64,000 bases of DNA, from positions 736,001 to 800,000 of the forward strand of contig CBDCVK010000010.1 in the NCBI GenBank assembly GCA_965223005.1, written 5' to 3'. The stretch comes from Terriglobia bacterium. GTDB taxonomy: Bacteria > Acidobacteriota > Terriglobia > JAJPHL01 > JAPKYU01. The translations under genes were made by a program, and so were the position numbers. The notes under the pieces were generated by a model. It saw only the letters and a program-made list of their open reading frames with translations, did no database searches and was not told the origin of the DNA. Shown here in pieces: positions 1-64,000 of this stretch (positions are counted from its first letter, which is position 1; every line of letters starts with the position of its first letter).

Positions 1-3000
1 GTAGATCTTGGCGCGGCCATAGACGTCGTCGGACTTGGCGGTGAGCAGCTCCTGCAGGATGTGGGCGGCGCCATAGGCCTCCAGAGCCCACACCTCCATT
101 TCGCCGAAGCGCTGCCCGCCAAACTGGGCCTTGCCCCCCAGTGGCTGCTGGGTGATCAGCGAGTAGGGACCGATCGAGCGGGCGTGGATCTTGTCGTCCA
201 CCAGGTGCGAGAGCTTGAACATGTAGATGTAGCCCACCGTCACCGGCTGCTCGAACGGCTCACCGTTCATCCCGTCGTACAGCACGGTCTTGCCGGACAG
301 GGGTAGGTTTGCCTGTTTCAGCATCTTCTTGATCTCGGTCTCGGTGGCGCCGTCGAAGACAGGGGAAGCGAAATGCAACCCCAGCACCTGGCCCGCCCAG
401 CCCAGGTGCGTCTCCAGGATCTGGCCCACGTTCATGCGCGAAGGCACCCCGAGCGGGTTCAGCACAATCTCCACCGGTTTGCCGTCGGGCAGGTGGGGCA
501 TGTCCTCTTCGGGCACGATCCGGGCGATGACGCCCTTGTTGCCGTGCCGGCCGGCCATTTTGTCGCCCACCGAGAGCTTCCGCTTCATGGCGATGTAGAC
601 CTTCACCAGCTTGATCACGCCCGGCGGCAGCTCATCGCCCTTCTTCAGCTTTTCCTCCTTCTCCTTGGTGATCTTCTGCAGCACGTCAATCTGCCGCGAC
701 GTCATCTCTTCAATCTCGTCGACCTCTTCGTTGAGCCGCGGGTCGCGGTCGGCAAACTTCATGCGCTTGAGGTCTCGCGACTTGATGTGGGCAATCAAAT
801 CTGGCGTCAGCACCGTGCCCTTGCTCAGCAGGCGCTTATTGGTGCGCTCATCATGCAGGTCGGCCAGCAGCCTCTTCGCACCCAGCAGGGCCATCAAGCG
901 GTTCCGCCGCTCGTCGGTAAGGATCTTGATCTGGTCAGCCAAGTTCTTTTCCAGGAGCGTGACCTCGGCGGCTTCAATGGCCTTGGCGCGCTCGTCTTTC
1001 TCCTGGCCCTTGCGGGAGAAAATTTTCACATCCACGACAATGCCCTCAATGCCCGGGGGACAGTAGAGCGAGGCGTCGCGCACGTCGCCAGCCTTCTCGC
1101 CGAAGATGGCGCGCAGCAGTTTCTCCTCGGGGGTCAGCTGGGTTTCCCCCTTGGGGGTTACCTTGCCCACGAAGATGTCGCCTGGCCTGATGGTGGCGCC
1201 GGTGCGAATGATCCCGCTCTCGTCCAGGTCGCGCAGAAAGGTCTCCGCGATGTTGGGGATGTCGCGGGTGATATCTTCGGGGCCCAGCTTGGTATCCCGC
1301 GCCTCGATCTCGTACTCCTCGATGTGGATCGAGGTGAAGCTGTCTTCCTTGACCAGCCTCTCGCTGACCACGATCGCGTCTTCGAAGTTGTAGCCGCGCC
1401 AGGGCATGAAGGCCACCAGGATGTTGCGGCCCAGGGCCAGCTCGCCGCGGTGCGTGCAGGGGCCGTCGGCCAGCACCTGTCCCCTGCCGACGCGCTCGCC
1501 CCGGCGCACCACGGGCTTCTGGTTGATGCAGGTGTTCTGGTTGGAGCGCCTGAACTTGGTGAGTCGGTAGACGTCGGCGTGGATGGCGGCCGACATGGTG
1601 CCCGGTTCCCCTTCCCCTTCGGCGCGCACGATGATCCGTTCGCTGTCCACCGTCTCCACGGTCCCGTCGCGCCGGCACAGCACCACTGCGCCGGAATCGC
1701 GGGCGGTGACGTATTCCATCCCCGTACCCACCAGCGGCGCATCGGCCCGCAGCAGTGGCACGGCCTGGCGCTGCATGTTGGAACCCATCAGGGCACGGTT
1801 GGCGTCGTCGTTCTCCAGGAAGGGGACCAGCGAGGCCGCCACCGAAACCAGTTGCTTCGGGCTGATGTCAATGAAGTCGATTTCGTCGCGGCTCTTCAGC
1901 ACGAAATTGCCCGCTTGGCGCGCGTTCACCAGTTCGGGCACGATGCGTCCGTTCTCGTCCAACTCCACGTTGGCCTGGGCGATCACATACTTGTCCTCCT
2001 CCCAGGCGGAGAGGTAGAAGCAGTACGGCTCATACTCGGCCACCCGCTTGTGCCGCGCCTTCGTCTCGCGGTTGCTCTCTTCAAGCCTGCGCTTCTCGAC
2101 GTGCTCAGCCACCTTCAAGCCGGTATCGCCCCCGTTGATGATGGTGACGTAATCCACTGCTCGCCCCTTCTCCACCTTGCGGTAGGGGCTCTCAATAAAA
2201 CCAAACTCGTTGATCTGCGCATAGCAGGACAGCGAGGAGATCAATCCAATGTTGGGGCCTTCCGGGGTTTCGATGGGGCAAATGCGGCCGTAGTGGGTGG
2301 GATGCACGTCCCGCACCTCGAAGCCCGCGCGCTCGCGACTCAAGCCCCCCGGGCCCAGCGCTGACAGGCGCCTCTTGTGGGTGATTTCCGACAGCGGGTT
2401 CGTCTGGTCCATGAACTGAGAGAGCTGGCTGGAGCCAAAGAACTCCCGGATGGCGGCCATCACCGGCTTGGCGTTGACCAGGTCGTGAGGCATCGCGGTG
2501 GAGATCTCCTGGTAGACGGACATCTTTTCCTTGATGGCCCGCTCCATGCGCACCAGCCCGATGCGGAACTGGTTTTCCAGCAGTTCACCCACCGCCCGCA
2601 CGCGTCGGTTGCCCAGATGGTCAATGTCATCCACACTACCGATATTGCGGCGCAGCTTGAGCTGGTAGCGGATGGTGGCGAAGAAGTCCTCCTGCTCCAG
2701 GGTGCGGTTGTCCAGGGAGCTATCTGCACCCAACTTGATGTTCAACTTCAACCGCCCGACCCGCGAAAAGTCATACTTGCGCGGGTCAAAGAACATCCCT
2801 TGGAACAGCGAGGTGGCTGTTTCCAGAGTGGGCGGATCTCCCGGGCGCAGCTTCCGGTAGATCTCGATCAGAGCCTCCTGCGAAGTCTTGATGCTGTCCC
2901 GCCTCAGGGTCTGGCTGATGACCGGACCCACCTCGTCGCGTTCAGGGAACAAGACGCTGAACTCCGAAATCTTGGCATCTTGCAGAATGGAGAGCAAATT

Positions 3001-4146
3001 GGAAGTCAGCTCGCTGTTGGCTTCCGCCAGGACTTCGCCCGACTCCTGGTTCACGACGTCGGCCACCGTGAACGCCCCTTCCAGATCGTGGAGGGAAATC
3101 TCCACCTGCTGCACTCGGCCCTTCTGCAGTTCCTTGAGTACCTGCGGCGTGATTTTCTTGCCAGCGTGCATCAGGACTTCCCCGCTGCGGGGCTGCAGGA
3201 CCTGATGAGAAAGCTTCATACCCAACAGACCTTCCGAAACCTGCCAGTATAGCTTCTTGTCCTCGAGCCGGATCCGCTCCACCTGGTAGAAGCAGCGCAG
3301 GATCTCCTCGTCGTTCTTCAGGCCCAGGGCGCGCAGGAAGATCGTTCCCAGGAACTTACGCTTGCGGTCAATGCGTACGTAGAGCAGGTTCTTGGCGTCG
3401 TATTCAAATTCCACCCATGAGCCCCGGTAAGGAATAATCTTGCCCAGAAAGTAGGTGCGTTGGTTGGCAACATCAAAAAAGACTCCGGGAGAGCGGTGCA
3501 GCTGGTTGACGATGACGCGCTCGGTTCCGGTGATGATGAAGGTCCCGTTTTCGGTCATCAGCGGGACCTCGCCGAAAAACACTTCCTGCTCTTTGATGTC
3601 GCGGATGCTCTTCGCGCCGGTATCAGGGGCCTTTTCATAAATGGTGAGCCGGATGGTGACCTTGAGCGGTGCCGAGTAAGTCATGCCCCGTTCCTGGCAT
3701 TCGGCCACGTCGTATTTCAACTGCAACCCGACCGGATCCCCGCACTTGTTGCAGAAGGCGACCACGTTGGTGTTGAAGGTGCCACAGCGAGAGCACAGCA
3801 CTTCTTGCCCAATGGCAAACGGATTGGTGATGATGGTGGCCGCGCAGTTCTGGCAGGTGGAGCGCAGGTGGTGAAGGCCCTTGAGGTTGCCGCACTTGCA
3901 CTCCCAGTTGCCGATCGAGTATTCCACGAACTCCAGCGACGAGATGCCGCGGAAATCGGTGATGGGAAAGACGGAATTGAACACCGACTGCAACCCGAGG
4001 TCCTCCCGCTCGCTGGGAAGTCGGTCCATCTGCAGGAAGCGGTCGTAGGACTTCTTCTGGACCTCGATCAGGTTCGGGATGGGAACCGTGGTGCCGATCT
4101 TGGAAAACTCAATCCGCTCGTGCGGGCCGTGCAAGCTAGTTTGCAT
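1..4146 (-). CDS. rpoB: DNA-directed RNA polymerase subunit beta (3' end beyond window)
   Basis: Not in ORF track because there is no stop in the window. Manual translation from ATG at 4146: [28 protein letters not shown]; Rif region [51 protein letters not shown]; at window edge [19 protein letters not shown]. Confidence 0.99.
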
Positions 4147-4391
4147 AGTTCAAATCTCCTCCGCCGCCGAAGCTGGGGCGCCACCACGACCGGAACCGGG
4201 CAAGGGAAGGGAACACTCCTCCCCCGGATATGCTCGTCGCGCAAATGGGAAATACGCCACAGCAAATTGCCAGCCAACTACCAGTCAACTATTAGTCGAA
4301 CCCTGTCGCCTCTGCAGCGCCGGGCACCTCCCAGCGCTGCGGTCACACAGTCGACCGCAACCGTGGACGAAACCTTTTACTTGACCTCAGC

Positions 4392-4793
4392 TTACTTGAC
4401 TTCAACAGTGGCCCCAGCTTCGGTGAACTTCTTCTTCAGGCCCTCAGCCTCTTCTTTCGTAACCTCTTCCTTGATGGGCTTGGGAGCATTGTCCACCAGG
4501 TCCTTGGCTTCCTTCAGACCCAGGCTGGTGACTTCGCGCACCGCTTTAATGACGCCGATCTTGTTGGCTCCCACCGCGGTCAGGATGACGTTGAACTCGG
4601 TCTGCTCTTCGACCGCAGGCGTCGCCGAGGGACCTCCCGGGCCGACCCCGGGTACTACAACCTGAGCGGCGGCGGCCGAGACGCCAAACGTCTCTTCCAA
4701 ATGCTTCACCAACTGCGAGGCCTCCAGCAAGGAAAGGGCTTTGACCTGTTCTACGATGTTGTCAATCTTCTCGTTTTCAATCTTCTCCGGCAT
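4392..4793 (-). CDS. rplL: 50S ribosomal protein L7/L12
   Basis: [42 protein letters not shown]; lies between rplJ and rpoB. Confidence 0.99.
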
Positions 4794-4856
4794 CTCTTCT
4801 CCTCAAAAGGTGCATGGTCGCAAGTGCGACCAAATCACTGCGTTGGAACTGCCTAG

Positions 4857-5384
4857 TTATTCGGCAAACTTGTTGGCCTCGACAGCCTGATTAACCACCG
4901 ACGCCAGACTGCGGGCGACCGCTGTGACTGCAGACGCCACTCCCCGGGCCGGTGCGTTCAACATGTAGAGCACTCGTAGGATTAGCTCTTCCCTGCCCGG
5001 AAGAGCGGCCAGCTCGGCAATTTCCTGAATCGAGATCGCACGGCCCTCTACCACACCGGCCTTGAAGACGAATGAGGGATTCGCTTTGGCGTAGGCGACC
5101 AGGATTTTGGCCAGCGCCACCGGATCCTTCTCGGTGTATGCCACAGCGGTGGGGCCCACCAGGTTCTTCAGAGCGCTTTCGGCAGAAGTCCCGCGCGCCG
5201 CCAGCTCGGCCACTGTGTTCTTGACCACCCGGTATCTGCCCCCCGCCGTGCGCACCTGCTTGCGCAATTCGTACTCCTGAGCAACGGTGATCTTGGAAAA
5301 CTCAGAGACCAGGACGTTGGGCACGTGTTCCAGATCCGCCCTCAGCCCTTCCACTTCCTTCCGTTTCTGCTCGCGGTTCTTCAT
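4857..5384 (-). CDS. rplJ: 50S ribosomal protein L10
   Basis: LRKQVR..YRVVKNT..GPTAVAY..LAALPGREEL; synteny. Confidence 0.97.
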   Translation of the reverse strand: MKNREQKRKEVEGLRADLEHVPNVLVSEFSKITVAQEYELRKQVRTAGGRYRVVKNTVAELAARGTSAESALKNLVGPTAVAYTEKDPVALAKILVAYAKANPSFVFKAGVVEGRAISIQEIAELAALPGREELILRVLYMLNAPARGVASAVTAVARSLASVVNQAVEANKFAE

Positions 5385-5498
5385 TGTTGAGGCTGCTCGA
5401 TCAACTCCGACTCTTCAGGGCCACTCGCCCCACCTTCATCCACGACCGGTCTTCTGCAAGGCCTCTGGAAACCCACCGGGTTGCGAGACCGCGCAGCG

Positions 5499-6203
5499 CT
5501 AAGGCCCAGCTTCCAGTACCGCTACGTCAAGCGAAATCCCAGGAGTCATCGTCGCCGACAGGGTGACGCTGCGCACGTACTTACCTTTGGCCGCAGCCGG
5601 CTTGGCTTTGATGACGCTGCTAATCAGGGTGCCAGCATTTTCTACCAGTTTGTCTGTCTCGAACGAGATCTTGCCGACCGGCGCGTGGATGACACCGGTT
5701 TTGTCGGTGCGGAATTCCACCTTGCCGGCCTTGATCTCACGAACGGCGCGCGCCACCTCGAAGGTCACCGTGCCGGTCTTCGGGTTGGGCATCAGGCCGC
5801 GGGGTCCGAGCAGCTTGCCCAGCTTGCCGACCGACTTCATCATGTCCGGGGTGGCGACGACCGCCTCAAACCCTAGCCAGCCTTGCTGGATCTTGGTGAC
5901 CACATCATCGCCCCCCACCCAGTCGGCGCCGGCTTCCTCAGCTTCGCGTACTTTCTCGCCGGAGGCGATCGCCAGCACGCGCTTGGACTTTCCCAGCCCG
6001 TGCGGCAATACCACCGTTCCCCGCACCATCTGGTCGGCGTGCTTGGGATCGACTCCCAGCCGCAACGCCACCTCCACGGTTTCGTCGAACTTGGCGTACC
6101 GGATCTTCTTCAGCAACGGAACAGCTTCTTCCAGCTTGTACGTTCGAGCTTCCACCTGCTGGCGGGCCTTCACGTAGTTCTTGCCTTGGCGATGGTTGGG
6201 CAT
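5499..6203 (-). CDS. rplA: 50S ribosomal protein L1
   Basis: [48 protein letters not shown]. Confidence 0.99.
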
Positions 6204-6223
6204 AAGCGATTCTTTACTCAGCG

Positions 6224-6670
6224 CTACTCGATCTCGATGCCCATGCTGCGCGCGGTCCCTTTGACGCTGCGAATGGCTGCTTCCAACGAAGCCGCGTTCA
6301 GGTCCGGGAGCTTAGCGCGCGCAATCTCCTCTACGTCCTTCTCCGTCACCTGGCCCACCTTGTTCCGGTTGGGTTCGCCGGAGCCCTTGGCGATTCCGGC
6401 TGCGCGCTTCAACAACACCGAGGCCGGCGGCGTTTTGGTCACAAACGTGTACGAGCGGTCCCCGTACACCGTCATGACCACGGGGATGATCAGACCCTCC
6501 ATCTCCTTGGCCGAAGTCTTGGCGTTGAACGCCTTGCAGAAATCCATAATGTTGACCCCGTGCTGGCCCAGGGCCGGCCCCACCGGCGGGGCCGGCGTCG
6601 CTTTGCCGGCCGGAATCAGGACTTTTATTCGCGCCGCAACCCTCTTACCTCTGGGTGTCGCCACTGCCAT
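6224..6670 (-). CDS. rplK: 50S ribosomal protein L11
   Basis: [37 protein letters not shown]. Confidence 0.99.
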
Positions 6671-6691
6671 GTCTCACCACCAGTCCCGCTT

Positions 6692-7306
6692 CTATAGTTT
6701 CTCCACGTGCAAGAATTCCAGCTCGACGGGCGTCGCGCGGCCAAAGATGGTGACCAGCACCCGCACCGTGTTGCGGTCCGCGTTGATCTCATCCACCACC
6801 CCGGTGAAGTTGGAAAACGGCCCCTCCGTGATCCTCACCGTTTCGTTCTTCTCAAAGCTAAGTTTCGGCTGCGGCTTCTCAGCCGAGATAGCGGCCCGGT
6901 TCAGAATCTGGTCCACTTCCTCCGGGGACAGCGGAGTCGGCGTCTGGCCCGTGCCGACAAACCCGGTCACCCGGGGGGTCGCCTTCACCAGGTGCCAGAG
7001 GTCGTCGCTCATTTCCATTTCCACCAGCACGTAGCCCGGGTAAAACAAGCGCTGCGTCTGCACCGTTTTTCCCGCGCGGCGCTCGGCCACTGTTTCCATC
7101 GGAATCTCGATCCGCCCGATCTGCTCATCCAACCCGAAGGCCTGCACGCGACTGCGCAGGCTCTCGGCCACCTTGCGCTCAAAGCCCGAGTAGCTGTGGA
7201 TGATGAACCACTGCTTGTTGCCGGTCGGCACAGCCGAGACCGGCTGGCGCGCCTGCTCCTCTTGCGGTTCCTGCGACTGTACCTGCTCTTGCTCTGGCTC
7301 GCCCAC
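6692..7306 (-). CDS. nusG: transcription termination/antitermination factor NusG
   Basis: NGN domain [29 protein letters not shown]; [23 protein letters not shown]; Gln/Glu-rich N-terminal extension. Confidence 0.98.
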
Positions 7307-7308
7307 GT

Positions 7309-7599
7309 CTACCCTTGGAACCTCTGGAATACCTGCCTAATCAAGCGATCAAAAACAATGTCAGCCAAAAACAGATAAAAGCCGAAGAAAAACACGGTCA
7401 CGATCACCACAATGGTGGTGGCCTGCACCTGCTTGCGCTCCGGCCAGGTGACTCGTTTCAACTCCAGGCGCGTGTCATGGATGAAACTCGAAATCCGACC
7501 AGGCCAGGACTGCACGGTGTCCAAGACGCCCATAATGCCTCCCTCGTGGCGGACTTCCCGGACGACCCCGGTCCCCGTACGCATCTTGGTTTGCTTCAT
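7309..7599 (-). CDS. secE: preprotein translocase subunit SecE
   Basis: ELKRVTWP motif plus one TM helix; between tRNA-Trp and nusG. Confidence 0.96.
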
Positions 7600-7663
7600 C
7601 TGCCTTCCGCGTCAGCGCGCCCGAAACCGACGCTGGTGGATTACATCAAGCCCCCTGCAAAAC

Positions 7664-7738
7664 TGGCAGGGGCGGAGGGATTCGAACCCCCACAACCGGT
7701 TTTGGAGACCGGCGGTCTACCGTTGAACCTACGCCCCT
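7664..7738 (-). tRNA. tRNA-Trp (CCA)
   Basis: AGGGGCGTAGGTTCAACGGTAGACCGCCGGTCTCCAAAACCGGTTGTGGGGGTTCGAATCCCTCCGCCCCTGCCA; cloverleaf, anticodon CCA, encoded CCA end. Confidence 0.97.
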
Positions 7739-7795
7739 GTTTCCATCGCGGATCTATTCGCGCGCTTCCTCGATCTGCAATCCGAAACCCGAAAC

Positions 7796-7948
7796 CTATT
7801 TGACTTCCCTGTGCGCCGTGTGGTGCCGGCACGTGCGACAGAACTTCTTGAACTGCAACCGATCAGGGGTCTTCTTCTTATTCTTGGTTGTCGTGTAGTT
7901 GCGATTCTTGCAATCCATGCACTGCAAGGTGACAATGTCGCGCGGCAT
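7796..7948 (-). CDS. rpmG: 50S ribosomal protein L33 (Zn-binding CxxC/CxxC form)
   Basis: Below ORF-track cutoff; manual translation [50 protein letters not shown]; GGAG upstream. Confidence 0.97.
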
Positions 7949-7957
7949 GGCAGCTCC

Positions 7958-9145
<1,188 letters not shown>

Positions 9146-9243
9146 CGTCGCCTCGACTCCTCGTTCCTAGGACTTGCCGCCTGGAACAATAAAGTTTCAG
9201 GGGTTAACCCTGCGCCCGAACCGCAGAAAGAACCGCATCAAAA

Positions 9244-9288
9244 AACTTGCACTCCGCGAACTCGCACTCCACGAACTTGCACACCACC
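9244..9288. repeat. 3 x 15-bp imperfect tandem repeat in tRNA-Tyr/tuf spacer
   Basis: aacttgcactccgcg / aactcgcactccacg / aacttgcacaccacc. Confidence 0.75.
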
Positions 9289-9364
9289 AGTAGGTTTGCC
9301 TCGGCACTGCACCGACATCGGTAGCAGCCACAAAGGAATCAGCTTGGCACCTGAGTCAGCAAGC

Positions 9365-9453
9365 TGGTGGACAGGGGAGGATTCGAACCTCCGTAGCCCG
9401 CAAGGGGCGGCAGATTTACAGCCTGCTGCCTTTAACCACTCGGCCACCTGTCC
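9365..9453 (-). tRNA. tRNA-Tyr (GTA)
   Basis: GGACAGGTGGCCGAGTGGTTAAAGGCAGCAGGCTGTAAATCTGC..GGTTCGAATCCTCCCCTGTCCACCA; long variable arm. Confidence 0.97.
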
Positions 9454-9497
9454 GTGTACTAAGATTGCTGTCGTGGTTCGCCCCTCTCGTTAGAACC

Positions 9498-9573
<76 letters not shown>

Positions 9574-9605
9574 CGACCCCACCTTCCGGCACAAACGGGA
9601 ATCGT

Positions 9606-9680
9606 TGGAGCGGGAGACGGGGATCGAACCCGCGACCAACAGCTTGGAAGGCTGTGACTCTACCACTGAGTTACTCCCGC
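9606..9680 (-). tRNA. tRNA-Gly (TCC)
   Basis: GCGGGAGTAACTCAGTGGTAGAGTCACAGCCTTCCAAGCTGTTGGTCGCGGGTTCGATCCCCGTCTCCCGCTCCA. Confidence 0.97.
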
Positions 9681-9792
9681 CCAGCTACCCCTCTTTGCTC
9701 TCTCCGCTCAATGCTCCCACAGCCAATCGACAGCCCTGCCTCCGCCGAGCAACAAGCCTGCTGCGGTCTGCTGGCCTCCACGGCCTGGCGCA

Positions 9793-9868
9793 TGGAGCTG
9801 GCGAAGGGATTCGAACCCCCGACCCTCTGATTACAAATCAGATGCTCTACCAACTGAGCTACGCCAGC
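9793..9868 (-). tRNA. tRNA-Thr (TGT)
   Basis: GCTGGCGTAGCTCAGTTGGTAGAGCATCTGATTTGTAATCAGAGG..GGTTCGAATCCCTTCGCCAGCTCCA. Confidence 0.97.
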
Positions 9869-10062
9869 CCGTGGAAACTCGATACGTTACCAAAACGGCT
9901 TTCCATTGCCGCAGCCACACTTCTGTGGCGCCCGGATTGCTTACCTTTGTGCTGGAAGCCGTAGGCCCCCTTTGGCACGAAACCCTCCCAGGCGGGGTAG
10001 CCTGGTCCATCGGGTTCAGGTAGAATTCTACCGCAAGATTCCGGAAAGAGGGAAGCTTTTTT

Positions 10063-11109
10063 TTGCCGCTGCCCCGCAGAGCGTTGGTGGGCCTGTTGCC
10101 CGCAGCCATTGTCGTAGCCGGTGCCGCAGCCGCGGCCCTGGTCTGGTGGTACATAGAGGCGGGTAGCCAGAAAGCCTTGAGTTCCTTCCGCTATCTTCCA
10201 CCGGGTTCGACAATCGCCATCAACCTGGACCTAGCCGGGCTCCGGAACAACCCGTTGGTCCGCCGGCTGCTTGAGGGCCAAGAGCCGCCACAACTGGAAC
10301 GGGAATACTCGGAATTCGTGCGAGCTACCGGGTTTGACTTCGAGCGTGATCTGGACTCGGTCTCGCTAGGAATTTCCGGCCCAGAGGGGGCGCGCGTAGT
10401 TCATGCCATCCTGCAGGGCCGCTTCAACCGGCAAAAGGTGGAGCACTACAGCCGCAAACGCCGGCAGAGCACCATCGCCCACCTGGGGCACAGCATAAAC
10501 TTGTTCACTGGCCCCTCGGGAAGAACATTTCGCTTGGCCTTCCTGGCTCCGGGACGACTTGCTTTTTCCAATGCCCCCGACCAGTGGCCCATTAGGAAGA
10601 TGGTCGAGCTGGCCGAACGGAAGGCGCCAGACCTGGAAGATCGCCTTCAAGAACTCCGGGTGCTGGACCACCTGCCGGCGGGAACCCAGGTGTGGGTGGC
10701 CGCGGATTTGAAACGGTTCGGGCAGTGGAGGATGCCCGTCGGAGTTGGCTCCCCCGGGACCAGTCTAGGCATCGAGTTGCTTCGTGGCAGCCGGATGGGC
10801 TTGCTGGCTGTGCGCGTTGGAGAGCAACAGGTGAATTTCCATATGGTGGCCGAATGTGATTCCGGCGAGTGCGCACAGGAGGTGGCCAGGTCCCTTTTGG
10901 GTCTGCGGAGCCTGCTGGTGGCGCTCGCTGGACGCGAAGATGAAAGTGGGCGGGGAGCGGAACTAGCAAGCGCCCTTGAGCGCATCTCCATTGCGGTGGA
11001 GAAAAATGCGGCCGTGGTGCGCTGGGACTTGGAGGCGGAATCGCTGGAGCGGCTGCTGCGGGAGTCGGGTTCGCCGCGGCCGGCCTCCCATGCCGTTCCT
11101 GCAAGATAG
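10063..11109 (+). CDS. membrane-anchored hypothetical protein (DUF3352-like)
   Basis: 348-aa ORF, N-terminal TM anchor, YLPPGST..INLDLAGLR..TGFDFERDLDSV pattern; family assignment is by resemblance only. Confidence 0.7.
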   Translation: MPLPRRALVGLLPAAIVVAGAAAAALVWWYIEAGSQKALSSFRYLPPGSTIAINLDLAGLRNNPLVRRLLEGQEPPQLEREYSEFVRATGFDFERDLDSVSLGISGPEGARVVHAILQGRFNRQKVEHYSRKRRQSTIAHLGHSINLFTGPSGRTFRLAFLAPGRLAFSNAPDQWPIRKMVELAERKAPDLEDRLQELRVLDHLPAGTQVWVAADLKRFGQWRMPVGVGSPGTSLGIELLRGSRMGLLAVRVGEQQVNFHMVAECDSGECAQEVARSLLGLRSLLVALAGREDESGRGAELASALERISIAVEKNAAVVRWDLEAESLERLLRESGSPRPASHAVPAR

Positions 11110-11192
11110 ACCTACGGGGAGGTCACCTTCGAAGGAGGATTCCAGGGGAGTTGGCGCTGCTGGTCGAACGGTCAGAAAAGCTGGGACCGAGT

Positions 11193-12041
11193 CTAGTCCC
11201 CAAGGAACCGCGTGGGATTCACCGGAGTATCCTGAATCCGCACTTCGTAATGGAGGTGGGGGCCGGTGGAACGACCGCTACGTCCCACAAAGCCAATGGT
11301 ATCGCCCGCTAGCACCACCTGTCCCGAGGCGACATTGAACCCCGCCAAGTGCGCATACATAGTGCGTACGCCGCGGCCGTGAGCTAGCATGACTGCCCTG
11401 CCGTACCCAGATTCCCAAGAGGTCTTCAGTACGACACCGTCGGCGGCGGCCTGGACCGGCGCCCCATAAGAGGTGGCTATGTCTACCCCGGCGTGGAACG
11501 ACCCTTCTCCATTGAAGGGATCCAACCGATCCCCGAAGCTTCCCGTTAGCCTGCCCTTCAAAGGCCAGTCCAGCGGCAAGCCGGTAGTCACGGTGCGCCC
11601 TTGTAAAAACTCATGTCGGTAGGGGAGTACAAAGTAGGAGGCACGTAACAGGAACTGGTAGTGCTTTGCCGTCGCTCCAAAAGTCTTCTCTGCCTCAGCG
11701 GCACCCGGTAGACTTCCATTGCCCGCTCGCCGGATGCCATAGGCAACCGAGACTTCGCCGGCAAGGTCTTGGAGGGAGGTTAGCTGAACTTGAGTCTGGT
11801 CCATCTTGGCCTGGAGGTTGTTGAATTTCTGTCTAAGCGCCTCCATCTCCATACGCATGTGGTTGTAGCTGACCACCTTCAGCAGCATTCGTGTGTAAGA
11901 GCCGACGGCAGCCAGCACGGTGAACAGGCCGACCAGCGCAAGCAGGCCGCAGAAGTACGCGAAGTAATGTGGGATATGGATGCGCCGGATCCGACCACGA
12001 ATGCTGTGCGCTACTACAAAGATATAATAAGTATTTCGCAA
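11193..12041 (-). CDS. M23 family metallopeptidase (peptidoglycan endopeptidase-like)
   Basis: TM segment, coiled coil, then HAGVD, YAHL, TGPHLHYEV; probable TTG start at 12041 with AGGAG upstream (ORF track extends to 12131). Confidence 0.93.
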   Translation of the reverse strand: MRNTYYIFVVAHSIRGRIRRIHIPHYFAYFCGLLALVGLFTVLAAVGSYTRMLLKVVSYNHMRMEMEALRQKFNNLQAKMDQTQVQLTSLQDLAGEVSVAYGIRRAGNGSLPGAAEAEKTFGATAKHYQFLLRASYFVLPYRHEFLQGRTVTTGLPLDWPLKGRLTGSFGDRLDPFNGEGSFHAGVDIATSYGAPVQAAADGVVLKTSWESGYGRAVMLAHGRGVRTMYAHLAGFNVASGQVVLAGDTIGFVGRSGRSTGPHLHYEVRIQDTPVNPTRFLGD

Positions 12042-12211
12042 ATCAGCGCTCCTGGGGGAAGTCGCGCAGATGCTCCTTAATAGCGCACGTGCTCTCGAAC
12101 CCAGGCCTTCTTCCGCTAAAAGTGGCGCCAATCTAGCAAAGCGCCCAGAAGTGTGTCAACACGGAATTTTCACAACGGGACGTGTGGCCGCCAATTAAGT
12201 TGGCAGTTCAG

Positions 12212-13138
12212 ATGCGGACTGAGCAACAAATCATTGCCCTTCTGCGACGCCTCAGAACCGGGAGCCCCGCAGTGGGAAATACCATCGTGGGTATTGGTGA
12301 CGATGCCGCCGTGTTGCGTCTTTCCCGCGACCGGGATCTGATTGTGACCACAGATCTGTTCGTCGAGGGAGTGCATTTCCAAAGCGATTGGCTATCGGCG
12401 TATGCAGCGGGTCGGCGGGCGCTAGGGCGTGCGCTCAGTGACATCTCGGCCATGGGTGGCCGACCTCATTGGGCTTTTCTCTCTTTGGGGCTGCCCCAAG
12501 AATTTGATTCGGCCTGGGCACGCAAGTTCCTGCGAGGGTTTGCCGCGGCGGCGCGCCAGTATCGGGTGCTTTTGGTCGGGGGAGATACCGGTTCCTCCGG
12601 CTCGCCAGTCTTCCTGGCAGACGCGATCCTCTGCGGAAGCGTGCCGCGAGGCACGGCGGTCTTGCGCTCCGGCGCACGGCCCGGCGATGTCCTGTTTGTT
12701 TCCGGGCGGCTGGGAGCCACAGCACGCGCGATCGACTCGGGGCTGCCGTTGCCACCCATCCGTCCACGCCTCTTGTTGGGCGAGTACCTTCGCCGCCGCC
12801 GCTTGGCTTCTGCCATGATTGACCTCAGCGATGGCCTCTCGACCGACCTGAGCCACTTGGCCAAGGAAAGCGGCACGGGAGCGGAAGTTGAGTTGATACG
12901 TCTGCCACGTTCCGGATCCGTAAAGCAGGCTCTCCACGGTGGTGAAGACTACGAGCTTCTGTTCTCTATGGCCCCCCACCGGGCGGCTAAGGTACCTCGC
13001 ACTTTGGCGGGCATTCCCCTGACCCATATCGGCCGCATTACTAAAACAACTGGAATCTCGCTTTTGCACCCAGACGGTCGCAGGGAAAAATTGTCACCGC
13101 AGGGTTGGGAGCACTTACGCCGGTCAAGCAGATCTTGA
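12212..13138 (+). CDS. thiL: thiamine-monophosphate kinase
   Basis: GIGDDAAV, TTDLFVEGVHF, SDISAMGG, GGDT, RSGARPGD, IDLSDGL, GGEDYEL. Confidence 0.96.
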   Translation: MRTEQQIIALLRRLRTGSPAVGNTIVGIGDDAAVLRLSRDRDLIVTTDLFVEGVHFQSDWLSAYAAGRRALGRALSDISAMGGRPHWAFLSLGLPQEFDSAWARKFLRGFAAAARQYRVLLVGGDTGSSGSPVFLADAILCGSVPRGTAVLRSGARPGDVLFVSGRLGATARAIDSGLPLPPIRPRLLLGEYLRRRRLASAMIDLSDGLSTDLSHLAKESGTGAEVELIRLPRSGSVKQALHGGEDYELLFSMAPHRAAKVPRTLAGIPLTHIGRITKTTGISLLHPDGRREKLSPQGWEHLRRSSRS

Positions 13139-13308
13139 GTGGGGGCGGCAAGGCACGTCTTGAGGGTGTTTCCAAACCGGGCTTGCCACTTCGGCCGGGG
13201 TTTGCTACCTCGGGAAAAAGTCGTATTGCGAGGACATATCTGACAGTGACTTTATACAAGTAACTAATATATATGTAAGTTATTGTAAAAAAATATTTAA
13301 TCAAGCAC

Positions 13309-13337
13309 TTGACAGTGGTTTACGCATATATTATACT
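13309..13337 (+). promoter_or_regulatory. sigma70-type promoter of dnaK operon
   Basis: TTGACA (13309-13314), 17-bp spacer, TATACT (13332-13337), preceded by an AT-rich UP-like tract. Confidence 0.8.
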
Positions 13338-13385
13338 GTGGCGTTGCTAAGTAGCCCAGCCCTTAGCTTGGCGGCCAGTACCACT

Positions 13386-13422
13386 GCTAGATTTGAAACA
13401 AGGCTAGGCTAGATTTGAAACA
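13386..13422 (+). repeat. 15-bp perfect direct repeat in dnaK leader
   Basis: gctagatttgaaaca at 13386-13400 and 13408-13422, immediately before the AGGAG SD. Confidence 0.85.
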
Positions 13423-13434
13423 CAGGAGAAACCA

Positions 13435-15348
13435 ATGAGCAAGATCATCGGAATTGACTTGGGTACGACCAACTCGGCAGTGGCGGTTACAGAAGGTGGC
13501 GAGCCAGCTGTGATCGCTAACCAGGAAGGGACCCGCACAACCCCTTCGGTGGTCGCCTTCGCCAAGACCGGAGAGCAGTTGGCGGGTCAAGTGGCTAAGC
13601 GGCAATCCATTACCAACCCGGAGAACACGGTCTATTCCATCAAGCGCTTCATGGGCCGCCGCCTCGAAGAGGTGACCGAAGAAATGAAGATGGTGCCTTA
13701 CAAGGTGGAGCAGAGCCCAAACGGCGCCGCCCGGGTTTCGGCCGGCGGCAAAGAATGGACCCCACCGGAAATCTCGGCCATGATCTTGCGCAAGCTGAAG
13801 GAGGCCGCCGAGGCTCATCTGGGCACCAAGGTGACCGACGCCGTCATCACCGTTCCCGCCTATTTCAACGACTCGCAACGTCAGGCCACCAAAGATGCGG
13901 GGCAGATCGCGGGCCTCGACGTGAAGCGCATCATCAACGAGCCGACGGCGGCCGCCTTGGCCTACGGGCTGGATAAAAAGCAAGACCAGATCATCGCCGT
14001 CTACGACTTCGGTGGTGGCACCTTCGACATCTCCATCCTGGAGGTGGGCGAAGGTGTGGTGGAAGTGAAGTCCACCAACGGCGACACGCACCTGGGCGGC
14101 GACAACATTGACCAGGTGGTCATTGATTGGATCGTCGACGAGTTCCGCCGGGACCAGGGAATTGACCTTTCCAAGGACAAGATGGCTCTGCAGCGGCTGA
14201 AGGAAGCAGCCGAGAAGGCCAAGGTCGAGCTGAGTTCGGTGCTGGAGACCGAGGTCAATCTGCCCTTCATCACTGCTGACGCCAGCGGGCCAAAGCACCT
14301 GGTGCTGAAACTGACCCGGGCTCGGCTGGAGCAGATGGTCGAGCCCCTGATCCAGCGCTCGATGGAGCCCTGCAAAACCGCGCTCGACGACGCCGGCTTG
14401 ACGCCCGACAAGATTGACCAAGTGGTGCTGGTGGGTGGCCAGACCCGCATGCCCCGCGTCCAGCAGCTGGTGAAGGAAGTTTTCGGACGAGAGCCGCACA
14501 AGGGGGTCAATCCCGACGAAGTCGTCGCAGTGGGAGCCGCCGTGCAGGGAGGCGTGCTGGGCGGCGAGGTCAAGGACGTGCTGTTGCTCGACGTGACTCC
14601 ACTGACCCTGGGCGTCGAGACGCTGGGTGGGGTCATGACCAAGATGATTGAGCGCAACACCACCATCCCCACCCGCAAGACCGAAATCTTCTCCACCGCC
14701 TCGGACAACCAGGGTTCGGTGGAAATCCGCGTCCACCAAGGCGAGCGAGCTATGTCCCGCGACAACCGCCTGCTGGGCGTATTCCAGCTAGTGGGAATTC
14801 CGGCAGCCCCGCGCGGCATTCCGCAAATCGAAGTGACCTTCGATATTGACGTCAACGGCATTCTCAACGTGCAGGCGAAAGACCTGGGTACGGGCAAGGA
14901 GCAGAAGATCACCATCACCTCCTCGAGCGGCTTGAGTAAAGAGGAAGTCGCGAAGATGGCGCGCGAAGCCGAAGCGCACACCGCAGAGGACGCCCAGCAC
15001 CGTGAGGAGGTCGAAGCCCGCAACCGCGCTGACGCGCTCGTCTATTCCACTGAGAAGGTGATGAACGAGAACCGCGACAAGATCAGCGAAGCCGACGCCC
15101 GCAACATTGAGGCCGCGCTGGCTGAGACCAAGAAAGTGATGCAATCCGGCAGCGTGGACGAAATCCATCGGGCTGTGGACGGGCTGACAACCGCTACTCA
15201 CAAGCTAGCGGAAGCTTTGTACGTGCAGCAAACACCAACCGAGACCGCGCCCGGCGGCTCCGAGGAAAAGACCGAGGGCCAAGACAAGAAAAAGGACGGT
15301 GAAGTCATTGACGCCGAGTTTGTCGATGTAGACGATGAGAAAAAATAA
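13435..15348 (+). CDS. dnaK: chaperone DnaK
   Basis: [36 protein letters not shown]. Confidence 0.99.
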
Positions 15349-15407
15349 CCATCCGGCGTCAGCTTCCAGACGTTCGCCCTGAAGAGCCTCTTGCGGCGAT
15401 AGGAACC

Positions 15408-15428
15408 CTAGAGTGGCTTAGCCTATAG
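15408..15428. promoter_or_regulatory. HAIR-like (HspR operator) candidate
   Basis: CTAGAGT-N7-CCTATAG compared with HAIR CTTGAGT-N7-ACTCAAG; lies upstream of dnaJ-hspR. Confidence 0.35.
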
Positions 15429-15486
15429 GCACCCTCGGACACTGGGCCCGCGGCCAGGCCACCTAGCCTAGGACCGTTTGTTGGAA

Positions 15487-16674
15487 ATGGCTACCACGAC
15501 CAAACAGGATTACTACGAGACGCTCGGCGTCGGGCGGAAAGCCAGCGTTCAAGAGCTTCGCAAGGCTTACAAGCGGCTGGCCCGGAAACACCATCCTGAC
15601 CTGAACCCTGGTGACAAGGTGGCCGAGGAGCGCTTTAAGCGTATCCAGGAAGCCTACGATGTGCTGAGCGACCCCAAGAAGCGGCGAATGTACGACCAGG
15701 TCGGCTTCTACTCCGAGCAAGGCATGCCGCCCCGGTGGGGTTCTCGCCCGGGACAGGCGCCACCCGACTTCGATTTCTCCGGCTACGATTTTTCCAACAT
15801 CTTCAGGGGAGGCGCGGCGCGAGGGGGGCGCTCGGCCGGCACGGCAGGCGTCGGCGAAGGCCTGCGGGATTTGTTTTCGCAGTTTTTCTCGCCCCGTGCC
15901 GCCGGCGTCCCGGAACCTGCCCCGGCTCGCGGGGAAGATCTGGAATACGAAGTTCCGGTGGGCTTCTGGGAGGCGATCCGCGGTACCGTAACGCGACTGT
16001 ACGTGCCTCGCCACCAGACCTGCCAGGCGTGTGGCGGGAGCGGGACCCCCGGGGGGGGGACCGCGGCGGCCATCTGCCCGGAATGCCGGGGTAGCGGCCA
16101 GGTCACCCAGGCCGCCGGCGCCATGCGCTTTCAGTTGGGCTGCCCTCGCTGCCGGGGAACAGGCAAACTGCCGGACACCTGCCCAGCCTGTCACGGGGAA
16201 GGTCGCACTCCCCAATCCGACTCCCTGGAGGTGCGCATCGCGGCCGGCACCCAGAGCGGCAGCCGACTGCGCGTCGGCGCCAAGGGGAATGCTGGCGTTG
16301 GAGGCGGTCCGCCAGGCGACTTGTTCATCGTCGTGCGCATCGAGCCGCATTCCTACTTTCGCCGCGAGGGAGACGACATCCATATCACCGTCCCCATCAC
16401 GGTCAGCGAGGCGGCGCTGGGCGCCAAGATCGAGGTGCCCACCATTGACGGACGGGCGCTGTTGCGGGTCGCGCCCGGCACCCAGAGCGGGCAGAAGTTC
16501 CGCCTCCGCGAGCGCGGTGTGCTGTCGGCGCGCACCCGCCGGCGTGGCGATCAATACGTGGAGGTGCGAGTCCAGGTCCCTCGCATCCGCGACGAGCGCT
16601 CCAAGGAGATTCTGCGCGAACTGTCCCGGTTGAATCCGGAGGACCCGCGCGCCAGCCTCTTCACTCAGGAATAG
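15487..16674 (+). CDS. dnaJ: chaperone DnaJ
   Basis: J domain with HPD, G/F region, four CxxCxGxG repeats, GDQYV C-terminal domain. Confidence 0.97.
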
Positions 16675-16677
16675 GCG

Positions 16678-17067
16678 ATGCCCCGAGCACGACGCGACCG
16701 AGCGGCCTACATGATTTCGGCAGTGGCTAAGCAGTACGACATCCACCCACAAACCCTGCGCCTGTACGAGCGCGAAGGGCTCTTGAAACCCTCCCGCACT
16801 GAGGGCAACACCCGCCTGTACACGAATGAGGATCTGGAGCAGCTGGAAACCATCCTGGCGCTGACTCGTGACCTGGGAGTGAATCTGGCCGGAGTGGAGA
16901 TCATCCTGGACATGCGGGAGAAGATGATGGAGATGCAGCGACAGACCCAGGAGTTCGTCGAGTTTGTGCGCCGCGAATGGTTCGACCGCGGCGCCGAGAA
17001 CGAGCAGCGTCTCAAGAACGCCCTGGTGCGGGTCAGCTCCCCAAAGGTTATCCCTACCAAGAAGTAG
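16678..17067 (+). CDS. hspR: MerR-family heat-shock repressor HspR
   Basis: YMISAVA..IHPQTLRLYEREGLLKPSRTEGNTRLY..LGVNLAGVEII; follows dnaJ. Confidence 0.9.
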   Translation: MPRARRDRAAYMISAVAKQYDIHPQTLRLYEREGLLKPSRTEGNTRLYTNEDLEQLETILALTRDLGVNLAGVEIILDMREKMMEMQRQTQEFVEFVRREWFDRGAENEQRLKNALVRVSSPKVIPTKK

Positions 17068-17192
17068 CGCCCTGCCCTCGCGCCAGACACCGGTCATGTC
17101 GGCAGCAAGGGCCGAGGGGACGCGTATTTGACTCACTGCCTGTTTCCGCATACCATCTCGGTTTCCCAGACCGCGCAGCCAAGGAGCCAGCG

Positions 17193-18131
17193 ATGCCCGC
17201 AAATATCCTGGTGGTGGACGAAGACGAACTGATCCTCCAGATGCTGGACAAGGCCTTGCGGAAGAGCGGCTACGAGACTTTCACCACCACCGACCCCTTT
17301 CAGGCGCTGCAGAGGCTCGATGAAACCAGCTTTGACGCCGCCATTTTGGACGTCAAGCTGGAGCGCATCAGCGGGCTGAAGGTGTTGGAGCGCATCAAAG
17401 CCCATGATGAAACCATCCAGGTGATCATTTTAGCCGGGGCCGAGAAGGAGCGCTTTGAAACGGCGCTGGCGGCGCTTCGCATGGGCGCTCACGACTTCCT
17501 GATGAAACCCATGCGCAATATCCAGGACTTGCTGGCTTCGGTAGATCGGGCGGTGGAAAAGCGGCGGCTGGCCTACAACCTCAAGGAACTGGCCCACGGC
17601 CTGGAGCAGATGAGCAATACCGACACTCTGACCGGGCTGAGCAATCGGCGCCACTTCTTCGACTGGCTGTCACATGAGTTCCTGCGAACCAAGCGCTACT
17701 TGCGCCCGATCGGGTGCATGCTGATTGCCATTGACCACTTTGATGAGCTACGGCGAGACCGCGGGCCGCAGTGCGCCGATTACGTCGTTTCCGAGGTTGC
17801 CCGGCTGCTTTCCCGCATCAGCCGCGGCACCGACAAGCTGGGCCGCTATGGCGGCAATGAGTTCATCATGGCCCTCCCCGAGACTGAGAAAAGCACCGTA
17901 CTGGCGGCCGCCGAAAAGGTACGCCGGGCCGTGGAAAACCACTCCTTCGCCTTTGGCGGGAAGAAACTTTCCGTTACCGCCGGCATCGGCGTCTCCCACA
18001 CGAAAACCTTCATTTCCATCGGCACTCTGACCGGGCTGGCCATGAGCGCTCTGGAGAAAGCTCAGCAGGCGGGCGGAAACAGCGTTCACCTTGAGATGGG
18101 GGAGCCGGCCTCAGGCAAAGCCCCCCATTAG
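17193..18131 (+). CDS. response regulator receiver + degenerate GGDEF domain protein
   Basis: REC (ILVVDED..AILDVKL..DFLMKP), DTLTGLSNRR, RGTD I-site, GGNEF; ATG at 17193 with AAGGAG. Confidence 0.9.
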   Translation: MPANILVVDEDELILQMLDKALRKSGYETFTTTDPFQALQRLDETSFDAAILDVKLERISGLKVLERIKAHDETIQVIILAGAEKERFETALAALRMGAHDFLMKPMRNIQDLLASVDRAVEKRRLAYNLKELAHGLEQMSNTDTLTGLSNRRHFFDWLSHEFLRTKRYLRPIGCMLIAIDHFDELRRDRGPQCADYVVSEVARLLSRISRGTDKLGRYGGNEFIMALPETEKSTVLAAAEKVRRAVENHSFAFGGKKLSVTAGIGVSHTKTFISIGTLTGLAMSALEKAQQAGGNSVHLEMGEPASGKAPH

Positions 18132-18279
18132 CCCGCAGTGAAAGATCAGAACTGCTCTCTGGAAAAAGAGCGCCTTCGCTGGATCAGGGGTTTCGAACAA
18201 ATTCGAACAAAGATGAGAGGGTCTCTCAGGGGGCAGGATTGTACGGCAACGACCTGCGGGTAACGAGGTGGGGAGCCGA

Positions 18280-18612
18280 CTAGGAGGGTGAGCCTTCTTC
18301 CGGGGTCCGGACGAATTCGTAATTTTCGATGACCGCGCCCACGCCGACCCTGTTCTCTCCTTCCTCGATCACTCGCACTACTCTGGAAAGGCAACGCAGC
18401 AGCACCGGCTTGCCGGTGACTTCGGAGGGTAACTGCAGCGTCAGATTCATCCGCGTTCCCTCATCCAGCGGCTGGTCCAGCTCCAGGAAGAGCCCTTTGG
18501 AGCTGACATCGCGTGTCCAGGTCTCAATTGGGCCGGGTAGCTCGTCAGCGCCCATGGAGTCCACCTGGGCTTTCATCCGGAATGAATATCGGTTCGCTCG
18601 CCTTTTGTCCAT
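18280..18612 (-). CDS. stand-alone PilZ domain protein
   Basis: RANR (RxxxR: RRANR) and DVSSKG (D/NxSxxG) motifs; GGAGG upstream. Confidence 0.88.
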   Translation of the reverse strand: MDKRRANRYSFRMKAQVDSMGADELPGPIETWTRDVSSKGLFLELDQPLDEGTRMNLTLQLPSEVTGKPVLLRCLSRVVRVIEEGENRVGVGAVIENYEFVRTPEEGSPS

Positions 18613-18958
18613 CCTCTCCTCCCGAGGGGAAATCCGCCTAGTCCTGCGGAAACTGCTCTTGAGTGCCCCACTGGCGACAGGGGAAGCCCGAGCATATCGG
18701 CTTTCTCGGACTGGCGCAAGAGCCGGGAAGGACCATTTGGGGGGGGGTACGAAAGTCCTTGTAGTAATGGGGCGACAACTTTATTGGCGGTCTGCACTCC
18801 ACCCTTTCCAAGCACTGCAGCCCGAGCCTTATAGCGGCGAAATGAGTTGCGGTTTCAATTTTTGTCTGCGTGCTTCTGTGCTACTCTCTGCTCCAGCGGC
18901 CTGCTCCAGCGGCAGGTCGTGGTTGCAACCGTAGGGCAGGAGAGGCGAGGAGGACGCC

Positions 18959-19507
18959 ATGGCGTTTTGCAGCAATTGTGGAAACGAGGTTACTGCCGCC
19001 GGAGGCTTTTGTCCGAAGTGCGGGCAGCAGGTGAGCGCGAGCGCGCCCGGCACCACCCAACCAGCAGCCCAACCCGGACCGTCCGGCACGACCCAGCAGG
19101 CAGCCCAACCGGGTACCCCGAGCACGACCCAGCCGACGGCGCAAGCAGGTGCGGGCGGTGGCCAGCTCACGAGCAACGTCGCTGGCCTGTTGTGCTACGT
19201 GTTGTCACCGATCACCGGAATCCTGTTCCTGGTCCTCGAACCTTACAATCGGGACCCCTTTGTCCGCTTCCATGCCTTCCAATCCCTCTTCTTCTTAGCT
19301 GCAATCATAGTTCTGATCATTGCAGCTGGAGTGCTGAGCGCTGTGTTGTCCGTAATTCCCGTTTTAGGGTGGATTCTGGGGTTGGTCCTGTTCTTGGTTC
19401 TTCCGTTGGGGCTTATGGTCCTGTGGGTGGTGCTGATGGTCCAGGCATATCAAAACAAGAAGTGGAAGCTTCCCGTGGTCGGTGACCTGGCCGAAAAGCA
19501 GGTCTGA
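18959..19507 (+). CDS. zinc-ribbon + DUF4870-like membrane protein
   Basis: FCSNCG..FCPKCG, repetitive linker, GLLCY..DPFVRFHAFQS..AYQNKKWKLPVVGD. Confidence 0.88.
   Translation: MAFCSNCGNEVTAAGGFCPKCGQQVSASAPGTTQPAAQPGPSGTTQQAAQPGTPSTTQPTAQAGAGGGQLTSNVAGLLCYVLSPITGILFLVLEPYNRDPFVRFHAFQSLFFLAAIIVLIIAAGVLSAVLSVIPVLGWILGLVLFLVLPLGLMVLWVVLMVQAYQNKKWKLPVVGDLAEKQV
19046..19145 (+). repeat. about 3 x 36-bp coding repeat (GTTQPAAQPGPS-like linker)
   Basis: GTTQPAAQPGPS / GTTQQAAQPGTP / STTQPTAQ. Confidence 0.7.
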
Positions 19508-19647
19508 GCCGCTAGAACATCCTTCACTCTGTGCCGCCAGCCAGTTTTGTGCTTGCACGCCAGCCGCGGATCAGTTATGACTAGGTGCTTTTCGCTCCGC
19601 ATGTCGTGCGCGCGGAGCTGGGGGCGCCGCCCGAGCGCCTGTCGGCC

Positions 19648-20607
19648 ATGAGGCTGCGGGTTTTCTTTCACGATCGCTGTTTTGATGGAGCGGCGTCAGC
19701 CGCTGTGTTCAGTCGCTTCTACGCCACCAAGATTCACCCCGACGCGGAATTTGTCTATACCGGCCTGGCACACCGGGCTTCGCAGCTGTTCGACGAAGCC
19801 AAGTTTAATGGGGACGAGAACGCCATTGTGGACTTCAAGTATTGCAGCTCACCCCGGCTCACCTGGTGGTTTGACCACCATCAAAGCGCCTTCCTGACTC
19901 CCGAAGACGCCCAGCACTTCCAGCAGGACCGCAGCGGAAAGAAATTCTATGACCCCAGCTACAAGTCCTGCACGAAGTTTGTCGCCGCGGTGGCCGAGGA
20001 GCGGTTCGGTTTCCAGGCGCCCGAGCTGGCTGAGCTGATCCAGTGGGCCGACGTCATTGATGGAGCACAATATTCGGATTCTGCCGCGGCTGTGAAGCTG
20101 GAAACACCAGCCATGCAATTGTCGTTGGTCATCGAAAACAGCCCGGACAACGCTCTGCCCTCCCGCCTGATCCCCATGATGGCCTCCCACAGCTTGCAAG
20201 ACATCATACAGAACCCGGAGATTGCCAACCTGTTCCGGCCCCTGTACCGTCGCCACCTGGATTCCATGGAAGTGATTCGGCAGCACGCTCGTTGCGATCG
20301 CGGCGTGGTGTTTTTCGATGTCAGCGGCCTGAAGATGGAAGGCTACAGCAAGTTCATTCCCTACCACCTGTTCCCCGAGGCGGTTTACAGCGTCAGTATC
20401 AGCCCCTCCTCGTTCCGCACGAAAATCTCGGTGGGTTCCAATCCCTGGAACACCCCGCCGCGGATGCACAACCTGGCCACGATCTGTGAGCGCTACGGAG
20501 GCGGTGGCCATGCCCGGGTGGGAGCCATCAGCTTCGAGCCGGGGGCTCTGGAGCGTGCGCGCCAGGCGGCCCAGGAGATTGTCGAGGAGTTACAGAAACC
20601 AGCCTAA
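19648..20607 (+). CDS. DHH/DHHA1 family phosphoesterase
   Basis: HDRCFDG, IVDF, WFDHH, GGGGHARVGA. Confidence 0.9.
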   Translation: MRLRVFFHDRCFDGAASAAVFSRFYATKIHPDAEFVYTGLAHRASQLFDEAKFNGDENAIVDFKYCSSPRLTWWFDHHQSAFLTPEDAQHFQQDRSGKKFYDPSYKSCTKFVAAVAEERFGFQAPELAELIQWADVIDGAQYSDSAAAVKLETPAMQLSLVIENSPDNALPSRLIPMMASHSLQDIIQNPEIANLFRPLYRRHLDSMEVIRQHARCDRGVVFFDVSGLKMEGYSKFIPYHLFPEAVYSVSISPSSFRTKISVGSNPWNTPPRMHNLATICERYGGGGHARVGAISFEPGALERARQAAQEIVEELQKPA

Positions 20608-20608
20608 G

Positions 20609-21430
20609 CTACGTTCCAGGCGGCATCCATTGTAATTTGGCAGACTGAACACCCACCCATGAGACATAGGGGAACAGCGCGCTCCAGTGAACAACACTGA
20701 CGGTTCCTTCACTTTCTCCTGCCGCATCCCTGGACTTTACCGAGAGCACACCGGACAGCGTCGAGCCAGGACGAAAAGAAATCCACTGACCTTCACTGGT
20801 AGCGTTCCACTCGATTGCACCCTCGCGTCTCACTTCGCCCGCCTGAAAACTGAACCGTAAGTCAGAACGGTTCAGCCACAAGGTCCGATCGCTTCTGTTG
20901 TGTAGGACGACCGAGAAAGTCAAGTTTGTCAACGTGCCAGTCCTCATCACCTTAATCGTCAGCCCTTTCCTGCTCTCCTCGCTGAGCCGGCGAAGAAAGT
21001 CCGAAAAGGATGACAGGGAGAAGTCGTCCAGAGTGCGTTCCTCGATAAAGAGATTCAATCTGCCCGCGTCCAGACTACTCCAGCGAGCTTTCTGGAAATA
21101 TTCGTGTCCCGCGGGCAGTCGCTGCAGCAGGACGATTCTGCGCTCGCCCGCTCGATAGGAAGGCCCCACCCACGCGCTCGCTCCAAAGCGGATGACCCGT
21201 CCGAGGTTGAGGCTCCCTTTCACAGACTTGAGCACCTTGGCCTCGGCGTACATGGGACCATCCGCAGCCGTTGCAGTGTAGTCAGTTGAAACAATCTCCA
21301 CCGTGACGATCTCGTCAGCTTGTTTGACAAGTTCCTCTGGCGAGAAGCTACGTGCTGCTGCAGCTCCTGAGCCGCAAGCAAGCATCCCGAGCAACGCGGC
21401 AGTCGCTGCCTTGGACTTCCTGTTTCTCAT
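20609..21430 (-). CDS. exported hypothetical protein
   Basis: Signal-peptide-like MRNRKSKAATAALLGMLACG..AAA; EELVKQADEIV pattern; no family recognised. Confidence 0.7.
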   Translation of the reverse strand: MRNRKSKAATAALLGMLACGSGAAAARSFSPEELVKQADEIVTVEIVSTDYTATAADGPMYAEAKVLKSVKGSLNLGRVIRFGASAWVGPSYRAGERRIVLLQRLPAGHEYFQKARWSSLDAGRLNLFIEERTLDDFSLSSFSDFLRRLSEESRKGLTIKVMRTGTLTNLTFSVVLHNRSDRTLWLNRSDLRFSFQAGEVRREGAIEWNATSEGQWISFRPGSTLSGVLSVKSRDAAGESEGTVSVVHWSALFPYVSWVGVQSAKLQWMPPGT

Positions 21431-21575
21431 TCGTTGCAGATACAGCAGGGCTGGGGGCCCGGCCGGGGAGGACCGCTTGCTGACGCGCACGGCTCTGTAT
21501 TTTCAACGCGCTTCCCGAGCCACGAGCGTGAGCGAGTGGTCATGAACTTTTGTAGCGAATTTCTGGGACGCGACG

Positions 21576-21914
21576 CTACTTAGGAGGGGTTCCTGAAGAG
21601 TCCTTCGTTTTGCTCTCCGATTTAGGGGTCGTCTTGCTGTCCGCGGCCTCGCTCTTGCTGCTCTTGTCGTCCTTGCTCTTCTTGCCCTCCTTGGCGTCGC
21701 CGTCGCCCGAGGAGGAGGCCTCCTTTCCGCTCGACTTGCGAGCGTAATCGGTGACGTACCACCCGGTGCCCTTGAACTGAAAGGCAGACGCGGAGATCAG
21801 ACGGCTGACCGTTCCACCGCAAGACCGGCAGGTCTCAGCCGGCGGGTCGCTGAACTTTTGCATCAGCTCAAACCGCCGCTTGCACTGGTGGCATTCATAT
21901 TCGTACAGCGGCAT
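21576..21914 (-). CDS. FmdB-family zinc-ribbon protein
   Basis: MPLYEYECHQC..CRSCGG..FQFKGTGWYVTDY, then low-complexity S/K tail. Confidence 0.93.
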   Translation of the reverse strand: MPLYEYECHQCKRRFELMQKFSDPPAETCRSCGGTVSRLISASAFQFKGTGWYVTDYARKSSGKEASSSGDGDAKEGKKSKDDKSSKSEAADSKTTPKSESKTKDSSGTPPK

Positions 21915-22016
21915 TCTTCAATTCTACCATGCGGGTGCGAGATCTTTACCGGTAGGGTGAGCGCGTGTAAGCTTGCCAGCAGCCCCCCGGCCACAAACGG
22001 CAGAGGAGATTTCCTA

Positions 22017-23633
22017 ATGACGGTAGCAGAAGCAATCATGGTTGAAGCATATGACCGAGGGTTACGTCACTTCTTCGGCATCCCCGGAGGTGGCGCGCCT
22101 TTGGATTTGATCGAGGCTGGGCGAAAGAAGGGCGTGAAGTTTGTCAATGTCAGCCACGAATCGTCTGCTGCAATTGCAGCAGCGTACAACGGTTCGCTGA
22201 AAAACAGTGCCGGTCTGGCAATGACCATTCGAGGGGTGGGAGCCGCGAATCTAGCTGGCGGGGTGGCCAACGTTTATTTTGAACGATTACCCGTCGTCGC
22301 CGTTTGCGAGGCTGCACCGAGATCGATGGCGCGGCGTGAAAGCGTACAGCATTGTGACCAGAAAATGCTGTTCGATGGAATTGGGAAATATCAGTCTGCC
22401 CTGACTCCCGAGACCGCTCGGGGAGCGATTCGGCAAGCTTTCTTTCAAGCTGGAGAGGGAAGGCCGGGCGCTGCCATTCTCCACCTTCCCTCAGACCTCG
22501 CTGGACACTTGGTTGAGGCAGAGCCTGCGGTGAGCAGTGCGGAGCCGGTGGCAGCGCCGAACTCGGCTGACTTGGCCAGGCTGGGAGAATTGCTCGGAAA
22601 GAAGCGTCGGTCCGTGGTCATGGCTGGGGCCGACGTTGCACGAGCCGGAGCGAGTGCGGAATTGCTGGATCTGGTTCAGACCATCGGTGCGGCTGTCCTG
22701 GTCACTATGGACGCGCGGGGAGTGTTTCCGGAATCCCATCCTCGCTGGGCCGGAGTCTTTGTGGGATCCCCCAACCCCAACGTGATCGAGACCCGAGTCC
22801 TGGATCAGGCAGATGTCGTCCTGCTCGCCGGCGTGGACGCCATGATGACCCATGGGCTCTGGAAGAGTGGTCTGCCAACCTGTGAGCTGGTGGCTCGACC
22901 CGAATACTCGACGCTGTCGGACTCCCCGGTCCTCCGTGTCAACGGCGATCTGAAATCCAGTCTCCGGGGACTGTCACTGTCCCCACAAGCTGGGTTTTCG
23001 GAAGATGAAGTGCAAGCGCTGCGGCGAGGAATCCTGGAGTACTTTAAAAGACCTTCCCAGGCCCGCTTTGCGGCACAAGACGTCATTGAGATCACCCGGG
23101 AGGTCCTGCCGCAGGATGGGGTTCTGTTGTCTGAGACCGGGGCCTTCCTCCCCATGCTCGAGCATCTTTGGCCCGTGGAGCGGTTGGGGACCTACTATGG
23201 AACATCCGGTGGACGAACCATGGGGCTCATGATCCCCGCAGTTCTCGGAGCGTGCCTGTCTGACCCCGAGCGGCCCATGATCGGACTTGGCGCGGATGGG
23301 AGCGCGTTAATGCGGCTGGGCGAGTTGGAGGTTTTTGCCAGAACAGGCGCGGCAGCACCGCTTGTTGTGATCAACGACAGGGCGCTGGGCACAATGAAGT
23401 CGAGGCAGCGCTCTCGCGGACTTCCTGATTTTGGCCTTGATCTCCACGGGGTGGACCTGGGAGGTGTCGCCGACGCGTGTGGCTTGCTGGGTGTAAAGGT
23501 AGAAACTCCCGAGGCATTCCGCAAGGAGTTGCGTCGGGCCATGAAGGCTGGGCGGACCACTTTGATCGACGCAAGGGTTGATCCGGGCCCATACCAGGAC
23601 AGCTTTGGCCCATCGATCGGAGTGCTGAACTAG
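22017..23633 (+). CDS. thiamine-diphosphate-dependent enzyme (acetolactate synthase-like family)
   Basis: FGIPGG, HESSAA, GRPGAAILHLP, GADGSALM..INDRALG; ATG at 22017 with GAGGAG. Confidence 0.9.
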   Translation: MTVAEAIMVEAYDRGLRHFFGIPGGGAPLDLIEAGRKKGVKFVNVSHESSAAIAAAYNGSLKNSAGLAMTIRGVGAANLAGGVANVYFERLPVVAVCEAAPRSMARRESVQHCDQKMLFDGIGKYQSALTPETARGAIRQAFFQAGEGRPGAAILHLPSDLAGHLVEAEPAVSSAEPVAAPNSADLARLGELLGKKRRSVVMAGADVARAGASAELLDLVQTIGAAVLVTMDARGVFPESHPRWAGVFVGSPNPNVIETRVLDQADVVLLAGVDAMMTHGLWKSGLPTCELVARPEYSTLSDSPVLRVNGDLKSSLRGLSLSPQAGFSEDEVQALRRGILEYFKRPSQARFAAQDVIEITREVLPQDGVLLSETGAFLPMLEHLWPVERLGTYYGTSGGRTMGLMIPAVLGACLSDPERPMIGLGADGSALMRLGELEVFARTGAAAPLVVINDRALGTMKSRQRSRGLPDFGLDLHGVDLGGVADACGLLGVKVETPEAFRKELRRAMKAGRTTLIDARVDPGPYQDSFGPSIGVLN

Positions 23634-23742
23634 CCAATCCCGCCGTCAGCTTCCGGAGTGGTTCGCAGGTCGCCCGGACAATGAGGTGGCTTACATCGCA
23701 GATCCGGATTAAGATGGCCTCCCGAGGGCAACTCCTTTCCCG

Positions 23743-26070
23743 ATGGACAGCAGAACAGTTTCGCACTACCGGATTCTGGAAAAGCTCGGCGGCGGCGGCA
23801 TGGGGGTGGTGTACAAGGCCGAGGATACCCGCCTGGGCCGTATGGTCGCCCTCAAGTTCCTACCCCCGGAGCTTTCCCGCGACCCTCAGGCCCTGGAGCG
23901 CTTCCGGCGTGAAGCCCGAGCCGCCTCCGCCCTGAACCACCCCAATATCTGCACCATCCACGACATTGATGAGTCCGAAGGTCAGCAGTTCATTGTTATG
24001 GAGCTGCTGGAGGGGTGGACGCTGAAGCATCGCATTGCGGGCAAGCCGATGGAGACGGAGCAGGTGCTGGAACTAGCTATCCAGATCGTCGATGCCCTGG
24101 AGGCGGCGCACTCCAAAAGAATCGTGCATCGGGACATCAAGCCGGCAAACTTGTACGTGACCTGGCGCGGCCAGGCCAAGGTCCTCGACTTCGGCTTGGC
24201 CAAGCTCGCGCCGGAACAGCCCGACGCGGAGCTACCTGGGCTCTCGAGTCTCCCGACAGCCTCGGTCGATGAACTAGTCACCATGCCAGGCGTGGCCATC
24301 GGGACGCTCGCCTACATGTCGCCGGAGCAGGCGCGGGGAGAGGAACTCGACGCCCGCACCGACCTGTTCTCCTTCGGCGCCGTGCTCTACGAAATGACCA
24401 CCGGCCGGCAAGCCTTTCCCGGCAACACTTCCGGGGCCCTGTTGGAGGCAGTTCTGAGCCGGGCCCCAAGCTCTGCCGCCCGCTTGAACCCGGAGTTGCC
24501 CCCAGAGCTGGAACGGATCCTCCAAAAGGCGCTGGAAAAAGACCGCAAGCTGCGGTACCAAACTGCCTCTGACCTGCTAGCTGACCTGAGGCGCTTGAAA
24601 CGCGATACGGACTCGGGACGGCTATCCACGTCCGGCGGACCGCCGGCCGCAGCACGCGCGCGGCCGCGACGGCGTGGCCGGGCGATCGATTCTCTGGCGA
24701 TCTTGCCCTTCCAGAATGCAAGTGGCGATCCAGACACCGAATATCTCAGTGATGGCATCACAGAAACCATCATCAACAGTCTCTCGCAACTTCCCAAGCT
24801 GCGCGTGGTGCCGCGGCCCACGGTCTTTCGCTACAAGGGCCGGGAGGTGGACCTACAAGCTGTTGGCCGCGAACTCGACACCCGGGCGGTGGTCGCCGGC
24901 AGGGTGCTTCAGCGGGGCGATACCCTGATCATCCGCGCGGAGCTGGTGGACGTGGCGAACGAGTCGCAGATCTGGGGCGCGCAATACAACCGAAAACTCT
25001 CCGACATCTTTTCCGTGCAGGAAGAGATTGCGAAAGAAATCTCTGAGAAATTGCGGCTCCGATTGACCAGCCACGAGAGGAAGCGACTCACAAAACGCTA
25101 CACGCAAAACGCCGAGGCCTACCAGTTCTACCTGAAGGGTCGCTACCACTGGAATCGGAGGACCGAAGAAGGCTTAAAGAAAGGTATTCAGTACTTCGAG
25201 CAAGCAATTGCCAAAGACCCGGGTTACGCTTTGGCCTACGCGGGGTTGGCCGACTGCAATGCCTTGTTTGGATGCGGCGGGTACGCCGGACTAGCTGAAA
25301 AGGAGGCAATGTCAAAAGCCAGCGCCGCCGCGGGGACGGCGCGTGAAATAGATGACACGCTCGCCGAAGCCCACACTTCGGTGGCCTTTGTGAAGTTTCG
25401 TTTCGAATGGGACTGGCCGGAAGCCGAAAGAGAGTTCAAGCGAGCCATTGAGCTCAACCCAAAGTATCCGACCGCCCGCCACTGGTATGCCACGTACTTG
25501 ATGGCGATGGGGCGCTCGGAGGAAGCCTTCGCAGAGATTAAACGGGCGCAAGAACTCGATCCTCTCTCCCTTACCATTAGCGCGGGTGTGGGACGGCTTT
25601 TGGGCGTTGCGCGCCAGTACGACAGAGCCATAGAGCAACTCCAAAAGACGATCGAGATGGACCCAAATTTCGTCCGTGCGCGTTTTGACCTGGGATTAAT
25701 GTACGCGGAAAGCGGCAGGTATGACGAGGCCTTTGCCGAGTTTCAAAGTGCGATAAACATTTCAGGGAGTACCATAGAAATTTTACCGGCGCTCGGATTC
25801 GCGTATGGCCTGGCAGGCAGAAGAACCGAGGCGTTGAAGGTATTGGAAGAGCTGAACGAGCAATCAAAGCGGAGGCATGTCTCCGCGTTTCTCATTGCCG
25901 TTGTTTATATTGGCCTCGGCGAGAAGAATCAGGCGCTAGACTGGCTGGAAAAGGCCCGTGAGGAGCATAATAACTCCCTCCCCTTTCTCAATGTGGACCC
26001 ACTTTTCGACAGCCTGCGCTCCGACCCGCGCTTCCAGGACCTGCTGCGACGCATAGGCCTGCCACCGTAG
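23743..26070 (+). CDS. Hanks-type Ser/Thr kinase with TolB-like and TPR domains
   Basis: [30 protein letters not shown]; [15 protein letters not shown]; TPR repeats; [16 protein letters not shown]. Confidence 0.96.
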
Positions 26071-26156
26071 GCTCCTGGCTTGCCTCGCTCCTCCGTTCCG
26101 CCTAAGGGTTTCCTAGCTTCGCGGGTGTTCGACTGAGTTTATGAAGAGAGTCATCC

Positions 26157-28040
26157 ATGCCTGATAAACCCATGCCCGATAAACGGCGGCGATATCGTTT
26201 CCTGACGATAGCGGTCCTTGCCTTCCTGGGCTTGCTGACGGCAGCCTGGCTCGCGCGCATGTCGCATGCCGAGGAAAAGCCCACGGCCAGCGAGGCCCAG
26301 GCGTTCCTCGAGCAGGCGGAAGGTCGCCTACTCGAGCTCTGGGTCAAAGCCTCGCGAGCCTCCTGGGTGCAGGCCAACTTCATCACCGAGGACACCGAGC
26401 GGTTGGCCGCCGCCGCTCACAAGGACGTCCTCGCCGCCACCACTGAACTGGCCCATGCCGCCACTCGCTTCGACGGATTGGCGCATTCTCAAAGTGTGGC
26501 CGACGACGTGGCCCGCAGGTTGAAACTGCTCAAGCTGTCACTGACGCTGATGGCCCCCAACGTCCCGGCCCAGCAGAAGGAGCTGACTGACATCGCTGCC
26601 TCGCTGGAGAGCGATTACGGAAAAGGGCGCTATTGCCCGGATGGGAAACAAGGCGAGTGCCTCGACCTGAGCCAGATGCGACGCATCCTGGCCAACAGCC
26701 GCGACGCGGAGAAGCTGCGCAAGGTCTGGGTCGGCTGGCGGACCGTCTCACCGCCGATGCGTCCCCGCTACCAGCGCCTGGCGGAACTGGCCAACCAGGG
26801 CGCGCGTGAACTGGGCTTCGCCGACCTGGGCGTGCTCTGGCGCTCCAAGTACGACATGCCCCCGGACGAGTTTACCGCGGAGGTTGAGCGGCTTTGGCAG
26901 CAGGTCCGGCCCCTCTATGAAGCGCTGCATGCCCACGTCCGCGCCTCGCTGGCTAGCCAGTATGGCAGTGACCTGGTTCCCGAGGATGGCCTGATCCCGG
27001 CGCACCTGCTCGGCAACATGTGGAGCCAGGAATGGAGCAACATCTACCCGCTGGTGGCCCCCAAGCAGAGTGACCCTGGCTTCGACCTCACGGCCCTGCT
27101 GCGCGCCAAGAAAGTGGACGAGCGGGAGATGGTCCGCTACGGCGAGCGTTTCTTCCTTTCGCTGGGCTTTGAGCCGCTGCCCGAGACCTTCTGGCAGCGC
27201 TCGCTGTTCACCAAGCCGGCCGACCGCGACGTGGTCTGCCATGCCAGCGCCTGGGACATTGACTTCGACCAGGACCTGCGCATCAAGATGTGCATCGAGA
27301 TTGTCGCCGAGGATTTCTACACCATCCATCACGAGCTGGGACACAACTTCTACCAGCGCGCCTACCGGCAGCTGCCGATGCTCTACCGCGACGGCGCCCA
27401 CGACGGCTTCCACGAAGCCGTCGGCGACGCCATCTCCCTGTCCATCACACCGTCGTACCTGAAACAGATTGGGTTGCTGGATAAGGTGCCAGACCAGCGC
27501 GCTGACCTTGGACTGCTAACGAAGCTGGCCCTGGAGAAGATTGCCTTCCTCCCCTTCGGCCTGCTGATAGACCAGTGGCGCTGGAAGGTTTTCTCGGGCG
27601 ACATCCGCCCCGCTGACTACAACACTGCCTGGTGGGAGCTAAGGAAACGCTACCAGGGCATCGCGCCCCCGGTACCACGCAGCGAGGCCAACTTTGACCC
27701 CGGAGCCAAGTATCACATTCCCGCCAACGTTCCCTACACCCGCTACTTTCTGGCCACCATCCTTCAGTTCCAGTTCCATCGCGCACTGTGCCGCGAGGCC
27801 GGCTACGAGGGGCCCCTGCACCGCTGCTCCATCTACAACAACAAGGCAGCGGGCCAGAAGCTCCGCAACATGCTCGCCCTGGGCCAGAGCCGTCGCTGGC
27901 CCGACGCCCTCGAAGCGCTCACCGGCCAACGCCAGATGGACGCCACGGCCATCCTTGATTACTTCGCCCCGCTGAAACGCTGGCTCGACCAACAGAACAA
28001 GGCGCGAAAAGTCGGATACCGCCAGCAGGGCGCTTCTTGA
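26157..28040 (+). CDS. M2 family peptidyl-dipeptidase (ACE-like metallopeptidase)
   Basis: [40 protein letters not shown]-terminal signal/TM segment. Confidence 0.96.
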
Positions 28041-28073
28041 GGAGGAAGCAGCGCGGCGCGCCGCTTCCACCGT

Positions 28074-28538
28074 TCAGCACCCTTCCAGCGCCGCATATTT
28101 GTCGAACGTGCTGGTCCAGCCCTCGACGTGCCGGTCGCGCTGCTCGGCGCTTGCGAATCGCGTGTGCGTGAGCACCACCTCGGTCGCGCCGCCAAGATCG
28201 CGGAACTCCACCGTCACCAGGGTCTCGGTGGGATCCATCTCCTTGCCCTCCCACGCCCAGGTAAATACCAGCCTTTCCGGCGCAGCGACTTCCCGGTAGG
28301 TTCCGCCCACGTGGAAGACTTCACCGTCCGGAACCTTCTTCATGCCGATGCGATAGTGGCCGCCGACGCGCAGGTCCACTTCGGCGATGACCGCCACGTG
28401 CCCCACCGGCCCAAACCACTTCTTCAGTTCTTCCGGCTCCGTCCAGGACCGGAACACCACATCGCGCGGTGCAGAGAATCTTCGGTTCAGGCGCAGACTC
28501 GTTTCTTCGGCTTGCTGCTGTGCTGTCGCTTTCGTCAT
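28074..28538 (-). CDS. SRPBCC/AHSA1-like protein
   Basis: RRFSAPRDVVFRSWTEPEELKKWFGP..DLRVGG..PERLVFTW..HVEGW. Confidence 0.93.
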   Translation of the reverse strand: MTKATAQQQAEETSLRLNRRFSAPRDVVFRSWTEPEELKKWFGPVGHVAVIAEVDLRVGGHYRIGMKKVPDGEVFHVGGTYREVAAPERLVFTWAWEGKEMDPTETLVTVEFRDLGGATEVVLTHTRFASAEQRDRHVEGWTSTFDKYAALEGC

Positions 28539-28894
28539 CTTTGCTCCTCCTGTTTCGATGGGACTTCCTTATGCTTCTCTTCCAAGTGTGCCGCCAGCCG
28601 GTCAAGCTGTCCCTCCCAAAAGCGCTTGTGGCGGCCGGTCCATTCGGCGGCTTCCTTGAGGGGGTCGGCCACAAACTGGCACCGTTGGTTCCGGCCCTCC
28701 TTTCGCCGCACGACGAGTCCCGCCCTTTCCAGCACGCGAATGTGTTTGGAGATTGCGGGAAGCGAGATCGGGAACGGCTCGGCAAGCTCGCTCACGTAGC
28801 AGTCGCCCCCGGCCAGACGAAGCAGGATCGCGCGTCGGGTCGAGTCGGCAAGGGCACCGAAGGTTTGATCGAGGGAGGCCAAATGCTTAACCAT
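28535..28894 (-). CDS. ArsR/SmtB-family transcriptional regulator
   Basis: LDQTFGALADSTRRAIL..SLPAISKHIRVLERAGLV; ATGA overlap with the SRPBCC gene. Confidence 0.93.
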   Translation of the reverse strand: MVKHLASLDQTFGALADSTRRAILLRLAGGDCYVSELAEPFPISLPAISKHIRVLERAGLVVRRKEGRNQRCQFVADPLKEAAEWTGRHKRFWEGQLDRLAAHLEEKHKEVPSKQEEQR

Positions 28895-28929
28895 ATGGTT
28901 AACTATAGCATGCTTCCTCCACCTGTCAA
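28887..28929 (-). promoter_or_regulatory. promoter and palindromic operator of ArsR-SRPBCC pair
   Basis: Perfect 16-bp palindrome TTAACCATATGGTTAA (28887-28902) spanning the ATG; TTGACA-16 bp-TATAGT on the minus strand. Confidence 0.8.
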
Positions 28930-29024
28930 GACTCTGCATGCGGTAATAAAGAGGGGTTGCTTTTGACTCGCAGGGGGGTGCCAGCTGAAGCTGCTAAGTG
29001 TTTACAGGGGGCGAGGCACAACTA

Positions 29025-29978
29025 CTACGAACGTAGTATAACGTCGTAGAGATGCATCAATTCTTTCGCGGAGTGGTACTCAATCAGCAGGGCCCCCTTG
29101 TTGGGTGTGCCAGAGAGGCGGACGCGGGTGCCCAGGGCGCGCTCCAGTTCCAGCAGCGCGGCGCGGGTGTTGGCGTCCCACTGCTTTGCTTTGGGCGGCT
29201 TGGGTGGAGCAACACCTCCGCGTTTCGAGAACTTCGCGACTAGTTTTTCCGCCATCCGAACCGAGAGGTCGCGGGAGGCGATCTGATCCGCCAGCCAGCA
29301 CTGGGTATCAGCCGACGCTAGCCCGAGCAGCGCCTTGGCATGGCCCACCGACAGCTTACCTTCGGCCAGCAGTTCCTGCACCTCGGCGGGAAGCTTCAGC
29401 AGGCGAATATGATTGGTGATGGTGGCGCGATCCTTGCCGGTGCGCCGGGCCACTTCCTCGTGCTTCAGGCCGAACTCGCGGGTCAGGCGCTCGAAAGCAG
29501 TGGCGGCCTCAAGCGGGTTCAGGTCTTCGCGCTGCAGGTTCTCGACGAGGGCCAGCTCCAGCGACTGCTCCTTCCGGACTTCCTCGACCAGCGCCGGTAC
29601 CATGTGCAGTCCCGCCAGTTGTGCCGCGCGCCAGCGCCGCTCCCCGGCCACCAGTTGAAACTTGCCCCGCCCCGAGGTGGAAGTGCCGGTGGGAGTGACA
29701 ATGATGGGTTGGAGCAGACCGTGAGCGCGGATGGATTCCGCCAGCTCCTCCAGGCTGCTTTTTGGAAACTTCTTGCGCGGCTGGTTGGGGTTGGGCTCGA
29801 TGGCTTCCAGCGGAATCTGGCGCAGGTTGGGTCCCGCACCTGCGGCTGGGCCGGGAACGATCCCCGGAGGCGTAGGCGGCCCGCCGGTCGTCGTGCGCGA
29901 CTCCAGCAGCGCGCCCAGCCCGCGCCCCAAAACCTTACGCCGTTGCCGATCGCTGACCGTCAATTCCAGGTTGGCCAT
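29025..29978 (-). CDS. parB: chromosome partitioning protein ParB
   Basis: LGRGLGALL, PNPNQPRK, GLLQPI, AGERRWRA, ENLQREDLNP. Confidence 0.97.
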   Translation of the reverse strand: MANLELTVSDRQRRKVLGRGLGALLESRTTTGGPPTPPGIVPGPAAGAGPNLRQIPLEAIEPNPNQPRKKFPKSSLEELAESIRAHGLLQPIIVTPTGTSTSGRGKFQLVAGERRWRAAQLAGLHMVPALVEEVRKEQSLELALVENLQREDLNPLEAATAFERLTREFGLKHEEVARRTGKDRATITNHIRLLKLPAEVQELLAEGKLSVGHAKALLGLASADTQCWLADQIASRDLSVRMAEKLVAKFSKRGGVAPPKPPKAKQWDANTRAALLELERALGTRVRLSGTPNKGALLIEYHSAKELMHLYDVILRS

Positions 29979-30732
29979 GAGCGATGATCTCCTTTGCCAG
30001 GCGGATGTAGCTTTCGGCTCCGCGCGAGCGCACGTCGTAAAGCAAGATCGGCTTGCCGAAGCTGGGGGCTTCGGCCAAACGCACATTTCGCGGGATGGTG
30101 GTCGTGAATATCTTGTCGCCGAAGTATCCGCGCAGATCCTCAGCTACCTGCCGCGAGAGGTTGGTGCGCTCGTCGTACATGGTGAGCAGCACCCCCTCGA
30201 GCGCCAGCGCGGGGTTGAAGGCCTGCCGGATGCGCTCCACCGTATCCAACAGCTCCGCGACTCCTTCGAGCGCGAAGTACTCGCATTGGATGGGAGCCAG
30301 CACCGCATCGGCTGCCACCAGGGCGTTCAGGGTCAGCAGATCCAGGGCCGGCGGGCAGTCAATCACAATGTAGTGGTATTCGGAGCGGAGCGGGCCCAGC
30401 AGACGGGCCATCTGGTGCTCACGGGCTTCCTCGTCGATCAGCTCCAGATTGGCCCCGATCAGGTTCTTGTCGGACGGCACCAGCCAAAGGCCCTGCAGCT
30501 CGGTCTCGAGCACCACCTCGTCGAGCGAAGCCTTGCCCAGCAGCGCGTCGTAGAGGGTGAGGCGCTTCTGATTCTTGCGAAAGCCCAGCCCGCCCGTCGT
30601 GTTGGCCTGGGGGTCACAGTCCACCAGCAGGACGCGGCACTCGGCCGCGGCCAGCGAAGCGGCTAGGTTGATGGCGGTGGTGGTCTTGCCAACGCCGCCC
30701 TTCTGGTTAGCAATCGCGATCACGCGGGCCAT
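29935..30732 (-). CDS. parA: chromosome partitioning ATPase ParA/Soj
   Basis: NQKGGVGKTTT, DCDPQAN, IDCPP, QCEYFALEG, RNVRLAEAPSFG. Confidence 0.97.
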   Translation of the reverse strand: MARVIAIANQKGGVGKTTTAINLAASLAAAECRVLLVDCDPQANTTGGLGFRKNQKRLTLYDALLGKASLDEVVLETELQGLWLVPSDKNLIGANLELIDEEAREHQMARLLGPLRSEYHYIVIDCPPALDLLTLNALVAADAVLAPIQCEYFALEGVAELLDTVERIRQAFNPALALEGVLLTMYDERTNLSRQVAEDLRGYFGDKIFTTTIPRNVRLAEAPSFGKPILLYDVRSRGAESYIRLAKEIIAHGQPGIDGQRSATA

Positions 30733-30844
30733 GGAATCTCGGACTAGGCCAATCTCAGGATTGAATGTTTAAAACAAATTCATTAACTAATGTAGCACCT
30801 TGCCATGCCGATTGCAAGCAGCAACCCTGCCGCAACCTCAATAA

Positions 30845-30860
30845 TGTTCCACGTGGAACT
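30845..30860. promoter_or_regulatory. parS site
   Basis: TGTTCCACGTGGAACT, 15/16 match to parS TGTTCCACGTGGAACA, just upstream of parA. Confidence 0.88.
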
Positions 30861-31531
30861 TATCGGGCCTGGGCCTGAGCCTGGCCCACCAGAATCACCC
30901 GACGCTGCGAACCGGGTACTGTCACAGGCTCCCTCCACGCAAAGCTGCTTACCTTGCTGGCCCGCTCCGCATCGGCTGCTCCCAAAAACAACGCCACCTG
31001 ACCCTTGGGGAGAAGAAGCTGTCGCAGCAGTGGCAGCAACCGGTCAAGACGCCCCACGGCCCGCATGGTAAGCCAGCGGCCCAATTCGCGGTCCGGGCGG
31101 CGCGCCAGCTCCTCGGCGCGCGCCGCTTCGACGCGGACCTCCTGCAAGTCAGCCGTGCGAACTACCTCCTTCAAGAACGCCGCCTTTTTCTGCACCGATT
31201 CCATCAGGACCACTTGCATCTCGGGATGAGCGGCCTTCAGTGGCAGCCCGGGAAACCCGGCTCCCGAGCCAACGTCGTAGAGTAGCCCGCGTCCCAGTGG
31301 CATCACTGTGGTGAGGAATAGTGATTCGACAAAGTGTCGGCGCAGAATTTGCCTGGGGTCACGAACGCCGGTCAGGTTGACCCTGCGGTTCCAGCGAATC
31401 AGTAGTTCAAAGTGAGTGCGAAGAACTCGAAGCGCAGGCTCGTCGAGGGTGACGCCAACCTCGGCCAACATGGTGGGAAGCTCTCGCAGCGCGGCGCCTT
31501 CGGAGCCCTCAGGCGGCTGAGTGCGTGCCAT
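30860..31531 (-). CDS. rsmG: 16S rRNA m7G527 methyltransferase
   Basis: [38 protein letters not shown]. Confidence 0.95.
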
Positions 31532-33455
31532 CGGGCTTGCCGCGCGCCGCGCCTTCCAGGCACACGTTGAGGATGGCGAGGGCGGCTGGGGTGATGCCAG
31601 GAATGCGACCAGCCTGTCCCAGCGTCAGCGGTCGGACGCGCGTCAGCTTCTCGGACACCTCGCGAGAGATGCCGGGAATCCCGCCGTAGTCGAAGCTTTC
31701 CGGGATGCGCCGTCCCTCGCCTCTCTTCAGGCGCTCCATCTGCCGCTGTTGCTGGTTCAGGTATCCCTCGTACTTCACATCAATCTCGGCGCACTTCAAT
31801 TCCAGTTGGGCGACGGGCTCGCCCAGGGCGCGGCGCAGCATCTCGGCCATGTCTTCGATCGAGACCTCGGGGCGCCGCAGCAACTGCGCCAGCGTGGGCC
31901 GCTCGGCCCAGGCCGCAGCGCCGTCCAGCTTGGCCAGTAGCCGGGCGCAGAGAGCATCGCGCGGGTCGGCCCGCAGCTCGCTGAGCAAACCGATGGCACG
32001 CGCGATGCGCTTCTGCTTGGCCAGAAACTCGCGGTAGTGCGGCTCGCTCACCAGCCCGGCGCGGTAGCCCAGCGGGGTCAAGCGGTAGTCGGCGTTGTCA
32101 ATCCGCAGGTGCAGGCGAAACTCGGCCCGCGAGGTGAACATGCGGTAGGGCTCGTTGGTCCCTTTGGTCACCAGGTCATCAATCAGGATGCCGGTATAGC
32201 CCTGCGCGCGGTCCAGCACCAGCGGCTCGCAGCCCTTCACTTTCAGTCCGGCGTTGATGCCGGCCATGATGCCCTGGCAGGCGGCTTCCTCGTAGCCAGA
32301 GGTGCCGTTGATCTGGCCGGCTAGAAACAGCCCCGAGATTTTCTTGGTCTCCAGCGTCGGATAGAGTTCCGTAGGATCCACCGAGTCGTACTCGATGGCG
32401 TAGCCGGGCCGGATCATTTCGGCATTCTCCAGACCCGGCACGGAGGCCACCATCGCTGACTGCACGTCAATCGGCATGCTGGTGGACATGCCGTTGACGT
32501 AGATCTCATGCGTGTCCAGACCCTCGGGTTCCAGGAAAATCTGGTGGCGCTCCTTGTCGGGGAACTTCACGATCTTGTCTTCCATCGAAGGACAGTAGCG
32601 GGGGCCAATCCCACGGATCTGGCCGCTGTACAGCGGCGAACGATGGATATTTGCCTGGATCACCCGGCGCGTCTCCTCGCTGGTGAAGGCAATGTAGCAG
32701 GGGAGCTGCTCCCGCTCGATGGCCGACGTGCGAAACGAGAACGGCACCGGCTCCGGGTCTCCGTGCTGCGGCTGGAAGCGGCTCCAGTCAATGGAGCGGC
32801 CATCGAGCCGCGGCGGCGTGCCCGTCTTCAACCGCGCCGTGCGGAATCCCAGCAACTTAAGTGCCTCGCCTAGCAACTGTGACGGGGCCTCGCCGCCGCG
32901 CCCTGCCGGGTAGGTCGTTTCGCCCACATGGATCAGCCCGTTCAAGAACGTGCCTGTCGTAATGACCACGGCATCGGCGCGGAACAGGCGCCCGTCGCGG
33001 AGCCGGACGCCACGCAGCTTATTTACTACTGAGTTAGTAGATAATCTCCCGGGCTCATCGAGCACCAGGTCGGCTACCTCGGCCTGCTTAATCTTCAGGT
33101 TGGGCTCCGACTCCAGCACCTGCCGCATCTTGATCCGGTACTGCTTCTTGTCGCACTGCGCGCGCGGCGACCACACGGCCGGACCGCGGCTGGTATTGAG
33201 CAGGCGAAACTGGATGCCTACCGCATCGGTCACCTCACCCATGATGCCGCCCAGCGCGTCCACCTCGCGAACCAGGTGGCCTTTGGCAATGCCGCCCACG
33301 GCAGGGTTACACGACATCTGAGCGATCAGATCCAGGTTGATCGTGCACAGCGCCGTTTTCAGGCCCATGCGCGCGGTGGCCATGGCCGCCTCGCATCCGG
33401 CATGCCCGGCGCCAATCACCACCACGTCATAGCTTTCGCTGAACTCAGGAGGCAT
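31509..33455 (-). CDS. mnmG: tRNA U34 carboxymethylaminomethyl modification enzyme
   Basis: [51 protein letters not shown]. Confidence 0.98.
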
Positions 33456-33610
33456 TCCGTTTATCTTATCCTGCCCGAGGAAAACACCCAACTGTTCTCA
33501 CGTCTCGGTAGTGGGTCAATTTACGGTGGGCGTTATACATCCAAGTGGCGCACCGCTGAGCGGGTGGGCGTGTGATCATTTCCGCGTGCGCCGTCATGCG
33601 AGAATGGGAT

Positions 33611-33991
33611 ATGGCCGGCGTGAGGATGGACAAGTGGCTTTGGGCCGCCCGGTTCTTTAAGACCCGGTCGCTCGCTGCACGGGCATGCGAACTCGGCAGG
33701 ATTGCGTCCAACGGACAAAAAGCCAAGGCTTCGCGCGAGGTCCGCGTCGGCGATCTCTTGCAAGTGAAGAGCGGCGCAGGCGAGTTTCAGGTGGAGGTCG
33801 TGCTTCTCAGTGAGACGCGCGGCCCGGCAGCGGTTGCGCAGACGCTCTACCGTGAGACAGAAACGAGTCGGGAGTTGCGGCTAAAGTTGACAGAGGGGCT
33901 TAAAGCAATGCCGCATTTCGAGGGGTCGCGGAAAGGCAAACCATCGAAACGCGATCGCCGTGAACTCGATCGGTTTCGGGGTAGAGGGTGA
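33611..33991 (+). CDS. hslR: ribosome-associated heat shock protein Hsp15 (S4 domain)
   Basis: VRMDKWLWAARFFKTRSLA..RGPA..LYRET..GKPSKRDRR. Confidence 0.93.
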   Translation: MAGVRMDKWLWAARFFKTRSLAARACELGRIASNGQKAKASREVRVGDLLQVKSGAGEFQVEVVLLSETRGPAAVAQTLYRETETSRELRLKLTEGLKAMPHFEGSRKGKPSKRDRRELDRFRGRG

Positions 33992-34118
33992 CCACAGAAC
34001 AGAACGGCATCCGTTCGACCTACGAGTCAAGGCCACACGACCGCAGGTAGTGGTGGCTTCTTGGGAACTGACCCACTACCCCGCGCTTCGACTAGAGTGC
34101 TGACAAAGGGGAGCGTGA

Positions 34119-34146
34119 TTGACAGAAGGCACGGCCGGGAGATAAT
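34119..34146 (+). promoter_or_regulatory. putative sigma70 promoter of purD-purE
   Basis: TTGACA, 16-bp spacer, GATAAT, 15 nt upstream of the purD start. Confidence 0.55.
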
Positions 34147-34161
34147 GGCAGCTTCCCGATC

Positions 34162-35451
34162 ATGGCGCCGATGAAGGTTCTCGTGTTGGGCTCCGGCGGT
34201 CGCGAGCATGCGTTGGTGTGGAAGCTGCGGCAAAGCCCGCTCCTCGAGCAGGTTTACTGTGTGCCCGGCAATGCCGGCATCGCGCAGGAGACGACGCTGG
34301 AGCGCGGCGACATCCTTCGTCCGGCGGAGATGGCTGAGCTGGCCCAGCGCCTGGGGGCAGACCTGACTGTGGTTGGGCCGGAAGCGCCGCTGGTGGCGGG
34401 CGTGGTGGACGAGTTTCAGGCCCGGGCCCTGCGAATCGTAGGCGCCACGCAGGCAGCCGCCCGCCTGGAAGGCAGCAAGATTTTTGCGAAACAGTTCGCC
34501 CAACGCCACAATATCCCCACGGCGGAGTCCGTGGTGTGCGAGCATCCCCAGGATGCTCGCCAGCAGCTGGCGCGTTTCGGCTTCCCCGTTGTGCTGAAGG
34601 CTGACGGCCTGGCCGCCGGAAAGGGCGTGGTGGTAGCCGCTGACTCCCGCCAGGCGGAGGTGACCCTGGAAAAAATGCTCGCCGGCGAGCTGGTCGGTGA
34701 GGCTGGCCGCCGCCTGATCCTGGAGCGCTTCCTGGCCGGTGAAGAAGTCACCTTCACGGTTGTGACCGACGGGGAAGCGGCGCTGGCGCTGGCCCCCACG
34801 CAGGACCACAAGCCGGTCTTCGACAACGACCAGGGACCCAACACGGGCGGCATGGGCGCCTACTGCGACGATGGCATCCTGTCGGAGGCGTTGCGGCAGC
34901 GGATCATGGACAAGATCGTGCAGCCGACGCTGGCCGGTATGGCCGCCGAAGGCACTCCCTACCGGGGCATCCTGTATTTCGGGCTGATGATCACCGTCGA
35001 GGGCCCACGGCTGCTGGAATACAATGCACGTTTCGGCGACCCGGAAACCCAGCCGCTGATGATGCGGCTCACGTCGGACCTGGTGCCGATGCTCCAGGCC
35101 GCTGCAGGCGGCGGCCTGGCGGCCATTCGGCCGGAGTGGTCGGATGGCGCGACCGTTTGCGTGGTGGCGGCTTCGGGCGGCTATCCGGGTGAGTTCGCGC
35201 GCGACAAACCCATCGCCGGCCTGGGCGAAGCCGAAGCGCTGCCTGGCGTAAAAGTGTTCCACGCCGGCACGCGGCTCCGTGACGGCCAGTACGTCACTGC
35301 CGGCGGGCGCGTGCTGGGTGTCACCGCCGGCGGAGGCGACCTGCGCGAGGCCATCTCCCGGGCCTATGACGCTGTCGAGAAAATTCACTTTGAAGGGATG
35401 CATTACCGCCGCGACATCGGCAGAAAGGGACTGAACAGGAAACCCACATGA
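34162..35451 (+). CDS. purD: phosphoribosylamine--glycine ligase
   Basis: GSGGREHAL, VGPEAPL, KADGLAAGKGV, QDHK, GPNTGGMGAY, EYNARFGDPETQ. Confidence 0.98.
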   Translation: MAPMKVLVLGSGGREHALVWKLRQSPLLEQVYCVPGNAGIAQETTLERGDILRPAEMAELAQRLGADLTVVGPEAPLVAGVVDEFQARALRIVGATQAAARLEGSKIFAKQFAQRHNIPTAESVVCEHPQDARQQLARFGFPVVLKADGLAAGKGVVVAADSRQAEVTLEKMLAGELVGEAGRRLILERFLAGEEVTFTVVTDGEAALALAPTQDHKPVFDNDQGPNTGGMGAYCDDGILSEALRQRIMDKIVQPTLAGMAAEGTPYRGILYFGLMITVEGPRLLEYNARFGDPETQPLMMRLTSDLVPMLQAAAGGGLAAIRPEWSDGATVCVVAASGGYPGEFARDKPIAGLGEAEALPGVKVFHAGTRLRDGQYVTAGGRVLGVTAGGGDLREAISRAYDAVEKIHFEGMHYRRDIGRKGLNRKPT

Positions 35452-35978
35452 GCAACCCCAAAGCAAGCTCCAGGCCCCGGCCCCTCGTGGGGATCGTGAT
35501 GGGCAGTGATTCGGACCTGCCGCTGATGACGGAAACCGCCCGAACATTGAAGGAGTTCGGCGTTCCCTTTGAAGTGGAGATCGCCAGCGCGCACCGCTCG
35601 CCGGCGCGCGCATCTGAATACGCGCGTACCGCGGTGAAGCGTGGCCTGAAGGCCATCGTGGTGGGTGCCGGCGGCGCGTTTCACCTGGGGGGAGCCATTG
35701 CTGCGGAGACCACCCTGCCGGTGATCGCCGTTCCCATCGCCAACACGGCGCTGTCGGGCATGGACTCGCTGCTGGCCGCGGTGCAGATGCCGGGCGGGGT
35801 GCCGGTGGGGGTGATGGCTGTGGGAAAGGCCGGCGCGGTGAACGCCGCCATCTACGCGGCCGAGATCATCGCCACCGCGGACGGCAAGTTGGCCGAGCGC
35901 CTGCGCCAGCACAAGCAGCGGCTAGCCCGCACCGTCGCCGAAAAGTCCGCGAAGGTGAAGAAGGAGTTCTCCATCTAG
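35448..35978 (+). CDS. purE: N5-CAIR mutase
   Basis: IVMGSDSDL, SAHRSP, GMDSLL, QMPGGVPV, NAA. Confidence 0.96.
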   Translation: MSNPKASSRPRPLVGIVMGSDSDLPLMTETARTLKEFGVPFEVEIASAHRSPARASEYARTAVKRGLKAIVVGAGGAFHLGGAIAAETTLPVIAVPIANTALSGMDSLLAAVQMPGGVPVGVMAVGKAGAVNAAIYAAEIIATADGKLAERLRQHKQRLARTVAEKSAKVKKEFSI

Positions 35979-36016
35979 GGTCTCAGTGTGCCCTGCAGTA
36001 AGTTTCTTGATCAGCC

Positions 36017-37333
36017 CTATCCGGCCGAAGCCGTCGTGCCGGAAGCGGTCGTAATCGTTTCCAGGCCGTGGGCGTGGGGGCCGGTCTCCCTACGCCGCAA
36101 CAGCCAGGAGAACAAGACGCCGCAAACACCCAGGACGGAGAAAATCCACATCCCTAGGGCATAGCCGCCGGGGTTGGCGGCGCTGGCGCTCCCATAGTCG
36201 TTCGCCCATCCGACCAGCAGGTTGAATCCCGCCAGGCCGATGTTCTGGATCATGGTCATCAGCCCGTAGGCGGTGCCCAACCGGCGCTGATCCACGATGT
36301 AGGCCACCGAAGGCCACATCACCGCCGGGATCAGCGAGAAGGCTACGCCCATCATTGCCATCGGGACGTAGAGCGACAGGCCCGTGTAGGCCATGATCAG
36401 GTATACCGGGATGAGCAACATCGAACCAAACATCATGAACAGCGAGCGCTTGCCCACCCGGTCCACCAGCAGGCCGAATAGAGGCGTAACACAGATAGCG
36501 TAAAGAATCAGCCTGCTGGCAATGAAGCCCCCGGTCCCGCGCGAGGTTCCGTGCGCCTCGATGAAAAATTTTATCGCGAAGGTCTGGAAGGGAAAGATCG
36601 CCGAATAGAAGGTGACGCAGAGGGCCACAATGTACCAGTAGGATTTGCTGAACTTAAAGATGTCGCGCCACACCACCTTGTCGGTGGCCCCGGCCTGCCC
36701 CAGCTCGTAGGTCTTCTCCGCACGGCTCTCCAGGAGCCAATAAATGACGGCGCCGGCCACACAAAAGCCGCTGAAGCCTACGGCGACAAGCAAGGGCCCT
36801 TGCCAGTGCTCGTAATAGCGGCCCGCCCAGGTGGGTGAATTCAAAGCGACAAAGGAACCCAGCCGCGCAAGGCTGAGGTTCAGGCCGAAGGCAAAACCCA
36901 GTTCCCTGCCGCGGAACCATCTGGCCAGAGCCGTTGTGACCGAGACGATCAACGACTCTGCGCCGATGCCAAACACCAGTCGTCCGGCAGCCATCATGGC
37001 CAGTTGCTCGGTGGCGGCTGTCAGCGCCGCCCCCAGCAGGCAGAGCACGCCAAAGATGAACGTGGCCTTCCTGGTACCGATGCGGTCAATCAGGAATCCG
37101 CCGAGCAGCACCATGAAGACATTGGGAATGCTGTAGATGGCGTTGAGCAGGCCGATGTTGAAATCGGAAAAGCCCAACTGCTGTTTCAGAACGTCGGCCA
37201 GCGGGCTGATGCTGTCATAGACGTAGTAGTTCCCCGCCATGGCGAGGCTGAGGAAGACCAGCACGGCCCAGCGATACAACCAGGGGGGCTGCGAACGCTC
37301 AGCGGTTAGCGTGTGCGACTGTGTCTCGCCCAT
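36017..37333 (-). CDS. MFS transporter
   Basis: About 12 hydrophobic segments, GFLIDRIGTR and GLLVDRVGKR motif A. Confidence 0.93.
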   Translation of the reverse strand: MGETQSHTLTAERSQPPWLYRWAVLVFLSLAMAGNYYVYDSISPLADVLKQQLGFSDFNIGLLNAIYSIPNVFMVLLGGFLIDRIGTRKATFIFGVLCLLGAALTAATEQLAMMAAGRLVFGIGAESLIVSVTTALARWFRGRELGFAFGLNLSLARLGSFVALNSPTWAGRYYEHWQGPLLVAVGFSGFCVAGAVIYWLLESRAEKTYELGQAGATDKVVWRDIFKFSKSYWYIVALCVTFYSAIFPFQTFAIKFFIEAHGTSRGTGGFIASRLILYAICVTPLFGLLVDRVGKRSLFMMFGSMLLIPVYLIMAYTGLSLYVPMAMMGVAFSLIPAVMWPSVAYIVDQRRLGTAYGLMTMIQNIGLAGFNLLVGWANDYGSASAANPGGYALGMWIFSVLGVCGVLFSWLLRRRETGPHAHGLETITTASGTTASAG

Positions 37334-37404
37334 GGGGACTCACCTGCCGGCCCACACACCATACCAGATGGGGCGCAAGAGGGGAGCGCCACGGGACGAT
37401 CCGA

Positions 37405-38067
37405 TCACTTCCACCAGGAGATACCGGCGTGGAAGACGATCGCGTTGACGCCGGGGTTTCGTTGGGCGATCCCGGCGTTCGACGTGTGGTGGTAGCGTAC
37501 GCCCAGGATCCAGGCCGGTCCGGATGCGGTCACGAACTGGAGCCCTACTCCGGCCTGCGGAGTAAAGTTGAAGCGCGAGGTGCCCTCCGGCACCTGCTCG
37601 GTGGTCGCCAGGATTCCGGCGCCCGCCTCCAGGAACGGCACAAGCTTTCGACTGCGGGTGAAGTGGTAGCGGAGCAGGAAGGGGGTGACGCCCGCGCCGT
37701 AGACGGTCTCGGACTGGAAATGCAGGTAAAGCGGCATAGCCTCGACGGCGTACTGGAGATGGCCCCGCGCCCAGGAGTCGCCGCTGTCAGCAGTGATCTG
37801 GCGCCCCCAGCGCCCGGCCACAAACCAAAAGCCTCGGTCGCGCACACCACCCACAATCGCCGGGCCGCCGCCGGAGAAAATCCCCCACTCGGTGGCGCCA
37901 CGACGCCAGCGGGCATCGCCTGCGCCGGAGCGGGCGTCCTCCAGTTGCTGCGTGGTGCCCGCGGCCACCTGGCTGGCTTGCTGGGGAAAACCCTGTGCCA
38001 AAGCCGAGCCACAGGAGCTCACCACCAACAGCCAGATCACCGCCCAGCGTGCGCCAACCAGATGCAT
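37405..38067 (-). CDS. outer-membrane beta-barrel, lipid A 3-O-deacylase PagL-like (acyloxyacyl hydrolase family)
   Basis: Signal peptide, PFLEAGAG, FNFTPQAGVG, RYHHTSNAGI..NPGVN. Confidence 0.85.
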   Translation of the reverse strand: MHLVGARWAVIWLLVVSSCGSALAQGFPQQASQVAAGTTQQLEDARSGAGDARWRRGATEWGIFSGGGPAIVGGVRDRGFWFVAGRWGRQITADSGDSWARGHLQYAVEAMPLYLHFQSETVYGAGVTPFLLRYHFTRSRKLVPFLEAGAGILATTEQVPEGTSRFNFTPQAGVGLQFVTASGPAWILGVRYHHTSNAGIAQRNPGVNAIVFHAGISWWK

Positions 38068-38243
38068 GGTCTCTCGCCGCGTCCTTCTATCTCAAGGTCC
38101 AGGCTAGTGGCAAGGAAATCCTTCCGTCTGCCGATGAAAGTCTGCGGCGGCCCCATAGGAGAGGGTCACTACAAATGTAGGAATTATATAAGTGACAGAA
38201 GTGTTTTCAGTCCCGTAAGAGTTCGGAGTGCCAAGGTCGCGGC

Positions 38244-39429
38244 CTAGGGTGTTTTGGCCTGCGCGGTGTTCGAGTACGGCGAATCGCCGTCGGCGTTGCT
38301 CGTCGCCTTCACTCGGTATCGGTACGTCGTCCTGCCTGCAACGCTAGTATCGGCGTAGGTGGTGCCGTTTTCAGATGCATACTGGGCGAAATTGCAGGTC
38401 TTATTCTTTCCCTTCCCAACGATCGTGCAGCGATCAATGATGAAGCTGTCTTCATTGGTGGAATTGTCCTGCCAGGCCAGACGTACTTCTTGGACTATCT
38501 TGTTCTTGCCTTTGCCTGAACTTCTTACGGTGGCCGTCAAATTACTCGGGGCCGCCGGCGGGCCTGGCGGCGGGGGCGGCGCGCCTTCCTGCGGCGTAAA
38601 CTTTACCCAGTCCACGTGGAAGTAACGGTCTACTCCGACGGTTGCCCCACCCCCAAACCCATTCGGGTTATTCGTTCCCCAGTGGTTGATCATGAAGTGT
38701 GCGGGGGCGCTCGGCACATTCGTTGTGTGGGTCGCTTTCACGCCTCCGTCCACGTAGAAGGTTATCTTCCCCTCCTCCCAAACGAACTTGTAGTCGTGAA
38801 AGTCACTGTTGGCACCGGGGACCGTCGGCTTAGAGAAAGTGGACTCCGTGCTCCCAGGATCAGTAGACGTGTCCTGATTGTGCCAGTTTCCCATGTAAAT
38901 TCTTTCGTCGTTTGAAGAGTCCGCGTCGTGTAAAACATGGCCCGAATATTCAAAGTCGATTTCTGTTTCCGAGTTATTTACATAGATGAAACCGGCAGAG
39001 ACACCCCCTGGTGTGGGAGAGTCTGGTGGATCAAACGGACCGGCCGCCTTGGAAGACATCTTCAGTCTCCACTCATAGGTGCCGTAACCGTACTTCTCCT
39101 GGGTGAAGATTAGGGCACCCCAGGAAATCACCTCGTCTCCGTTACCCTCCACTTGGGTCAGACGCAGGCTAAGGGCTCCCTGATTAAGCGTTACGTTATC
39201 CTTTATCGTAGTACCCAACGTGCTTGTTGGCTAGGTATCCCGGGGCCCCAAATTTCGGCTGGCCCTGTCTGTCCTTGTCCTCGACAGTCCAACGACTATC
39301 GAGCTCAATCCCCTCGAAGTAGTCTTCCCAGCCCTGGGCGGCTGCGGTACCGGCGCCTAAGGAGAGGACTGCCATCGCTACCATTACTGGGATTGCAAGC
39401 AACGCCAGCCGCTTTATCTGCCTTGCCAT
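38244..39429 (-). pseudogene. secreted GH16 glycoside hydrolase + FN3 domain, split by a single-base frameshift
   Basis: Signal-peptide ORF (ATG 39429, MARQIKRLALL..AAAQ) stops at 39196; GH16 body (YGYGTYEWR, EIDFE, FHDYKFVWE..FYVDG, VDWVK) and FN3 continue in the +1 frame. Confidence 0.8.
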
Positions 39430-39673
39430 GAGTAATTTCCCCTTCTTGACGCAGCCGAACGACCACCCCGCCAATCAGCCATCCGCCCGGGTCACTCGGG
39501 CTTCCAGGGGGGACCGTCGTGCGCTACGCACAACGGCATTGAGGCAGCATTGTACAACGTTCTGGTCCAGGTGGATACCGTTTTTCCGCTTGGGTAGGGG
39601 GCTAGGAAGCCCAGTACTTCCGGTCGGGGATGCCCCCAAGCTTAGCGGCCTGCTTTGTGATACTTTAGGCCCT

Positions 39674-40738
39674 ATGCGACCACTTATCAGCTTATTACTT
39701 CTACTGACCTTCCTGGCAGCCTGCCAGCCGGCCGTTGAACGGGAACCCCCTGCCGAGCCTCCCGCCGCCGCCAAGCCCCTGGAAATTCACTTTGTGGACG
39801 TGGAAGGTGGAGCGGCCACCCTGATCGTCACGCCCGCCGGGGAATCGCTGCTGGTGGATACCGGCAACAAACGGGAGGAGGACGGCCGGGATTCCAAACG
39901 CATGTACCAGGCGGCGCAACAGGCAGGGTCGAAGCGAATCGACCACCTGCTAACCAGCCACTTCCACGGTGACCACTACGGAGGAGTGGCCGAGCTCAGC
40001 GAGCTGATCCCCATCGGCAAGTTCTACGACCACGGGAAGACCGACCTCCTCGAAGACCCCAAGCTGTACGAAGCCTATACGGAGGCGGCCAAGGGCCAGA
40101 GGCAAACGCTACGTCCCGGCGACGAAATCCGGCTGAATCAGGCTGCGGGCGCGGCGCGGATCGGGCTGCTGGTGGTAGCCTCGGGTGGCGACGTGATCCA
40201 GCTCAAGACTGCCAAGGAAAACCCTGAGTGCAAACACGCCAAGCCCAAGCCCAAGGACACCAGCGACAACGCGCGCAGTCTGGGCTTTGTGCTCACTTTA
40301 GGCAAATTCCGCTTCCTGGACCTGGGCGATCTGACCTGGAACATCGAGCACAAGCTGGCCTGCCCGGTGGACGTGATCGGCCGGGTGGATCTTTACCAGG
40401 TAACGCATCACGGGCTGGACAGCAGCAGCAACCCGGTGTTACTGCGCAGCATAAAGCCTCAGGTTGCGGTGGCAAATAATGGTCCTCACAAGGGCATCTT
40501 CCCCGAGGTAATGGAAACGTTGCGCGCGCTCCCCAGCCTGGAGGACATCTACCAGGGGCATCGGAACCTGGACTACGGCGACAAGGGAAACACGGCGCCG
40601 GAGTTGATCGCCAATTTGGGCACTGAGGAGGATTGCCAGGGGCACGTGATCAAGGTCGCAGTGGCCCCCGACGGAACAAGTTATACCGTCACCAACGGCC
40701 GCACCGGCCAGTCCCGCACCTACAAAACCCGCGGCTGA
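39674..40738 (+). CDS. MBL-fold hydrolase lipoprotein (ComEC/Rec2-like)
   Basis: Lipobox FLAAC, FVDVEGGAATL, SHFHGDH, DLGDL, HHG. Confidence 0.9.
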   Translation: MRPLISLLLLLTFLAACQPAVEREPPAEPPAAAKPLEIHFVDVEGGAATLIVTPAGESLLVDTGNKREEDGRDSKRMYQAAQQAGSKRIDHLLTSHFHGDHYGGVAELSELIPIGKFYDHGKTDLLEDPKLYEAYTEAAKGQRQTLRPGDEIRLNQAAGAARIGLLVVASGGDVIQLKTAKENPECKHAKPKPKDTSDNARSLGFVLTLGKFRFLDLGDLTWNIEHKLACPVDVIGRVDLYQVTHHGLDSSSNPVLLRSIKPQVAVANNGPHKGIFPEVMETLRALPSLEDIYQGHRNLDYGDKGNTAPELIANLGTEEDCQGHVIKVAVAPDGTSYTVTNGRTGQSRTYKTRG

Positions 40739-40823
40739 GCCAGAAGGCCAATTAGTTGACCGTGAGGAGCGGCAGCCAAACGATTAGCGGATGGCTGGGG
40801 ACTCTCCCCGAGATGTTTTTTTC

Positions 40824-41870
40824 TCAGGGTTGCTTGTCACGGCGTGGTGCAGGTCGGGACCGGCGCGAGGCGTTGGCCTTACGGCGGTACTCGGCGACCG
40901 CACGGGAGTGGTCGCGCAGGTTGGTGGAGAAGACGTGGCCGCTCTCGGCGTTGCTGACGAAGTACATGTAGTCGGTCGCAGCCGGCGCCATGGCCGCCTC
41001 CAGCGCCGCCCGCCCCGGATTGGCAATCGGCCCCGGTGGCAGCCCGCGTCGCCGGTACGTGTTGTAAGGCGAATTGAACTTTAGGTCGCTCTGGAAAATC
41101 GCGCCGCGGTAGCGCCCGGCCACCAGCGCCGCATAGACCACCGTCGGATCGCACTGCAACGGGAGGCCAGCTTTCAAACGGTTGTAGAAGACGCCGGCCA
41201 CCAGCCGGCGCTCCCCCGGCACCCCAGTTTCCTTCTCCACCAGCGAAGCCAGGATGACGACCTCCTGCACGGGGCGGTCGGGAGAGTGCCTGCTCTCCAG
41301 TTCCCCGTACACCTTGCGGAACCGAGCCACCATCCTTTTCACCATCTCTGCGGCTGAGGTGTGCCGGGTGAAGTAATAGGTGTCCGGGAACAGGTAGCCT
41401 TCCAGGTTCTCCGCCGATGGGTCCAAATCGCCAATCAGCGCGCTGTTCCGGAGAACCCCCCGGATTTGCTCTCGAGAAACCAGACCGCTGGCGGAAACCG
41501 CCTCGGCCACCTCGAAGATGTTGTGCCCTTCCGGAATGGTAATACTGTGCTGGTAGACGTCACCGCGGCTGAGTTTCCTCAGTACCTCCCATGGGCTGAG
41601 TGCACGGTCGAAGTGGTACTCCCCCGCCTTCAGGGTTTGCCAGGGCCCGAGGTAGTAAGACAGCAGGAAAGGCCATTCACGGCGGAGCACCCCGGCCCCG
41701 CGCAAGCGCACGGCGATGGCCAGGGATGAAGTGCCGGGCGCCACATCCACTACGGCTGGCTGCTCCCAACCCCGGAAGGGGCGCGTGACGTAATAGGCAG
41801 CCAGGGCGAACGCGCTGGCCCCCGCCAGCGCGACGACGCCCAGCAGCAGAATAAGGGGTCGCCGTGTCAC
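40824..41870 (-). CDS. mltG: endolytic transglycosylase
   Basis: TIPEG, LEGYLFPDTY, ASLVEKET, LQCDPT, SPYNTY..GLPPGPIANPG; GTG at 41870 overlaps the ruvX stop. Confidence 0.96.
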   Translation of the reverse strand: MTRRPLILLLGVVALAGASAFALAAYYVTRPFRGWEQPAVVDVAPGTSSLAIAVRLRGAGVLRREWPFLLSYYLGPWQTLKAGEYHFDRALSPWEVLRKLSRGDVYQHSITIPEGHNIFEVAEAVSASGLVSREQIRGVLRNSALIGDLDPSAENLEGYLFPDTYYFTRHTSAAEMVKRMVARFRKVYGELESRHSPDRPVQEVVILASLVEKETGVPGERRLVAGVFYNRLKAGLPLQCDPTVVYAALVAGRYRGAIFQSDLKFNSPYNTYRRRGLPPGPIANPGRAALEAAMAPAATDYMYFVSNAESGHVFSTNLRDHSRAVAEYRRKANASRRSRPAPRRDKQP

Positions 41871-42337
41871 GCCCCGAAAGACGCGCTCTGCTCTGGGAAA
41901 CAATTTGCCATCCTCTGCTGATCCAGATAGCTTTGCAGCAGCAGCACGGCCGCCATCCGGTCAATGGCGGCCGATTGCTTCGCCCGGCCAATCCCGCTTT
42001 GCTGGAGGACGCGCTGGGCTTCGGCGGTGGTCAGGCGTTCATCCCAAAGCAAGACCCGGCAGCTCAGGTGCCGCCGCAGGTCCTCGGCGAAGGCAGCCGC
42101 CTTCTCCGCCTGCGTCCCGGCTCTCCCGCTCAGATGCACCGGATGCCCCACCAGCAGCAGCACGGCCTGGTGCTGCTCGGCCAGCTGCCGTAGGGCCTCC
42201 AGATCGGCACGCTTGTTCTTGCGCTCCAGCGTGGGTAGGCCCTGCGCGGTTAGTCCCAGCGGATCGGAGACGGCCAGCCCGATGCGCCGCTGGCCCAGAT
42301 CGAGCGCGAGTACACGGCCATGAGGTTTGCGCTCCAC
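41867..42337 (-). CDS. ruvX: YqgF/RuvX family nuclease
   Basis: LALDLGQRRIGLAVSD, WDERLTT, IDRMAAVLLLQSYLD. Confidence 0.95.
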   Translation of the reverse strand: MERKPHGRVLALDLGQRRIGLAVSDPLGLTAQGLPTLERKNKRADLEALRQLAEQHQAVLLLVGHPVHLSGRAGTQAEKAAAFAEDLRRHLSCRVLLWDERLTTAEAQRVLQQSGIGRAKQSAAIDRMAAVLLLQSYLDQQRMANCFPEQSASFGA

Positions 42338-42393
42338 GGCCCCATTGTATAGGGGAATCCCCACCACTGTGATACCTTCGGCAGACCGACGCC

Positions 42394-43449
42394 ATGCCCG
42401 TTCAGCAAGCTTTGGAAAAGCAACGCGGCTACGGGCAGCGGCTGGTGGCCGCGGCCGTGCTGCTGGCCTGCCTCTACCTGGCCAGCTCGCTGGTGATGAC
42501 GATAGTGGTGTCGCTGTTGCTGGCTCTGGTCTGTGACCCGGGCGTAACCTGGCTCAGCCGCAGGGGCCTGCCACGGGGGGTGGGCGCCTCGCTGATGGTC
42601 CTGCTGATGGTGGGCGTCTTCTACCTGCTGTTCTACATGTTTTACGCGCAGGCCGCGACCTTCGTCAACGATTTCCCGAAGTATTCCACCAAGTTCCGCG
42701 GTCACGTGCTGCGATTCCGGGAAAGGGCACAGGAGTTTCAGAAGCAGACACGGACCGTCATCGCAGACGGCCAGCCCGCGCCAGCGACCTCGCCCGCTTC
42801 TTCCGGCCCAAACTACACCGCCTACCTGGGCGCCGGCCTCCGCTCGATGACCGAGGTGCTGTTCATGGTGAGCTTCATTCCCTTCCTGGTCTATTTTCTG
42901 CTCACTTGGCGGGACCACATACGGCGCAACTCCGTCGCTCTGTTCGGCACGGGAAACCGAATGGCAGCGGAAAAGACGCTGGACGGCATCACCACCATGA
43001 TTCGCGGCTTCGTCATCGGCAACCTGATCATCGCGGCGATTCTATCCGTAGCCAGCGGGCTTTTCTTCTGGGCGATGGGGCTGCCCTACGCGGCGGTCAT
43101 GGGGCCGGTGAGCGGATTCTTGAGCGTGGTGCCTTACCTGGGGGTACTGCTGGGGAGCCTGCCACCCTTGTGGGCCGGCATGGCTAAGTACGACACGCTG
43201 ACACCGCTGGTGGGGATTGTCGCCGGGGTGGTGGGTTTCCACATCATAGCTCTCAACGTGCTCTACCCCAAGCTGGTCGGCTCGCGAGTGCACCTGAACC
43301 CGGTAGTGGTGACCATCGCCCTGATGTTCTGGGGCTGGCTGTGGGGTGGGATGGGGCTGCTGCTGGCGGTGCCCATCACCGCCGGCATCAAGGCCGTCTG
43401 CGACAACGTCCCCGACTGGCGCCCCAACGGCCGCCTCATGGCCGACTAG
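42394..43449 (+). CDS. AI-2E family transporter
   Basis: Multi-TM; VVPYLG, LYPKLVGSRVHLNP, WGWLWGGMGLLLAVP. Confidence 0.92.
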   Translation: MPVQQALEKQRGYGQRLVAAAVLLACLYLASSLVMTIVVSLLLALVCDPGVTWLSRRGLPRGVGASLMVLLMVGVFYLLFYMFYAQAATFVNDFPKYSTKFRGHVLRFRERAQEFQKQTRTVIADGQPAPATSPASSGPNYTAYLGAGLRSMTEVLFMVSFIPFLVYFLLTWRDHIRRNSVALFGTGNRMAAEKTLDGITTMIRGFVIGNLIIAAILSVASGLFFWAMGLPYAAVMGPVSGFLSVVPYLGVLLGSLPPLWAGMAKYDTLTPLVGIVAGVVGFHIIALNVLYPKLVGSRVHLNPVVVTIALMFWGWLWGGMGLLLAVPITAGIKAVCDNVPDWRPNGRLMAD

Positions 43450-43455
43450 CCCGTC

Positions 43456-44133
43456 TCAGGTATCACTTCTCTCAGGTGCCATCTCAAAGCTGTGAAGGTT
43501 TGCTGCCGCCGTGGCCACATCCTCGGCCACGTCTGTTGATTGAAACAGGCGGATGGCGGCCAGGCCGGCGGCGCCGGCCTCCAGGCAGGTGCCGGCATTC
43601 TCCAAATTCACGCCGCCCAGAGCCAGCACCGGGAATTCACGTTCAGCGACAGCGCGGCAGGCTTGGCGAAGCGGCTCCAGTCCCAGCGGCGGGCCCTTGC
43701 CGGGCGTCTCAAAGATCGGGCCCAGCACCGCGAAGCTGGCGCCTTCGCGGGCGACGGCTTCCACCTGGGCCGGGGAATGGCAGGAGGCCCCGACCAGCCA
43801 CTCAGTAGGCCACTCAGCAGGCCCTCCAACTGGCACTGCGTTTCGGACCACGGCCACTGGGAGTGAGTCGGCCGGCAGATGCACGCCGTCTGCACCGCAG
43901 GCCAGCGCCACATCCAATCGTTCGTTGACCAGCAGTCGCCCGCGCCCCCTTTCTGGCAGCGCCAGGGCCTGCTCTACCAGCCGACAAAGGTCCCGGGTGG
44001 GCATCTTCTTCTCACGGATTTGGATCCAATCCACGCCGGCGGCGTAGGCGGCACGGATCCTGCCCAATACCTCCTGGGGTTGCCCAAGTTGGCTGCTGTC
44101 GGTGATGTAGTAGAGGATGGGGCGGCGACTCAT
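43456..44133 (-). CDS. thiE: thiamine phosphate synthase / TenI family
   Basis: LYYITD, IQIREK, VNERLDVA, DGVHL, SCHS, GPIFET, ALGGV. Confidence 0.85.
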   Translation of the reverse strand: MSRRPILYYITDSSQLGQPQEVLGRIRAAYAAGVDWIQIREKKMPTRDLCRLVEQALALPERGRGRLLVNERLDVALACGADGVHLPADSLPVAVVRNAVPVGGPAEWPTEWLVGASCHSPAQVEAVAREGASFAVLGPIFETPGKGPPLGLEPLRQACRAVAEREFPVLALGGVNLENAGTCLEAGAAGLAAIRLFQSTDVAEDVATAAANLHSFEMAPERSDT

Positions 44134-44447
44134 TGCCCGCGGCTGCGCGAGGGAGGCAGTGCAACCGCATCGGCGTCCAGGGGAGCAGTTTCTCTCGCGG
44201 ACTTCTGTTTCGTCTCCTGCCGCGCTCGGCTCAGCCTGAGATGCCAGGCTTCAGAAAACCCAACCCACAGGTTCACCAAGCCCAACCCGTTCAGCGCGCC
44301 GCGGACGTAGTAACTCAACAGGAAAGGGCGCAGTCCGGGAACAAGCCAGAAGATCAGGTTGTGCTCCCACATCTCCGACCAGGGAAGCAACAGCAGGAAC
44401 AGACCCAGTTCCAGGCACAAAATCACGAACAAGATCTGTTTCCCCAT
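44130..44447 (-). CDS. small membrane protein
   Basis: CLELGLFLLLLPWSEMWEHN..YVRGALNGLG; tightly coupled between TPR gene and thiE. Confidence 0.8.
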   Translation of the reverse strand: MGKQILFVILCLELGLFLLLLPWSEMWEHNLIFWLVPGLRPFLLSYYVRGALNGLGLVNLWVGFSEAWHLRLSRARQETKQKSARETAPLDADAVALPPSRSRGQ

Positions 44448-44456
44448 AGAGGAGCA

Positions 44457-47291
44457 CTACTTTCCCTGCAGCTCGCGGATGCGTTCGGCCACGTCCCTGT
44501 AGTCGATGTTATGGGAGTAGACGTCCATGAAGCTGCTCAGCGCCGCTTTCTTGTCGCCTGCCATTTCGTAGGCGGCGCCGATCTCGTAGCGTACCGCCAC
44601 GATGTCCTCCTGGTCCAGGCCCGGTGCCTTCAGCGCATTCTCCAGCCAACGCACGGCCAGGGGTGGCAGGTTCTTTTCCAGGAAGCAGTGGGCTAGAAGA
44701 GTGCAGCAGCGGACGTAGTTGGAATAGCTCTTGGCGTGCTCGGCCGCCTGGTAGGCCTTTTGAAATTCCCCAATGGCCTCATCCAGCAGGCTCATTTCCT
44801 TGAAGGCCACACCCATGTTGAAATGCGTTTCGATGTCGGCCTCCGCGGTAGCGTCTTCCATGCCCGACTTAAACTCATCAAACACTTCGGCCAGCGCCCC
44901 AGCTCCTTCTGGAGTTCCCGAAGCCGGTGCGGGTACAGTAGGAGGAACAGCCGGAGGCGGCGTTGAGGAGGGAGCAGCGGCCTTGGGCGGCGGTTGCGCA
45001 ACATCGGAAAGCTCCTCCTCGAGCGCGCCCACTAAGCCGTCAAAGCCGGTGGGCGCCGCGGCCGCCGGGGGAGGTGGCGCAGCCGGGGGTGGCGCGGCAG
45101 CGGTCGGGGGTGGTGCCGATTCTTCATCCAGCGACAACTGGAAGCCATCTTCGGCCGGCTGCTCCTCCAGCGAGAGAACGAATTCTTGCTCACGCGGAGC
45201 AGCCGCCGGAGGAGTTGGCTTTGGTGGGGAAGGCGGCGGGGGAGCAGGCTCCGGCGGCGCCGCCACAGGCTTTGGTTGAGGCGGGGGAACCGGGGCTGCT
45301 TCCTCGACGGGCGGGGCGGCTGGCGTCGCAGCCTCCTCGGCCGCCGGCGCGCTCATGGCCGCGATGGCCACCTTTTCGGCCAGCTGCTCCACCTCCGGCG
45401 AGCCAGGATAAAGCTCCTGGAGGCTCGCCAGTGCGGTGGTCGCCTCGGAGACCAGGCCGGCCTGCAAGTAGAACTCGACCTCTTCAGCGGCGCTCGCAAG
45501 CGCAGGCGCCGCAGCGGTAGGTGCCGGCTCCTCAGGAGGCGGTACTTCTGCCGGAGGCGGCGCCTCTACGGGGGTGCCCATCATCTGTTCCCAGTTCGAC
45601 AAGTCCACTTCCCGCACGCTAGCCGCGGTGTCCGCCGCGGGGGCCGCGGCCTCGGAAACATCGACGCTGGGAGGGGTTACCGGGAACTCGGGAACCTCTG
45701 GGATGACCGGCGGCGCCTCTGAAGTTGGGACCGCGGTGCCGGCCCGCTCTTGGAACTTCGCCTTCCTATCGCTATAAGTAGTGGCTGTCTCCGCCGCCCC
45801 GGCCAACACATGGATTTCGGCCAGCACCTCGCAGCGCTGCGCCGCCTTTTCGTACTGTTCTGCGCGTTCATACAAGTCCAGCAGGCGCTCGTTCAACGTG
45901 GCATTCCGGGGCATGCGATCCAAAATCGCTTCCAGCGGTTGAATCGCCTTGTCCACCTGGCGATACGTCAGGTAGAGGTCGCTTTCGTTGACCGCGGTGT
46001 TCAAAGCCTCCCGTTCCTCTTCGGTGAGCGGCTCCTCCGCCAGGGTCGGCTCGCCCATTACCTGTTCGGCGAAACCCGCTTCGGGCGAGGGGGCGGCGGC
46101 CGCTGGAGCTCGGCCCAGCTTGGCGTCCATCTGTTCCAGGTTCTGCCGGTGGTGTGGATTTTCCGGCTCCAGGCGGGCCAGTTCCTCGAACAGGTCGCGG
46201 GCCTGCGCATGGTCGCCTTGATTGACATAGGCGTGTGCAAGTTGTTCGTTCACCTCAGAGATCTCTGAGGTCTGCTCGGTTTGCTGGTAGACGCTGCGGA
46301 GCAGGCTCAACGCTTCCACGTTGGAAGGCAGCGAGCTGACGATTTTCTTCAGGCCTTCGATCAGAGGCGCGGTTTCCCCCTGGGCAATCAGGCCGTCGCC
46401 GAGTTGCCGGTAGTTCTCCAGCGCTTCGGCATGCTGTCCGGCCTCTAGCAGGCGGTCGCAGACCGCGGTCAGCCCAGTGCCGTCCCCGTGTTCTTCCAGC
46501 AACCGCCGGGCCACGGTGGCAGCGCGTCCGTTGTCTCCCACCGAGGTACAAGCTTGGAACAAGAGGTTCAGTGCCTCCCTGTCGACGCTCTCTTCGGGCA
46601 CTTGCTCCAAGGTTGCGACGGCATCTGCGGGGCGGTCGTCCTCCAACTGGATCCGCGCCTCCAGAACCAGCACCTCGGGGGTGGACAGGCCCAGGCTGCG
46701 CACCCGCTGGAGGATGCTGCTGGCATCGGCTCGATTGCCAATGTCGGCTAACCCCTGCGCGGCCGACAGATACATGCCAGCCGCATCGTCCTTCCGGTTG
46801 ACCTCTTGGTACATCTGGGCCAGGCGCTGCTTGCTAGCCACGTTCTCTGGATCCAGCAGCAGAATCTTCTCCATGACTTCCACGCATTTGTCGGCTTGAT
46901 TGCGCTGGGAGAAGTGGTCGCTGGCCTGCTTGTACTGAGCCTTGGCGTCGTTCAGTTGCCCCTGAAGTGTGTACAACTCAGCCAGCTGGAGGATGGCGTC
47001 AATCGCGTTGGGGTCCATCCGGGTGATCCGACGGTAGAACGCGATTGCATTTCGGGCAAAACCGGCCTGCAGGTTAACCTGGCCCAATTTGTACAAGCAC
47101 TTCAAGGCCTCTTCCTTGCTGCCAACGCTCTCGTGCAGGCCGGCGACGATGGTCAAGATGTCGAGGTTGCGCGGCTCCTTGGCTAGAACTTTCTGGTATT
47201 CCTGGATGGCAGCCGGGATCTTCCCCTTCTGGACGTGCTTCTGCGCCGCCTCGATGACCTTTGTCTTGTTGAAGCCCAGACTGAATGCCAT
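44457..47291 (-). CDS. large TPR protein with Pro/Ala/Glu-rich linker
   Basis: ATG at 47291 (MAFSLGFNKTKVIEAAQK) with GGAG; N-terminal TPR array, low-complexity middle, C-terminal TPRs THFNMGVAFKEMSLLDEAIGEFQ..IDYRDVAERI. Confidence 0.92.
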   Translation of the reverse strand: MAFSLGFNKTKVIEAAQKHVQKGKIPAAIQEYQKVLAKEPRNLDILTIVAGLHESVGSKEEALKCLYKLGQVNLQAGFARNAIAFYRRITRMDPNAIDAILQLAELYTLQGQLNDAKAQYKQASDHFSQRNQADKCVEVMEKILLLDPENVASKQRLAQMYQEVNRKDDAAGMYLSAAQGLADIGNRADASSILQRVRSLGLSTPEVLVLEARIQLEDDRPADAVATLEQVPEESVDREALNLLFQACTSVGDNGRAATVARRLLEEHGDGTGLTAVCDRLLEAGQHAEALENYRQLGDGLIAQGETAPLIEGLKKIVSSLPSNVEALSLLRSVYQQTEQTSEISEVNEQLAHAYVNQGDHAQARDLFEELARLEPENPHHRQNLEQMDAKLGRAPAAAAPSPEAGFAEQVMGEPTLAEEPLTEEEREALNTAVNESDLYLTYRQVDKAIQPLEAILDRMPRNATLNERLLDLYERAEQYEKAAQRCEVLAEIHVLAGAAETATTYSDRKAKFQERAGTAVPTSEAPPVIPEVPEFPVTPPSVDVSEAAAPAADTAASVREVDLSNWEQMMGTPVEAPPPAEVPPPEEPAPTAAAPALASAAEEVEFYLQAGLVSEATTALASLQELYPGSPEVEQLAEKVAIAAMSAPAAEEAATPAAPPVEEAAPVPPPQPKPVAAPPEPAPPPPSPPKPTPPAAAPREQEFVLSLEEQPAEDGFQLSLDEESAPPPTAAAPPPAAPPPPAAAAPTGFDGLVGALEEELSDVAQPPPKAAAPSSTPPPAVPPTVPAPASGTPEGAGALAEVFDEFKSGMEDATAEADIETHFNMGVAFKEMSLLDEAIGEFQKAYQAAEHAKSYSNYVRCCTLLAHCFLEKNLPPLAVRWLENALKAPGLDQEDIVAVRYEIGAAYEMAGDKKAALSSFMDVYSHNIDYRDVAERIRELQGK

Positions 47292-47564
47292 GAAGACTCC
47301 GCAGCTCAGGGCCTGCTGCCCCCCTGGAGAATACCCCAAGAGTACCTTGGGCGCAAAACGATAGTCAATCCGGGCGACTTCCGTCGCAGGAGGGCTAGAC
47401 CGGAGTCCGATGGGAAACGGGGCCGGCAGGGCAGGCTTCACACTCTCCGCCACACTTCTCCGGAGGCACCACTTCGCCTCCGCCACTCTCCACAGACAGT
47501 TGGCAGCTTGCTGAACCCAGGTTGCTAAACAAGGTTCCCTGCTACAATCAGCCCCCAAGGAATC

Positions 47565-48524
47565 ATGCTGCCGTTCCCGATTGTCTATTCCGAAGCCTAC
47601 CAGCTCAACCTGGGCGCGCATGTCTTCCCGGCCCAAAAGTATCGCCTCATCTACGAGCGCCTGCTAGCCGAGGGTCTGGCGGAGCCCAGAGATTTCCTGG
47701 CGCCGCCCGAGGCTGACGACGAGGACGTACTGCTGGTCCACACCGAGGACTGGGTGAGGAAGCTGCGCAGCGGCACGCTCAGCTACGCGGAACTTCTGCG
47801 CCTGGAAGTGCCCTATTCCGAGCAGTTAGTGCGAGCCTTCTGGCGCTCGGCCGGCGGCTCGATTCTGGCTTGCCGTCAGGCGCTGGAGCAGGGCGCGGCC
47901 ATGAACCTGTGCGGCGGCTTCCACCACGCCTTCGCGGACCATGGGGAGGGCTTCTGCGCCATCAACGACGTCGCCATCGCCGTGCGCCGCCTGCAAAAAG
48001 ACGGGCGGCTCGAGCGGGCGCTGATCGTGGACTGCGATGTCCATCAGGGCAACGGCACGGCCGCCATCTTTGCCGGCGATCCCGACGTCTTCACCTTCTC
48101 CATGCATCAGGAAAACAACTATCCGACGCCCAAGCCCCCTAGCACCCTCGATATTAACTTGCCGGACGGCATTGGCGACGAAGAGTACCTGGAGCTGTTG
48201 AACGGTGGGCTAGAGCAGGCGCTGGCATCGCTCACACCAGAGCTGGTCTGCTACCTGGCCGGCGCTGACCCGTATGAGGAGGACCAACTCGGCGGGCTGG
48301 GATTGACCGTGCGGGGGCTCCAGCGGAGGGATGAACTGGTGTTAGCGACCTCGCGGCGCAGAGGACTACCCGTCATGGCCACTCTAGCCGGGGGCTACGC
48401 CCGCCAAGTGACCGACACCGTGCTGATTCACAGCAACACCGTGCTGGCACTGAAGGCAGCCTGCTCGACTCCTGCCCGCGGACCAGGAGCCACCGCTACC
48501 GGAGAACAGCCTTGGTTAGGCTGA
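47565..48524 (+). CDS. histone deacetylase family protein
   Basis: HVFPAQKY, GGFHHA, GEGFC, DCDVHQGNGT, AGADP..DQLG, GGY. Confidence 0.95.
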   Translation: MLPFPIVYSEAYQLNLGAHVFPAQKYRLIYERLLAEGLAEPRDFLAPPEADDEDVLLVHTEDWVRKLRSGTLSYAELLRLEVPYSEQLVRAFWRSAGGSILACRQALEQGAAMNLCGGFHHAFADHGEGFCAINDVAIAVRRLQKDGRLERALIVDCDVHQGNGTAAIFAGDPDVFTFSMHQENNYPTPKPPSTLDINLPDGIGDEEYLELLNGGLEQALASLTPELVCYLAGADPYEEDQLGGLGLTVRGLQRRDELVLATSRRRGLPVMATLAGGYARQVTDTVLIHSNTVLALKAACSTPARGPGATATGEQPWLG

Positions 48525-48545
48525 GGGGGTTAAGAGGAGGTTAAG

Positions 48546-48842
48546 CTGAGGACGTTCGACACTACCTGCCCTTGCTGCGGTGCACGCCTTCGGCTTGACC
48601 CGGATGTCCGCGCGGTTGTTTCCCACGAGCCACCCCCCAAACCTCGCCAGGTCTCCGACCTGGCCGAGGCGGCGCGCACCCTGCAGGAAAAGGAAAGCCG
48701 CCGCGAGGAGCAGTTCCAAAAATCCTTCAAAGCCGAGCGCGATCGCGGCAAGCTGCTGGACCGGAAGTTTGAGGAAGCCCTGGAGAAAGCCAAGGAGGAA
48801 CCCGTCGCCCCTCCCCCGCCGCGCGACATTGACCTCGACTAG
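48546..48842 (+). CDS. small CxxC/coiled-coil hypothetical protein, probable CTG start
   Basis: Missed by ORF track. (L/M)RTFDTTCPCCGARLRLDP..KLLDRKFEEALEKAKEEP..RDIDLD*; GAGGAGG 5 nt upstream of CTG; in-frame TAA at 48531; gene-like codon use. Confidence 0.75.
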   Translation: MRTFDTTCPCCGARLRLDPDVRAVVSHEPPPKPRQVSDLAEAARTLQEKESRREEQFQKSFKAERDRGKLLDRKFEEALEKAKEEPVAPPPPRDIDLD

Positions 48843-48878
48843 GCTGCGACGTGGACTAGGCGGCTCGCGCGCGCCAGA

Positions 48879-49988
48879 TCAAATCCGCATGGGCATGACG
48901 ACGTAGCGGTAGCGCCCGCCGTCCTCGCCCGCCGGGCGCAACTGGCCCGCCGACTGTTCGTCCTTGAACTCAAAGCACACCGGGCCGCTGTTCGCAGCCG
49001 CCAGAAAGTCCAGCAGGTATTGGGAGTTGAAGCCGATCTGTAGAGGCTCAGCCGAGTACTCCGTTTCCAGTGTCTCCTCGGACTCCCCGGCCTCCGAACT
49101 TGAGGAGGAGAGCTTCACTTCATTGGGCCCGAGTTGCATGCGGACAGCGTGGGAACGCTCGTCGGCAAACTGGGAAACGCGCCGCAGGGCAGCCGTTACC
49201 TGCTCGCGGTCCAACACTACCGCCCGGTTGTTCTCCTTCGGCAGGACGGCCTCGTAATTAGGAAACTGCCCGGTGAGCATCCGCGAGATTAGCAGCCGGC
49301 TCCCGACGCGGAAGAACAGATGGCTCTCATCTCGGCCAAATTCCACCTGAGTGTCTGGCGCTACCTCGCCTACTAAGCGCTGAATCTCCCCCAGAGCTTT
49401 TTTCGGCACCAGCGCACGCGCCTCAGCGGACACCCCTGAAGAGTAAGAGTTTTCGATGTGCGCCAAGCGGTGGCCATCCGTCGCGATCATGCACAGCGAA
49501 TCGGCCCCAATTAGCAGCAGGGCCCCGTTCAGCGTGTAGCGGGACTCCTCGCTTGAGATCGCAAAAATAGTCTTGCCAATTAGGTCTAGCAACGTGCCAG
49601 CCGGAATGCTAGTCAGGGCACTGGGCAAAGGAGGTAGCGCTGGGAAGTTTTCTCGTGACATCCCTACCATGCGAGTCACTGAGCGCCTGGCCTTGATCTG
49701 GACCCAGAAATTCTCCAGCAGCCGCATTGCCACTGTTCCCTCATCCAGTAACCGGACGTAGTCCAGCAGCTTCTTAGCCGGCACTGTCACTGAACCAGGT
49801 GTAGTCACCTTGGCTGGGCAAGAACTACGCAGGCCGATCTCCAGGTCTGTCGCCGTCAGTTCAATGGCTTCCCCACTAGCCTCGACCAGCATGTTCGATA
49901 GGATCGGGATTGTGGTCTTTTTTTCGACAACACCCTGGGCCAAACTTAGTTCTTTTACGAGGTCTGATTTGCTAACCGTGAACTCCAT
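48879..49988 (-). CDS. dnaN: DNA polymerase III beta clamp
   Basis: KKTTIPILSN, ATDLEI, ATDGHRLA, GQFPNY, YVVMPMRI. Confidence 0.98.
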   Translation of the reverse strand: MEFTVSKSDLVKELSLAQGVVEKKTTIPILSNMLVEASGEAIELTATDLEIGLRSSCPAKVTTPGSVTVPAKKLLDYVRLLDEGTVAMRLLENFWVQIKARRSVTRMVGMSRENFPALPPLPSALTSIPAGTLLDLIGKTIFAISSEESRYTLNGALLLIGADSLCMIATDGHRLAHIENSYSSGVSAEARALVPKKALGEIQRLVGEVAPDTQVEFGRDESHLFFRVGSRLLISRMLTGQFPNYEAVLPKENNRAVVLDREQVTAALRRVSQFADERSHAVRMQLGPNEVKLSSSSSEAGESEETLETEYSAEPLQIGFNSQYLLDFLAAANSGPVCFEFKDEQSAGQLRPAGEDGGRYRYVVMPMRI

Positions 49989-50039
49989 TTAGCTCACCTT
50001 CCTATCCCACTTGGAGAGCGCCCCGCTACTTGCAACCTG

Positions 50040-50261
50040 AAGTCTACTGTTATTGCTATCTAAAACTACTTATAAAAATCAATAGTAGTAGTAGAGCAGC
50101 AGAAATTGTGGAAAACCAGGCATCTTTCTGTGTGGCAAAGGCTTGCTAGCAACGTAGCCTGTGGAGATCTCACGGAGAGCCCTGCCAGGGATGTGCTTAT
50201 TAGTCAAGGTGTACAAGCGTTCACAAGTTTCACACAAGCGCATTTCACGCGCCATGTTAAC
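50040..50261. other. replication origin oriC (dnaA-dnaN intergenic)
   Basis: AT-rich tract, TAGTAGTAGTAG DnaA-trio-like run (50083-50094), DnaA-box-like TGTGGAAAA (50107-50115), TGTGGAGAT (50160-50168), TTTCACACA (50228-50236). Confidence 0.8.
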
Positions 50262-51683
50262 TTATTGAAAATAGGCCATGAGTCGATTCAATGTCCTGTT
50301 CAAATCTTTGTCAACTAGGCGGTGTTTCGAAATCTTGGCGATGGAGTGCAGTACCGTTGTGTGATGCCTGTCACCGAAGGCTCTAGCTATTTCCGGCAGC
50401 GATGCCTGTGTTAGTCGACGAGCCATCCACATGGCAACCTGACGAGGGACTACAACGCGCTGGGAGTTATCCTTGGCCTTTAACTCATTCAGGCGGAGAT
50501 TGTAGTGCTCACATACACTCCTTTGAATTAGCTCGATCGTTACCTGCTTGCCTTGGGTTTCCACCAGGTCCTTCAGAATTTGATGAGCCATTGACTCGGT
50601 AACCTCCTCCCCGGTCAGGGAGGAATAGGCCATCAGGCGGATGAGCGAACCCTCTAGCTCCCGGATGTTAGACTTCACGTGCCTGGCGACAAACAGAGCA
50701 ACATTTTCTGGTAGCAAGAAGGCCTCTGCTTCCGCCTTCTTCATGAGGATGGCCAGCCGTGTCTCCAGGTCGGGGGGCTGGATGTCGGCGATCAGTCCCG
50801 ACTCAAAGCGCGAACGCAGCCGCTCCTCAACCCGCGGGATCTCCTTCGGAGGCCGGTCGCTGGAGAGCACGATCTGTTTCTGGCGCTCGTAAAGCGTGTT
50901 GAAGGTGTGGAAGAACTCCTCCTGAGTTCCCTCTTTTCCGCTAAGGAACTGCACGTCATCCACCAGTAGCGTGTCAATGTGCCGGAAGCGCTCGTGGAAG
51001 GTGACCATCCGGTCGTTCTTCAGCGACTGCACCATCTCGTTGGTAAACCGCTCTGCTGAAACGTACACCACCCTCCAATGTGGAAAGCGCTGGCGCAGTT
51101 CGTGCCCGATGGCATGCATTAAGTGGGTCTTGCCCAGTCCCACACCGCCGTACAGGAAGAGCGGGTTGTAGGAGCAGCCGGGGTCGTGAGCGACACGCGA
51201 GGCGGCAGCGTGTGCGAACTGGTTTGAGGCGCCCACCACGAACGCGGAAAAGCTGTACCTGGGGTTTAGCGCAGAGGAGAACCATCTGTCTTCTGTGGTT
51301 GCGGCGGGGCGGCGCGGCGGTGCCGTCCACTGCTCCTCCTGCGCGCTCTCGGGTGCAAACTCCACTCGGCGGACAGGCAAGCCTAGCGCCCGGATCGCTT
51401 CCTCGATGCAGTTGCGGTAGTGGGCTTCAATCCAGTCCTTGAAAGTGTGGTTGGGGACACGGACGTAGAGCGTGGCGTCGCGAATCAGGCTAGCTCGGAC
51501 AGGCTGCAACCAGGTCGCGAAGTTCTGCGGGTCCACCGTCTCCTTCACCAGCCGAAGGATCTGCTGCCAGGCATCGTTGGCTGCGCTCGAGGGCAAGCCG
51601 GTTGAGCCGGGCGATGGGACACTGGCCATGGTGTTTTCTGCCGCCTTCGGCGAAGTAGATTGAGAGGCGGTCGAAGATAACAT
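50262..51683 (-). CDS. dnaA: chromosomal replication initiator DnaA
   Basis: LNPRYSF..FVVGASN, YNPLFLYGGVGLGKTHL, DDVQFL, TQEEFFHTFN, HTTVLH; start may instead be the ATG at 51629. Confidence 0.98.
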   Translation of the reverse strand: MLSSTASQSTSPKAAENTMASVPSPGSTGLPSSAANDAWQQILRLVKETVDPQNFATWLQPVRASLIRDATLYVRVPNHTFKDWIEAHYRNCIEEAIRALGLPVRRVEFAPESAQEEQWTAPPRRPAATTEDRWFSSALNPRYSFSAFVVGASNQFAHAAASRVAHDPGCSYNPLFLYGGVGLGKTHLMHAIGHELRQRFPHWRVVYVSAERFTNEMVQSLKNDRMVTFHERFRHIDTLLVDDVQFLSGKEGTQEEFFHTFNTLYERQKQIVLSSDRPPKEIPRVEERLRSRFESGLIADIQPPDLETRLAILMKKAEAEAFLLPENVALFVARHVKSNIRELEGSLIRLMAYSSLTGEEVTESMAHQILKDLVETQGKQVTIELIQRSVCEHYNLRLNELKAKDNSQRVVVPRQVAMWMARRLTQASLPEIARAFGDRHHTTVLHSIAKISKHRLVDKDLNRTLNRLMAYFQ

Positions 51684-51835
51684 AACGAGTCGGCTTGAAC
51701 CAAACTCAAAATCTGCTTTGTTTCTTGCCGCTTAGCAGTAAACTCCGGGTCGTCGTCCTTGACCTTTTCGACATCCGTTCTTACAATTGTTCTTTTGCGG
51801 CCGGTGTGCTTTCCATCTCAGGAGTCTAAACGTTC

Positions 51836-51973
51836 ATGCCCAAACGAACCTTCCAGCCCAACACGCGTCGGCGCGCCAAGACGCACGGATTCCGGTCGCG
51901 GATGAAGACCAAAGGTGGTCGCAAAACCCTGGCCGCAAGACGGAGGAAAGGCCGCAGCCGGCTCGCCGTCTGA
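51836..51973 (+). CDS. rpmH: 50S ribosomal protein L34
   Basis: Manual translation [45 protein letters not shown]. Confidence 0.97.
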
Positions 51974-51986
51974 TCCCTCACAGGTG

Positions 51987-52370
51987 ATGGTACCGCCTGC
52001 TGGCAGCGTGGGAAGGCCTCGCAGGTGGCCGCGCACAGCGCGATTGCGTAAACGCAGCGAGTTTGATCAGATATATTCGGCAGGCCGCAGGTACAGTTTT
52101 CCACTCTTCTCAGCGTTCCTGCTTCAAACCGGGGCGGCTACCAGCAAGGTAGGCTTCACCGTCGGACGCGGGCTGGGCAGAGCAGTACGGCGCAATCGGA
52201 TCAAGCGCCGGATGCGGGAGGCGGTCCGCCTGCACCTGCGAGAGATTGGTCCGGGATGGAACGTCGTTTTCCATCCCCGCCGAAGCGTTTTTGACGTGGA
52301 GTTTTCCCGGCTGGAGAAGGAAGTGTCTCGCTTATTCGAGTCCGTGTCGGGCAGGGGAGGCAGGCGCTGA
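51987..52370 (+). CDS. rnpA: RNase P protein component
   Basis: [27 protein letters not shown]. Confidence 0.95.
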
Positions 52371-52582
52371 TGGGTCGCTCATTGCTGCTGGCGCTGCTGC
52401 ATTTTTACAAAAGCGTGATTTCGCCGGTGTTGCCTTCTGCGTGCAAGTTCTACCCAACCTGCTCGGAATACGCCATCCAGGCCGTTGGTCGCTACGGCAC
52501 AGCGAGGGGCAGTTGGATGTCAGCTCGGCGGCTGTGGCGATGCCGCCCGTTTCATTCCGGTGGCTATGACCCGGTCGAATAG
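52370..52582 (+). CDS. yidD: membrane protein insertion efficiency factor
   Basis: [27 protein letters not shown]. Confidence 0.96.
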
Positions 52583-52604
52583 GCTCCTGGGCAGTAGGCC
52601 CGGC

Positions 52605-52654
52605 TGTGGATAGCCTGCGTGGATAGGTGGTTGGGGATAGGAAGCTACGGATAG
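52605..52654 (+). repeat. four GGATAG motifs at 13-14-bp spacing
   Basis: GGATAG at 52608, 52621, 52635, 52649. Confidence 0.65.
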
Positions 52655-52661
52655 GAATCTG

Positions 52662-54425
52662 ATGCCAAGTTCGAACGGCGAGTCGTCGTTGCAGTTGCGC
52701 GTATTGCTGGCGTTCGCGCTCTCTGCAGTGGTGTTGCTGTTGTTAGCCCCGCGGAACCCGCCGCCGACACGGCCGCCGACGCCACCTCCAGCGCAGCGCG
52801 CGACTCCTTCTGAATCGGCTGCTGAACCGGCGGCTCCCCCTTCTGAACCGGGGCCATCGCCGGCCTCCGAACCCGCCCCGGTTGGTCCCCCGAAGCAGGC
52901 CTCGGAGGAGAAGAAATTCGTCGTGGAGGACGATCTGTACCGAGTCGAACTCTCCAACCGCGGCGGCGTAGTCAAGAGTTGGAAGCTAAAGCACTACCAG
53001 GACGGCAGGGGTCGACCGCTGGAACTGGTGAACCAGCCGGCCGCCGACGCGTTGGGTTATCCCTTCATCGTCTGGACTGAGCAAGAGCAGGAAGAGCTGC
53101 GCCAGCAGCTGAATGACGGGCTGTTTGAGGTAAAGGCAAGTGGCCGCCGCCCGCCCGTCACGGTCACCTTCGAGTACAGCGACGGCGTCGTTTCCGCCCG
53201 TAAGGAGTTCCGCTTCCGCCGCAACAGCTACGTGGTGGAGGTGTCTTCTCAGGTCCATCAAAATGGAAACCCGGTGGAACACGAACTGGCCTGGCGCGGC
53301 AGCTTTGGCGACCATACCTTGACGGACGGCCATCTAAGTACCGGAGTGATCAGCGCGCTGCCCAGCGAGGTGCAGCGACGGCCCTACGCGGAAATCAAAG
53401 ATCCGGAAAGCAAGTCCAGCGGCGGCCCTTGGCTCTACGCCGGGATTGAAGACCGATTTTTCGCAGCGGTGTTCATGCCGTCGTCGGAAGGGAACGAGGG
53501 TGCCACGATCACTCGTCTGCGAACCTTCCGCTCCGAGTACCAGCCGGAAGGGGCAGAGGCCGCCACGGGGCAGCTCGGGGTCAGCGTCGGCGGCTCGGCC
53601 CAGAACGAGATGCGCGTGTTCGTGGGGCCCAAGGCCGTGGAGGTGCTGCAGGAAGTCTTTCCCGAACCGGGCGCCAAGCAGAGGCAAAGCCGCGGCGAGC
53701 CGGTCATGACCCTGGCGGAATTGGTGGATTACGGTTGGTTCACTTTCATTGCCAAGCCGATGTTGCTGGCCCTGAAGTGGATTTACAGCCACGTAGTTAC
53801 CAATTATGGCTGGGCCATCGTCCTGCTCACCATCGCGATCAATTTCGTGCTGTTTCCGCTCAAACTGAAAAGCATGAAGTCGGCGCTGAAGATGCAAAAG
53901 ATCGCTCCGCAGGTGAAAGCCATCCAGGAGAAATACAAGAAGCTGAAGTTCAACGATCCCAAGAAGCAGGAGATGAACAAGGAAGTCATGGATATGTACC
54001 GCAAGCATGGGGTCAACCCCATCGGTGGCTGCTTCCCGATGCTGCTCCAGATTCCCTTCTTCATCGGCTTCTATAACGTCCTGATCGTCTCCATCGAGAT
54101 GCGACATGCCCCTTGGTTTGGCTGGATTCAGGACCTTTCGGCCAAGGACCCCTATTACGTGCTGCCGATCGTGATGACGGCGACCATGTTCATCTTGCAG
54201 AAGATGACGCCGATGACGACCGCCGACCCGATGCAACGGAAGATGTTCACCCTGATGCCGCTGTTCTTCGGCGTGATGTTTCTCAGTTTCTCCAGCGGCC
54301 TGGTGCTCTACTGGCTGGTGGGCAATGTGGTCGGTATAGGACAGCAGTGGTACATCAACCGGACAGGGTTGAAGGCGGACGTCGGGCGCAAACCGGCGGC
54401 GACACGCACCGTGAAAGCCAGGTAG
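52662..54425 (+). CDS. yidC: membrane protein insertase YidC
   Basis: FVGPK, VDYGWF, NYGWAIVLLT, GVNPIGGCFPMLLQIP, WIQDLSAKDPYY, GLVLYW. Confidence 0.98.
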   Translation: MPSSNGESSLQLRVLLAFALSAVVLLLLAPRNPPPTRPPTPPPAQRATPSESAAEPAAPPSEPGPSPASEPAPVGPPKQASEEKKFVVEDDLYRVELSNRGGVVKSWKLKHYQDGRGRPLELVNQPAADALGYPFIVWTEQEQEELRQQLNDGLFEVKASGRRPPVTVTFEYSDGVVSARKEFRFRRNSYVVEVSSQVHQNGNPVEHELAWRGSFGDHTLTDGHLSTGVISALPSEVQRRPYAEIKDPESKSSGGPWLYAGIEDRFFAAVFMPSSEGNEGATITRLRTFRSEYQPEGAEAATGQLGVSVGGSAQNEMRVFVGPKAVEVLQEVFPEPGAKQRQSRGEPVMTLAELVDYGWFTFIAKPMLLALKWIYSHVVTNYGWAIVLLTIAINFVLFPLKLKSMKSALKMQKIAPQVKAIQEKYKKLKFNDPKKQEMNKEVMDMYRKHGVNPIGGCFPMLLQIPFFIGFYNVLIVSIEMRHAPWFGWIQDLSAKDPYYVLPIVMTATMFILQKMTPMTTADPMQRKMFTLMPLFFGVMFLSFSSGLVLYWLVGNVVGIGQQWYINRTGLKADVGRKPAATRTVKAR

Positions 54426-54433
54426 AAACAGCC

Positions 54434-54979
54434 ATGAGCGAGTTCCAGTTCCAGCCGGAGCAGATCGCGGATCGAGTCCAGCCGCTGCTGGCCGCCATTG
54501 TGCAACGAATGGGGCTCGAGTTGACCTTCCAGGTGCAGCGCACAACGGGCTGGTACAACCGTCCGTTTGAAAACCCGGACTTGATGGTGAGTTTCGAGGG
54601 CCAGGACACCGGTCTGCTCATGGAGAACAAGGGTGAGCTGCTGCAGGCGCTGGAGCACGTGGTCTTCGAGGCGATCGGCCTGCCTCCCGGGTACCGGGAG
54701 CGCATCGTGTTCGACTGCAATGAGTCCCGCATGATGCGCATGGATGAGCTGCAACTGGCTGCTCAGGCGGCCGCCGACCGCGTGCGCCGCACCGGAGTGG
54801 CTCACAAGTTCAACCCCATGAGCTCCCGCGAGCGCCGGGTCATCCACATGACGCTGCGCGGCGAGGCTGAGGTGCGTACGCAAAGCGAGGGCGTGGGACC
54901 CCACCGCCATGTGGTGATTCACTCCGCAGAGCCCTCGCCGGCACGGCAGCCGCTCAGGGGCCGGCGCCCCTCGCGCTGA
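54434..54979 (+). CDS. jag: Jag/KhpB-like RNA-binding protein (KH + R3H, no Jag_N domain)
   Basis: [33 protein letters not shown]; between yidC and mnmE. Confidence 0.88.
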
Positions 54980-55041
54980 CCGGTGCTATTCCGCCTAGCT
55001 CCTATCTGAAGCGACAGGCTTCCTGGCCTGTCTGGGTTGGC

Positions 55042-56463
55042 ATGCACACCGATGACACCATCGTGGCCATTTCTACTCCACCCGGACGTGGCGGCATCGG
55101 AGTGGTGCGCTTTTCCGGGCCGCAGGCGCTGCGGATCGTCTGCCAGTTGGTGCGCTTCAAAGGGGAAACGCAAGCGGAGCCGCAGCCGCGTCACGCCACC
55201 TTGGGTGAGCTGCTGGGGCCCGAGGGCGGGATGCCGGGCGAGGCAGTTGACCAGGTGGTGATTACCTATTTTCGCAAGCCCCATTCCTACACCGCCGAGG
55301 ATGTCGTTGAGGTGAGCTGCCACGGTGCCCCGGTCCTGCTGCGCTTCCTGCTGGAGCGCGCTACCGCACAGGGCGCCCGGCTGGCCGAGCCGGGCGAATT
55401 CACCATGCGCGCCTTCCTCAACGGCCGCCTGGACTTGGCCCAGGCCGAGGCAGTGCGCGATCTGATCGAGGCTCAGACCCTCTACCAGGCCCGCGTGGCT
55501 GCCCAGCAGATGGGCGGGGCGGTCGCCCGCCGCTTGGCCCCCGTCAAGAAGGAACTGGTGGACCTGATTTCGCTACTCGAGGCGGGGATTGATTTTGCTG
55601 AGGACGATGTCTCCGTTTTGCCTTCGCCAGAAATTCTGGAGCGCATCCGGCGCGTCCGAGCGGGCCTGGAAGCCTACGCGGAAACCTTCCGCTTCGGGCG
55701 TGTCGTGCAGGAGGGGCTGACGCTGGCCATTCTTGGCCGCCCGAACGTCGGCAAGTCCAGCCTGTTTAACCGCCTGGTTGAGCACGACCGGGCCATTGTC
55801 ACTGCCGTGCCCGGTACCACGCGCGATCTAGTGACCGAGGTGGTCAATCTGGAAGGTATCCCGGTGAAACTGGTGGATACAGCCGGCATCCGCCGCGCCC
55901 GCGACGAAGCAGAATCCATTGGTGTGAAAAAATCCTATGAGGCGCTGGCCGACTCGGATCTGGCGCTGGTGGTGCTCGACTCAAGCGCTGGCCTGGCGGC
56001 CGAAGACGACGAGCTGCTGGAGCGGAGCCGGGCCGCCGGCACCGCGCTGGTGGTTTGGAACAAGGTGGACCTGCGGCCGCCGCCGGTTGAGTTGGATCTG
56101 GGCAATCTGGAACTTATGCCAGGCGATGATGGAGCTTCCCGACCTGCAGGCCCCTGGCTGGTTTCGGCGCTCACTGGCCAGGGCGTCCCGGAACTGCGCC
56201 GCGCCATTGTCGAGGGTGCGCTGCCTGGTCTAGATGGCTCCCGCGAAACCGGCTTCCTCACCAATATCCGCCACGAGCGTCTGCTCCGCGACTCGCTGGA
56301 AGCTCTGGGCGCGGCACGCGGGGCGGTAGAGCAGAACGTGCCCCATGAAATGCTGCTGCTCGATCTTTACAACGCCCTTCGCCCTCTGGACGCCATCACC
56401 GGCCAAACCACCGTCGAAGACATCCTCGACCAAATCTTCTCCACTTTCTGTATCGGCAAATAA
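55042..56463 (+). CDS. mnmE: tRNA modification GTPase MnmE
   Basis: [46 protein letters not shown]. Confidence 0.98.
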
Positions 56464-56505
56464 GCCCATTCAAGAATGCGCGGCGGGCGAGTCGGAAATT
56501 GAGCG

Positions 56506-58125
56506 CTACTCCTTCTGGAAGAGGGAGCCGAGGCCTTTGAGGAGCTGCTCGGCGTCGGCGGGCTGCTGCTCGGCGGCTCGCTGCTTCACCAGGCCGCCCA
56601 CGTCGGGCCGGAAGATGGGCTTTTCCAGGGTGCCGGTGACGCGGAAGGGAATGGTGCCAGAGGCACCGGTGACCGCCTGAAGCAGTCCGCCCACAGCGGC
56701 TCCCTTGGCGCCCGTCAGCGTCGCCGTTCCCCGGAAGTCCAGCGGGCCGTCATCGGCGAAGCCGCCGTTGCCGGCGATCTGCAGGCCGGGAATCACCAGC
56801 AGCAGGTCGGTGAGCTTGGTGTAGCCCTTCTTGCTGGCAAACTTGGTCTTGAACTGTTCGATGACGGTGTCTTTGCCGCCGGTATCCACGCCGGCCAGGC
56901 GGATGACGCCTCCCATTTTCCCGGCGACGTTGTAGTTGGCCAGCCGCGCATTGGTGGCCTCCACATGGCCGCTTCGGGAGGGGCTTTGCAATGGTCCGCG
57001 CACCTGCATCTCGCCAGTGAGCGTGCCGCCGGTCAATGAACTGCCAGGCGGTAGCTTCACTCCCAATGCAGGCAGCAGCCGGGCAAGGTCCGCCAGGGGC
57101 GCGTTGGACAGACTGGTTTTCAGATTCGCCGTTGCCCGCCTTCCGAGCCGCACCTGGCCGGTGGTGTGAGCCACCGCCTTGCCAGTGCCCATTTGGAATT
57201 TCTGCACGCGCAACCGGTTTCGCTTGCTGTCGTACTGCAACTGGAAGCGCCCGGAGACAGGCGCCTGCGCCACGCCAGCCTTGGGACTGAGCCGCAGGCG
57301 CGCGATGCGGTACTTGCCTTCGACCTGTGCCGCCTTGCCGTCACTGGAGAAGCTGGCCTGGCCACCGAACAAGCCGGACAGGCCAGGCTGGCCGGTGAAC
57401 GGGGCCAACCCCGCCAGCTCCACATTCTCGAACTCCACCACGCCCTTCGCCGGCGATGCGGCCAGATTGTTGCGGTCCACAGGTCCGCCGCGCCCCTCCG
57501 TCTCGATGGCGGCTTTCTTGTGGCCGGGCGGGCGCACGGAAACTTTCCAGTCAAAAGGCCGCTCGGGCGAGAAGTTCGTCAGCGTGACAAAAATGCGGTC
57601 GAAGGTGACTTTGGGTTGGCGCTTTTGTAGGTCGGTTACGGTGAGCGTGCCGTTGCGAATCCGGAGTTCATCAATCTCGAGCGGCGGCGATGAGGCGGCG
57701 TCTGAGGGCTTCTTCTTTCCCTTGCGCTGACCCTCGGTCTGGCCCAGGGTGGCGAAGTTCCATTCACCTCGCCTGTTTTTCACCAAGTGCACTGTCGGTT
57801 CGTCCAACTCGACGGACGGCACTTCCAGGCGGCCGCGCAGCAGAGGGAACAGGCGCACGCGCGCCCGCATGCCCTCGGCGGTGGAAAAGGCTGTGCCGGG
57901 GAAGCCGAGCCGTTCGGCAATCTCGGGGTCGTAGAGATGCAACGCGGGCGGCAGCAGGCCCAGCCGCACTTTCCCCAGCGTCACCTTGCGGCCGAGCGCA
58001 GTTTCCAGGCGGGAGGAGATGATGCCGCGCTGGGTCTCGGCGTCAAAAAGGAAATAGGGCAGAACCAACCCCGCCAGCACCACCAGCCCAACCACAATAC
58101 CCGCAACCAACCCCAGCTTCCGCAC
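56506..58125 (-). CDS. AsmA-family protein
   Basis: N-terminal TM, LETALGRKV, VRLFPLLRG..GEWNF, IPFRVTGTLEKP; GTG at 58125 with GGAGG. Confidence 0.85.
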   Translation of the reverse strand: MRKLGLVAGIVVGLVVLAGLVLPYFLFDAETQRGIISSRLETALGRKVTLGKVRLGLLPPALHLYDPEIAERLGFPGTAFSTAEGMRARVRLFPLLRGRLEVPSVELDEPTVHLVKNRRGEWNFATLGQTEGQRKGKKKPSDAASSPPLEIDELRIRNGTLTVTDLQKRQPKVTFDRIFVTLTNFSPERPFDWKVSVRPPGHKKAAIETEGRGGPVDRNNLAASPAKGVVEFENVELAGLAPFTGQPGLSGLFGGQASFSSDGKAAQVEGKYRIARLRLSPKAGVAQAPVSGRFQLQYDSKRNRLRVQKFQMGTGKAVAHTTGQVRLGRRATANLKTSLSNAPLADLARLLPALGVKLPPGSSLTGGTLTGEMQVRGPLQSPSRSGHVEATNARLANYNVAGKMGGVIRLAGVDTGGKDTVIEQFKTKFASKKGYTKLTDLLLVIPGLQIAGNGGFADDGPLDFRGTATLTGAKGAAVGGLLQAVTGASGTIPFRVTGTLEKPIFRPDVGGLVKQRAAEQQPADAEQLLKGLGSLFQKE

Positions 58126-58282
58126 CGCTTCCTCCCAACTGGACTTGCGAGATGCCATTGTAGACCCGTTCGCCCCCGCGATCACAATCCATTGCCGCAA
58201 TGCCCGGGCTGGCAGGATTCGGCCTAGGGACTCGACCCTTTCACTCAGCCCATCTCACTCAACCCCTCTTACTCAACTCCTT

Positions 58283-60877
58283 TTACTCAATCAGGACCGC
58301 CTCGACGGGATCAATCCGGGCTGCCTGGCGCGCCGGGTGGAGCGCGCTCAGACAGGTGACCAGAAAAACCGCCAGCGTCGCCGCGCTCAACAAGCCAGCG
58401 GGCAGGGAGAACTGAATCGTCCAGCCGAACGACTGGCGGTTGATCACGTAGATGAGCACCAACGAAAGTACCAGGCCCAGCACCAGGCCGGCGGCCGATG
58501 CCAGCAGGCCCAGCAACCCGGATTCGAACAATACCAGGTCGCGCAGCTGGCCGCGGCTGGCGCCCAGGTAGCGCAGGATGCCGAGCTCGCGGCGTCTCTC
58601 CAGCACCAGGGCGAGCAGCGCGTTGGCGATGCCCAGGACCGCGATGCAAATGGCGATCGCCTCCAGCACCCAGGTGATGGCAAAGGTGCGATCAAAAATG
58701 CGCAACACTCTGGCTTTCAGCTCGCGGTTGGAGGTGAGGAGCAGGGCGCGCCCCGCCGTGCGCCGCGCAATTTCAGCCCGCACCTGAGCGCCATCGGCAC
58801 TCGGCGCCAGGTACACGGCCAGGCTGGTGGCTCCGGGGCCCCCGCCCCAGCGCAGCCAGTCGCGCCGGTTCATCGCCGCATAACCCTGGTCACTCGAGTA
58901 GTCGTAGTAAACGCCCTGCACCCGGAATGGTTGGTCTCCTGCGGGAGTGGGCAGCACGATCGTGTCACCCCTCCGCACGCCGTGCCGCAGCGAGAACGGT
59001 TCGCTGACGATGACGGCATCGGGTTCGGGGCGGAGCACTTCCGCCGCCGGCCGCCCGTCGAGGAACATCAGATTGCCGTAGTGGCCGAGCACTTCCCAGT
59101 CGCCGGATGCAAGAAACGCAGGCGCACCGCGGAACGTGATCTCCACCGAGCGAAACGGATCCACGGCGGCCACGCCCGGCGTCTGGCGGATGGCCTGGAC
59201 GGTTTCCGGCGCAATAGTGGCCGAGCGCAGCCGCCCGCTGCGGCTGCCCGGCGCGCGAATGAAGAGGTCGGCGCGCAGTGTCTGCTCGGTCCAAAGCTCG
59301 ACGGTGCGGCGAAAGCTGGTGACCATGATGGCCACGCTGGCCATCATGGCGATCGCAGTTGTCAGTGCCATGGCCAGCACGGAGGCGCGCCCCAGCGCAG
59401 CGCCCAGGCTGCGAGCGGCCAGCGTCCCGGTTATCGTTCCCGCTCGACCCAACAGCGTCGAGCAAATGCCGGAGTACCCGGCCATCAGCGCAGGCATCAG
59501 CAACGCGAACGCCGCTACCAGCAGCACCGCCGCGACGTAGCCAAACACCGGCCCGGCTTCGACCGCCGGCAGGCGAGCCGCGCCGTAGGCAGCCGCCAAC
59601 ACCAGCAGGCCGGCAGCGGCGCTGCGTCGCAGGCGCAGGCGCCGAGCGCGCTCGTGGGCTCCGCGGCGGAGCGCGTCGGCGGCTTCCACACGGGCAGCCT
59701 CCAGTGCGGGCCCGAGTGCCGACAGCAAAGCAAGGGTGACACCTACCGTCAGTGCGAACCCCGCCAGATGCCAGCCGAGAGCAACCGGGGCAGCAACGAC
59801 GCTCACCCACAGGGCATTTACTGTGGCGGCGACCAACTTCAGGGCCTGGCCGGCCATCAGCCACCCCAACAGAATTCCAACGACCGAGCCCGCCAAGCCG
59901 AGCAGCACGGCTTCGGCCAGAAACAGGCCCACAACGGCGGAGCGCGTGGCCCCCACTGCCCGCAACGCCCCCACTTCCGGCCGACGGCGCACTACCGAGA
60001 TCGCAATTGTGTTGTAGATAAGAAACGCCCCCACGATCAGCGAAACCAGGCTCAAGGCCGAAAGGTTCAAGCGAAAGGCGCGCAGCATCTTCTCCACCTG
60101 CTCCCCGCGCGCCTGCGGTCGTTCCAGGGAGACACCGGGTGGCAGTAACGTCGCCAGCCGAGCGCGCGTTTTCGCTAACCGTTCAGGAGGCACCACCAGG
60201 TCAATGCGATCCAGCTTGCCCTGGCGGCCGAACAGCAGCTGGCCGGCGGCGATGTCCATCACGGCGATATTGCCAGCCAGCGCCCGGCCCGGCCCCGAAT
60301 CGGCAAGGACGCCGCGCACGGTGAACTTCTGCGGTCGGTCGTTGGCCACCAGGGTCAGCTCACTGCCTGACCGGAGGTGGTGGCGAGTGGCGAACCCGCG
60401 GCCCAGCAACAGCGAATTCGGGTCGGTCAACAGCAACAGCAGGTCGCGGGTGGTGGCCCGCTCTTCAGCGGCCCCTTCGGTGGCCCCTTCGGTGACAAGA
60501 ATGTCGCGGACCGCCCGATCGGTGGCCAGGTCCACGGCCAGTATCTCCAGGGCCACGCCCGAGCGTGGCTCAACCGCGATGCCTTCCACCACCGGCGCGA
60601 TCTCGACTTCCGCCTGCTGTCCCGCAAACGCGTTGTAAACAACGGGCAGCAGTTGCTCGTTGAAGGGAACCAGAGCTGTGATGCTGAGGTTGGCCCGGCC
60701 GCTAATCTCGATGACCGACTCCTGAAAGGAGGCGACAGCGCCGCGGTTGGCCAACTGAATGGCCACCACCGCGCCGATACCCAGCGCCACCGCGACCACG
60801 CTCAGCAGGGTGCGCAGGATGTCGTTCCACAGCGGGCGGAGGATGAAGCTGCGGAAGAGTCTCAGTCTGAAGTCCAA
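58283..60877 (-). CDS. ABC transporter permease (duplicated MacB/FtsX, AttF/G-like)
   Basis: Two FtsX-type halves: RRRPEVGALRAVGA and RRRELGILRYLGA; INRQSFGWT. Confidence 0.93.
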   Translation of the reverse strand: MDFRLRLFRSFILRPLWNDILRTLLSVVAVALGIGAVVAIQLANRGAVASFQESVIEISGRANLSITALVPFNEQLLPVVYNAFAGQQAEVEIAPVVEGIAVEPRSGVALEILAVDLATDRAVRDILVTEGATEGAAEERATTRDLLLLLTDPNSLLLGRGFATRHHLRSGSELTLVANDRPQKFTVRGVLADSGPGRALAGNIAVMDIAAGQLLFGRQGKLDRIDLVVPPERLAKTRARLATLLPPGVSLERPQARGEQVEKMLRAFRLNLSALSLVSLIVGAFLIYNTIAISVVRRRPEVGALRAVGATRSAVVGLFLAEAVLLGLAGSVVGILLGWLMAGQALKLVAATVNALWVSVVAAPVALGWHLAGFALTVGVTLALLSALGPALEAARVEAADALRRGAHERARRLRLRRSAAAGLLVLAAAYGAARLPAVEAGPVFGYVAAVLLVAAFALLMPALMAGYSGICSTLLGRAGTITGTLAARSLGAALGRASVLAMALTTAIAMMASVAIMVTSFRRTVELWTEQTLRADLFIRAPGSRSGRLRSATIAPETVQAIRQTPGVAAVDPFRSVEITFRGAPAFLASGDWEVLGHYGNLMFLDGRPAAEVLRPEPDAVIVSEPFSLRHGVRRGDTIVLPTPAGDQPFRVQGVYYDYSSDQGYAAMNRRDWLRWGGGPGATSLAVYLAPSADGAQVRAEIARRTAGRALLLTSNRELKARVLRIFDRTFAITWVLEAIAICIAVLGIANALLALVLERRRELGILRYLGASRGQLRDLVLFESGLLGLLASAAGLVLGLVLSLVLIYVINRQSFGWTIQFSLPAGLLSAATLAVFLVTCLSALHPARQAARIDPVEAVLIE

Positions 60878-60952
60878 AGTCCAAGGTCCAAAGTCGTAGC
60901 CGGACAGTGCGTGCGTTCCGACTCTGGACTTTGGACCTTAGGCATTGGACTT
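60864..60952. repeat. heptamer tandem repeats in inverted orientation (long hairpin)
   Basis: aagtcca aagtcca aggtcca aagtcg ... cgactc tggactt tggacct taggcat tggactt. Confidence 0.8.
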
Positions 60953-61621
60953 CTCACTCTCGATGCGTCCGTCGCGCATCAACAGCAAGCGATCGGCGAA
61001 GGCCGCGGCCTCGCGGCTGTGAGTGGCCAGGATCACGGTGACTCCCAACTCGCGGCAGGCGCGAGCCATTAGCTCCAGGACCGTCAGGGCGGTGGCGCTG
61101 TCCAGGTTGCCGGTGGGTTCGTCGGCAAGCAGCACGGCGGGCCCGTGCGCCAGAGCCCGGGCAATGGCCACCCGCTGCATCTCGCCTCCCGAGAGCTGGT
61201 GCGGATAGTCGCGCCACCGGTCCCACAACTCCACCTGTTCCAGCACCCGGCGGACGCGCCCGGCGCCATCGCGTCGCCCGTCCAGCAGCAGGGGCAACTC
61301 GACGTTCTCCTGAACGCTCAGCGTCGGCAGCAGGTTGAAGAACTGGAAGACGAAGCCTACCTGGCGGCGGCGCAAGCGGGTGAGCGCATCGTCGGACAGC
61401 GCGCGTGTGGGCTGTCCCAGGAGATGCACTTCGCCGCCGGTGGGCCGGTCCATCGCCCCGGCCAGGTTTAACAGCGTGCTCTTACCGCAGCCGCTGCGCC
61501 CCACCAGGGCGGTGAAGCTGCCGGCGGGGAACGAGGCGGTAACGTCCGACACCGCGACAACTTCGCGGCCGTTGGCGGTATACACCCGCCTCACTCCCAG
61601 CAGTTCCACCGCGTCGGCCAC
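60938..61621 (-). CDS. ABC transporter ATP-binding protein (LolD/MacB-like)
   Basis: [38 protein letters not shown]. Confidence 0.96.
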
Positions 61622-61795
61622 AGTGCCATTCTAGTGCATTTGCCGTGAGCCCTGTCGGGAGCCTTTGCCGCAGGTGCCGATTCGAGCGTGAATCTAATCG
61701 CCTACTATTTGCATCGTACTCATTGCCTGAAAAAAACGGTGAAATTGGAAGTGGCGGGGTGGCCCGCTTCTTCACAAGACCTCAAGGAGGTCACT

Positions 61796-62287
61796 ATGAA
61801 AAAGCAAGCTCTGACGGTTCTGGCGATGGCGGCTCTCTTGGCCATGGGGTCAGTGGCCTCTCTCCGCGCAGATAGCGGCGGGGAGGTCTGGGCGGACATC
61901 CCGTTTGATTTCATAGTCGGGAATACAGCGTATTCGGCCGGCAGCTACGCTATTCAGTACACCAACCCGCAGGGTGTGTTCGTAATTCATATTGGAGAAG
62001 ATGAAAGCCGAAGCTTGCTGCTCTGGTCCAACACCGTGCCAGCCAAATCGAGAGAGGATTATTCTCCGAGGTTCATCTTCAACCGGTATGCGGATCAGTA
62101 TTTCCTCACCCAGGTCTGGGCCGGAGGAGACATCGATGGGCGCGAACTCCCGGAGCTTCAGCGGCAGCGTGAGCTGGCCAAGGAGTATTTGGCCGAGAAC
62201 GTGTCGGTGCCTCAGGTAGTCTTGGACGCTGCTCTGCGATCAGTACCCGTGGGATCAGCGAACAACCCTGCCGGAGCAGACGACTGA
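61796..62287 (+). CDS. exported hypothetical protein
   Basis: AAGGAGG SD, signal peptide, ADIPFDFIVG..AGSY..FIFNRYADQYFLTQVW. Confidence 0.8.
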   Translation: MKKQALTVLAMAALLAMGSVASLRADSGGEVWADIPFDFIVGNTAYSAGSYAIQYTNPQGVFVIHIGEDESRSLLLWSNTVPAKSREDYSPRFIFNRYADQYFLTQVWAGGDIDGRELPELQRQRELAKEYLAENVSVPQVVLDAALRSVPVGSANNPAGADD

Positions 62288-62475
62288 TCCTATGAGTCCC
62301 GGCGAGGGCGCATCCAAAGGCAGCGTTCCGGCATCTTACGAAGAGGTGTCCGCGGAGGGCGCAGATTGCACAGATTTTTTCGTCGCCCCTTCAACCTGTG
62401 CTATCCGCAGATACCTCCCCTTTGAGAGACTGGCTAGGCCCCACACAAGGATGGCCGCAGGAGGTGATCGCACCA

Positions 62476-63468
62476 ATGGATCCAAACGCTACCCTGAGAC
62501 ATAGAAGCCTTCGCCTGGGAGCAGGCGTCTGGCTCGCCGCGCTGCTGCTGGCCGGGCTTGTGCCTGGCGCCCCGGCGTCGCAACGAAAGCTGTCCATCAA
62601 AGTTGAAAAGAAGCCCAAACAAATCTCGCCCGGTTACGGCTCAAAACCCTTTGACGTCACACGCCATCTGATTCCCCTCCGGGATATTCAGGGCGGGGGG
62701 CCCCCGAGGGACGGCATTCCTGCGCTGGACTCTCCGAAGTTTGTCACGGTGGCACAGGCGGACCGGGTGCTGAGGGATTCCGACCTGGTGCTGGGGGTCG
62801 AATTCCAGGGCGTGGCCAAGGCCTACCCGATTCGCATCCTCAACTGGCATGAAATCGTGAACGACCAGGTGGGCCGGCAGCCGGCGCTGGTCACCTGGTG
62901 ACCGCTGGCCGGCGCGGGCGTCGTGTACGATCCGCTGATCCAGGGCCGACGGCACACCTTCGGCGTCTCCGGCCTGCTCTACAAGCGCAATGTGCTGATG
63001 TACGACAGGCAGACGGAAAGCCTGTGGTCGCAGCTGCTGGCTCGGGCGGCCACCGGTACTCTCACCGGAACCCTCCTCCGCCTGTTGCCTTCGGTACAGA
63101 CCACTTGGGGGAGCTGGAAGAAACAGCATCCCCGAACCCTGGTGCTGTCGTTCGACACCGGTCACCGGCGGGACTATTCCTGGGATCCGTTTGCAGAAGC
63201 TTCTTTGGACCGGAGGCCAGCTCTGGTCATCACCCTGAACGGGAAAACGAAAATCTATCCCTTTTCGCAGCTCAAGAAGCAGGTGAAGAAGACCGGCTCC
63301 CCGGTAACCGACCAGTTCGCCGGGAGGACCATCACTGTCGAATTCGATGCCAAAGACAAGACAGCCCGCGCCCGGGACGCGAGCGGCTCCCTAGTGCCGT
63401 CCTACGTGGCATTTCTGGCCAACGCGCGAGCCTTCTATCCGGACGCGCCCCGCTTCAAATCGAAGTGA
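62476..63468 (+). CDS. DUF3179-family protein with in-frame UGA (probable selenoprotein)
   Basis: ORFs 62398-62901 and 62923-63468 are in the same frame; GGPPRDGIPALD, KAYPIRILNWHEIVND, VTW*PL, FGVSGLLY..MYDRQTESLWSQ, TTWGSWK..HP. Confidence 0.88.
62902..62943 (+). promoter_or_regulatory. candidate bacterial SECIS hairpin
   Basis: GCGGG-cg-UCG-[UGUA]-CGA-UCCGC (62914-62935), possible lower CUGG/CCAG pairing; folded by eye. Confidence 0.55.
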
Positions 63469-63524
63469 ATCCGGTGCCGTTACCCGGCACTCAGCCCCGG
63501 TACCCGCAGATGTAGCGCCGGACC

Positions 63525-64000
63525 CTACTTGCCGCCAAAGATTTCCCGGAACGCTTCCGCCAAGTCGCGAAGCGCGCTCTCCCCATCGCCTTCAAAGCTG
63601 GACCCGTGCATGATGGCGAGTTTCGTGGGCTTCAGGGCGGCCAGCTTTTGAAATATCTTGTCGGTGTAGTGAGTGTAGGGGGCGTAGTCGGCGAGAAAGC
63701 CCGCCTGGTACTCCTTCATCGCCTCGCGCGATCGCCCCACCACGTCGGACCTCGTCAGAGGCTCGACTTTGCCCACCTGATGGAACAGGTCCGAGCATAG
63801 CAACGTCTTCGTTGTTTCCTCAAACAGCAAGGCGGCGTCCCAGCCGTGGGGCAGGTGCGGCGTCCGGCATAGGCGAAAGCGGCGCTTTCCGGTGGGCAAC
63901 ACTTCTCCCTCGGTCATCCCCCGGGGTGGCCGGATCGAGAAGTCAGTCAGACTTACCGCTGCCCCCAGATCGCTGCAGACGGGTTGGGCCTTGGGGGCTA
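63525..64000 (-). CDS. MBL-fold di-iron protein (ODP/FprA-like), 5' end beyond window
   Basis: [28 protein letters not shown]; frame is open to the window edge. Confidence 0.85.

Follow-up and report, generated by a model that had tools for sequence, protein, structure and literature searches.

Introduction

Selenocysteine (Sec)-containing DUF3179 proteins are recognised in the literature, as a preliminary description of the locus studied here had stated: they are listed as predicted selenoproteins in PMC9312934, in the 'Predicted' part of its prokaryotic selenoprotein table, and in PMC13188914. The tables of both papers give the motif as UxxC/T, and both credit the listing to PMC1976440; the term DUF3179 has no match in the part of PMC1976440 available to us. 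RefSeq names members 'DUF3179 domain-containing (seleno)protein', and the family is large, a search at E ≤ 0.001 giving 14,465 cluster representatives. Neither a fold nor a function nor a UxxA form appears in the accessible portions of the DUF3179/PF11376 literature, which likewise give no activity for any DUF3179 protein; BSepDB, bioRxiv supplements or structure-classification databases may hold such information. The term 'UxxA' is absent from the main text of PMC13188914. One Acidobacteriota genome is recorded as using Sec (PMC12013277). Outside the family, the MsrA of Clostridium oremlandii is a Cys-free enzyme with a single Sec that is recycled by glutaredoxin (PMC4479559).

Here we analyse a DUF3179 gene near one end of a 64,000-nucleotide stretch of DNA from a Terriglobia bacterium, referred to throughout as the window. 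Recoding itself is not new for DUF3179; what is new here is a putative UxxA, Cys-free form and a core predicted to resemble Rieske domains while lacking the cluster ligands.

Results

A DUF3179 reading frame interrupted by a single TGA

The frame at 62476–63468 contains one internal stop, the TGA at codon 142 (context ..LVTW-TGA-PLAGAGVVYDP), and gene calling with table 11 divides it into two ORFs in the same frame, one ending at 62901 and the other occupying 62923–63468 (features in Table 1). The earlier proposal that the two are one frame broken only by this TGA is borne out: read-through gives 330 residues, and the Pfam DUF3179 match spans the TGA. That match scores 240.6 bits, where the cut-off is 27 (E 3e-71), and is the sole Pfam match at E ≤ 0.001; neither a PMSR nor a SelR profile matches, and NCBIfam gives no match at E ≤ 0.1. 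The full-length translation is devoid of Cys, and His occurs only at positions 9, 64, 125, 160, 218 and 230.

Table 1. Positions in the window of the features of the DUF3179 locus
Feature	Position	Strand	Details
Shine-Dalgarno-like AGGAGGT	62459..62465	+	10 nt 5' of ATG
Putative single CDS, DUF3179 (seleno)protein, 330 aa, Sec at 142, Cys-free	62476..63468	+	terminal TGA
Probable Sec-pathway signal peptide, residues 1–34	62476..62577	+	hydropathy and sequence, A-P-A before S35
DUF3179 Pfam PF11376 match, residues 78–298, across the TGA	62707..63369	+	profile search
Predicted Rieske-like beta domain without [2Fe-2S] ligands, residues 111–211	62806..63108	+	AlphaFold2 pLDDT 94, VIA-align Z 9.4
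W124-H125-E126..N129-D130 motif	62845..62865	+	invariant, 140-sequence alignment
In-frame TGA (probable Sec142), first Cys of the family CPLC motif	62899..62901	+	homologue alignment
U-P-L-A motif (UxxA)	62899..62910	+	usual family motif CxxC; UxxC/T in listed Sec members
Candidate bacterial SECIS, 8-bp stem, one bulge	62914..62935	+	loop CGUGU 62922–62926, −8.2 kcal/mol

The Met start agrees with nine close N-terminal halves, each of 141 aa and beginning at the same Met. The N-terminal segment, previously described as signal-like, indeed has a basic/hydrophobic/A-P-A layout, with an 11-residue hydropathy maximum of 2.5, and low pLDDT in the AlphaFold2 model is confined to these 34 residues. 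A hydrophobic N-terminal stretch is also present in 86 of 97 Cys homologues. No conserved twin-Arg was found in the segment, and a lipoprotein signal is ruled out in a protein without Cys. The GTG that opens the second ORF lacks a Shine-Dalgarno sequence, and the product of that ORF lacks a signal peptide. A promoter/terminator scan gave no signal above shuffles. A genome-wide change of code (TGA as Trp or Gly) was rejected, since TGA is the normal stop for 11 of the 31 recognised genes of the window; it also ends the DUF3179 gene itself, and Trp is encoded by TGG.

Relatives are interrupted at the same column

Alignment of homologues at this column, proposed earlier as a check for Cys or TGA, returned both. 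Column 142 is Cys in 118 of the 120 nearest intact homologues (CxxC in 117/120), the best of which, among the 120 matches listed, is 61% identical. Relatives at 79–98% identity are all split: each of the 14 clusters at this level breaks at the TGA column, as had been anticipated for standard annotation, with 10 N-halves ending ..VTW and 4 C-halves, some of these relatives sitting on contigs of 0.5–4.9 Mb. When short proteins were searched, 32 of 120 matches listed stop exactly before the column and 30 of 120 begin after it, counts that may include halves truncated by contig ends. Split protein records carry neither residues 142–149 nor the type of stop codon. Among the best 80 of 588 GTDB stretches, 81 DUF3179 matches span the motif; the codon at the column is TGC or TGT in 75 of these and TGA in six (L001, L002 twice, L003, L005 and L026). 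The closest DUF3179 loci in the same sample of 80 are mostly from Terriglobia/Acidobacteria, and the nearest named match of the window's ribosomal protein L1, at 83% identity, is an Acidobacteria protein. On both counts the host is probably a member of the Acidobacteriota.

A quick tree, built from 85 N-terminal columns of 114 hand-chosen rows from loci and proteins, places the window gene in an 11-row clade (SH-aLRT 98) in which every row is split. Both halves are constrained within the close clade, and the family motifs are intact on both sides as originally described: family-conserved columns vary in 3 of 26 cases against 27 of 80 for other columns in the N-half (p 0.04), and in 2 of 38 against 39 of 142 in the C-half (p 0.002). 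One recoded protein is supported because the split recurs at one column throughout the clade, TGA recurs elsewhere and both halves are constrained. We conclude from these comparisons that UGA142 is very probably recoded as Sec; the reading of the locus as one probable Sec-containing, exported DUF3179 protein, divided by gene callers, is well supported.

The ribosomal protein L1 relatives P0245 and P0251 (96% and 84%) pair with the split DUF3179 halves P0126 and P0166 (86% and 70%), a pairing that suggests vertical descent of the split gene with the host lineage. Two of the TGA loci are of more complex make-up. L002 carries tandem DUF3179 genes (3187–4131 and 4893–5948) with TGA at both motifs (3370 and 5304); the first, a divergent paralogue whose hairpin differs (loop GGUU), lies between MerR, AhpD/CMD and Crp genes. 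In L005 (207–8467), a TGA-type DUF3179 gene is found among genes for a DF-family (seleno)protein, MerR, an HMA protein, an ECF sigma/zf-HC2 anti-sigma pair and Crp, and the same stretch holds a Rieske plus cytochrome b/c pair. The Clostridia label of L005 may be wrong, since the locus contains an Acido-Lenti-1 RNA and clusters with L002.

A putative UxxA motif in a Cys-free protein

The window gene, with UxxA in a Cys-free protein, falls outside the listed UxxC/T motif and is therefore a variant of DUF3179 selenoproteins. All six other TGA matches are UxxC (best 80 of 588 loci). Across the family, 138 motif instances drawn from 149 diverse representatives (12 proteins were unmatched by the search pattern) comprise 118 CxxC, 11 CxxT, 3 CxxA and 6 others, and locus L051 has a Cys-type gene with CPLA. 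The CxxT and CxxA instances imply that the first position matters most, the second being dispensable in some members. The absence of any other Cys remarked on in the preliminary description holds for the whole protein, and this tally supplies precedents for a missing second Cys. Judged by its sequence, UxxA without any Cys in the protein appears to be a new form.

At 68 strongly conserved columns the protein departs from the family twice, with C145A (family 99% C) and Y239F (100% Y). Compared with the 120 nearest homologues, S147A is a further departure (98% S). Only P0123, at 98% identity, also has Y239F; P0124–P0126 lack it.

A candidate SECIS hairpin and the search for Sec machinery

The hairpin immediately 3' of the UGA spans +13 to +34, with its loop 20 nt after the UGA and G at loop position 2. 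The bacterial SECIS rules of PMC13188914 (Fig. 2) specify a loop of 3–9 nt with G within the first two bases, a stem of 4–16 bp, a spacing of 16–37 nt and an energy of −7.5 or below, and the hairpin falls within them in our own implementation (not bSECISearch). The preliminary description had identified the right bases and drawn them in the less favourable of two folds: the CGUGU-loop fold, at −8.2 kcal/mol, places the loop GU at +22/+23, and the UGUA-loop fold, at −7.1 kcal/mol, places it at +24/+25. In a 66-nt context the inner-pair probability is 0.63–0.70 for the former and ~0.25 for the latter. In the same numbering, the loop GU of E. coli fdhF falls at +20/+21.

Although the published rules hold, the hairpin is weaker evidence than had been implied. 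Of 200 random TGAs, 47 pass the same version of the rules anywhere and 17 at the same spacing; folding-energy z-scores of +0.3 to +1.3 against shuffles, for four UGA-proximal stretches, put its stability at chance; and covariation analysis, suggested earlier as a check, found no two-sided pair change among the seven TGA genes (RNAalifold and pair counts). Five of the seven TGA genes have a rule-passing hairpin with its loop at 19–23 nt, compared with eight of the 75 Cys genes; L003 and L026 are the two failures among the six other TGA genes. Hairpin cells are paired in 44 of 49 cases (89.8%) over seven sequences, against 22–55% in slid controls, and the hairpin is preserved with G-U and G-C replacements; the V-V-Y-D codons dictate part of the stem core. 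Synonymous identity over codons +1 to +11 of six TGA genes, a comparison that omits the divergent L002 paralogue and in which pairs are not independent, reaches 104/139 (0.75) against 0.48 gene-wide and a maximum of 0.64 over 246 non-overlapping windows elsewhere. In 15 GC-rich Cys genes the increase at this place is more modest (0.63 versus 0.53). The candidate SECIS is consistent with recoding, not proof of it.

Genes selA, selB and selD are absent from the 57 ORFs scanned within the 64-kb window, as is tRNA-Sec. Rfam detected no tRNA-Sec or SECIS family at gathering scores in the window and six loci, and none at E ≤ 10 around the TGA.

A predicted Rieske-like fold without cluster ligands

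The AlphaFold2 model of the full protein is confident (pLDDT 91.7) and mostly beta, and Rieske proteins top its structural ranking (Z 6.5). With the central domain of the predicted model alone, VIA-align gives Z 9.4 and an r.m.s.d. of 3.0 over 94 aligned residues to carbazole dioxygenase ferredoxin. Ranks 1–44 for this domain are Rieske-domain chains, assigned by title or known complex with a few titles leaving the chain unnamed, and the next fold follows at Z 4.6. Residues 111–211 superpose on Rieske-type and cluster-less Rieske-fold proteins (3gce, 2qpz, 1vm9 and 3dqy; NirD-type 3c0d) at Z 9.0–9.4 and r.m.s.d. 2.6–3.5 over 91–96 aligned residues, but with 6–9% identity. Foldseek also ranks Rieske ferredoxins first for the central domain, at non-significant E-values, and returns no significant match with the whole model. 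Sequence searches of the PDB with three profiles found no related solved structure, profile comparisons with Rieske proteins gave no sequence-level link, and an ESM Atlas search with a natural Cys homologue gave no usable match. No thioredoxin or Msr fold is among the structural matches listed.

By its model, the protein is Rieske-like in fold, yet not a Rieske [2Fe-2S] protein. A manual register would put D177 and T180 in place of the second Rieske ligand pair. The alignment to 2qpz pairs model 10–110 with chain 2–96 (92 aligned) and, if sequential, maps Sec142 to chain residues 24–36; because this lies before the first ligand of 2qpz, Cys44, Sec142 would not be a cluster ligand. The Sec motif instead sits on a beta-hairpin in the model, and the strand with the invariant W124-H125-E126..N129-D130 motif is hairpin-paired with the strand ending at U142. 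His125 and Glu126 are candidate active-site partners of Sec142. The C-terminal domain, residues about 243–316 (63205–63425), gives weak WWE-like matches (Z 3.7–5.2).

Fusions and gene neighbourhoods suggest a likely thioredoxin partner

Our fusion scan covered those 71 of the 149 representatives that exceed 385 aa. A thioredoxin/redoxin-type domain is present in 12 of them, in every case with WCxxC; one fusion lies below Pfam cut-offs. The fused domains are found on either side of DUF3179, and most fusions have an N-terminal hydrophobic segment. Twelve of 80 loci (best 80 of 588) have msrB or msrAB no more than 3.2 kb away. Ten of these belong to one Nitrospina-type lineage and are convergent; in the other two, L045 and L064, msrAB directly follows the DUF3179 gene on the same strand. 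AhpD/CMD genes likewise occur in 12 of these best 80 of 588 loci, and thioredoxin/redoxin neighbours in three of six annotated plasmid contexts viewed, of 27 found. A thioredoxin-recycled periplasmic oxidoreductase is suggested because of the WCxxC fusions and the msr and AhpD neighbours.

The surroundings of DUF3179 domains vary further. In a Thiothrix plasmid (L083, 1573–5855), the DUF3179 gene is divergent from genes for a GDCCVxC (seleno)protein, a thioredoxin-domain protein and cytochrome c peroxidases. Of the 71 long representatives (from P0369–P0453), 34 have an N-terminal carboxypeptidase-regulatory-like domain, ~250 unassigned residues and then DUF3179; others carry SLH, fn3 or VTT domains.

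In the window, the neighbours of the DUF3179 gene are uninformative on function, and no msr gene lies near it. The upstream ORF (61688–62287, forward strand) has a signal-like segment, no Pfam or NCBIfam match and no relative in the best 80 of 588 loci. The convergent ORF (63525–64000, reverse strand), cut by the end of the window, has a weak ODP-family metallo-beta-lactamase match (E 0.005) that is below cut-off. Farther away, 4857–56463 holds origin-proximal dnaA, dnaN, mnmE, gidAB and parAB, a tuf/tRNA/rplKAJ cluster and dnaK-dnaJ. A gene for an M2 peptidase, angiotensin-converting-enzyme-like, at 26157–28040 adjoins a kinase-TPR gene.

Discussion

We propose that UGA142 is read as Sec, aided by the in-frame hairpin at +13 to +34, and that the product would be a DUF3179 selenoprotein of 330 residues that leaves the cytoplasm via the Sec pathway. 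Its core would be a Rieske-type beta domain that has lost its cluster ligands, with Sec142 on a beta-hairpin distinct from the site that once held the cluster and, by strand register, facing the invariant His125 and Glu126. The selenolate would attack an oxidised substrate, which may be a sulfoxide, a peroxide or a disulfide. The oxidised selenium would then be reduced by a separate WCxxC partner of thioredoxin/TlpA type or via a dimer, such external recycling replacing the intramolecular bond possible in CxxC and UxxC members. Granted recoding, a periplasmic oxidoreductase of 1-Cys/1-Sec type is the probable identity of the protein; with recoding itself counted in, its chances are a little better than even. 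Of the original suggestion of an exported single-Sec redox or metal-binding protein, the export and Sec parts are supported by sequence, and between the two functions we infer a redox role in preference to metal binding.

The alternatives differ in how much of this they accept. That the TGA is a true stop, marking a pseudogene or a two-gene split, or that it encodes another residue such as Cys or Trp, is very improbable. The lack of Sec machinery in 64 kb speaks for such a reading, as does a SECIS that is weak evidence taken alone, but a nonsense mutation or true two-gene split does not fit because the break is inherited, occurring at the same column in many lineages, both halves are constrained, the downstream GTG has neither a Shine-Dalgarno sequence nor a signal peptide in its product, and the interruption cuts through a compact domain of the predicted model; the use of TGA as a stop and of TGG for Trp in the window argues against another residue. 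Recoding could also be real in a clade of normal UxxC selenoproteins of which this species carries a recently altered or decaying allele, UxxA being no stable adaptation. C145A, S147A and Y239F do co-occur, the last only in this gene and its nearest relative, and every other TGA gene in the sample retains UxxC. Against this, 66 of the 68 strongly conserved columns are retained, there is neither a frameshift nor a further stop, the hairpin is intact, a change from TGC to GCC needs two base changes, and intact Cys members with CxxA exist; we regard a decaying allele as improbable, if distinctly less so than a true stop.

Somewhat likelier than a decaying allele, and still unlikely, is a recoded periplasmic protein that binds or transfers a soft metal or metalloid (Hg, Cu or As) with the selenolate, His125 and Glu126 as ligands. 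MerR-family regulators lie within about 5 kb in 5 of the best 80 of 588 loci, including the TGA loci L002 and L005, and the same 80 loci include HMA/MerT-type genes in 3, ArsR in 12 and ArsM-like genes in 5; moreover, CPLCG resembles a metal knuckle, and 13 of 68 members give weak zinc-ribbon matches (best E 0.09). However, CxxT, CxxA and UxxA proteins drop one ligand while keeping the first position, the repeated fusion to WCxxC thioredoxin points to a redox cycle, and no metal-resistance gene adjoins the window's copy. On this evidence we favour the periplasmic oxidoreductase.

The analysis repairs a gene that callers split throughout an Acidobacteriota-type clade, and it provides leads for a predicted selenoprotein family: a predicted cluster-less Rieske-like fold, a likely WCxxC thioredoxin partner and a naturally occurring form in which a single reactive residue is left. 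If the proposed mechanism is true, the window lineage would represent DUF3179 reduced to its essentials, Cys-free and with a single Sec, and would offer the clearest test of the family's chemistry, and a catalytic Sec off the cluster site on a Rieske scaffold would be a new redox-enzyme architecture. More tentatively, and with chances well short of even, DUF3179 as a whole might be an unrecognised class of periplasmic thiol/selenol oxidoreductases, with a cluster-less Rieske fold, a Cys/Sec-His-Glu site on a different hairpin and recycling by TlpA-type thioredoxin, possibly serving extracytoplasmic methionine-sulfoxide or peroxide repair.

Compared with the listed DUF3179 selenoproteins, the window gene belongs to the same PF11376 family and shares the TGA at the first Cys of CPL(C/T) and a candidate SECIS just 3'; it differs in being UxxA and Cys-free and in belonging to an Acidobacteriota-type subfamily of about 316–330 aa. 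Unlike Rieske [2Fe-2S] proteins, it is missing the CxH/CxxH cluster ligands and has an extra N-terminal GGPPxDGIP segment and a C-terminal domain. Thioredoxin-fold CxxC oxidoreductases carry their motif at a helix N terminus; the predicted model places the DUF3179 motif on a beta-hairpin. PilB is a thioredoxin-fused periplasmic Msr, and DUF3179 likewise fuses to WCxxC thioredoxin and neighbours msr genes. The window protein may work in the manner of a 1-Cys Msr or peroxidase. The likeness to MsrA and MsrB is a functional analogy only, the window protein having no PMSR or SelR match and an unrelated predicted fold. Within that analogy the nearest parallel is the 1-Cys-type MsrA of C. oremlandii: both proteins have a single Sec, putative in the window protein, and no Cys, and the MsrA is recycled by an external thiol reductant (PMC4479559).
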